A DNA stretch of 47,844 nt, filler included, from Sphacelaria rigidula (taxonomy: Eukaryota): the NCBI GenBank assembly GCA_964200075.2. It is 2 parts of 2 records of this genome, joined end to end, with 100 filler letters (N's around TTAATTAATTAA, not from the genome) between each part and the next. Parts side by side here need not be neighbours in the genome. Positions count along the whole stretch, not along the records: positions 1 to 23,878 come from CAXNAA020000241.1; 1 more part is not named here. One strand, given 5' to 3'. This document shows, piece after piece, positions 1 to 47,844 of this stretch (the first letter of the stretch is position 1; each line of letters opens with the position of its first letter). The notes beneath the pieces were generated by a model. That model was not told the DNA's origin, ran no database searches, and was given only the letters and a program-made list of their open reading frames with translations. The position numbers were made by a program, and so were the translations under genes.

Positions 1-184
1 ACATAAACACCGACGGGAAGCGCAGCATGACACCGGCGCGCGCCGCCCCCGGGGGGACGGGGGGGGCTATCGTAGAAAGTGTCATCCGATGAGATGAAAA
101 CAATAGGGTATGAAGGTTGTTGGCAGCCAAAGGAGCAGGCCATCAAAACACAACCAGCCCCATGTCCTGCATAGAATGACGCAC

Positions 185-3100
185 CCTTCAGCTTTGGCCT
201 GCTCGAACCCCCGTCGTAAGATGTCCGGTTTCACCACCTGTCCCGCGAATATAGTTCCAAGACAAGGTGGCGCGTCGGAAGTAAATAGCAGGTTTCAGGA
301 GCGATACGCGTGCGTGATGGGGGGCGCGCGTGGAAAATGACGGTCTACACCAGGTATTAGCTGTAACTTACCTCTTTTCTTCTGAATTTCTCTTGCTGTT
401 ACCCCCTTGCTCGAGCTTGCTTTTACGAGTATTTCCCGTGTATAGTATCCCTTTGTGTGTGTGTGTGTGTGTGTGCGTTCATCTCGTGGCCGAGGCTGAA
501 TTCGTAGAGGATCAAGTAATGCTTATGTGCCGTGCATTGATCACCAGAGAAACACGACTTGGAAGCACAGCTGCTGCCGTGCCGTGTGCAGGGCATGCTC
601 TGGAACACTGCTCAACTTTGTTCAGAAGGAACGGGCGCAACTACCAACACAAGACATGATCGCCCGCAGAACGATGTCGTCCCCCGGATTCTCAGTCACA
701 CCACAGCAACACATCACACAGACATACGCACAGGTATCAGATCGCGTTAGCGTTTCAAGATCGGGAACACTTTTCCCATGAAGAAAAATAAAATAGAGAA
801 ATATTAGTGTAAGCAAAAATGAAGAGAAAAAAACACAGTCTCTTGTCTCGCAACTATGCCGCGTCAGAGTGTAATCAACAGCACGCTGTCGTGCCGTGCG
901 CGTGCCTAACACACCTTCGAAAGAGAACAGCATGTTATCTAAAAACCATACCCTGGACAAAAGAACACACGGTCAAAAAATCTACTGCGTATAGTATGGG
1001 ATCTATTGTCTAATGCAATACAAAATAGATCCCATACTGTACGCAGTACATTTTTTGACCGTGTACTCTTTTGTCCAGGGTATGCTAAAAACGCATCCAA
1101 GCTCAAGCGCAGGCACGTGAGGTTGCTCTTCTCATGCATACCTGAGGAGTTTGTATGTCCCAAAGGCGGCTACGGTCGATGGTTCGCAGCACGAATTGTC
1201 CGTCCTCACTCTCCTGCACGCACAAAATCAACAGAATCCCAAGTCGGGTAAAGCAGGGGCGAGAACACAGCAACGCTGGTATCCACGGGTGACAGGTACG
1301 GTGTACAATACGTGTACAATACCGGCATGGTGTACCGCGGACCACCATACCAACTGCCACATTCTGCACGCATGCTGGAGGTTTCACCACCTTCCGTAAC
1401 AACTGACCGACTCACATTTCCCACGTCGATACTTCCTACCAAAATACAGGCCTGGCGAACGATTATTCGTAAAAATAAGGCGCTATGTGGGCTCAGTCAA
1501 CCGAGCACTCCATGTAGATCATGGCAATAGATGACAGGTGCACCATAGAGCCACACTGATCACCTTGACAGTGGCCTTCATCAGCACCCCGAGCACAGCG
1601 GCGCCGTGTTTATCTGCATCATTGATGACCTGAAACATACAGAAACAAAACACACAACACAGGGGTAAAATAAATCAGGGCAAAGGCTATGAATAATATG
1701 TACAGTAGTGGGCGGTCTAACTATTCAGCGTTTTTTTTTGGATTTTCCTCGCGTACTACTCTTCGATAGAACTCGAAATTACTAGCGTCGGTAGCTTTTG
1801 GTACAAAAACCAGATCACCTTAGTAACACAGTGCCCAAGTCAGTGCTATTTGGTGTTATCGGGCGGAACGAACAAATACCCCGTTCATCAGGAGCGTGTT
1901 ATTGACCGTGAAGCACAGTTTTTCGGCTCTAGTGCAATGGGTGGGCAGAATTTCAAAGAATAAAACTGTACATTTTTTCAGAAATATGATCTGGACAGGC
2001 TCGATCGACCGAAAATACCGAAGAGTAAGAATCCGGACTGAAACGTCGCAGGACCCCCGATGACCGGTCAGTCCGTAAGTCACTCAATATTGAGTACAGA
2101 TAAAAAAAATGTTTTGGAATGTGGAGCGGATACAAATATATTCTGATCCCCAATGTGATCAGCGGTGGCAAGCGAAAAGAGCTCACGTAAATCGCCAATT
2201 ACGAAGAAATCACAAAATGCCTCGAAATGAATACTTAGATCGCCCACTACTGTATGTATGTATGTATGTATCAGAAGTGCGCTCGAGAAACCACCAATAT
2301 ATATATATATATACTGTAGCATAGCGCCCTCCAGATATGGTGCAAATACAAAGTGGAAACGGACAGATGACGCCTTCATGATTGGTATGGAGGTTGGTGT
2401 ACGCTGGAGTTGTGCCGAAGGCATGCGCTGCAAACGCACGGAAACGGCATCGGTGACAGGGTAAAGGGTGCTCGGTATCGGCTGCGTGAGTGCTTCACCA
2501 CCGGTATCTCCACAGGGGTTTGAGGGTAACGCGTGCATACTGTGGTATCCACAGGCTTCAGTTGCTAGTCCGGAAGTAATTTTGTGCCGGCACACCTTGC
2601 GGCCATAAACACGCCACAGCAGCAATAGTAACGGCAAAAACGAAGCTAACATTTCACCTTGCGCACGCACGCCTTCGTCACGAGCGGCCTCGCCGCATCG
2701 TGGATGCACACCAGCGAGGCGCTAGCGTCCACTTTCTGCAGAGCGTTGAAAACAGAGTCCTGACGCTCCCTGGAACGGGCAACGGCAACAACAGCAACAT
2801 CAGCAACGACAACAAGGACAGGGACGAAGCATGCGGTTCGGTGGTTGGTGGTCAAGTCCAACTGTTGGGTAGATTTTTACGCAGCCTTGGCCACCATGTT
2901 GTGGTGCCCATGGGAGTCCAGTAGCTTGAGGTTCGTGTTGAAGCCGAAGTACCTGTGTAGTGCAGCATTTGCAAGCCCTGTCATGCATCAACGACGCATG
3001 AAACGCAGTACCCCATGCTGATACATCCTACACAACTTTGGCAAAATATCGTAAAACGCAACACCACATCATATAGACTGCTGCTTCGCAGCGAAAGTAA

Positions 3101-6100
3101 TCAAAACGTGTCTTCGGGAGTTTTCCAGGGCTGCCTTCGATCATGGTATTTGGGAAATAGAAGCACAGCATGGTACTCACCGCACTTTTGCGATATCACC
3201 GCGGCACACAGTGTGCGGTATCTGTGAAGTGCAGTACGGGACCCGGTGATAGCATTTTACTTGGTTTCGCCGGGTAACATAACATGTTTCTACGAAACTG
3301 CGGTATGCTATAGTGCAGGGTCAGGCGAGTCCAGTACACACCATGACAAACTTCGATGGTTACGGTTGCCCCGAGAATCGCAGTTTTCGGCATGCCCCAT
3401 GCACAACGGTACCACACATGGTATGCATGTACGCGTTGGGAATCGCTGCATAATTTTCAACCCTGAGAGTCATCGCGCAGGCGCAAAAGAACCATGGGCA
3501 GAGAAGATAGCTTTGAATGTGTGTGTGTGTTGTCGTCCCATCTATTCTGGACGCCTGTCTACACCTTTCGGTATATGTGGGCACATCAGCCGGGGTCACT
3601 CAGGAGGAAGGCCAACACAGGAGTTTTTCTCGTTTTTGTTCGTTTTTAGTTCTCCTCCTACCTTGTGCGGTGCTTGCGCTTATTATTCTTCATCACCAGA
3701 GTGGTTGAGCCGTCCCTTTCTCTCGTAGACCATTAAGCCGAATTTGGTGTACACACGACATGGTCGCTATTCACTGTTGGGCACTATTTGAGAAAAATTC
3801 TCAGATCGCTTCGAGATTCGAACCCACGACCCAACAGTAAAAAACTTTCGAGGTTTTACCAACTGAGCCACCGGGGCGACCGGCTTAGCTGGACCTCCAT
3901 ATTCTACAATTAATGGTTTCATGTTGACTTTCGAGCCGAACGCTATGAAATCCATAGGGTGGTACGAAGTGCTTTTGATCGGCACGGGTGATGCACGGCA
4001 AGGCACAGCACGGTACGATGCGATGCCGTGGACCCTCGCGATACCACGGTGCGGTGCGGTGGTTTATGCACGGCGCACCATATCTGATATATAACATACA
4101 ACTCGTAAATGACGAGTATAAATGACAATTTTGGCAGGCGATAAGTGAATAGCATACAATAGGCCACAACTGTAACCAAGCGGTGTACAATGAACTAACT
4201 CACTTTCCGGGATCGGCGAACACCAGCCTCTTCTCTGTTTTCCGCAGACCCTCAAACTTGTCGCGGTACTGTTCGTCCAGCACGAGAACAAGCCTGCTCC
4301 ACCATCAACATTTGACATTTTTATAAAACGCTCGAGGATGGGGGATTCACGGAGGGTGGGTCCACAAACACAATGCAACAAACAGCCTAGCTATCGCCCA
4401 CGACGGTAAGCATGGAGATACCCGCAGTGAGGTACAGTACGACACAACGCAGCAAGCGTGCAGGGGCAATCCTATTTGCAGCTGCTTCCGAACGGTACCA
4501 ACAAAGGGGGGGAGAACGTCGAACGGCACGCACAAGCGGGCACTCTCACTAGCGTCAACTACCGGGAGACCGACTGTATCAAAATATGCAATCACGTGGG
4601 ATTGAAAACACGGAAAACAAATGAAAAGAAGACACTCTGCAAAACCGGATATGGCTTGGAGGATGACTATAACGTTGACCTCCTGCAAGCGTTCGTTGCG
4701 GAAACGTTCGATCCGTGTGTCTTTCGCCAGAACAAGAGCAGCAGCAGCAGCAAAGTGCGAGACTAGCTTATGTAAACGAAGCGTACTCTGTCAGTGGCAA
4801 TTGGGCGCAAGCCACTGCTGCTGTTCTTGGGGAACCCAACAAATCATCTCACTGGCTGATGCCGTGAAGGTTGAGGAATAGATCCAGACTGTGCTCCAAG
4901 ACTGGCTTCCCTTGGAGCTCCAGAAATTGCTTCGGTCTGCGGCGGGCCACGATGAAGACGCGTGAGGTGAACAAGGATACATGAAGCGTTCACGTTGTGG
5001 GTGAGTGGGTAGATGGAAAAGGTATTTAGCGGAGAAACTCAGCCCCGCCGCACCCCTGTGGCCAAAGTAGGACATTGTTTATCGGTTTGGGGGGATTAGT
5101 AGTAGTAGTGAGGTTCAGTCCCGACAGCAATGATTTATTTAACGGGTCTCCGTCGTAGAAAGCGTGAGAACGTGGGTCAACGAAAAATCCGATGAAAGTC
5201 GACGACCTGCAGTAGTGCCGATCCACAGCTTGCAAGGCAGATGTCGGGGGAGAGATTGGCTGACTTCTTGAAGCTACAGGCTCGCCCCGAGGAAGGAAGC
5301 GCAGTCAAAAGTATGACAAGCAAAGTTTATATCGTCCTTTCAAAGTCCGCTGCTTTCTAGCACAGGCTAACTGAAGGTTACTGACATTACTGTGACACAT
5401 CTTGATTACGCAATTTTGTTCGACGCAGTTGGCAGTACCCTGAACCGACATCTTCCGTACGGGTCATACACAAGTCTTGTGACGAGTCTGGTGTAGCCAA
5501 CATAATCACTCGGTTTGCGCTCCAGTTGGTTGGAAAAGCTGAACGAGTACAATGCTTGTGCTAGAGGTCGAGCATCGGCGGCTGTACCAGGGTACCAGCT
5601 TTTGTCCACGACACAAGTGAGCACATGAAAGGCTCATACAGCACCCTTCGAAGCGCCATTGCATACATCTGCCACCATCGCTCACTTATCTGCCTCCATT
5701 CGCTTGCCGACTCCCCCAGCAAGAAGGATAGCTGCCACGTTCTCCGCCTACACAGCAGCACGGGGATAGCACGCAGGAGGAGATTCCACCATCGGACAAC
5801 ATCGTGGCAGTATCGACCGCGAAGGGTATAGCGTTATACATCGAGTGTACCAGTATGAGTCTAGCCTCTCCTTCACCGCAACTTTACTACCGGCGCTCTG
5901 TAGGCGCCGCGGCCAAGCACAAAAAGAAGATTAAACTTTTGTTTGTTCACTGGGTGGTCTCTCCTGGATCTAATTCTGCTATCGCCCATGTCTTATCTCT
6001 GTGGCGATGAACTGAGCCCCCTGCACTTTGGCAATCCCAAGGATGAAGAGGAACCTCTACTTCAGCATGAAAAACTCACATTAGAAGATCACAAGCAATT

Positions 6101-6172
6101 CATGGCCCTTGAACTGAAACCCACCTTCATGGACAACCCACCGGTGGAGCTAGCTCTCCTTGCAGACGCCGC
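185..6172 (-). CDS. ispD: 2-C-methyl-D-erythritol 4-phosphate cytidylyltransferase (IspD, MEP pathway), multi-exon; continues beyond the window start, signal-peptide exon(s) unresolved
   Basis: GT-AG exons in transcript order, all phases matching: 6172-6125 (AASARRASSTGGLSMK, transit-peptide-like), 5747-5686 (AENVAAILLAGGVGKRMEAD), 4936-4853 (KPKQFLELQGKPVLEHSLDLFLNLHGIS), 4293-4204 (LVLVLDEQYRDKFEGLRKTEKRLVFADPG), 2769-2658 (ERQDSVFNALQKVDASASLVCIHDAARPLVTKACVRK), 1629-1564 (VINDADKHGAAVLGVLMKATVK), 1213-1142 (ESEDGQFVLRTIDRSRLWDIQTPQ), 237-185 (VVKPDILRRGFEQAKAE). IspD motifs LAGGxGxRM, PKQF, RQDSV, HDAARP and QTPQ are all present. Confidence 0.96.
454..475. repeat. (TG)n microsatellite
   Basis: Pure TG run in an ispD intron. 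Confidence 0.9.
951..1080. mobile_element. Hairpin MITE with TA flanks (Tc1/mariner-like)
   Basis: Near-perfect inverted arms of about 57 bp (CCCTGGACAAAAG...CTTTTGTCCAGGG), a short loop, and TA on both sides. Confidence 0.8.
3518..3881 (-). mobile_element. tRNA-headed SINE family 1, full-length copy
   Basis: Minus strand starts GGTCGCCCCGGTGGCTCAGTTGG (A box), has GGTTCGAATC (B box) and ends GGGACGACA(AC)n. Homologous to copies at 19054, 39137 and 40369. Confidence 0.85.
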
Positions 6173-9100
6173 CTGGGAAGCAACATGATACATTTTACGG
6201 CCATGCGGGGCGGAGAATAGAGCGCGTTAGCCGCTGAGAGGTATTGCAATGGTGTTGCCACACTGGTCATCTTGTCCAACTATGGCTATCTTTCTCTTCT
6301 CTTTCTGAATGACACGAAGGAGCGTTAATCATACACTAGAGTTGTGGTACGGACCATCTTTCTCCGCGGTTGAAGGGCTAAGGTTGACTCGTTTCGCGTA
6401 AATGACTTCACCCAGTAGCTGGATAGCCGATAAGCAAAGCAATGAGGCAGGTCGCACCCATGTGTTTACAATAGCAAAAATGGTCCGGTGGCGTTTCGCC
6501 CTTCTCAAATGACCTAAACACGACATTTGAAGAAGAATCACAGTAAAGAGGACTTTTCATGGTCCGAGTCCAGGTGCATAACTTGCAATGGACTGCATAG
6601 CCTGTACATTGTAGTGCTCTGGTGAACACTACACCATACCCCGTGCCAGCCTCACCCCCGCCCCCGCGAATTCAAAAGTCCTCAACAACGCAGTAGCACG
6701 CGTGCGTCACATGCTCTACATATTTCTAGCGTATGATGTGTTATATGCGAGATGGCCTCGAGGCCTCAGTGACACTATACTGTTTGTTATATGGAGGCCT
6801 GATATACCGTGGGGCGGGCGCGGGAGTTGCACTCGCAAGAGAGGGGGAAAACGTGTTCGGGTTTTGTGCGGCAAATCACGCTATTTCTTCTTCGTGATGG
6901 GCTCTAGGACTCTTTTTCTTCGGTTATCAAAGGACTACACAATCGCGCACCCCATGAGAGAAGAAGAATTGCTGGTACTACTGTCCGAAGCAAAAACTTT
7001 TACTATCGTCATCCTGACATCGACGAGTCAATTTCCGCTCACACGGCCCTGTACGAAATACTTCCAATTAGCGGTGGCACAATAGCACATCGGGTACAGC
7101 GGGGAATGGCGGAAAAGGTCTGGAAGCGCGTTCAATGGGCTATCGTTATGGTCCAAAAAGCGTGATGCTCCACGGACGTCGCCGTTCGAAATCTTCTTTC
7201 AATCTGATCACGAATATGAGGCACATGTATTAATGCTCTTTGTATCACATTTATTAATCTTCGCATGAAACTGACTGGCGACAGGTCCATGTGGTACAGT
7301 CTATACTGCATGGTACTGTGCATACCAAACCAACTGTTTTACAGTGCACGTTTGTATGGCCTCATACAAAACGCGCGCTGTCTGACTCACGAGCACGAGC
7401 CCGAAGGCTGCGTAACAAGTGCTGTGATTCGCTCCAGTGTTTGCAAGTCAAGCGGATGTGCTACGCTCGCAACGACTGCTTACGCATGCGCTCCATTCAG
7501 CGTGCAAAACCTGGTAACGAAAAAGCTCAGAAAAAATTACTTGTACCTCAGACCGCCTTTGTACATCAACAAAGGGCCACAGGTTTTTGCTCGAGTTTTG
7601 GAACAAAAAAATTCCAAGCCTATGCTAGACCCACTACATTTCCTGCCGTGCACTGTGTAAAGCCGCCTAATTTTTCATGGATCATCACCCGAGAAACAGT
7701 TGAAAGTTTTGGAGAGGTGCTTCGTGTTCTGTGTCCGCGTGAACCTACTCTCACGTACGGCCGAGTCCGATTTCTGTTTTCGCTGTGTGGTTTCGAGTTG
7801 AGGGCAGAATACTGAAAACTGTATAAACTTGATGTTTCTCAAACGTGCTCACAACGCCCAGAATACCGCCGCGACCGTACTCAGGGTCTTGTACGTGGGA
7901 ATTCTATGGTACAAGCTGGCGATATATATCAAAGTTGCCGTTTGACGCGCGCACATGGTGGGCTTCAACGGTTGCCGAGGCAACCGTTTCCCCTCATGTC
8001 GGGAACGGGGAAACACCGGACATGATAAGGGATGGTTTTCCTTCTTATATTGCAAAAAGATCTCCGCACCGTATACCAAGCGACTCCCAAGCAGCCGCAC
8101 ATCCCCCCCAGAGGGTCGACTTTCATGTGCAGCGGTTTTCTACACACTTTTGCACACATGATCAGTGCGGTTCTTGTGCTTTCACACCAGATACACGATA
8201 CCGTCGGGTATCCATGTACAAGCTCTGGTATGCGAGGACTGCGGCTGGGAGCATCTGCTGTCTTGTACTAGGCATGTGTTTTTTGTGTATAACACAAGCA
8301 GAACAGGACCAGCGACGTTCGACCCGCGCAATACATGAAAGCTTGAAATGTGCAACGGGGGCTCGCACGTACACACCCTAGCCTCAAATCTCTAGAATCG
8401 GCCAAACATAGGCGGGGTGACAAGCTGCTTACTGCGTCATCATCCACTCTCCGCCTGGTTGTAATAAATTATTTCTCATTCCCCACAAAAGACTCGCCGA
8501 GGCTACGACGCTTCGCAGGATCCACGTGAATCACGTGATGGTGATAAGGGGGGGGAAACGATGGCGCATCAGCGTAGTGCGGTACCATGCAAATATCGCA
8601 CGACACAACCAGTAAAAACAGGTGCCACAGCCAGTGGCGATGCACCCTCCGAACAACGCCGCGAGTCAGCTGCCGAGGACAATTGGTAGGACGGGCACCG
8701 CATGAACTACCCGGAATGCCACCGTACTATCACCGCCAGAATGATCCATTGAATGGACATTTGACATTGTGTTAACAGCATCTAGCTGCCGTGATACTCT
8801 AGCGATTACTCGCATCGACAGCGATCGAACTCACACCAACTTCAACACTCTGTGGTAAACTCGAATCCCCGGGCTTATCCGACACTTAATAGTCATCACC
8901 CGTGCAAGAATTACGCTTATACACTACACGCCAAGCAATCATCGATGTGCATTTTCCGTGTGAGGGTCGAGTCAAGATCTCGTTCTCCGCGAAGGGCTGT
9001 CACAGTACAGTACAGTATAGCACAGTACAGTGGTTGGACCCAACCGTACGAGAGACGCCTTTCTGCGCCGAATATACAGGGGGCCAGGTGCCCGAGAAAG

Positions 9101-9479
9101 CCTCCGGGAACTTGCAGCAAGAGAACAAAAGTCAAGAAGGCAACTCTCCCGGGAATGGAAAATCTGGTGCTACTTAGGCTGCACAGCGCGGTCAACCCGG
9201 CGCTGGTGGCAGCCTTGGACCAATGACGTTGTACGGAGTACAGTATAGCAGTACAGCACTGGTGCTGCCTTGCTGTGTGTCGAGTGTTCATGTATATTTC
9301 ACTGACGTTCTTTCGGGTCGAGTGTTTGCCTCATCCTGGCTCAAGATGCATTATGCATCACACGTCGACACGTATAGCCCCTTGCACGAGTTCCAGAAAA
9401 CATGAGGAGAAGACGAGGCATGCCACAATACCGGGGATGTCTCCATGTGCCAATCTCGACACCCAGTCACTGCGCTGTA

Positions 9480-10660
9480 CTGTACATGATCTTACACGAC
9501 GTGCTTGTTGACTGACCGCGCATCATATCATCATATCTCGTGCATACCTCAGGGTGATCCATACACTGACCTGAATTGAAGTGCTGCTGCCGAATATATG
9601 CGTTCCAACAAAAGCTGAAGCAGGTACAACGAGGACCAGAAGAAGGGGAATAATAGCCATGGCCGCTGCCACAGGCACAAGCACCTTTACCCCGCCCATC
9701 AGCGTCCAGCTCGTGTATATCTAGACCCATACCCTATTCCACGTTCAGACATGTACAAAATATATGCCATTATCCAAACCTGACCCATGAAACTCGTCTC
9801 TCTGCTCTCCAGAACAAAAACTACACAGTTTTACTGATATTCCACGCCAACATGGAATTTTACAGCATTGCCTGTATTTTGGAATAAGGAACATACTGCC
9901 TAATGTCCAGCACATATGATCATAATGTAGTATATAGTAATATCTCCTTGTTCGAATCTCTTAGGTTTTGACCTTGTTGGGACTGGCGACCATCATCAAC
10001 TGCGGGTCTGAAATGTTCGTAAACAATATCCAGATTCACGTTTGCCTCTCTGACCACATGCTACAGAACCAATACTTGTATATTTGTCGGGCGCCTACTG
10101 TTGTATCGCGGGGGACAGATAGACACCCCGGGAAAGCTGGGTGCACAATAAATAGTGGTGATCTAGTGGATAGAACACAAAACATTTACAACCCGCTGCA
10201 GTTGCCCTGAGCAGGCATTTAAAAGAAACACTCCGCCTCCGTTTTCAAGAGCAGGACACACCCGGTTTTGGAGAGCAGTCACGCGAAGTGTCATCGACAA
10301 TGGCATCAGCTTCGCGGATAATGGGAGCGGGCCGCCGCGCCACCGTCCTTGGCAAACACGGCCTACGCACGCCTTCCTCGAGTAAGCTGTCATGTAACAT
10401 AACGTCGGTCCAAGTGGCACGGAGTTTCAGTGTCCTGGAGAGTAAAACAGACAAGCATTTGCTCTCGGAGTTTGTCGGCGTGCGTGGGCCTGTTGCAGAA
10501 GAGGTGGGTCACATGCCGTGTCCCAGTTTTGGTAGGGAACGGGGGGTGGTACGATCTCGAGGAGTGATCTGCTGATAGCCACTGACGCTCTGCTTCGTAA
10601 GGTTAAGGAGTTGTGTTATTATGTGCTGTTGTTATCTGATCATGCTCATTCCTGCTTCTT
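9480..10660 (-). mobile_element. Possible degenerate Ty1/copia LTR-PBS-gag remnant
   Basis: Minus strand ...CA followed by PBS-like GTGGCTATCAGC (10582-10571), then interrupted reading frames including a GRGKG Gly-rich stretch and a Cys/His-rich, knuckle-like stretch (9730-9560). Weak evidence. Confidence 0.3.
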
Positions 10661-12437
10661 GTCCTCGGTTCTCAAAATTTGCGGCATGTTGTTTTACTTG
10701 GTGTTAGTCTGCCCCCGCGATGGACGCACGCAAGCACAGGTTTCAGATTGAACATTGGATGTGTGTTGATGTTCGCGGGTGCTGCAACTCTAGGTCGTCG
10801 ACCCGTTGCAGTTCATTGCCATGGGGTGCTTCACGTAAAGAAGATTATCGTTCCATGCTCATGCACACTTCAGTTGCAATCGCGTTTTGTGCTGTATATC
10901 TGTCGTGATGTCCCGGAACAGCAAACATGAGCAGCATGTCCCGAGTCGCGAGCGGAAACAGAAGCCAACATGCGCATTTTCAAGAACGTCATTTTGCGCA
11001 GCCAGTGCAGCACTGAACCAATCATAGTGTTCGATGACTGTGGGTGATCCGGTCCTACACATCCAAACCCAAAGATCGCCCTGTTGAGGGTACTAATTTC
11101 GGCGATGCGTTGTTGTTTTTCAGAGCTGCACTCCTCAATCGCATGGTGGTTCGCTTGCGATCCCCAACCACCGCTGACATTGTGTCCTACGGGCAGTGCG
11201 GTGGGTTTTGTGTGGAATGTGAAAATACTCCTTCAAGGTGAACACTACGCTTGCATTTATTGTAGATTCGAGAGAAGAGAGGAGCGACTCGCCGCTCACA
11301 TGCGCCCCAGGCAGTAATCACACCAGCGCAGCACACGTCAATGTGTTAGCTGTGCGGTCCCCTACCGAACCACCCTTAAACTACACTCTACTCTCCTGAC
11401 ATGTACAGTAGTGCGGTAGCGTGTTTTTACCCGCCGTGCTGCCGAACGGAAGCAGCGTATTGTTCCTTTCAATACGTGAACATTGCCATGTACACTACTG
11501 TTGTGTTATACGAGTAATGCACCGACAGCACTTGCAAGGCTTCACGTGTTGAACAGGAAGTTGTCCGTTACGATCAGTACCACTTCACTGCACTTGCATG
11601 GAATGGTATCCATCGACTCGCTACGCAGCACAAACAACAACAGTACAAAACGTGTGTATTCTTTGATTTCTCCCAAATTAGCCGCGGCACCCCGAGGACG
11701 ATTCCCTACAGTAGGCGCACGATGGTGCGAAATGGCACCAGATCGTGAAATGTAGCTCGGCTTTGGATCTCCAAAGATACTCCATCGATTGCAGGATTTA
11801 TAGGCGAAGACTGCCTAACAAAATCAACAGCCGCCCCGCGGCGAACATGAAGCGAATCATGTCGCACATGTGTTGTTCTTCAAACGCGACAAACCGTCAT
11901 GGCATTGAATGTATAACGGTGTACAACATGGTTGACCGAGCATGGTGCGCTACAGCCGACAACGGTCGATCGGAATCTGCGCATCGAAGCGGTATTTCGC
12001 CCTGTTTTGGAGAAGCGGGTTTACATTCGTTCATCTTGTGATATCGGTGGCATCCCTCGGTGATCACTTTTCGTCAAAGTTTGGCGCTGTACCCACGCGT
12101 ACAGTACACCCCTCTATCGGGGTACGTTGTATTATCACTCCAGAAATATTTATCCGGGGGGATGCGAGTACATGTTAGAGAACTCAAAAGCTCATCACCC
12201 GGGGGTCATGAACGCCATTTCGTACGCTACTTACACGCGGAAGACTCGATGAGCATGCACCGTCGTTGTCCAGCCTTGCTGCAGCGCAGTTATGGTGGTA
12301 CTCTTAACTGGAGTTCAGTACGGGTCCGTTCCCACCTTCGTCAGTCCAATCTCAAGTTCTTCATTTTAACCCTCGAGCAGCGCACCCTCAACTGCAGTCC
12401 ACCAAACGTCGCATACGCCCGATTAAAGCTTGCACAG

Positions 12438-15400
12438 AGTACAGAGGCTACGTACTGCCCGTGCACCCGAAGACGTCGGTAAGATGAAAGCATACCCGCC
12501 GTCCACGGACTCCTCGGATTCCCTTAATCTTTGTTTTCGTGTCCTCGTTGGGTGGAGAACGACGTCTCGTGTATGATGTATTCCATTCCAAGAAATAACT
12601 CACCCCGATATTCATCATTTGATTTCTTCTCCACGCTGTTCTATTTTTTCGGCGCTTCGGTCGACTAACCCCGGTGTCAACTTGCAGACCTCGTGGAAGA
12701 AACGGCCTTTATTCCGCAGGCGGGAAGAGGGGGGGCAACCTAGCCACGATGGATTTTTCAGAACCGGCGCGGAGGCTGCCGACATGCTGTGAGTTTTTTT
12801 ATTCTGTTTTCGGACCGCATCCTACCCCGCACATTTTAGCATAGCCTTTCAGGTGTTTGAGCATAGCGGCGACACGCGTAGCGGTAACGGATGGCGCAAG
12901 CAATCCATTGTTATACCGGCATTACATGCATGCGACCTGTAGGCAACGAAAAAAAACGTTTTTGGTCGCGCCGAGTACAAAAAAAACGTTTTTTTCTTGT
13001 GTTTTTTAACGTGATGTGCAGTGAAGGCTCAGGCCGTCATCTTGCATCTACTTGTTTCTTGTTCCATTGCCGTCCTACGTTCTTGTGGTCATGATCCAGC
13101 CCTTGCCCAATCAATCCTCAGCTCTGAAAGTAATGGGCCCCGTACTTTCTCTTGCATAGTTGCGTGAAATGGCTTTTGAGAACATACTCTACTGCAAATA
13201 TTGTACATGTGTTTCGACACGCATCATACCTTGCAGGTATGCCGAGGCGGTTCGGCACGATCCTCACGACGGAATTTTCCTGGACACGGCAAAAGACGTT
13301 CTCGATGCCCTTGCTCCTGTCATCGACCGGTGGCCGCGTTACGCCTGGGTGGCCAAGCATCTCCTTGAACCAGAGCGCGTGAGTATGGAGTTTTACTCGA
13401 ATACTGGTCGGTAGCAGCGACCACGCTAAAGTCTAAAGTTTCGCGAAAAATTGACGTATTTACTTTATGAATGGTTTCACTTATTTCGGAGATCTGTGAG
13501 TGTTGACCCTTTGAACGCCCGGACCCGTGGTTAAACGGCTAACGCAGAGGTGTATGGGGTGGGGGCGGAGGAAGGGAGGGGGGAGCATTGACATGATTGT
13601 TCACGATGGAGAGACAACGCCTGAATAGAAAAGGCCGATGCCGTGTATATGCCGCACGTGAACGGTTGTGAGAGGTGAGCCGCGGCCAGCAGTAGATTCC
13701 CGTCTCGATACAGCGAGACAGCAGAAGTGACTGCGCCAGATGTGCGAGTTGCCACGTATGTACGAAGGGTTCGGCTGCAAAACATAGTCATGTGTGGCCA
13801 CAAAAGAAACGTGCGCCCTCCTTCCTCAACCGTGGGCCCAGGCTGTTCCACGCCCATGAGCCGCTACTTTGTTGGTTTGTAAGAGCCCTGCACAGCGTCC
13901 ATTTCCTAGTGGCAGTCATCTACTGTACACCTACGATAAATGTTCCCCAAAATTCTCGCGGAAGTGTCAACGGAGGCGATCTCTGAACAGAAGCGATGGG
14001 CGCCTAAAGGGTCAACTAAAGAGCGTGTTGCAAGCTGTTTCGAATAGGATCACTACAGTCGTTTTGTAAGGGTATGTCGAAACATGCGACAAGAAGTTGA
14101 CCAGACGCCTCACTTGTGCGGTGTGCAGGATTTTGCGATTGTGCTGCATTGTACTGTTGGTTGTTCTGCGGGCTCCCTTGGTCTCCTGCATCTGGTGTTA
14201 CCTTCGACTGAAACATGCTCGTTGCACCTGACTTGAATTGCAGGCCATGACTTTCCGCGTTGCTTGGCTGGACGATAAAGGAATCGTTCGCGTCAACCGC
14301 GGATACCGTTTCCAGTACTCGCGCTCCCTCGGCCCCTATGCGGTGAGAGGTCTCGAGCGTCGACGGTAAAGTTTTTTCGTGTGTTCTACTGAGTTGTCAG
14401 ATCTGACGTGCGATATCGTTTCCGTGTTGGAATCAAGCAATGAGTTAGCTGAGTAACTAGTACAGGCAGGGAAGGATTCATTGCATCAATTTTGGGGAGC
14501 ACTTCAGAGTCTACAAGCGTTTTTATAGGTATGCCCTCTTGTCCGTATGCGTACTGTCATCACGTGGTTCGCAATGCGCACGGCCTCCAATGCGCGTGGC
14601 TTTGTTTTGCGAATCTTCGTTGTTCCAGGGGCCTCTGCACTTCCACAAAGACCTGACGGCGGCGCACGTTAAGGCTCACGCGTTTGACCTGGTATTGAGC
14701 AACTCTCTGTCTGGCATTAAGGTTGGCGCCAGCGTCGGCGGGGCCGACTTCAACTCGCACGACAAGAGCGAGGCGGAGGTTCAGAGGTACGTATCGTCTC
14801 GGACATGGTCTTTGCGGTAATTGATGATGGCAGTTATGGCTTGCAGACCTGTTGGTTGGAGTTGTTGCATCACTTGCGCATGGTACAGGCGATGGTGATC
14901 ATGGCGGTGATGGGTGGAGACTATGATCATGGTTTATTCCTGTTGGATCACACGCACATGGTGATCGCAATGGGGCGCGTTTGCAGTTCATACCCGACAG
15001 TCGGTACTGTGATCGGAATTGTGGTGATGATGGACAGGATATCACGTGGCCACGATCATCGGGATGGCGACCGTATCACATGCGCACAGAGGGTAGCGGT
15101 GGAGATTAGCCGTCGATGATGAAAGTAAGAATACAAACCTAAGCGCCCTTCATTTCACCGTCCACATCGAGAAGTGATGGGTATCGGTATTTTTCCGCAA
15201 ACCCGCACTACTTCGACGATTGGCTTCCGTCAACTGCCAACCTATACAGCCTGTACTTCCCCTTCAAAGTTAGCTGACCAGAGCCAAAGCACTGCTTCAC
15301 ACCGCGGAAGACTCGACACCCGCGCATGGCGGCTTGTGAACTAAGGGAAAACATCGGACGTCTACCGTTCTCGCCTCGGTGCGACTTGACTTGCTTTTCT

Positions 15401-18400
15401 GTCATTACAGGTTTTGCCAGGCGTTCATGTCTGCCATGACCAAGCATATCGGACCGGAGATTGACTTCCCCTCCATGGGTTCATGCGTCGGTGGTCCGGA
15501 GATCGGATACCTCTACGGCCAGGTCAGAGTTGACTATGACCGTGGATCATGACTGGAGGGTTGGGATTACCGTATCAAGGGTATGGTTTCGGTGTTGGCC
15601 ACGAGACTCATGTGCCTCGTAGTACTAGATGCTCGCAAGACTCGATTAACGCGCCTGTATCGGTCACTGTTGTTGAAGCGCACCCCCTCCTTTCGAGCCT
15701 GGTCCGGCGAAAACCCGGCGTGCTCCGTCCCGGCTTTGTAGGGATGCGAGGTCAATGGTCTGATGACTATGGCATGCATGATCATGAGTACACCCCCCCC
15801 TTCACACCGCGGCATGTTGTTCAGTACAAGCGCATGAGCGTGGATGCGAGCCCGATAGGTCAGGGTCTCCTGTGGGGTGGCGCCGTGCCTCACCCGGAGT
15901 GCGCCGGCTACGGAGTGGTGTACTTTGCGGAGAAGGCTATGCGTGGCCGAGGAGAGTCCCTGAGGGGCAAGCGGTGCATCATTACGGGCAGCGGAAAGGT
16001 GGCGCTGTACGCTGCGGAGAAGCTGCTGGAGCTCGATGCTATCCCGGTTACGTTCAGCGACAGCAGCGGACACGTCTTCGAACCGAAGGTCAACACACTA
16101 AAATATCTTGACAACAGGTTGAATTTAGTGGTTACGTTGTCGTCGTGTTGACTGATACCGTTCCTTTTCACGTCCTTTGTTGCTGTACATGGTCGCAGAC
16201 AGTTTGCCCTGTTCGCCGACGTGAATGGTACTGGTTGATTGGATTAGTTCGGTGTCGCACGTCAACTGATCCCCTCCCCCGGGGATCCAGGGACCCAGAT
16301 GTGGTCACAAGTTTGACGTCCCCATGCTACACAGTGAACGAAATGGAAACACTACGTACTGTGAACCTATTCGAGCGAACATGCACCCTTTATGTGCTTG
16401 ACACTGGCGCGCAATTGGCAATATGTGAACACCCGTGGGTGTGCCTTCTACGGTGTTCCTTTACTTTTGTTTTCTCGGCGTGAAGCTGTAGTGTACTGTA
16501 CTGTAGTTGTTTGGTCATTCTTGGTCATTCATGAACCGTTTCAGCATGAAGCTTCAGGGCATTTGATGCCAGTCATCGTGTTTACAACGCACTGCACTGC
16601 TGAAGCACGCGCATGCTTGAACTTTTCCCCATCATCACCGTAGACTCACGGCTGGTGAAGCGGGGTTGTGAAATGCGGGAATCGTGACTGATATCTTGAC
16701 GCCATCCTTACATTGTCAACCGGTGGGTGCAGCTCTCCCATCGCTGATCAACGTTGTATTTCGCGGCGATAGGCCGTTCCGGGAACGCATGTCGCCGTTA
16801 AATCCGCCGAATCCGCCGCCACATGGGAAGAAATGTGGCGCGAGATACAACGTTGATCAGCGATTCCGGGATCGATTCCCCAGCCGAACCCAAGCGATGA
16901 ACAGTCTTTTGGAGCACCTCATCCTGCGCGGGCGCACGGTTTCTGCACGACGTTTACCTGTCATGAACACATGAAGTAAAAAAGCGCTGTCCAGCATAGG
17001 GGTGTATGTGCCGCAAGCAGACTCAATATGTGTCCTAGTTTTGTCCACTTGAAACCTTCACAATACGCCTCGCTTGTTCGTCGTCTAACCCGCGGTCACC
17101 CCCTCCCCAATTCCCGTTTGGCATGGTCAGGGCTTCGATGCGGAAAAGTTCAAGAAGGTCGTCAAGATCAAGGAGGAACGCGGCGCCAGAGTTGGCAGGT
17201 ATCTTCTCAATTTCTGCCACGCCCTCATAGCGTCAAATCCGCTACTTGGGTAGTACCGACGTCTGCCTTTCGTTGCCCACCTGTGTACTCGCTGGCATCA
17301 GTTTGTGCCCACATGTGCGTCCAGGATGAGGCTTGAAGGAAATGCTGCCTGCATCACCCTGGCCATGGCCCCAAGTGCCACGTGTTTGAGTTTTACTCTC
17401 ATAGTTCAAGGCTTGATAGTACGAGAAACAATACTCGTGTCGGCTTCCTTTCCTCTCCAAATCGATGTTTTTGATCGCAGTATCATCCATGTCATGCTTG
17501 TGCTATTTCTTTCAAAATACCCGCGGTCGAAAGATGTTCAGATTCTCGGGCAACCACCCACACCAGTCTTGATCCTCTGGTGCGGTGTACGCCACTGTTG
17601 TGGCGAACTGCAAGAAATACACGTACAGAAGCAATACAACAGAGTAGCGGGAACGACGAAGGGGGTAGCCAATTTAAAGGGAGGATAGAAATATGGACAG
17701 CATAGAAGTCAAAATAATGCTGAAGGCAATAAGAGGGAGGGAAGGCGAAAGACGAGAAAGAACACAACCAACAAGTCGAGACAAGTATCGGAATGTACAA
17801 GAACCAATGGAAAATGCCCATGTGACCAAGGGTCTGTCGAGAGAAACAAATCAGACGCGGAGCCCCCCTTCCCCCCCGTTCGAGAGGATAATTTTTCGAA
17901 AACTGTCATAATTTTGATGTTTTTTCTATTATTTTTGTTGATATTGTTGAAAACAAATAATCAACAAACTCTGGCAAAAACCGAAAAGTCTGGCGGGCTT
18001 CGCGAGGTTTGTATATTTGCTTCTGCTCCTTACCCGCCCTGTCCCGATGACCTCGGATGCCGGCAAAGCTCACACACATCTATGTACAATACACGAGCGC
18101 ACGGTAGCGGCAGCCTGTAGCCGAAGTAGCAACACTATCTCACGCCTCGCCAAATTTGGGCGGACTAGTGGTACGTAGTCGAGGCACACGACACGGAACA
18201 TGATCCCATAAATGTAATCATGGTGGGTAATGAGCTTGAAGGGGCGGTGTGTCCGTCATCTCAGGTCTCCGTGCAAAGGATCTCTGTACACGGCAGCTGA
18301 CCGCATCCGTCAACGCCTCGGCAAAACACTAGGGGATAGCAGGCTGGGTCCCCCCCCCCAAAAAAAAAAAAAACTCGAATTTTCGATTTTGGGGCCCACG

Positions 18401-21400
18401 TATCCCGAAATATTTTCTCGACAGACCCTTGATATGACGCGTACTGTGTGCACTCAGTGGATGGGAACAAGATCGGGGGTAGCAAAGTTCGGTACTGGTG
18501 CCGCTGATTTCCAGCATCACTGCACGAAATATATTTCTCGTCCACCCACCGTGTTTCGCGGCATATACCCTCACCCGTTGCCCATTGCTCCGCTTGATAT
18601 GTCATGCCATTTATGACTATCACCCAGGCGAAGTGGAACGGTCAGTCAAGTCTTGTTTGGGCTCGTCACCTCCCGTCGCAATATGTCGAGATTGAGCGAC
18701 TTGATAGTCGTCCCAATACACAGCCAAAGTAGTCGAACCACGCGTTTCGCGTCAACCACTTACACCGCGACCGCGACACCCCTCACTCCTACTCGTGTTT
18801 GACGCCAGATATCCCCCACTTCCATGTTTAATTTTTCTCTCTTGTTCTCTTCCCTCGTGTCAGATACATCGTCGCATCTCCTACCGCCAAGTACAACGAA
18901 CCAGCGTCCGTTTTCGACGCGCCTTGCGACGTGGCATTCCTGTGCGCTACCTCCGAGGAGCTCAAGCCGGAAGATGTGGAGAAGCTAGTGGCGGCTGGAT
19001 GCAAGACAGTCGTTGACGGCGCGTACCGCCCGGTGTCTACGGCTGCCGCGAAGGTGTGTGTGTGTGTGTGTGTGCGTGTGTGTGTGCGCGCGTGTGTGCC
19101 ATCTCATCTGCTCTGGACGCCAGTCTACACCTTCCGGTATATGTGGGCGCATCAGCCGGGATCTCACAGGTGGAAGATCAACACAGGAGTTTATTTTTTA
19201 TCTTGTTCTAGTACTCCACCTTCCTTCTGCAGTGCTTGTCTCCATATTTTTTCTCGAGAGAGATTCAGCGGTCCCTTTTACTCGTCAACCGTGAGATGGA
19301 ATTTCGTGTACCCACGACATATTCGCTCTTTTCTGTTGCCAAACGTGTGACGTCACCGAGATTCGAACCCACGACCCAATCATCAAAAGGTTTGCAGGTT
19401 ACCAACATAAGCCACCACGGCGAATGTGCGAGCCTGATTTTATTTCGTGCTGTATCGACATTGCAGCCACTTGAGTCGTACAGCCGGGCATTCATCTTAC
19501 ACTCGTGCTGTACTCACGTCACAGCCGCTTTTGATCCTTTGGCGCAGGTAGACCTTTTCATGGCCGTGCTTCTCTTGTTGTCCCTCTATCATGTTCGGTT
19601 CAAGGATTTCATACCAACGGACTGATGACATAGAAATCATGTGTTGTGCCACCGCCCTGTGCCGCAATCAGACGTTAAGCTGAACGCACGTATACCTTAA
19701 TATATATATATATATTATTTCATGCGGGTCCACAGCTTGCATTGCCCACTGGGACGATAGTTTGGTGGATCTAAAACCACACGTTTACCTCAGCTGGGTT
19801 AGGAAGCGTGTCTGCGACAGTGTTGGTGGTATAGTGATGGAGCTACAAAGCGACTCGCTGGCAAGACAGGAGTCAGGATGAAGCGGTGTGCGTCTCCCAT
19901 CGGTCAGAAAGGCTGACACGATGCTGGCGGATGATGTATCAAGTTATACACGCCACAAGCATGACACTCGTGGGGGTCGCTCGGTTACACCGGCCATTCA
20001 ATTTTCGGTGTTGGGTGAAACAACAGGTGGCCGTGGAGAGCGAAATAATACGTTATGTTATTGTGGTATTTGATATCAGAATCATACTGTTTCTGTTGGA
20101 GCAATATTTGAATTGGCCCTCATTTCTAGTCGTGAGGTCATATGACCCGAGTCACACCAAGAGGGGCTTGAAGAGTCGGGTGAAGGGAAAAGAACAGGAT
20201 GTTCTCCTGCGCACCCGTTTTATTCAACAAACATGGCAAACGAAACTGAAATGAACCCTTCACCTCCGTACGGCTGAAACGTTTATTACCGTTGGCACGG
20301 TATGTCTTGCCCTCAAGAAATACTGCTCAGATATCGGAACGGCTTTTTGAATGTGAAGACAACAACAACGACAACAACATGGAGTACCGCGTTGCGTTTG
20401 GCAGTTTGGATCCACCTTCCGTGTACCTTCGCTGTCCGTCAAGGGCTCGACCCAACCGTTGTGGTTTCATCGCATGATATCTTTACGCATCCGTTGCAGG
20501 CGCTAAAGAAAGCGGGGGTGTTCCACGTGCCTTACCGCGGCACTATGCTGGGCGCAGCCCTTGGCGGCGGGCGCCAGATGATCAAGAACCCCCTCCAGCC
20601 GGGGGAGACCATGGATGACCGCCTCGAGAGAAAGGTGCACAAATGCTCTTGGTGGCAGCTGTATGAATGAATTTAGTACGAGACCAACTCTTATGGAAGC
20701 CGTTAAAAAAGCAGTAAGAAGAAGAATTCAACGCCTTTTTTTGCCTGCTGCGCGTTTGAACGGGGACACGAGAAGCACTCTCATGGCTCTCATGGCATAA
20801 CATTGGAGTCGCATACATATAAGTTGGCGTGCCCTGGGAGTTGTGCACCTGTGCAACAGCACCCGAAGAAGACATAACGGCTGCCCAGCCATCACGTGAT
20901 TTTCGCAACTTTGCGTCGACAGCATTTTGCTCCCACGCCAATTCTGTACACACCGGACTCCAGGGGCAGTAGCGCAGCTCAGGCGATCTCCAGCGCAGAT
21001 CAAATCGTGTTCGTAGGATTCAAACGCAGTGCAGTACAGCGACAGCTACTGCATCGAAATGATGGTGTGGCCACGAAGCGTGTTTTCGGTTTTACATACG
21101 ACACAACGCATCCAATACACCGTAAAGATGAACGTTTTTGGCAGAGGCTCGACTTGTGTACCGACTGGGACACAACAACAGTACGACAGTGCACTCAATT
21201 CTCTCACCCCAGCGCAGATCAAACTGTCTTGGCAGGGTTCAGCCGCACCACACTACCGTGTCCAGTTACGGCACAGAAATGTGTGTCTGAGCACGAAGTG
21301 CCCTGTTCGTTGCGAGATACACAATCGACAAACACATGGCATCACCACCTTCGACAAAACAGCATTGCGTGCCGACTACAGTTTTATACAAAGCGGAACA

Positions 21401-22482
21401 CAATAGCACAGCTGCTCGGGCAATTCCAGCAGAGACCCAACACCTTTTGTAAGGTCCAACACACCACAGTACAGTGACAGCTGCAGCGCATGAGAGAGAC
21501 GTGACTGTGGGCTGTAGTACAGGTAAACATACAACGTCCCATATTCGAATTCTTCGCCTAATTTTGAACGGGTCCTCAAGCGTTCGAAACCGTCTCCCGT
21601 TTTTGAGCACCCGGCCGAGAGTTAGGACTCGTTTAAATTTTGGACATTGTTCCATCAAAGTGGTTTCAGTTATCAACCGTTCATAGCTTCAAATAAACAA
21701 ATTTTGAACGGCTCCCTTGAGAGTTGGTTTCAGACGTCATTATCAGCGTAAGTGTTGCATATCGATATTAGTGTAGTATCCTAGTGCTGCCCATAATACG
21801 AGACTGATCTCAGACTTCATCATCCGTTATGTGCTCATTGACAATCATCTCATCCTCATAAATGTTTGACCAACTTCCATGCGTGAGAAGGTATCCCCTG
21901 CAGTACTGTAGTCCCCATGAGCGATATAAAACCGTAATAGAATCATGACATTGTCATGCGGAAATATGCGACAAGGTCCGATCCACCCAACTATTTTGGA
22001 TCGTGTTTTGGCCAACAGTCGTGCCCACGTCGGTACGTTTTTCCGGTCCGATTTCGTCGCCGATCCCAACACATACCCTGTTTTTCTTCAAGTGAACAGG
22101 ATATCCTACGCTGTGCTGCACATCCTGGATAATACATGGCATTGTCAAAAATGTACTGCGTACGGTATGGAACCTACTATCTCTTGTAATATACGCAATA
22201 GTCGACTCTGTACGCAGTACAGTTTTCGACATGTTTTCTGTCGTCCAGGGCGTTCTGCGATGCGGTTTGCGGTCGTCTTGTGGTCGTTACGTCGGTGTTT
22301 CGAAGCCTCTCAAACTTCCTCTGTTCTTCGTTTTATTTTTTATTATTTAGATGGACGAGGTGTACGAGGTGTCGACGTCGATTGCTCGGGAATTCAACCT
22401 CCAAGGCAACCTGGACAAGGGGTGCGCCATCGCCGGCTTTCTGCGAGTGGGGCGGGCCATGATGGCGCACGGTGCCGTGTGA
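12438..22482 (+). CDS. NADP-glutamate dehydrogenase family (GdhA-like) protein, multi-exon, with non-canonical active-site residues; 5' exon(s) unresolved
   Basis: Exons: 12438-12478 (tentative), 12688-12788 (TSWKKRPLFRR...), 13237-13378 (...YAWVAKHLLEPER), 14244-14342 (AMTFRVAWLDDKGIVRVNRGYRFQYSRSLGPYA), 14629-14786 (GPLHFH...GGADFNSHDKSEAEVQR), 15411-15522 (FCQAFM...EIGYLYGQ), 15825-16088 (YKRM...GYGVVYF...ITGSGKVA...FSDSSG), 17131-17198, 18864-19053 (...PCDVAFLCAT...VVDGAYRP), 20500-20634, 22351-22482 (...IAGFLRVGRAMMAHGAV*). All introns are GT-AG with consistent phases and there are no internal stops. Confidence 0.93.
15683..15800 (-). mobile_element. Short G/C-run-bounded dispersed element, longest copy
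   Basis: Minus strand: (G)n-TGTACTCATGATCATGCATGCCATAGTCATCAGACCATTGACCTCGC...GGACCAGGCTCGAAAGGAGGGGG. Homologs at 22862, 23979, 24462, 25733 and 39626. Confidence 0.8.
17827..18431. mobile_element. Non-autonomous DNA transposon (P-element-like MITE)
   Basis: TIRs CAAGGGTCTGTCGAGA / TCTCGACAGACCCTTG; flanks ATGTGAC and ATATGAC form a 7-bp target-site duplication with one mismatch. Confidence 0.75.
19054..19424 (-). mobile_element. tRNA-headed SINE family 1, full-length copy
   Basis: Minus strand GGTGGCTTATGTTGG...GGTTCGAATC head, the shared family body, and an (AC)n tail abutting the GDH-like exon end at 19053. Confidence 0.85.
20915..21485. repeat. Degenerate tandem repeat, about 220-bp period, about 2.5-3 units
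   Basis: CCAGCGCAGATCAAA recurs at about 20990 and 21209, with a diverged third unit at about 21427 sharing CAGTACAG.GACAGCT. Confidence 0.55.
22123..22250. mobile_element. Diverged relative of the 951-1080 hairpin MITE
   Basis: TCCTGGA...GTCAAAAATGTACTGCGTAC...GTACGCAGTACA...GTCCAGGG; same size and motifs as 951-1080. Confidence 0.7.
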
Positions 22483-22861
22483 TGCAAGCCTGAAGACCAC
22501 CAACATACTCTTGGATTCGTCAGGCGTGGGTCTTCCCGTGTCTGGGATTATAGTCCCTCGAGGAGGCGTCTCGGGTTGAAACTTGGCGCGTGCTGTTTCA
22601 TTGTGCCGGTAGCTTCTCAACACGTGTAGAAAAGAAATTGACCGGAAAGCGTTGCTCTGCCAGGGGCGTTCGTGCGCTTCGCTTCTCTCCACAATTTTTG
22701 TGCGCGCCGTGTTGTTTGAGAGGTTGTGAAAGTTTCCTCGATAACTCGATGGTTGGCCTGTACATGTTTTTTTCGTGTTTTATTTTAGTTGTGAGATCGT
22801 CAATAGAGCAGGCACACGAAGGTTTGTGCGATGTTTGAACCGGTCTGGGTTGGGGCGGAAT

Positions 22862-22902
22862 GGGGCGGGAGGGTGTACTCATGATCATGCATGCCATAGT
22901 CT
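22862..22902 (+). repeat. Truncated G-run element copy
   Basis: GGGAGGGTGTACTCATGATCATGCATGCCATAGTC. Confidence 0.75.
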
Positions 22903-23225
22903 CTGGGACATGCTTCCACAGTACGTGGTGGTGGTGAAGAACACGCTGTCTGCATGACCCACGTAGGTTGGACTAGTAACGGTGGGAGTGACGGATGTAA
23001 TCCCACGGGGTGCTGTCACAGCCTGCTGTGCTCAAACTCTTCTCTTGCAGGTGCGCGTATATTTTAGAAGTGCTTCGTAGACACGTCGTGTGCATATTTA
23101 TTTCATATCGCTGCATGCCGATAGCTCGAGTGCTCGGTTCATGCATAGTGGTGGGAGGTATGCGTTCCCTGTGCAAATATGGTCGTTGCTTCGTGTTGCC
23201 GGGTGATGGACATGAGTCTCTGTGT

Positions 23226-23228
<3 letters not shown>

Positions 23229-23296
<68 letters not shown>
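23229..23296. repeat. (AC)34 microsatellite
   Basis: Pure AC run downstream of the GDH-like stop codon. Confidence 0.95.
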
Positions 23297-23298
<2 letters not shown>

Positions 23299-23878
23299 TG
23301 CCAGGGGTTACATCAAGAACAGTCCTCGAGCGTATTCTCAGCGGTGACACATGTTGGCTCGCTCAGTGCTGCAGACTACACGTCACCCCTTCAGTGTTTC
23401 GATACTTCGTGCCGTCAACTCAAAATCTCTTTGTTACCTAAATGGTCGTGTACATGCCTGTGGTATATGTTATGTCTGTAGGCTTCGCTTGATTCAGGAT
23501 TTGCTACCTCCCTGTTTTCGTAAATCGTCGAATCACGAGGATACCGCCAGCGTAATGTTGAGAAAGAGACGAGCCACTGGCGAACATGAGACGATGGAAA
23601 CGTTATTTTCGTGCGCCCCCGAGGGAGGCGCAGTGTGTACTGCCGAGCAAGACGGAAAAGTTGAACACATGCGCGAGATGTGTGGAGTAGCGGTGCACTG
23701 ACGCCGAGAAGTAACCTACCTTTGGAAGGTCTGATGAGGTGACTGCTCCCCCCTTGGTGTCTTCTCGAAAGTAAAATTGGCCCGCCGTTGAGACTTCACT
23801 ATTCTTTCACCCCCAATTTTCCCATTAACACCACATTGTGCGAATTGAGGTTTAACTCCGAGATGAGGTTCAAGCCTA

Positions 23879-23978
23879 NNNNNNNNNNNNNNNNNNNNNN
23901 NNNNNNNNNNNNNNNNNNNNNNTTAATTAATTAANNNNNNNNNNNNNNNNNNNNNNNNNNNNNNNNNNNNNNNNNNNN
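23879..23978. other. Assembly gap with artificial linker
   Basis: 44 N + TTAATTAATTAA (stops in all six frames) + 44 N, exactly 100 nt. Confidence 0.97.
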
Positions 23979-24062
23979 ATGCTATAGCCATAAGACCATT
24001 GACCTCGCATCTCTACAAAACCGGGACGGGGCACGCCGGGTTCTCGCCGGACCAGGCTCGCA
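23979..24062 (+). repeat. G-run element copy cut by the gap
   Basis: AGACCATTGACCTCGCATCTCTACAAAACCGGGACGGGGCACGCCGGGTTCTCGCCGGACCAGGCTCG matches the reverse complement of about 15694-15770. Confidence 0.8.
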
Positions 24063-24461
24063 CTCACCACGAAGCGCGAAGCGCCGAAGCGCCGTGGTGT
24101 AGACGGCGAGTCGCATGAAGGGTGGGCTGCATCCTGCCAAGATTTTTCGACCAAGAACGTACTGATTATCTTGTATTTGGATGACAGCCTACAATGAGTT
24201 GCTTTATTTTCTGGTATCGCTACAGCCACGGCTTATACACTGCCTCATGGGTGTCTCACCGTTTAAACACTACGCAGTACGATCATCCCCATCGTGCGGA
24301 GTTGAGGTTCTTCCACACCGCACAACATGATCTAGCTCGACTTCCAACCGCGGAAAAACGCAAGCGCGCAAAAACGCGGTAACCTGGTTGCCTAGCTTAC
24401 GCCTTGAGTGGCATGTTTGAGAGCGTCATCGCCAACCGACGCCAACCCCATCGGGCGTCCG

Positions 24462-24527
24462 CCCCTACAAAGCCGGGACGGAGCACGGCGGGTTCTCGGC
24501 GGACCAGGCTGATTTTGGGGGGAGGGG
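24462..24527 (+). repeat. G-run element partial copy
   Basis: CCCCTACAAAGCCGGGACGGAGCACGGCGGGTTCTCGGCGGACCAGGCT followed by a G-rich end. Confidence 0.75.
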
Positions 24528-24683
24528 AGAGCCACTGTAGAAAGTGTCGTCATCAGATGGAACTAGTGTCGCAGCAGCCTTTATTTTCTTCGTGGAAATT
24601 CCATGCTTCGTAGTCTATGACTGCTTGCCTTAAAAATCCAGGCTGTTGCTCCTTGCCCAAAATGGTAAACGTGAACTCTGCAG

Positions 24684-27600
24684 GCGCTACTTCTGCGATT
24701 GAACGATGAAATCGACGCTGACGCGCGCGCCCTGATCTCCGACACGGAACGGTACTTAAGAGACCCGCCACCGGTCCCACCCCCGCCGCTCACGTCGAAA
24801 AACCCCGCTAGCAAATCCAGCTCCATCCCTAGGACTTCTCGAAGGCCAGCATCATCATCAAAGGCCACAACAACAGCCACGACAACAGTCGTGAAGAATG
24901 AATCAAGTAGATCCCCCAGTGTGTGGCCAATAGGAGACGAGCTCAACCGCCGCAGAATTTCGAGTGCCACTCGAAACTTTACACGAGGTGCGGCAGGTGG
25001 AGATTGTGCAGATTTAGGAGAAGGGAGAAGAGCACGGGCTGCTGAGGGACGGCAGGCGGAAGCTGGGGGAGCAACAAACGGAAACAACGCGGCTATCGCC
25101 GGCGTGCGCTTGGGCCTGTCACATGGAGGAGGTGAGATTGAACTGTACAGGGCTGTTTCGGGGCGTGGTTAGGTTTGGTGTCGGGGGGCTTGACCACCAA
25201 GGTTTGTCAGATGCGCTGGTTATAGTTATTTGTATTGCCGTTTACTTGCCATCTCGTTCCCACTCCGGAGACCAATCCAACCACATGTTTTTCAATTGCA
25301 CTGAGCTAGCTGCCTACATGTGCACGTCCCGTAACCCTAGAACGATGGCATACGATGGCGATGCCTCGTGAAACCAGCTGCTTTCCCATGTCGGTCTAGC
25401 TGCACACGTCGCTCTTTCATGGTAAAGGCTCTATCAACACGTCGCGTGATGTCTCTCGTGATTGGGTGATTAGCACCAGCGACTTCCATCTAAATATTGT
25501 AAACGCCTCTCTCTGAAATCGACCTTGGTGTATAGGGGACAAACGTCAACCGGCTGAGGCAACGGCGGCGCCACGAACGGGATCATCGCCCCTGTTTCGC
25601 CTCTCGGAGAGGGTACAAGATGCAGCAAGGGCCTCAGGGGATGCGAGTGGGAGAAAAGCGATCGGTTCGTCAATGCCTGCTGTGAATAGGGAACACTCGG
25701 TATGAATGGGGTGCCTGCGTTGGAACATGGTGGGGGGGGGGGTGCTCGTGATCATACATGTCATAGTCAAAAGACCCGGGGTGGGACGGGGGGGGGGTAT
25801 AGAGAATGCGAGTTGGAAACAACTCTTCTCCAAATGACCACGCCACTGAGACTGGTGTCCGAGGTACACCAGCAAAGCCTCGACGGCAACCACGAGAAGA
25901 GCACGCTCTCTACTACTACGTGAGCCCTCGAAAGATGGAGGCTAGTGACGTGTGCGTGCAAGTGGGTGAAATGCATGTGAGGTATTGATACGGCCCTTGG
26001 GTCGCAGGGCCGTATATAACGCCGACGGTGACAAGCACAACCACCAGTATACCCCTTGAAACATCGACAGTTTGGGTGTTCAGGTCGTGGGTGCGGCGGG
26101 CAGATGATCTTGGAAAAGTGTCTTGAGGAGAGGTTACGTTCAGGACTGGTAATATTTGTGAGCACCAGATATGCGAGTAGCGAAGAGTGCCGTGGTTGCG
26201 GTTGCTGCATGTCTTTTGGCGGCACTCTCTGAGCAGAGAAGGCACGAGGGCTGTCCAGAAGAGATAGAATGCAAAAGCAAAAACTGCATCCGGTGTACCT
26301 GTTAGATCTCTGGCCCATGTCCAGCAGGTACACTGCGGTAGGGTGGAAGATCCGTCTGTTGCACTTCGCCACATCAACCGATAATACAAAAATGTTCGAA
26401 GGGAATGGCGCGGGGGGGAAGGGGCGATTTGAGGCACGAGTACGATCTAAAATCCCGATTGATGTAGCCGAAAAATTCCGAGCAAAACGGTGTGTGTTGC
26501 GTGTGTTATGAAATTGCGCAAATGCACAACTATGGGCAAGATATATCCACGTGCGTCCTTCCTGGAGTGAAACTCTATCAGAACTACAGGTGTGACAAAC
26601 TTCAGCGATCGTGCGTATATGATACGGCAACCCGAAGCGTGCAAGTGTTGAAAAGCGACAGCAACATCAACTCTTCCACGCAACCCGCTATATTCTCAGC
26701 CCCTGCCACATCCTGCAGGATTAGTCCACAGTCTCGTGGAATCAACCCATCTCTCGGCGGCACACCCCCTACATGTTAGTATCTCGGATCTATCTCGGAT
26801 AGGATCAGCACTCCTAAACCGGGTCAACTCTCGTCCAATATCTGTCAATTCGCTGTTCGTTTCGGAAATCAGACTGGGATTCGACCCCGCAATATCCCAC
26901 CCCACCTGGTTCCAGGTGTACCAGTTAGATCCTTGGGACGCGGTGGCGCGCTTTGTCTTTATGTCCATTAGACGGTCGGCAGATACAGTCATCCTCATGT
27001 TGCGTTTTCGGTTTAAACGATCCAGCAGGGAATTGCCCGGAAACATCAAACACCACAAGGAGAGTCGATTGCTGGCACCGAGAAGCCGCTTTCAAGTGAG
27101 AGCGAAACAGGCCACAATCTAGAACAGCGGGAAGAGGAAGAGAGTGAAGACGTTGAAAACGGCTTCACTCCGTCAGGCATCGGAGAAGAGGCCACAAGCA
27201 GGTAGATAGCAGGTGGATTGGGGTGTACAAAACGCACACTTACGCTGCTTTTGTTAATTTTATAGCCCGATGGGTGTCATGCGCATGTTGTTACTTCTGT
27301 TTTAGATCGAAACGCGAAGGGTGGAGTGTTTGGCTGTGCTGGCTGTGTTGCAACTACCACTAAACGTAGGAAGGACTGTAGAAGCGGTCAAGGGTAAAAA
27401 GTGTTCTTCTGTCTCAAATACAAACGGCAATCCCTTTGTTGCCGTTTTATTCGTTCAACTGATAAAAGTGACTCGTCTGCCATTGACTGCCTTGGAGAAA
27501 ATGGGGTAGAGACGGTGGAGAAACGTCTAGAACCTGTCAGTGAGGTCAGTGGGGCACACGGCCTAGTTGAGCATTCCCAATGAAGATATCCCTTCACATG

Positions 27601-30600
27601 TACTGAGATGGGAGTGTTCGGATTTCTTCGTACGTCATCTGAGAGCTTGAAGATTTGTTTATGGGGGTTCACAGCGACCCGGATTTGGGATACATGCGAC
27701 CTAGCACACAGGTTCATAGTCCAAGCTATGAAAATACAGAATTGCTGATGCCATCTAGTGCAGGAGGCGTCTTTTTCTGCCATGAACCGGAACACGCCCG
27801 TTTAGCCTGCTTAGCACACGGTGTCGTTTTCCACATCATGAAGCTGACCCGTCTAGGGTAGAGGGCGACACCCCGAGCTGTGAAGACCAGATAAATACTT
27901 GTACTGGTACCGCGAGTCGTTTTTTGAAAGGTGACCCCAAACACACGTTGATTCCGTGTAGCACGCAGAAGTATTAAGTTATGTCATGACGATCAGCACT
28001 TGCTGACGCCTTCTATATTTCACCTATTAATGGAGTTATTCTTGGAGTTACGAAACCAAGGGGTGCTTGTGTCGAAACAACCGGCGCACATATTCGTAGG
28101 TTCTTGAAAGCGAAGCTGTCAGCATGCCAAGCCCAACTGGACAAAGCTCTAGCGGCGAATCAAAGCTCCCAACTCGAGGCGACGGAGTTGCGGAAGAAGG
28201 TACCGTATGATGCGCCTGGTGGTCGCGATCCCCACAGTAGTAATCGATCAAGATTGGGAATTATGCCGCAGTCACACGTTAACCGGTCAATATTTGAACG
28301 TGGTCGGCGTTGAGCGGAAACGCGTCCATTTTATGTCCGCCATCGTAAGCTTCCATTCTGCCAAGTCTTTGATTATCTTGGGTGGTGCAGCAGGGAAGGA
28401 GTTGACGTACTTGCGGAGGATCTATCACGTAAAGTTAACCCTCGCTAAAGGTTACCCTCGCGACGGCAGATATGAAGAGGTTACTGCATGAACGTAATGG
28501 ATCGCGGTGTTGTTGTGACGGCGACAGATTTAGGCTGAGGAAGCAAGTTTAGAGTACCTCTATCCCCGAAACGATAGGTCGACGCGTGCGGCCGACCAAG
28601 TGAAAAAGTCGAAACTGGACTGGAAGTACAGCACGTGATAACCACTCTTGAGGTTTCGTTGACGGCCGTGCTAACTCATGTATTCGGCTGAAGGGTACAT
28701 CGCCCTCCTGAAGGCTCTGACTTTAAGCACCCAAATTTTCGTGTTAATCAATGACGATCCATACTGGTGATTGCCTCCATTTTCTCTTCACGGGGAAATA
28801 CAGGTGGCCTCGGAGTTGGAGCACTCGCGGCGATTGTCGCGACAAATACAGCAGTTACAGCAAACGCAGGAGAAGGACGGCAAAGTCAAGGTGAGCGCAA
28901 AGCCCGCGGCGTACAAAGGTTGGCTTTCCTTCAGCAATACTGTACCGTCAGGCATCCTAGAAAGACAAACCGCGTCGTTAAAGTGACTAACAGTTGTGCC
29001 CCATGTATTCATGTGTTTATGGCAAGAGATCGAAGTAGAACCCGCTATGTCGCGCGGTACAATAGTCAACGCTTGGATGCCAGATTAACTAGACTGGGAT
29101 TTTTCCTGCAAACGTTTGGCCGTCTTGACTCGAAAGTCCGAGAATCGGTGGGCGTTGGCAACAGAAGCTGGTCGTTCACAGAACTCTTTCCCCCCCCTTT
29201 TTGTTGTTGGGGCGATATGGGCTTAACAACTATTCTTAGGGGGTCTTATTGAGCGTACTTGGTGAAACAACACGCCGTTCGGCCTGTAGCGCAACAAAAA
29301 GCCAAAAACGATGAAAAAAGATACCAGGTATATATAGTCATAGAACTCTTCATCATTAGGCTACTTCTTATGTATTAAAAAATGAAATTTGTTGAAAAGT
29401 GCATTTTTGGCCCTTCTCTGTCGTTTTTCCCCCGAAAAGAGGGCTAGGCGGATGCTGACACCTTGGAATGACTTGTTCTACTCGCCGAGGCCGTTCCAGA
29501 GCACGTTTCCGTTTTCCGTAGGTCACGGTTTCGTTTTCGGTCGAAGTTTCATTTTCAGTAACGAACAGTCAAGTTAACAAAAAACGTGAGTTTTCACCCT
29601 GTTTTTTTATAACTTGGCCGTTTGTTATTGAAAATGCAATTTTGGCCAAGAACGAAAGTGTGACCTACGGGAAACGCAAAGGTGCTCTGGAACCGTGTCA
29701 GCGAGTAGAGCAAGTCATTCCAAGGTGTCAACATCCGCCTAGCGGGGGGAAAACGACGGAGAAGGGCCAAAAATGCACTTCCTAACAATATTCATTTTTT
29801 GACAGATAAGAAGTAGCCTTACGATCAGGACAGGGTCGATCAAGCCAAAATGTCGAGGACCCAGAACCTGGAGCCGTGTACTCGTAGGTCCCCGATGACC
29901 GGTTAGCCCGTGAGTTCTTAGACATTGATCATCCGTCGCGCTGTCTCAAGCGTTCTGTTGCGGTCAGGTATTCTCCCCAATCGAACGTCCACCTCTCTTG
30001 TTGTTTACGGTGCTTTTGAGTCGTCAACGAATCACGTTGCTTTCATCAGAGACTCGGTGCGAACATTGCGTCACGCGCCGAGAAGATGCCAAAGGGTGAT
30101 TTCAATATCTAGGTCGCGGTAGTTTTTACGGTGCTCATGTCATCATGAACCTATCATTTCGCCGCCGCCTCTGTCCTCTGACCAACAAGGAAGCGGAGGC
30201 GGCAAGCGGTGCTGCCTTGACTTCGAGAGTACTGGAGCTGGAACGAGAGCTTGGCGCTGCGAAACGAACGATTAGGCAAGCGGATACATCGAAAAAGGTA
30301 CTGTGTGTATATCACAACGAAAGGGGCACAGCGGGTTCACGGCAACAAAATGTATACTGTAGTGGTTACGTTGCAACGAAAGGGGTACAGGGGGTACATT
30401 ACGACGAAAACGTTGGAGCGGGTATATCGCAAGGAAAAGGGTACATTTTTGTATATTACCACGAAACGGGTGTAGTGAGTAAGTACACTGCAACAACGGA
30501 AATGTAATGGATATTACATGACGAGAACAGGGTGGTGGGTACATGACAATAAAAGCTTACGTTGGGCAACTTCACACATGTAATTTATTACAGCTGAATG

Positions 30601-33600
30601 TCCTGTAAAAAAGTGCACCCAAAACAGATGAGCTTAATGTCGTACCCTGCACAGCAGTTTTCCTATACGGAAGGGCCCTTGCTATGGTATGCGGGGGGAC
30701 TTGCCTCGATGAGGTACAGTAACCTCTCGGGCATACATGACTAGGATTGGAAGCAACATTCGGACATGATTCTTTGATTGGGCCGTTGAGGGACGCGAGG
30801 TTCTTGGAAAGATCCAGACGAATGTTCCGAATTGTTGACAGCGGTTGATGAGGGATTTATGATGTTGCATGGTTGAGTGGGCCTGTCGGCATATTGTATG
30901 TTATGTGCATAACGGACAGTATTGCCAGAATGCTCCTTGGACTGGGATCGACGATACGATTCACGAAGTATTAGCTGTTACAGACGGACTGTTGCTTGTA
31001 TGGGCCAGCAACGTCTCGTTCTTGTATCATTACTACGCGCGAATATAATTCTTGGCGTAGGGTGGTATCGAGTGACCCAATCCTTCTCGTGGTCATTCGC
31101 CTTGGTTACCTGGACACAATCAGCTTTGGTCTGCCCTCGCTCTGAGTTCCAAGTGAGTCCTACTGGTGAGCCGTAGGTGTGGGGACTATTGGCTTCTGGT
31201 TAGTGACTATAATACAAGTGAATATCTCATTTCTGTGCACGTCTTGAATTGAATTTCCCAACAGCGATTTGGATTTAGGCAGACTGTTTGTTACACAGCT
31301 TTGCCTGCAGCGGATACACACGACTCGAGCCTCTCTTCGTGAGAACATACAGGGCAAGAGTGTTCTGTGGCTTCCTTCCTCAGGGGGTACCACACCCAAT
31401 TACACCAGGCCCTTCACAGTTAGCTGATACCCGTTGAAGGATAATCAAAAACACAGCGCATTTATCCCGGCCACCAATACCTGATGCTCGGCTCCTGATA
31501 CGTTGTCACCTAACTTAATATCTGTAGCAACCGAACACGCGCTCACCTAGACGGCGTAGTCCCTTGTACTGCCGTACACACTGCGACGGAAAATCTAATG
31601 CTCATACAGGCCCGTCAGTGTTCTGACGCATAGCTTAAACACTTCAGAGTATCTAACGCAGCTCCCCATCCTCTCCCAATGTAAATTTTCAACTTCTCCA
31701 CCGACACCTCTTGTTCATTTCTCGTCATAGTTTAATGCTACCTTTTCAGCAGAGCATGTAATGTGAAGCTATCCCCGTTAACATGTCTACAACAGAGTAC
31801 AATGCCTCTACTGAGAAGCGTGTCACTGTAAACCCCCTCAAAATAGCGTATATGCTGATACCGTATCCCCCGTGAAAAGACTTGCCTACAACCCCCCTTT
31901 CCCCATGAAAACAGTTCCCCCGGAATAGCGTACCCGGTTGATCTTGATCGATGTATGTGGTGCGCTTTTCTCCGGCGCAGTCGTTGGAGGTACGCCTTCA
32001 CCGTGCTTTGGAGGAGGTTTCCAAGCACAAGGAAACTACAAGACAGGCGAGGGGACAGAACAAGGAACTGAGCCAAGGGCAGCGATTGGAGGTGGCGCGA
32101 CTGGAAACACAGTGTCGACGCTTGGAGCGACAAAAGGTGAGAGACGTAGGGTTTCGATTCACCCCCTCTTCTTGTCTTTTTGCTTTCCTTGTTTTGTTCA
32201 TTCCATTCCGTCCCTTGCAACAAACAACTCATGACCTGGGAGCCGTTCGAACGCTGGGACTGTGCTGTACGGAAGGAATCGGTACTTGGCTGATTCGGTT
32301 GCCTGACTGATTCACTTAGCTGATGGAGCCATTGATTTGTTTATTGTCACCCGTTAACATTGGCTGGTGTGATATGCTATGATTCCAGCCGCGGTCACGA
32401 TGTGACGGACGTACCCCAGGGTAAATTGACGGAAACAGTCGCTGACGGAACCTCGACTGAAGGGACAACATGAGCAATTAAAGGGAAAACATGCACACTA
32501 ACCTAAGCGGCACAGTGTAGATGCCAAGCTAAGTGCGTACCACATATAATCACACAGTGGGTGGGCACAACACTCCTGCTTCGCTCGTCAGCGTCGGAAT
32601 ACATCGGTGCGGCTGTTCAGCTTCCTCTGGCCCCATGATAACGCAGATTCAACTACCTTGATTCTTTTTGTTTTCACTTCTTACTCCCTCCCTTCCTTGG
32701 GACGAGTCCGTGACCTCGGGGGATCAATCCATCTCTCCCCCGGTACACGCCTCATATCACATTACATGTTGGTACCGCGGGCTGGATCATGACTATCACC
32801 GCTCCCGCATCGCATCGACCATCATCTAACAAAGTCAATCGCACGGAGTCTTTTTGCTAGTCAATCAAACGGACTCTTTTCAATAACGACGGTAATCAGG
32901 TACTGTACTATACTTTTGGGCAAAAATCCGAGCTGTGATAGATGAGTAGATACATCTCTGGTGGGGGTCGCACTGGCGTTTTTCCCCATCAAATATTGTC
33001 AATGTACTGTTATTATTCATAGTAGACCACCAGGGCGCGGCGAACGTTTGACGAAAAAAAAGAAGTTGACGTGTTTGCTCCGACCCATTTCGAGTCCAAT
33101 ACCACGCCCATCACCGGTCTTGAGGTTTGACCACGTTTGGCATTTTGCCGTGTTGAGTTTTGAGTAGCTCCTGTCCGCTTTTGGTCTAAATTACAAGCTG
33201 CGAGTGAATATTGCCGATCGTAAGATTTTCAATCCCCCTTGGTCTAAATCAATAATCCCGAAACTAAAAACCCAAATGATGATCCCGTTCTATTATTACG
33301 GAGAAGAGAGTTAGGCGTGAGACCAACCATACTTGCCTGAGTTTAAAAAAAAAAATTATGTTTTGCTCGTCAGTATCCGCGTGTCCAATTCATACTTCTC
33401 TGATGACATGTGTTCTTTCTATACGCCTTCAAAACTACCGTCACTGGCATGGCACTCACGTACCTTTTGCCCTGTGGGCTCCGACCGTAACCCAGGTGTC
33501 CGTACTATTTTGACTTGCTGACTACGTGCGAAATAAAGGTATTTTTGCTGTGGCAGGCGTCGTACTCGAAAGGTTGTGTTCTGTGGGGCATACGGGCTAA

Positions 33601-36600
33601 CAATTGGGTGCTTGGAGCAGTACAGAAGGGATATTTTATCAAGAATGCTCGGCCGAATCTTACCGGATTGTCCGGAACAGGGCTCGATACTCTGCCGAAC
33701 CATACCGGAATGTTCGATGTATATTCCGGTACGGTCTGGGTTGCCAACAAAGAATCCCCAACTCCTGGGCGTACCCTTCAGAACATAACCACGGTAAACC
33801 TTCCTTGAAAACGGGATTTTACAAATTAATTGGGGATGGATTTTTCATTGGGGATGAGAACCCGCAGAAATAAAATCCTCGTATCCACACTAAATTTTCG
33901 AGAATGGTTCCACTTCTTCACGTGCTGGTCGCTATTGACAACTACTACACGCCATGCAAATTTGGATTTCGATAACCCAAATGTTGGGGTCCTACATGAA
34001 AAATATATATTTTGGGGTCCGATCGGATCACTTGAATTCCCCCCCAAAAGAGTCATCTAGGACCTCAACATTTCGGTCATCGAAATCCAAATGCGTATGG
34101 CGTGTAGTAGTTGTCAATAGCCACCAGCAAGTGAAAAAAATAGAGCCATATTTCGAAGATTTGATGTGGATACGAAGATTTTAATTCTCCGGCTTCTCAT
34201 CCCCCATGAAAGATCCATCCCCAATTCGTAAAATGACGTCTTTTGGGCCCAGCGAATCAATCACAGCAGGAGCGTCACGCTATAACAAGTTTGTGTTAAG
34301 GTGAACTCGGCAGCAGCTTGACAGGTAGTAGTAGGAGATGTGGGAGAACAGGCGTCCATGTTTCGATGCGAGCATCCTCTTTTGGAGTGATTAGATTGTG
34401 CATGGCGGCCAGCTGCCAGAACGCGCGAGACACAGGAAAAGTATTCAAGTGAAGAGTCTTGAACGTTCCATTCGGTGCTCGCTCGTTCTCTCCGGTTTGC
34501 TTGCTTCTCACCCTGCAGTTGGAGTTGCTCTCTGCTTTCAAGAAGCAGCTCAAGCTCATCGATGTCCTCAAGAGACAGAAGGTGTGCACCACCTTCCTAC
34601 TGGGTACTGTACCAAGTAGGATCGAGCATACACTACTTAGATATCACTTCAATTCCATGTTCCCGTATGATGCGGTGTACCGCTGGCGCTACACGAGTAC
34701 GCAGCGGTCCGCCGTTGAGGGACAAGCTGTGCTCCCAGGTCCAAACCACAATTTTTCAGAGTGTCGCCCAAGATGAAAAATATAGTACGTCGAGCATATA
34801 GAAAGGACTGGCACAGGTTGGTTCACGCTCATCACCTAGAATCCACTCATCCGCAAATGTTCACACCGATTGTTGGTGTTAGGCTTAGAAAGTTTGCATA
34901 TATATAAGCTATGGAACACCATGAAACTCTCAGTTAATGGGATCGTTCGACTTTGTTTTTCGACACTTATCGGGGGTCCCAAAAGGGCATTTGGAGACCC
35001 CTGGGACCCTGAGACCCCGAATTAAAAAGCGCAGTCAAAATAACTCGTTCATACAAAGTCTTCTCATGTCCCATAGTGCATTTGTGCACAATTCCAGAGC
35101 GTGACTTCAAAAATCGGCGTGAATGTTTGCGCTCTTGTGCGGTGAGGTGAGCTTAAAGCGAGCGAACTCCTAACGACGTGGTTTTGGTATCAAAGCGTCT
35201 TTATTGGGCGTGTTTAACGTATGCGAGAAACACTCCATAATGTCGAGTTTCGCAATCAAACTTCGCACGTATGTTTCTTGGACTACCCTGGAACCCACAA
35301 ACTCTATTGTTTTGTGTTTCGAGGCATGCTGTACCGGCTTCCGGGGGTCCCGGCATGAAGGCCCGCGGAAGTCGGTAAAGAGCGGAGGAACTTTGGAACA
35401 TTTTCCCGCAGTAGATTTTTTTTTATATTTGGAGCACCAACTTCTGCCGAACTTCCAAGTTTGGGGGCGGTCGAAGCTTATGTACAACAGATAGAAGGGA
35501 AGTCGTCCGGAGCCTTCGTTGGGAAATTTTGTTGCCCACCATCACTCTAAATCTGACGACGCCGAGACCCCGCATCACCGAAACGCCACGGTTTCAGGTA
35601 CAAGTCGATCCCATAGCGACCGTTTCCAAATATATATACATATATATATATATATATCTCCGTTAGACTCTCGAGCTGGTGGCGGTTACTACGATTCGGA
35701 TCATGTGCAGATTGGATGGAAAGTGGGTTCAGGAATTGTATTTTCAATTCCAGAATAATTTGAAGGGGCTGATTGGTCATGAACCAAAATCAGAATATTT
35801 TTCGCCCTTAGCACCACCGCGATGGACATGAACAAAATCCGGCTATGTCACCTTCTTCGTGAGTTCAATGTCGTCGATATAATCCATTTATGCGACTTTA
35901 GAGTAGGCATCGTGGAGGGCATTTGCTATGACACAATTTGGGGTGATGAGCGCGAACCAGCCTGTGCAGCGTAGGGCCATGAGTTCAGCCCGAAGCTTAC
36001 GACCTCTCTCATACCTACGAAGGTGGTGACACACAATAAAAATAATAAGAATACATCTTGAGTCCTGTTCTCACTTGTCTTGCTCGAGCTGGGCAAGGTT
36101 TGGGCTTTGCTATTATGGGCGTGCGACCGCCATTTACCGTCCTTTAATCCTGATCTCCTAAATCGACCGCTTCGTTAACTAAGCTCGTACACCCAGTCAC
36201 CCGAAAAGTCCAGCCCTAATTTCTTGTTGGCGTCTTCACGAGGTCGGTAAGCACCCTGTGTGGGCACCCCTCGCTTGTTTGTTTTGTTTGACGGTGCTGG
36301 AATATTTGCAGACCTCGCCCACCGTCAATAATCAGGTAAGCATGTGCCACGAGGCATGATGTTGCGCCAAAAAAAGACAGTCATTTCAAGAGAAGGGGTC
36401 TCAGATCAATCCCTGATCAACGTAGTGGGAAATGATACACTTCGGCGTCTCAATGATTTGGCGTTGAGCTTCAGCCCAACTTCGTGTTCTTCAGCTACAG
36501 AGTTTACACGGTAGTATCGTGTATATCGTGGCCAAACTATCATGCCATAACCCGCAGGACTTGACCTCCCCCCCAACCCCCCCCGTCCCCGATCTGCTCG

Positions 36601-36706
36601 TTCCGTGTTCCGTGCTGTTTGTCACCGCTAGTTTCACGTGGAAGCAGCACGACTACTAGCCTTCACAGAAGAGGAGTTCGTCAAAACTCTCGACTGGGCG
36701 TCATGA
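24684..36706 (+). CDS. TEX9: TEX9-like (testis-expressed 9 family) coiled-coil protein, multi-exon; first exon unresolved
   Basis: Exons: 24684-25131 (ALLLRLNDEIDADARALI...), 25536-25699, 27029-27201 (...GIGEEATSR), 28100-28199 (FLKAKL...), 28804-28890, 30190-30297, 31981-32136 (SLEVRLHRALEEV...LERQK), 34519-34581 (LELLSAFKKQLKLIDVLKRQK), 36632-36706 (FHVEAARLLAFTEEEFVKTLDWAS*). The motifs RFLKAKL, FKKQLKLIDVLKRQK and HxEAAxxLxFTEEEF...W match TEX9 as I recall the family. Confidence 0.88.
25733..25798 (+). repeat. Short diverged G-run element copy
   Basis: (G)10-TGCTCGTGATCATACATGTCATAGTCAAAAGACC then a G-rich end. Confidence 0.7.
26720..26942 (-). mobile_element. tRNA-headed SINE family 2-related copy
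   Basis: Minus strand has A-box-like GGATCTAACTGG, B-box-like GGGTCGAATCCC and the shared core GAGAGATGGGTTGATTCCACGAGAC. Confidence 0.55.
29358..29819. mobile_element. Large foldback palindrome (MITE-like)
   Basis: Imperfect inverted arms of about 225 bp (AGGCTACTTCTTAT...ATAAGAAGTAGCCT) with only a very short spacer near 29590. Confidence 0.85.
30303..30565. repeat. Degenerate minisatellite, about 28-30-bp unit, about 9 copies
   Basis: Recurring GTA(C/T)ATTAC(A/G)ACGAAA...GGG-like units directly after the TEX9 donor at 30298. Confidence 0.6.
32700..32895 (-). mobile_element. SINE family 2 partial copy
   Basis: GGGATCAATCCATCTCTCCCCCGGTACACGCCT...CATGACTATCACCGCTCCCGCA matches the reverse complement of about 40900-40985. 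Confidence 0.7.
33810..34240. mobile_element. Large foldback palindrome (MITE-like)
   Basis: Imperfect inverted arms of about 200 bp, e.g. AATTGGGGATGGAT / ATCCATCCCCAATT and CTATTGACAACTACTACACGCCAT / ATGGCGTGTAGTAGTTGTCAATAG. Confidence 0.85.
34811..35967. mobile_element. Non-autonomous TIR DNA transposon, about 1.16 kb
   Basis: GCACAGGTTGGTTCACGCTCATCACC versus the reverse-complemented right end GCACAGGCTGGTTCGCGCTCATCACC; weaker inverted similarity continues inward; no clear TSD. Confidence 0.65.
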
Positions 36707-37479
36707 TCCACAGAATGACACCCTGAAGAATTCGGATCAGCACTTGAAGTTTATTCGGTGTTGGACTTGCTTTTTTTGGTCATACATGATGTATATACAC
36801 CGTGTTTGATGTTAGATTAGATTGGATTGGGTTATTCGATGCTTCCGATCCGTTGATATCGGTTGGTGCTGTCAAGCTTGTGTCTATCGAGGACTGTGAT
36901 ACCCCACGCATTTTGTGGAAAAAAATCTTCGCGTCGAAAACGGTTTCGCGACAAAAGCCGCAGGAGAATCCGTGTCTTCAAGTGTTGTAAAATGAGGGGG
37001 GCGGGAGAAAAAGAGGTTCACCGTCTGTGGCAGCAGACACCCGCCTCACCTGCTGCGTGTTGGCAAATTTCACGTCAACCCTCCATTTTGCATCTCATCT
37101 TTTCTCACCACTGGGCACATTCCGCGCGTATCATTAGTCATCTATCCTTGTACACTCGCTGTAAATAAACGCGGGTACGAGGACAAGCATCAACATGTAC
37201 TGCCATTGGCACCCATTTTGTTCGATCCAACTCCTCCAACAATCCAGGTGTACATGCATACACCTCCCACCAAGATTCTCCCGCATTCAGCGCATCGCAG
37301 CACATCAAACTCGTCGTTAGACCCACTGGCGATAAAGGCCGAATACGTACGCTCCAAGAAACGTCGACCACAAGTCTTCTGATTGTTCCGGCGGAGAGGA
37401 AGGATGGCATGCACACGTCGGTGTCCTTTTGCCCTACTGTACTCCTGGAGCGACCCTCCCCGGTCACCCGTAACGCCAT

Positions 37480-37770
37480 GACGCCTACAGCGCACATCAA
37501 TTCGACACCCATAACCCTACACTGCATTACACTGAAATGTTGAAAACGCCTTGGTTTGAGCAAGTCAAGGACATGGTCCACAATGCGGTCCCATTTCCCC
37601 GGTTAACGCCGAGCCAGCAAAGCGGTAGCGAGAGCGCCACCGGGTCAAGTCGATTCGTGATCGAGAACAAACGCGATCACCTCTTCCCTGCTGGTCTAAA
37701 AAACTACAAGTTGCGCGTGAACACGGACACCGACGGTATTATCTTTCACGACCACATCAAGCTGCTGTAA
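37480..37770 (+). mobile_element. Possible degenerate Ty1/copia reverse-transcriptase-start remnant
   Basis: Reading THNPTLHYTEMLKTPW...ATGSSRFVIENKRDHLF loosely resembles the copia PxTYxEAM...GSRWVFKxK region. Weak evidence. Confidence 0.25.
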
Positions 37771-39136
37771 CGCTCAACAACTGGTCCCTTCTTGGGCGCT
37801 ATATATATATATATATATTTACTCGCGACCTGACATGCACCACACACCCTAGTCTCACAGTGAGTTGATCTGTCAACACCGCCGGCAATGTGCACAATGG
37901 GATCACTCAATATATGCCGCGATTGGACGCCGAAGAAAGCAGAATTGAGCCGTGCAATGTCAAGCGTTACACTCGACCAGACCTTGAATAACCAATCCTT
38001 TCACAGGTCACCCTTCTGCAATCAAGCCCGTGCATAGACACAGCGATGCCCCATAGCATATCATGTATTACTAGGCGTTGGGGTATCGGCCATGGCATAG
38101 GCATCCCAGCTTTCCATGATTATATTTTCTACAGCCTTCGAGGGCACCCCCCTCCCTTTCAAGCTCTATATCAAGCCGTTGCTAGGTCAACCTGTGAAAT
38201 TCGTAAGCCTTGCACGCATAGCCTAATTGTGCACAATCAGGCCTTGGACGACCGAACATATGCATAACGTCGGCTTGAATCACAAGACCTTGTGTGCGTT
38301 CAGACGTTTGGCATGCTCGAGACTGTCAGAAACAAACCTCGAGCGTTCAAGCCTTCTTGCTCAAGCAAGCCCTCTGGGTATAGCGGTGGCAGCGTACGTC
38401 GCTGATTTTACCGACCAAGAAAAAAAGAGCACATACGTCCGCCTGTATTTGTCCTCTGACACACGCTACGGCATCCATAGTCTGTGTACTTTTAGTTACA
38501 TCAAGCTTCCGTGGCAGTTTCAGACCAAGGTGAAGTCGAGGTCTTGAGTGAGAAAATTGTCATCCTCCAGGGGACTGACAGGCAAGGATCCCACCCCCTC
38601 TAGATCTGACGCCTACGAGGGAGCACCGGGGATAAGGGGCGACGGCGGAGCGGGGAGGGCGGCGGTGGTGGATTGGGGCGTATGAGTATCCTGACTGCTG
38701 TAGTATTTCTTTCAAAAACGTGAAAATATTCGAATGGGCAACCGCGGTTACGACTCGGGGGTGCGCACGCACATACCCCCCCGCCTAGCTCTCCGTGCCA
38801 TCAGGAGTACATACATTTCGAAGAGACATATGGATACGCTGATTGGAATGGTCCATGTGCATTTGATGCAGGTCCACATGTCCCCACCCAAGTACAGGCA
38901 AGCCGTTCCGACAAAAACCATGACCTACCAGTATTACGTCATGACGATAGATTCCTGTACATACTGTAGTGCATAGTGCAGTATTTTTTATATATAAAAA
39001 TGACAGGAAGGGCAGTGAGATGATCAGCTGTCGTTCGGAACAGTTTGAAGGTGAGCGTGGGTGGGATATATGGCCGTAGCCCATCGCTGGCCACTGTAAA
39101 ATACACTCGGTGCCGGCAGAGGATATTTGCAGGTCA

Positions 39137-39378
39137 AGTCGACTTGACGGTCGACGAGGGAAAGGGACTGCTGAACCCCTTTCGCGATAAAAAAAAGAAA
39201 GGCAAGCAACGCAGAAGGAAGGTGGGGTACTAAGAACAAATAAAAAAGAAAAAGCTCCTGTGTTGACCTTCCTCCTGTGTGACCCCGGCTGATGCGCCGT
39301 CATATACCGAAGGGTGTAGACCGGCATCCAGAATAAATGGGACGACGACACAAACAACACACACAACACACACAACAT
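39137..39378 (+). mobile_element. SINE family 1, 5'-truncated copy
   Basis: Body and 3' end (CATATACCGAAGGGTGTAGACCGGCATCCAGAATAAATGGGACGAC plus AC-rich tail); no tRNA-like head. Confidence 0.85.
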
Positions 39379-39625
39379 ACTTTGAAAACTGTGGTGGGTA
39401 AAAACTAGACAGTACAGTAACCGTGTGGCTCAGAATGATTGGCTATTTTGAAGGACCCAACCACGTGCGTGGGTCTTGGAGAAAAGCAACTTGCTCAGGC
39501 CGGCATCGCTTCGCCAATACAAGCACGCCATATATCGGTGTGCGCTCATTTGGTGGGAACTGGGCAAGACATGTTCATCCCAAGTGTGCAGTAGCACGAT
39601 GCAGGGCATAATTGTACACGCGAAA

Positions 39626-39681
39626 GGGGGGTGTACTCATGATCATGCATGCCATAGTCGTCAGACCATAGGGGGGGGGGG
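39626..39681 (+). repeat. Short G-run element copy
   Basis: (G)n-TGTACTCATGATCATGCATGCCATAGTCGTCAGACCATA-(G)n. Confidence 0.8.
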
Positions 39682-40368
39682 AAGGCCTCTCCAAAACAAC
39701 TGCGGAGATATTTTCACCTTCAGACCTGTAGTGCGCGTAAAAGTCGGTCTGACTTATATTAACGCGTTATCAAAACAAAAGCTTTCAACAATTAAGGCTC
39801 GAAAGCTCACTGGTTTGGTGCAACAAAAAAGATGATGATAATAGTAGCAATGATAATAATGAATTCCTAACGCCAAGAAGAAGGAAACAAGAATACTTCA
39901 TTTATTTTGAACTACTAATAACGACATGTACACATGAGAAAAACGAAGTGATCCGCCCCAGAAATAATGAGGGTTTTTCGGAACCCATCTGTTGTATATA
40001 CATGTAATCTCACCAGCCAATCAACGTCGCCTGTCACATCCTCGTTCACGTTGAAGCTCAGGCCGTCGCCGGCACTACCCACCTTCTGCCCCAGGATTTC
40101 TGGCGAGACAGGAAATATCCGAAAAAATAGGGAGCGTGCACGAACGCGACGGACGGGGTTGGTTAGAGTGGCCAAATAGCGCCACACCACCCATGCACCA
40201 GCGACCTGCCGATATTTCCCCCACAACGTGAGCCTCATCACGAAAAAATTAGGAATGCACAGGGTTTCTCACGAAGGGACTACCGCCGGATAGAGAAACA
40301 TACTCATTGTGGCTGGTTCATCCATGAATAAACAAAAAATAGTCATGTACATACATTTAAAGATGTAT

Positions 40369-40718
40369 GGTCGCCCCCCGGTGGCTCAGTTGGTAACCTC
40401 GAAACCTTCCGACGGTTGGGTCGTGGGTTCAAATCTCGGAGCGATCTGGGATTTCTTCTCCCACCATGCCCGACAGTGGAGAGCAACCACGTCGTGAGTA
40501 CACAAAATTCGACTTCATGGTCGACGAGGGGCACTGCTGAACCCCTCTCGCGATAAAAAATAAAGGCAAGCACCGCAGAAGGAAGCTGGAGTTCTTAAAA
40601 AGAAGAAAGGAAGAACTTCTGTGTTGACCTTCCTCCTGCGTGACCTCAGCTGGTGCGCCCAGATATACCGAAAGGTGTAAACCGACGTCCAGAATAGATG
40701 GGACGACAACACACACAC
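40369..40718 (+). mobile_element. tRNA-headed SINE family 1, full-length copy
   Basis: GGTCGCCCCCCGGTGGCTCAGTTGG (A box), GGTTCAAATC (B box), shared body, GGGACGACA(AC)n tail. Confidence 0.88.
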
Positions 40719-40729
40719 GTATTACCGCC

Positions 40730-41005
40730 GCCACCCCGGTGGTGTAATAGTCCAACTGTCGACATGAGGGTGGAGAGACGTGGATTTGAATCCCGATGGG
40801 TTGGATTTTCTCTTCGAAGGATCTGATTTCCATCGTCGCAAGCGGAAGTACGTGAAGAACCAAAAGTAGTTGACGGAGTTTGTTTGACGAGATTAGACGC
40901 GGTGCGGGAGTGCTGATAGTCATGACCCAATCCGCGAGACCAGGATGCAAGGCGTGTACCGGGGAGAGATGGGTTGATCCCTTGAGACCATGTTTTGAAC
41001 AAGAG
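40730..41005 (+). mobile_element. tRNA-headed SINE family 2 copy
   Basis: CCCCGGTGGTGTAATAG (A-box-like), GGATTTGAATCCC (B-box-like), body shared with 32700-32895 and 26720-26942. Confidence 0.65.
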
Positions 41006-41028
41006 CACGTAATTGGCAAGCTGTTGAT

Positions 41029-41145
41029 CCCTTGGGAGCCAATTGACGATTTTTGTTTTTGAGAATCGGCATCATTTTTACTTGAAAATGACTGAAAATA
41101 ATGCCGATTTACAAAAGCAAAAATCGTCAATTGGTTCCAAAAGGG
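41029..41145. mobile_element. piggyBac-like hairpin MITE
   Basis: CCCTT...AAGGG termini, inverted arms of about 50 bp, TTAA immediately right, degenerate TGAT left. Confidence 0.7.
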
Positions 41146-41246
41146 TTAATAAGAGCACTTGTGAGCGTCAGCCCCTCAGAAGATCCGACTATCGGTGTTC
41201 ACTCCAAAGCCAAGCAATGAGCCATTTTATAACGAATGCGTAGGCT

Positions 41247-42162
41247 CTACAGCATAAAACATGCATCACCTTCAAAATCATCTCGGAGGAGACGATCAAT
41301 AGCTCGCTGCAACTGTTCATCGGCAGCATCCTGCGTTCCTTCCTCCGCCCGAGAAGGCCTTCCTTCTGTCAGCATCCCGCTTACCCCACACAACGCTTGC
41401 TCAGCAGAACCTGTCCCGTGATTGTGATCGGATAATGATCTCGATGATGCAGTACATGATGCCCGAGGAGAACACGACGAAGAAGACGGAATTTTGGTTC
41501 GCTTTCCACGCATGACGTCTCGGCTCGACTTCGTGCTTCTGCGGCAAGGCACGATCAAATAAAAAGTATAGGATGACGGAAGCAATATGCCCGTCATTTT
41601 CCAATTCCATGGTGAGGTGATGAATTCTGAACACTCTCCTATAAGCGAAATCACAACAGGAGTTCCGTCAAACATAAAAATTCAATTGCACAATAAAGAT
41701 GGGACAGCCGTGGGCGTATCGCGGGTCAGATATATGCGCGTGGCTGAGTTGGCGAGCAAAAATGCTACAGAGAAGAACAAAACAACACACACAGCGTGAC
41801 GCTTGACGGGCGACGGCGGCGTGCATTCAACGGCGATAAAATTTCCACCGAATTCTCGCTCGGTAAGGGTGATAAAACGTCAACATAAGGTTTGTTTTTC
41901 TTTCTTTCTTTTCTTTCCCCGTTGAACTCGGGGGAGCTACTTCTCACCAGTTTTCGTGACGTCTCTCTTCTTGTTTGCATTTTTTGGTAATGTGTCTTGT
42001 AAGAAACAGCAGGAAACGGTATTAGAGAGGCGAGCCTACGCCCGTCACCATGGGTTCGCGAGATCGGACTTATGTGCGGAAATAATGATAATAATGATAA
42101 TAATGATAATAATGATAATAATGATAATAATGATAATAATGATAATAATGATAATAATGATG

Positions 42163-42212
<50 letters not shown>

Positions 42213-43919
42213 GTCGTTTCAGAGTCAGTGCCCGGCCAGTATATCTTTCAGAATCACTGCGGTCGCTGCGGAAGGGCCCTCATCAACTTTCCATAAATGT
42301 TTCCAGCGATTTGTCAACATATGATACCATAAAGTCCCACGAGTCACGCGGGGCGTGTGTATGCAATATTTACAAGTAGCGTGCATGTAAACGAACGAAC
42401 TGCAACTGGGGCCATGATCCAAGAGAAGGGTCCCACTGCGCGGGGGACTACCAACCAGACGTTGCAAACTACACATCGAACACAGCAAGCCTCATTCTCA
42501 GGCGAGTATCGTACCTGAACGCGTTACTCATTGCCATCGCAGCCCTCTGCTCATTACGCCGACGCACCAACACTTCCTCCTCATCTCCCAAACGTCCCAT
42601 CGCCAGCTCTACATCTGCAACGTCGCCACGATTCAAAGAACTATCCAAAGATCTCTCCGCGAGCTGCCATGCCGAAAGCAAAGATTGAAACAACAACAAG
42701 GATATTACAGTAACAGACAAGAGGTGACTGCGGATTGCTCATTGGCTCGTACCTTCTTGTCACCTTTAGGATATATAGATAAATGTCTCACACCCTGTCT
42801 TGTTTTTTATTTTCATAAGGCCTGCTCAAGCCGAGCGAACTCGAAATGACACCCCCTTACATTTCACCGCGGGTACGCCGCAAGATATGAACGGGAAGAA
42901 GCCAAGTGCTTAGATGGAGCTCTACACCAATGAAACAAATCGCACAACACCAGGTTTGTCTCGTGCCGGTTGAAGCGGCGCAGCAACGAACAGCTCTGGA
43001 TGTCTCGAATGCACCGGTCTTCACGTGGGTACGATTACGCGCACAATACCAGACGGCATGAGAGACAATGCGATCATCATTGTCATGGGAAGGAGGGCAC
43101 CGTATACACTACACCGACCACCTTCTCTTCATCACGCAACTCGATACGCAGCAAACAGACAGGTAGACCTTGTCGGCATCGAGGAGCTTCGAGCTGGTGT
43201 CCGGTTCAGCGGCGGACACAAACTTTAGCTGGACAAACCCAAACCTGCCTCTGTCTTGGTGTGAAGCGGGACACTCATGACTCACCGCGCTCCCCAATCC
43301 AACAAGTACGGTCGGAGACACAAAAACCATTGGTGAGCAGTACCGCAAAGTATACTGAAATGATCACAACGCACTCGGAGATTTGAAAGGCAAACACACA
43401 CACACACACGTAAATCACTCACTCACCGCGTCACCCGTGTACTCAACAAACCACACCACACGGCGAATAAAAACAACACCTTAGTACAAAAGCTCACCAA
43501 CGGCCGGGTCACCCTTGGCGCGGGCGCCTTCAGACCACTCTTGAAGGCACTCGTAGCCTTGTCCTTGCCAGGCAACGAGCCCTTCGAACCCGCAGCACCC
43601 TTCGCCTGCAGGTGGAGCTCTCCACCCATCGCCCCGCCACCAGACCCACCCGCAGCCGGTGCCCGATCGCGGTTGGAAATGTCGCCTAGCTTCTTCCTTT
43701 GATGTTGCATCGGCTTGCTGCCACTACCGCCCACATTCTTCACGAGAGAGATGCCCTTACCTTTACCCGTGGCTGCTGCAGCATTCTCATTTCGAGATCC
43801 TAGCGGTTTCACGCTTCCCGCCCCGAACTTCAGCTTGTTGGGGTTGGAGACGGACAGTCCAGTACCTTGTTGTTTACCGGGGGTGGCTTTGACTGGGAGT
43901 GTGTTCTCCGATCCTTTGC
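41247..43919 (-). CDS. Low-complexity D-box protein, candidate securin/PATRONUS-like; 5' end unresolved
   Basis: Phase-consistent GT-AG exons: 43919-43498 (GKGSENTLPVKATPGK...RKKLGDISNR...APRVTRPL), 43228-43169 (tentative), 42663-42515 (LAERSLDSSLNRGDVADVELAMGRLGDEEEVLVRRRNEQRAAMAMSNAF), 41538-41247 (...ADEQLQRAIDRLLRDDFEGDACFML*). Possible upstream exons at 44118-44053 and about 44400-44285 have no clear in-frame ATG. Confidence 0.65.
42081..42211. repeat. Compound (AATAATGAT)n-(AAT)n microsatellite
   Basis: 9-mer units grading into pure AAT, inside an intron of the D-box gene. Confidence 0.95.
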
Positions 43920-44869
43920 CTGGAGCCGCGAGCGGGGAAACGGAACAGGGTAGAGAGGGGTGAGCGTGCATCACATCAGTCATGATCCACATCGGTATGT
44001 CGTACGGGAAAGATCAAGGAGCCCTTCCGGCTGCAAGCAGTGTGCACTTCACCATTCCTCACATTGGGATGAAACTTGAGAACGTCATGACGGGAGTGCG
44101 TGAGGGGAACGGAGCATACTGAAATCAAATAGTTCGTTGACTACACAGAAATATGATGAAGCTTGAACCGAGGAGTTGCCCTGCGCACAGCACACAGCGC
44201 ACAGCACGCAGCATACTGGATTCATTCAACGAGCTTTCATACTGAACTCGAGTCAGAAAAAGGCAAGTCTCGTCGTGCGCTTACTGGTCAATCCGAGGGA
44301 GTTTCCGATATTCTTGTTCTTCTCCGTCGGCACCTGGGGGTGCTGTTTTGACTCTCGCGTGGCATCCGCATGTTCTCGTGGGGTGTCTTGTTGTTGTGCT
44401 TGCTGCTACGTCCAACCCTCTTATTATAATTTTGTGGCATATCTCGAATTGTATCTTTTACCGCACCCTCGACCAGCTCGGGGAAAATTTTCTTCCCTCT
44501 GTTTTTTTGGCGTCTCGCTTACTGTTTTATGTTGTTTTATCTCGGTGTCTCAGAAGAAATCGCTCAATAAGCGCTCCGATTTCATGTCAACAACAGAAGT
44601 GACGGTACTGGAAGACGAAACTACGTATGTGACCAAGACTTCGACATATGGGGCTTAAGTGTAGAAATAATACCATTACTGCTGATACCACGAGTTTTGA
44701 ATAAACAACACCCAATTCAGGTGCTAATGATGCTTCATAATACTCGGGTGGACATGGGTAGTATTTCTGCACAGCGTATGTTTTCTTCCCCCAAGAAGCG
44801 TACATCACTTTTCGATTGTGCACTCTATGGGCACAGGAACACATGTTTATTCGAAAGGTGGAGTTGTGC

Positions 44870-45167
44870 AGACACCCACGATACCACGGTATTTCGAGAT
44901 ATCGATACCTACCGTTTCTGCTAGATCGCGTATTTTCAAAACCCATACCTACGATACCTACGACACCTACGGTATCACGATATTTCGAGATTTCAATACC
45001 TACCGTATCCGCTCAGTCAGATATATCCAAAACTCATAGCCACGATACCCACGATACCACGCTATTCCAAGATTTCAATACCTACGGCACCTGCTCAATC
45101 GGGTATTTTCAAAACTCATGCCCACGATACCCAAGCATACCATGGTGTGGGATACCGCGGTAAATAA
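44870..45167 (+). repeat. Array of about 80-bp GATACC-rich tandem units, copy 1
   Basis: About 3.5 units of ...GATACCACGGTATTTCGAGATTTCAATACCTACCG...GCTCAATCGGGTATTTTCAAAACTCAT..., ending CCATGGTGTGGGATACCGCGGTAAATAA. Confidence 0.85.
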
Positions 45168-46170
45168 TGCACTCTCCACGGTGCAGCAGCTGGCCCCAAC
45201 TTACGCCAAGGTCAGAAGTTGTCGGAGCAGGTACGTCATATTTTCACAAGTAATATATATACCCAGATTCCCCCTGATTTTCGTATTTGGATCAATTTGA
45301 ATGAACTCATTATTATGCAGTCTCAAGTGCGGTCGGTTTTTTCTCTCGATCTGATCGGCCCACTGCATTTCTGTTCATATAATTAGTGGCGCGCGGAGAA
45401 AAACGACAAAACAATGAAGCTAAGCTTTTTCGGTCGACAACGTGAGGTCGAAATGCACGAAGCGGCACATGACTCCTGTATCACAGACCACCATGCCAGA
45501 TAACACCCGTTCACAGAACCATAGAATCTCTATCCAACTCATTCTCAGCTACCACCGCAACCCTGCAGCATCGAGTACGAGTTGAGCACAGGCAAGGATA
45601 GACTGCAGTAGTTGGGTAAGCTTCGTTCATTTTTGTTGGCGAAAACTTGCGCATCTTTTTTCATGGTAGTATCAGCGCCGGAACTGCGTGGTGCGGTGGG
45701 CAACCGACTTGCGTACAGCCTGAAAGACAGTGCAGGCAGTACTAAGCTGCACGTTGTTGGAGTCCTTTTCACATCGCATTGTAAGCAAGGAGAACTGATA
45801 GTCCTGGGCTGTCTGCACTGTACGTTGCCCGCTTCTCTTTAAAATCCTAGTGTACGAAACAGGCACACACGCACTCAGAAAGACACTGCTTGCAAGCAGT
45901 GCAGACACTACAGACTGTACTGTACACGAGTGACCATGTGCCGTTCCACGAATTTCTGTCTTTATTCGATCGAAAGCTTGAAATTCGCTTGGACCCAACT
46001 CGACAAAAATGAGCGATTTTCGCTCAAATCAATTTTACCGCCCCATTAATTTTCCGATCGGAAAAAAAGTGCGAAGTCACGCCCTGAAATGCTTCTCCGC
46101 ACTGCCGGATGACAGTTTAAAAGTAGGTACAGAGGGTAAGGCAGGTACCCGGTACTGGTATTTGGGACAT

Positions 46171-46467
46171 CTCATACCTACGATACTTACGACACCACGG
46201 TATTTCGAGATGCCAGTACCTACCATACCTGCTCAATCGGGTATTTTCAAATGTCGTACCGACGATACCCGCGATGCCACGGCATTTCTTGATACCAGTA
46301 ACTACTGTACCCGCTCAATCAGGTATTTTCAAAACTCATAGCTACTACACCTGCGATGACAGTATTTCGAGATTTCAATACCTACCGTACCCGTTCAACC
46401 AGGTATTTCCAAAACTCATACCCACGATACCTACGCATACCATGGTATTAGATACCCCGGTAAATAA
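46171..46467 (+). repeat. Array of about 80-bp GATACC-rich tandem units, copy 2
   Basis: Same unit and the same terminus, CCATGGTATTAGATACCCCGGTAAATAA. Confidence 0.85.
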
Positions 46468-47844
46468 GGGGGTACGCTCTGTACGGTACCCTACCTACCA
46501 TTCCCGTGCATTCTCGGGACCCAAATGCTCATCACCAGTGGGTTATACCCCCCCCCCCCCCTGAGTAGAGCAATTAAATCACATGGCAAAAAAAAGGTCC
46601 CGGGCCGTCCCTTGATCCAGCTTTACAGCGGTCGAACCGCACCAAACTTGTGACTATTTTTGTGATCACACGCACGGGCTGGCGATTTTTGTTCAGAAAA
46701 GAGACACTGCAAGCTCAAAAGATAGAGATAATCGTAATGTTCTCTAAAATTTCCCCTTTGCAAGTCAACGTCCGGTGGCATGGTGCCGTTGCCAAGAGCA
46801 TCGACAAAACAGCACTCGGTCATCTTAGGGGGTGGTATCCCCCGCCATCTTCAGTAGTACCGGCGCAAAATGGGGCTGATGCACGCTGCTTGGAAAGTAG
46901 CCAAAATTGATGAGAGATGACGCGTGGACACACGCCGGAGACTTTCACGAAGATCTCTATACTGCCTAGCCTGCAGTATCGATAGGACCCACCCTTACCT
47001 GCATGGCTAAGACCCTTGCGTAGCTTTTGCCGTGCCTGCTGCTGCCCAACCCTGTTCTCCTTGTCGAAGTAGATGTTGCTGTTGGTGCCCAACATGTTTT
47101 CGCCAGCCGTTCACGGTCCAGTCCAGAGTAGACTGCAGACTACAGCCCGATAAACACTATACCATGCGAAACTCGAAATCACTGAACAAGATCGCGTCTG
47201 TATACCAGCTGTGGCCCCCTGCAGTTTATGGTGCACTATTCGCAAGTTGACCCCTTTCAGCTGGTATGTGTTCAGTCAGTTCCCGCCAAATGTGGCCGTT
47301 TGACCAATTACGCAAATTCGACAGCAAGCGAGATACACGGACGCGCCCAGCTTGTATGTTCCGCAGGAGTTGATGTATACACAAACCTCAGCCTGTACAC
47401 GTTAGCTCTTGTGACGATTTATGCAAAGCAGTCAGTAGTGATCCGTGGTATCTTGCCTGTACTAGTTGGGTACCTGTTGGGGTGTTCTCTGAAATGACTT
47501 GATGTCGGCTCACCCCATATTATACCGCATACGCATTTGTCAGTATCTATTTCATCTATTTCCTATCCCGATTGATTGGTATATGCGGTACTGAATTCGC
47601 GGATCACTGTGAAGGCGAAAAAAAGAATGAAATACTGTGCAATCCTTTGATCGGTAGCCGTGATTTCATAAGTGCGGGTATGATTTAATCACATAAAAAG
47701 AAAATTTCAAGCGATGCAATCTGATTTCAGTAACATCAAGGGGCCCTACAGACTGGAAAACGGTTTATACCCCCCCCCCCCCCGGGGGTGGTCGAGAATG
47801 AGGAAAATCGAAAAATGGCGTCCACAAACCCGTTTCTCCCTGTT

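What the first reader, a model, noticed from the sequence alone, without database searches (positions are those of the whole stretch)
14244..20634. Intact glutamate dehydrogenase homolog missing its whole catalytic set: candidate pseudoenzyme or regulatory subunit
Seen: the reading frame and all splice sites are intact, yet the canonical motifs are replaced. GPYKGGLRF becomes GPYAGPLHF (14331-14342 plus 14629-14643); IFKNS becomes VLSNS (Ser at 14698-14700); GGGKGG becomes GASVGG (Val at 14734-14736); DVPAGD becomes DFPSMG (15463-15480); RPEATG becomes HPECAG; PGKAANAGGVAVS becomes PYRGTMLGAALGG. The Rossmann loop is kept as GSGKVA, and scaffold motifs (EPER, VNRGYR, EIGYLYGQYKR, IAGFLRV) are conserved. 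Known: in Clostridium symbiosum GDH, K89 and K113 bind the substrate carboxylates and K125 and D165 are catalytic; Thermus thermophilus uses a GDH paralog as a regulatory subunit. Inference: loss concentrated in the active site with a conserved scaffold suggests a non-catalytic role (hetero-oligomer regulator, metabolite or NADP(H) sensor, scaffold) or new chemistry, in algal nitrogen metabolism.
Basis: partly seen in the sequence, partly recalled or inferred. Interest (0 to 1): 0.85.

Follow-up and report, generated by a model that had tools for sequence, protein, structure and literature searches.

The report
Catalytically dead glutamate dehydrogenase homologue, conserved
This brown-alga gene is expressed, correctly spliced and conserved, and it encodes a glutamate dehydrogenase look-alike that has lost every residue needed for that reaction; the whole family, labelled "NADP-glutamate dehydrogenase" in algal databases, shares the loss.

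Summary
The gene is larger than the finding: 11 exons, 10300-22482 on the + strand, all GT-AG, encoding a 534-aa protein labelled Sphacelaria rigidula. Transcript contigs of 2223 nt from three runs match all 11 exons, and no alternative splice restores the lysines.

Alignments to solved GDHs confirm the loss of K89, K113, K125 and D165 and of the nicotinamide and substrate loops.

This is not a one-off. None of the 79 relatives examined in the same clade has K113, K125 or D165. They include both Ectocarpus proteins annotated "Glutamate dehydrogenase 1/2 (NADP-dependent)" and homologues from diatoms, chrysophytes, eustigmatophytes, raphidophytes and xanthophytes.

The former active-site columns now evolve as fast as ordinary columns or faster. 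The scaffold and the 2'-phospho-adenosine pocket stay conserved, and one invariant Arg has been added. The clade also shares a conserved N-terminal extension behind a mitochondrial-type presequence.

Best reading: an old, selected, non-catalytic GDH derivative that probably still binds NADP(H). What it does is untested.

The parts
10096..22896 (+). Transcribed region (mRNA span: 5'UTR 10096-10299, CDS, 3'UTR 22483-22896)
   Evidence: the 2223-nt contigs of runs X2 and X3 lie on 10096..22896. 2223 is the sum of the 11 exons counted from 10096 to 22896.
10300..10503 (+). Exon 1 (aa 1-68): start codon and a basic, Ser/Thr-rich N-terminus with no acidic residue in the first 30 aa (mitochondrial-type presequence, inferred)
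   Evidence: exact reconstruction of P0004. (first 30 aa: 0 acidic, 6 basic, no hydrophobic run). (residues 1-68 have pLDDT below 50).
12688..12788 (+). Exon 2 (aa 69-101): clade-specific N-terminal extension, W71-K-K-R-P75-L76-F-R (12694-12717) and F92-x-T-G-x-E-A
   Evidence: in 67 clade sequences W71 is 0.90, P75 0.93, L76 0.94, F92 0.94 and G95 0.94 conserved; absent from 169 canonical GDHs. (joints 10503/12688 and 12788/13237).
13237..13378 (+). Exon 3 (aa 102-149), N-terminal helices, ends in EPER
14244..14342 (+). Exon 4 (aa 150-182): conserved beta-strands (FRVAWLDDKG..VNRGYR) and GPYA; Ala182 (14340-14342) replaces K89
14629..14786 (+). Exon 5 (aa 183-234): Pro184 and His186 replace G91 and R93; Ser206 (14698-14700) replaces K113; Val218 (14734-14736) replaces catalytic K125
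15411..15522 (+). Exon 6 (aa 235-272): DFPSMG (15463-15480); Gly258 (15478-15480) replaces D165; EIGYLYGQ is kept
   Evidence: Gly at this column in 78 of 79 clade sequences.
15825..16088 (+). Exon 7 (aa 273-360): HPECAG (His295 at 15891-15893 replaces R205); glycine-rich turn GSGKVA (15987-16004); SDSSG (16056-16070) carrying P7 Asp351 and P8 Ser352
17131..17198 (+). Exon 8 (aa 361-383, split codon): K374 (17170-17172), R377 (17179-17181) and R380 (17188-17190), the basic triad of the 2'-phosphate pocket; the clade-invariant R383 starts here
   Evidence: Role of the triad from passages of PMC12364357.
18864..19053 (+). Exon 9 (aa 383-446): clade-specific YI(V/I)AS(T/P)TAK segment; DGAYRP (Tyr437 at 19024-19026) replaces GANMP
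20500..20634 (+). Exon 10 (aa 447-491): PYRGTMLGAALGG (20530-20568) replaces P-x-KAANAGGV..S
22351..22482 (+). Exon 11 (aa 492-534 plus stop): C-terminal helices with IAGFLRV

Best explanation
The locus is a functional gene for a GDH-derived pseudoenzyme, not a glutamate dehydrogenase.

Shown:
- It is transcribed and spliced exactly as annotated.
- It has the NADP-GDH fold.
- It lacks K89, K113, K125 and D165, and the Asn/Ser residues of the nicotinamide and substrate loops.
- The same losses occur in all 79 examined members of a clade whose named members are all ochrophyte algae. Brown algae carry two old paralogues of it: this gene, which matches Ectocarpus 'GDH2', and the 'GDH1' type.
- Within the clade the former active-site columns drift like ordinary columns or faster. 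The domain-I scaffold, the glycine-rich turn and the 2'-phospho-adenosine pocket remain under strong constraint: Asp P7, Ser P8 and the K/R/R triad, plus a new invariant Arg383.
- A new N-terminal extension is conserved.

Inferred:
- The protein is imported into mitochondria.
- It keeps a GDH-like assembly.
- It binds NADP(H), or a related 2'-phospho-adenine nucleotide, without turning it over. It would then act non-catalytically, as a nucleotide or redox-state sensor or as a regulatory or scaffold protein. The N-terminal extension and the 373-389 surface would be the new functional elements.
For: - Gene and mRNA: one search gives 11 exons, all GT-AG, translating to P0004 letter for letter. 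In one search, contigs of X1-X3 show nine of the ten GT..AG joints. The tenth is implied by the contig length of 2223 nt. X1-X3 have zero depth over introns 10694-12481, and DNA run X7 shows none of the ten intron-removing joints.
- Homology and fold: PF02812 plus PF00208. 3r3j has E 1.9e-95. The AF2 model has pLDDT 86 and matches 5gud_A at TM 0.93.
- Loss of the catalytic set. In the clade, 0 of 79 have K113, K125 or D165, and 0 of 77 have K89.
- Age and selection: orthologues are 63-82% identical across brown algae and 56-60% to Phaeothamnion. The clade is monophyletic at SH-aLRT 100, and this gene's lineage is sister to a diatom group at 95.
- Decay versus retention: of 143 columns at least 90% conserved in 169 canonical GDHs, the clade keeps 70, switches 5 and loses 68. 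Mean pairwise identity at lost columns versus ordinary columns is 0.79 vs 0.82 (this lineage), 0.69 vs 0.71, 0.52 vs 0.69, 0.45 vs 0.65, and 0.31 vs 0.51 clade-wide. Retained columns score 0.88-0.96.
- NADP pocket in 67 clade sequences: Asp P7 67, Gly354 67, K374 64, R377 67, R380 60, new R383 67. The role of these positions in NADP specificity comes from passages of PMC12364357.
- Presequence: the first 30 residues of the 60 full N-termini tabulated are poor in acidic residues (0 or 1 in most), and the longest hydrophobic run is 6.
Against: - No binding, activity, localisation or oligomer data exist; all function is inferred.
- The third glycine of the GSGxxA turn is replaced (N/H/Q and others) in 23 of 67 clade members. 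The Asn after it is K or Y in most. NADP(H) binding may therefore not be general, or may be altered.
- Within brown algae the substituted pocket residues are still 79% identical. This lineage has its own conserved His/Cys (HPEC, GPLHF), so a lineage-specific ligand or metal site is not excluded.
- dN/dS could not be computed, because no orthologous coding DNA was available.
Confidence: 0.55

Rival explanations
1. It is an enzyme with new chemistry. On this view it is still an NADP(H)-dependent oxidoreductase or other catalyst, acting on a different substrate and using residues recruited into the old cleft. Candidates are Glu or Ala at the K89 column, His186, His295/Cys298 and Tyr437.
For: - The 2'-phosphate pocket and most of the glycine-rich turn are kept.
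- K89 to E occurs in 57 of 79 clade sequences and D165 to G in 78 of 79, which are directional, conserved switches.
- This lineage has its own conserved HPEC and GPLHF motifs.
Against: - The former catalytic and substrate columns are no more conserved than background in every sub-lineage, and are much less conserved clade-wide (0.31 vs 0.51).
- The K113 and K125 columns carry 8 and 7 different residues across the clade.
- Nicotinamide-side residues (the Asn of GSGN, GANMP, AANAGG) are lost.
- 23 of 67 members lack the third turn glycine.
Confidence: 0.2
2. It is a Thermus-GdhA-like regulatory subunit. It would co-assemble into hetero-hexamers with a catalytically competent GDH, or with the other dead paralogue, and tune that enzyme's activity.
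For: - Precedent: in the T. thermophilus heterohexamer one subunit type is catalytically inactive and regulatory (passage of PMC9570180).
- The domain-I columns conserved in canonical GDHs are kept.
- Canonical NADP-GDHs coexist with clade members in at least one ochrophyte. Heterosigma has P0449, P0451 and P0452 with all four motifs, alongside its clade member P0308.
Against: - No canonical GDH from any brown alga appeared in the three protein searches. This is weak evidence: only the best 120 hits are listed each time, and the window's own genome is not held.
- The protein is only about 40% identical to canonical GDHs.
- The clade has its own presequence and N-terminal extension, whereas the Heterosigma canonical enzyme has neither. 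That suggests different compartments.
Confidence: 0.15
3. It is a decaying pseudogene or an annotation artefact.
For: The catalytic residues are absent. This lineage evolves about twice as fast as the 'GDH1' paralogue: 63-82% against 83-87% identity across brown algae.
Against: - The 1605-nt ORF is intact across 11 exons with canonical splice sites.
- Fully spliced transcript contigs occur in three runs.
- Full-length orthologues exist in at least seven brown-algal genera plus Phaeothamnion.
- The 70 scaffold columns are kept at 0.95 identity.
Confidence: 0.02

Closest known systems
Hexameric ~50-kDa NADP-specific glutamate dehydrogenase (EC 1.4.1.4; e.g. P. falciparum GDH2 3r3j, C. glutamicum 5gud/5ijz, E. 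coli 4fcc)
   Same: - Same two Pfam domains and the same fold (TM up to 0.93).
- About 36% identity.
- Conserved domain-I beta-strands and the EIGYLYGQYKR helix.
- GSGxxA turn, Asp/Ser at P7/P8 and the K/R/R triad.
   Different: - All residues that bind glutamate or carry out catalysis are replaced: K89, K113, K125, D165, and the R205, N347, N373 and S380 columns.
- It has a presequence of about 50 aa and a conserved extension of about 25 aa.
- It cannot be filed as EC 1.4.1.4.
Thermus thermophilus GdhA, the inactive regulatory subunit of the GdhA/GdhB heterohexamer (PDB 3aoe)
   Same: A GDH paralogue that is catalytically inactive yet retained (passage of PMC9570180).
   Different: - It belongs to a different GDH subgroup: 3aoe chains match at only E 1e-14 to 2e-21 and 22% identity.
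- It is bacterial.
- Its partner and its leucine activation are known, whereas no partner is known here.
- I did not check whether GdhA has lost the same residues.
Ectocarpus siliculosus CBJ33582 'Glutamate dehydrogenase 2 (NADP-dependent)' and CBN74525 'Glutamate dehydrogenase 1 (NADP-dependent)'
   Same: - CBJ33582 sits in the 90%-identity cluster of P0009, which is the orthologue at 75% identity.
- CBN74525 (P0303) is the paralogue at 53% identity.
- Both lack the four residues.
   Different: Their database names assert an activity that the sequences do not support. None of my literature searches found a paper that says so.
Land-plant ~637-aa 'NADP-specific GDH-like / uncharacterized' proteins (cluster of P0129, 209 members)
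   Same: They are another eukaryotic GDH homologue with altered key columns (R at K89, A at K125, E at D165).
   Different: - They lie on the canonical side of the tree.
- They keep K113, GANMP and most of the cofactor loop.
- Their long N-terminus is different.
- The change is independent.

Membership tests
Glu/Leu/Phe/Val dehydrogenase superfamily (sequence and fold) | Significant match to both Pfam domains (ELFV_dehydrog_N and ELFV_dehydrog) and the GDH two-domain fold | tested here: met
   PF02812 at 2.3e-33 and PF00208 at 1.2e-44, both above their cut-offs. 56 PDB GDH sequences match, the best at 1.9e-95. Foldseek TM is 0.93 to 5gud_A.
Catalytic NADP-glutamate dehydrogenase (EC 1.4.1.4) | Catalytic Lys in the GGGKGG turn (K125) | tested here: not met
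   Val218 (14734-14736). 0 of 79 clade members have Lys.
Catalytic NADP-glutamate dehydrogenase (EC 1.4.1.4) | Catalytic Asp at the end of DVPAGD (D165) | tested here: not met
   Gly258 (15478-15480). The clade has Gly in 78 of 79 and Ser in 1 of 79.
Catalytic NADP-glutamate dehydrogenase (EC 1.4.1.4) | Substrate carboxylate binders K89 (GPYKGG), K113 (FKN) and the Ser of the GGV..S loop | tested here: not met
   The window protein has Ala182, Ser206 and Gly469. 0 of 77 clade members have K at K89 and 0 of 79 at K113.
Catalytic NADP-glutamate dehydrogenase (EC 1.4.1.4) | NADP fingerprint: GSGxxA turn, Asp P7, Ser P8, and the Lys/Arg/Arg triad for the 2'-phosphate | tested here: met
   GSGKVA, Asp351, Ser352, K374, R377 and R380. 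The definition comes from passages of PMC12364357. The mapping to E. coli numbers is inferred from identical i, i+3, i+6 spacing and column conservation; it was not checked against the E. coli chain.
Catalytic NADP-glutamate dehydrogenase (EC 1.4.1.4) | Nicotinamide-side residues (Asn of GSGN, GANMP, AANAGG) | tested here: not met
   The window protein has Lys330, Tyr437 and Met462. These columns are variable across the clade.
Catalytic NADP-glutamate dehydrogenase (EC 1.4.1.4) | Measured glutamate/2-oxoglutarate activity; hexameric assembly | not testable with these tools
   Needs recombinant protein.
Pseudoenzyme (operational definition) | Homologue of an enzyme that lacks catalytic residues, yet is expressed and kept by selection | tested here: met
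   Loss of residues. Spliced mRNA contigs. Conservation of intact orthologues and of 70 scaffold columns. Formal dN/dS was not computed and absence of activity was not measured.
Thermus GdhA-type regulatory GDH subunit | Forms a hetero-hexamer with a catalytic paralogue of the same organism | not tested
   The own genome is not held. No brown-algal canonical GDH was retrieved.

The most novel reading that the evidence does not exclude
Every brown-algal gene currently named 'NADP-glutamate dehydrogenase' (types 1 and 2), and their homologues throughout ochrophyte algae, would belong to an ancient mitochondrial family of GDH-derived pseudoenzymes. The family would have given up glutamate chemistry but kept and reinforced a 2'-phospho-adenosine pocket, working as NADP(H) or redox sensors or regulators through a new N-terminal extension. 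Nitrogen-assimilation models and 'GDH' expression markers for diatoms, kelps and their relatives that rest on these genes would then be wrong. The family descends from a mitochondrial canonical GDH that already carried the extension; P0447 has the extension together with all four catalytic motifs.
Probability: 0.3. Interest if true: 0.8.

Novelty: new variant of a known kind. Interest (0 to 1): 0.65.

Why it matters
Glutamate dehydrogenase is one of the few routes that link ammonium to carbon skeletons. Algal transcriptome and metabolic-model papers routinely read "NADP-GDH" genes as that activity; for example, passages of PMC4588885 and PMC7408324 treat diatom GDH genes as active enzymes. I could not link those gene numbers to this clade.

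If the clade described here is non-catalytic, part of that inference fails for brown algae and other ochrophytes.

The family is also a clean, old example of pseudoenzyme evolution. The substrate half of the active site has decayed, the cofactor-anchoring half has tightened, and a new N-terminal element has been gained. Ectocarpus and diatoms would allow direct tests.

Tried and rejected
- Own-genome search for a canonical paralogue: no genome is held for this window.
- Complex prediction on two copies of residues 65-534: no verdict (score 0.19, mark 0.32, after the queue was full). This is not evidence either way.
- The look-up of sequencing runs listed no holder on record as RNA. The 'RNA?' runs were then laid, and their contigs proved to be spliced.
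- ARAGORN on the whole window found 0 tRNAs, so a stretch near 19330-19420 that looks like a T-arm is not a callable tRNA gene.
- Pfam scan of 62 of the 177 other stop-to-stop ORFs of at least 85 aa: 0 families. The neighbourhood therefore gave no context.
- Literature searches for a prior description of a dead algal GDH and for the plant homologue At1g51720 found nothing relevant. These searches cover open-access PMC and bioRxiv only, and supplements are closed.
- The third protein search (P0373) aimed to find a canonical GDH in brown algae. None of the 120 listed hits is named as a brown alga. That is uninformative, because 8000 candidates passed.
- dN/dS was not possible, because no orthologous coding DNA was reachable.
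- The AF2 coordinates are not exposed to scripts. I therefore could not map the clade-specific residues or the N-terminal extension onto the model.
- Pseudogene and mis-splicing readings were rejected.

Full report
**What is at the locus**

The finding's span (14244-20634) covers exons 4-10 of a larger gene. A search with the translation of the largest exon returned a 534-aa protein, P0004, that is 100% identical over that exon and is labelled "unnamed protein product [Sphacelaria rigidula]".

A script that walks the + strand allowing only GT/GC..AG introns reproduced P0004 letter for letter from 11 exons:
- 10300-10503
- 12688-12788
- 13237-13378
- 14244-14342
- 14629-14786
- 15411-15522
- 15825-16088
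- 17131-17198
- 18864-19053
- 20500-20634
- 22351-22482

All ten introns are GT..AG. EPER and IAGFLRV lie in exons 3 and 11, outside the stated span.

**Is it expressed, and does splicing rescue the lysines?**

Four public runs were laid on 9800-23200. Three runs labelled 'RNA?' (X1-X3, one study) have zero depth over intron sequence, for example 10694-12481. DNA run X7 has an even depth of about 28-31 there.

X2 and X3 each contain a 2223-nt contig lying on 10096..22896. Nine of the ten annotated GT..AG joints are listed for all three runs, and none of the ten for X7. The tenth joint (19053/20500) is not among the rows shown, and it abuts a (GT)n repeat that the tool skipped. The contig length of 2223 nt nevertheless equals the sum of the 11 exons from 10096 to 22896, and the record coordinates on either side leave exactly the missing exon sequence.

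So a mature mRNA exists with the annotated structure: 5'UTR 204 nt, CDS 1605 nt, 3'UTR 414 nt. No alternative splice that restores a lysine was seen.

Caveats: contigs cannot measure expression level or rule out rare isoforms, and the three runs come from one study.

**The substitutions are real**

Pfam finds both GDH domains. P0004 matches 56 distinct solved GDH sequences, the best at E 1.9e-95 (3r3j). The printed alignments to 3r3j, 5gud and 5ijz put the window's motifs opposite the canonical ones:

| Window protein | Canonical GDH |
|---|---|
| GPYAGPLHF | GPYKGGLRF |
| LSNS | FKNS |
| GASVGG | GGGKGG |
| DFPSMG | DVPAGD |
| HPECAG | R(A/T)EATG |
| GAYRP | GANMP |
| PYRGTMLGA | P(S/G)KAANAGG |

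An AlphaFold2 model built on 67 relatives has mean pLDDT 86. Residues 1-68 are disordered and the core is above 90. Its best structural matches are NADP-GDHs, with TM up to 0.93 to 5gud_A.

**It is a family trait, not a private accident**

Orthologues with the same substitutions exist in these genera:
- brown algae: Ectocarpus (several species), Pylaiella, Undaria, Cladosiphon, Nemacystus, Discosporangium and Choristocarpus;
- the phaeothamniophyte Phaeothamnion.

The Ectocarpus siliculosus orthologue is deposited as "Glutamate dehydrogenase 2 (NADP-dependent)" (CBJ33582).

A full-length search also recovered a second brown-algal paralogue at 52-53% identity. It is deposited as "Glutamate dehydrogenase 1 (NADP-dependent)" (CBN74525, P0303). 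Homologues also came from Tribonema, Chrysoparadoxa, Heterosigma, Nannochloropsis, Thalassiosira, Hydrurales, Ochromonas, Chromulina and Epipyxis, plus many unnamed environmental sequences.

In an alignment of 123 sequences, 44 carry K,K,K,D and 79 do not. Among the 79:

| Column | Lys/Asp retained | What is found instead |
|---|---|---|
| K89 | 0 of 77 (2 gaps) | E in 57 |
| K113 | 0 of 79 | S or T in 58 |
| K125 | 0 of 79 | V 28, Y 24, A 16, F 8 |
| D165 | 0 of 79 | G 78, S 1 |

An exhaustive profile-free search of 1.84 billion cluster representatives found 4950 relatives. Many of the best 150 also have non-canonical key columns.

**Phylogeny**

In a 43-row tree rooted on canonical GDHs (quick IQ-TREE, SH-aLRT only):
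- all proteins carrying the N-terminal extension form one group (support 100);
- the ochrophyte clade is monophyletic (100);
- the window's lineage (brown algae plus Phaeothamnion, 99) is sister to a diatom group (95);
- the 'GDH1' type groups with Tribonema and Chrysoparadoxa (99); Heterosigma joins them more weakly (83).

The two brown-algal paralogues therefore separated before diatoms and brown algae diverged. A 56-row tree gave the same broad picture.

These are short searches without bootstraps, so the deep order of the three extension-bearing clades (supports 83-86) is not settled.

**Selection**

At the protein level the window's lineage is 63-82% identical across brown algae. The 'GDH1' lineage is 83-87% identical. 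Both have uninterrupted ORFs.

I also ran a column-class test. I took the 143 alignment columns that are at least 90% conserved in 169 canonical GDHs. The 67-sequence clade keeps the same residue in 70 of them. It switches to a different conserved residue in 5, including K89 to E (0.75) and D165 to G (0.99). It is variable in 68. The variable set contains the K113, K125, R93, Q110, R205, T209, GANMP, AANAGG and Ser380 columns.

Within each sub-lineage these lost or switched columns are no more conserved than ordinary columns, and are often less so. Mean pairwise identity:

| Sub-lineage | Lost or switched columns | Ordinary columns |
|---|---|---|
| Window lineage | 0.79 | 0.82 |
| 'GDH1' type | 0.69 | 0.71 |
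| Diatom-like | 0.52 | 0.69 |
| Chrysophyte-like | 0.45 | 0.65 |
| Whole clade | 0.31 | 0.51 |

The 70 retained columns score 0.88-0.96 throughout. This is the signature of an abandoned active site on a scaffold that is still needed. It argues against a new, tightly constrained catalytic centre in the same pocket.

**What is kept and what is new**

The cofactor-anchoring half-site is retained. Counts in the 67 clade sequences:

| Position | Residue in the window protein | Retained in clade (of 67) |
|---|---|---|
| P1 | Gly | 66 |
| P6 | Ala | 63 |
| P7 | Asp351 | 67 |
| P8 | Ser352 | 56 (Ser or Thr) |
| - | Gly354 | 67 |
| - | Lys374 | 64 |
| - | Arg377 | 67 (canonical set: 65 R and 62 K of 169) |
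| - | Arg380 | 60 |

Passages of PMC12364357 state that the GSGxxA turn, Asp P7, Ser P8 and Lys286/Arg289/Arg292 determine NADP specificity in E. coli GDH. I equate K374/R377/R380 with that triad from the identical i, i+3, i+6 spacing and the column conservation. The E. coli numbering offset was not checked by a call.

A further Arg (R383) is invariant in the clade where canonical enzymes have Glu, Thr or Asp. The surrounding segment 373-389 is the most clade-specific stretch of the core.

Against a universal NADP site, the third turn glycine is replaced in 23 of 67 members. The following Asn is Lys (37) or Tyr (13).

The other novelty is N-terminal. A stretch that is basic, rich in Ser/Thr and poor in acidic residues, with no signal-peptide-like hydrophobic run, comes first. 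It is seen in the 60 full N-termini tabulated. After it comes a conserved extension that the aligned canonical GDHs lack: W71, P75, L76, F92, T94, G95, E97 and A98, each at least 0.87 conserved. It is modelled at intermediate confidence (pLDDT 65-79).

Mitochondrial import is my inference from composition only. One unnamed sequence (P0447) combines an extension of this kind with all four canonical motifs, so the extension probably predates the catalytic loss.

**Mechanism: what I commit to**

Shown: the protein cannot carry out GDH chemistry by the known mechanism, because both catalytic residues and all substrate-carboxylate ligands are absent. It is transcribed and it has been maintained for a very long time.

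Inferred, at about 55% for the whole statement: it is a mitochondrial, non-catalytic GDH-fold protein that still binds NADP(H) or a similar 2'-phospho-adenine nucleotide. It would act as a sensor, regulator or scaffold.

Rivals:
- New chemistry in a remodelled cleft (about 20%). This is favoured by the directional K89-to-E and D165-to-G switches and by lineage-specific His/Cys. It is disfavoured by the rate test and by the loss of nicotinamide-side residues.
- A Thermus-like regulatory subunit of a catalytic GDH (about 15%). The precedent is confirmed in a passage of PMC9570180. Canonical NADP-GDHs do coexist with clade members in Heterosigma. No brown-algal canonical GDH was found, however, and the targeting signals differ.
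- Pseudogene or artefact (about 2%).

**Comparison with what is known, and novelty**

By sequence and fold the protein belongs to the Glu/Leu/Phe/Val dehydrogenase superfamily, closest to the ~50-kDa NADP-GDHs. It fails the defining catalytic features of EC 1.4.1.4 and should not be filed there, despite the database names of its relatives.

The idea of an inactive GDH paralogue is known from Thermus. Plants have an independently altered 637-aa homologue.

I found no paper describing this algal clade as non-catalytic (searches; open-access PMC and bioRxiv only; supplements closed). Passages of two diatom papers treat 'NADP-GDH' and 'NAD-GDH' genes as active enzymes. I could not tie their gene numbers to these clades.

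I rate it a new variant of a known kind, with interest 0.65.

Noticed in passing
window 15694-15800 (intron 6): A short element of about 100 nt has enormous word depth in all four runs. The bin 15611-16057 reaches 1.2-1.7e5 in the RNA-like runs and 2e6 in the DNA run, with many loose ends and spurious joints. It looks like a highly repeated dispersed element, also present in transcripts.
   Followed up: no
window 19054-19102: A (GT)n microsatellite begins exactly at the donor site of intron 9. The read-laying tool skipped it as a repeat, which is why the exon 9/10 joint is not among the listed rows.
   Followed up: partly
window 16740-16765 / 16839-16864 (intron 7) and 17827-17845 / 18413-18431 (intron 8): Two inverted-repeat pairs: 26 nt at 96% with 73 nt between the arms, and 19 nt at 95% with 567 nt between them. 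The second pair brackets sequence with DNA depth 250-1300 times the local single-copy level. Both look like MITE-type or other transposon insertions.
   Followed up: no
window 23879-23922 and 23935-23978: Two 44-N runs. The database gives 23878 as the contig length for P0004, so the window appears to begin at a contig start and to cross a scaffold join here.
   Followed up: no
window, outside 10096-22896: 62 of the other long stop-to-stop ORFs (of 177 that are at least 85 aa) gave no Pfam match. The remaining roughly 35 kb was not otherwise characterised.
   Followed up: partly
related proteins P0309, P0311, P0314, P0329, P0335, P0337, P0344, P0357-P0362 and others: A chrysophyte-rich sub-clade of the dead-GDH family has also replaced the third glycine of the GSGxxA turn (GSNY, GSHY, GSQA and similar). 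It carries Tyr or Phe at the K125 column. This suggests a further step of decay or a different ligand.
   Followed up: partly
related proteins P0131, P0141, P0160, P0201, P0251, P0271: A sister clade carrying the same N-terminal extension has a conserved S-I-N-S-G motif upstream. Its key residues vary; P0160 keeps K113, K125 and D165. The nearest Atlas cluster of P0141 is mostly diatom. A diatom paper reports 'GDH2' phosphorylated at Ser-67 (passage). Any link between the two is speculation.
   Followed up: no
related protein P0129 (cluster of 209 land-plant sequences): Plant ~637-aa proteins named 'NADP-specific GDH-like' or 'uncharacterized' have R at K89, A at K125 and E at D165, plus a long unrelated N-terminus. 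They appear to be an independent, possibly also non-canonical, GDH derivative.
   Followed up: partly
related protein P0256 (920 aa): A GDH-like domain (N, S and G at the K89, K113 and D165 columns) sits behind a long N-terminal region that resembles EF-hand and actin-bundling proteins by eye. This was not checked with Pfam.
   Followed up: no
related proteins P0447 and P0505: P0447 has all four canonical motifs together with an N-terminal extension like that of the dead clades. P0505 (Triparma) is a canonical NADP-GDH with a hydrophobic, signal-peptide-like N-terminus, so it may be plastid-targeted.
   Followed up: no
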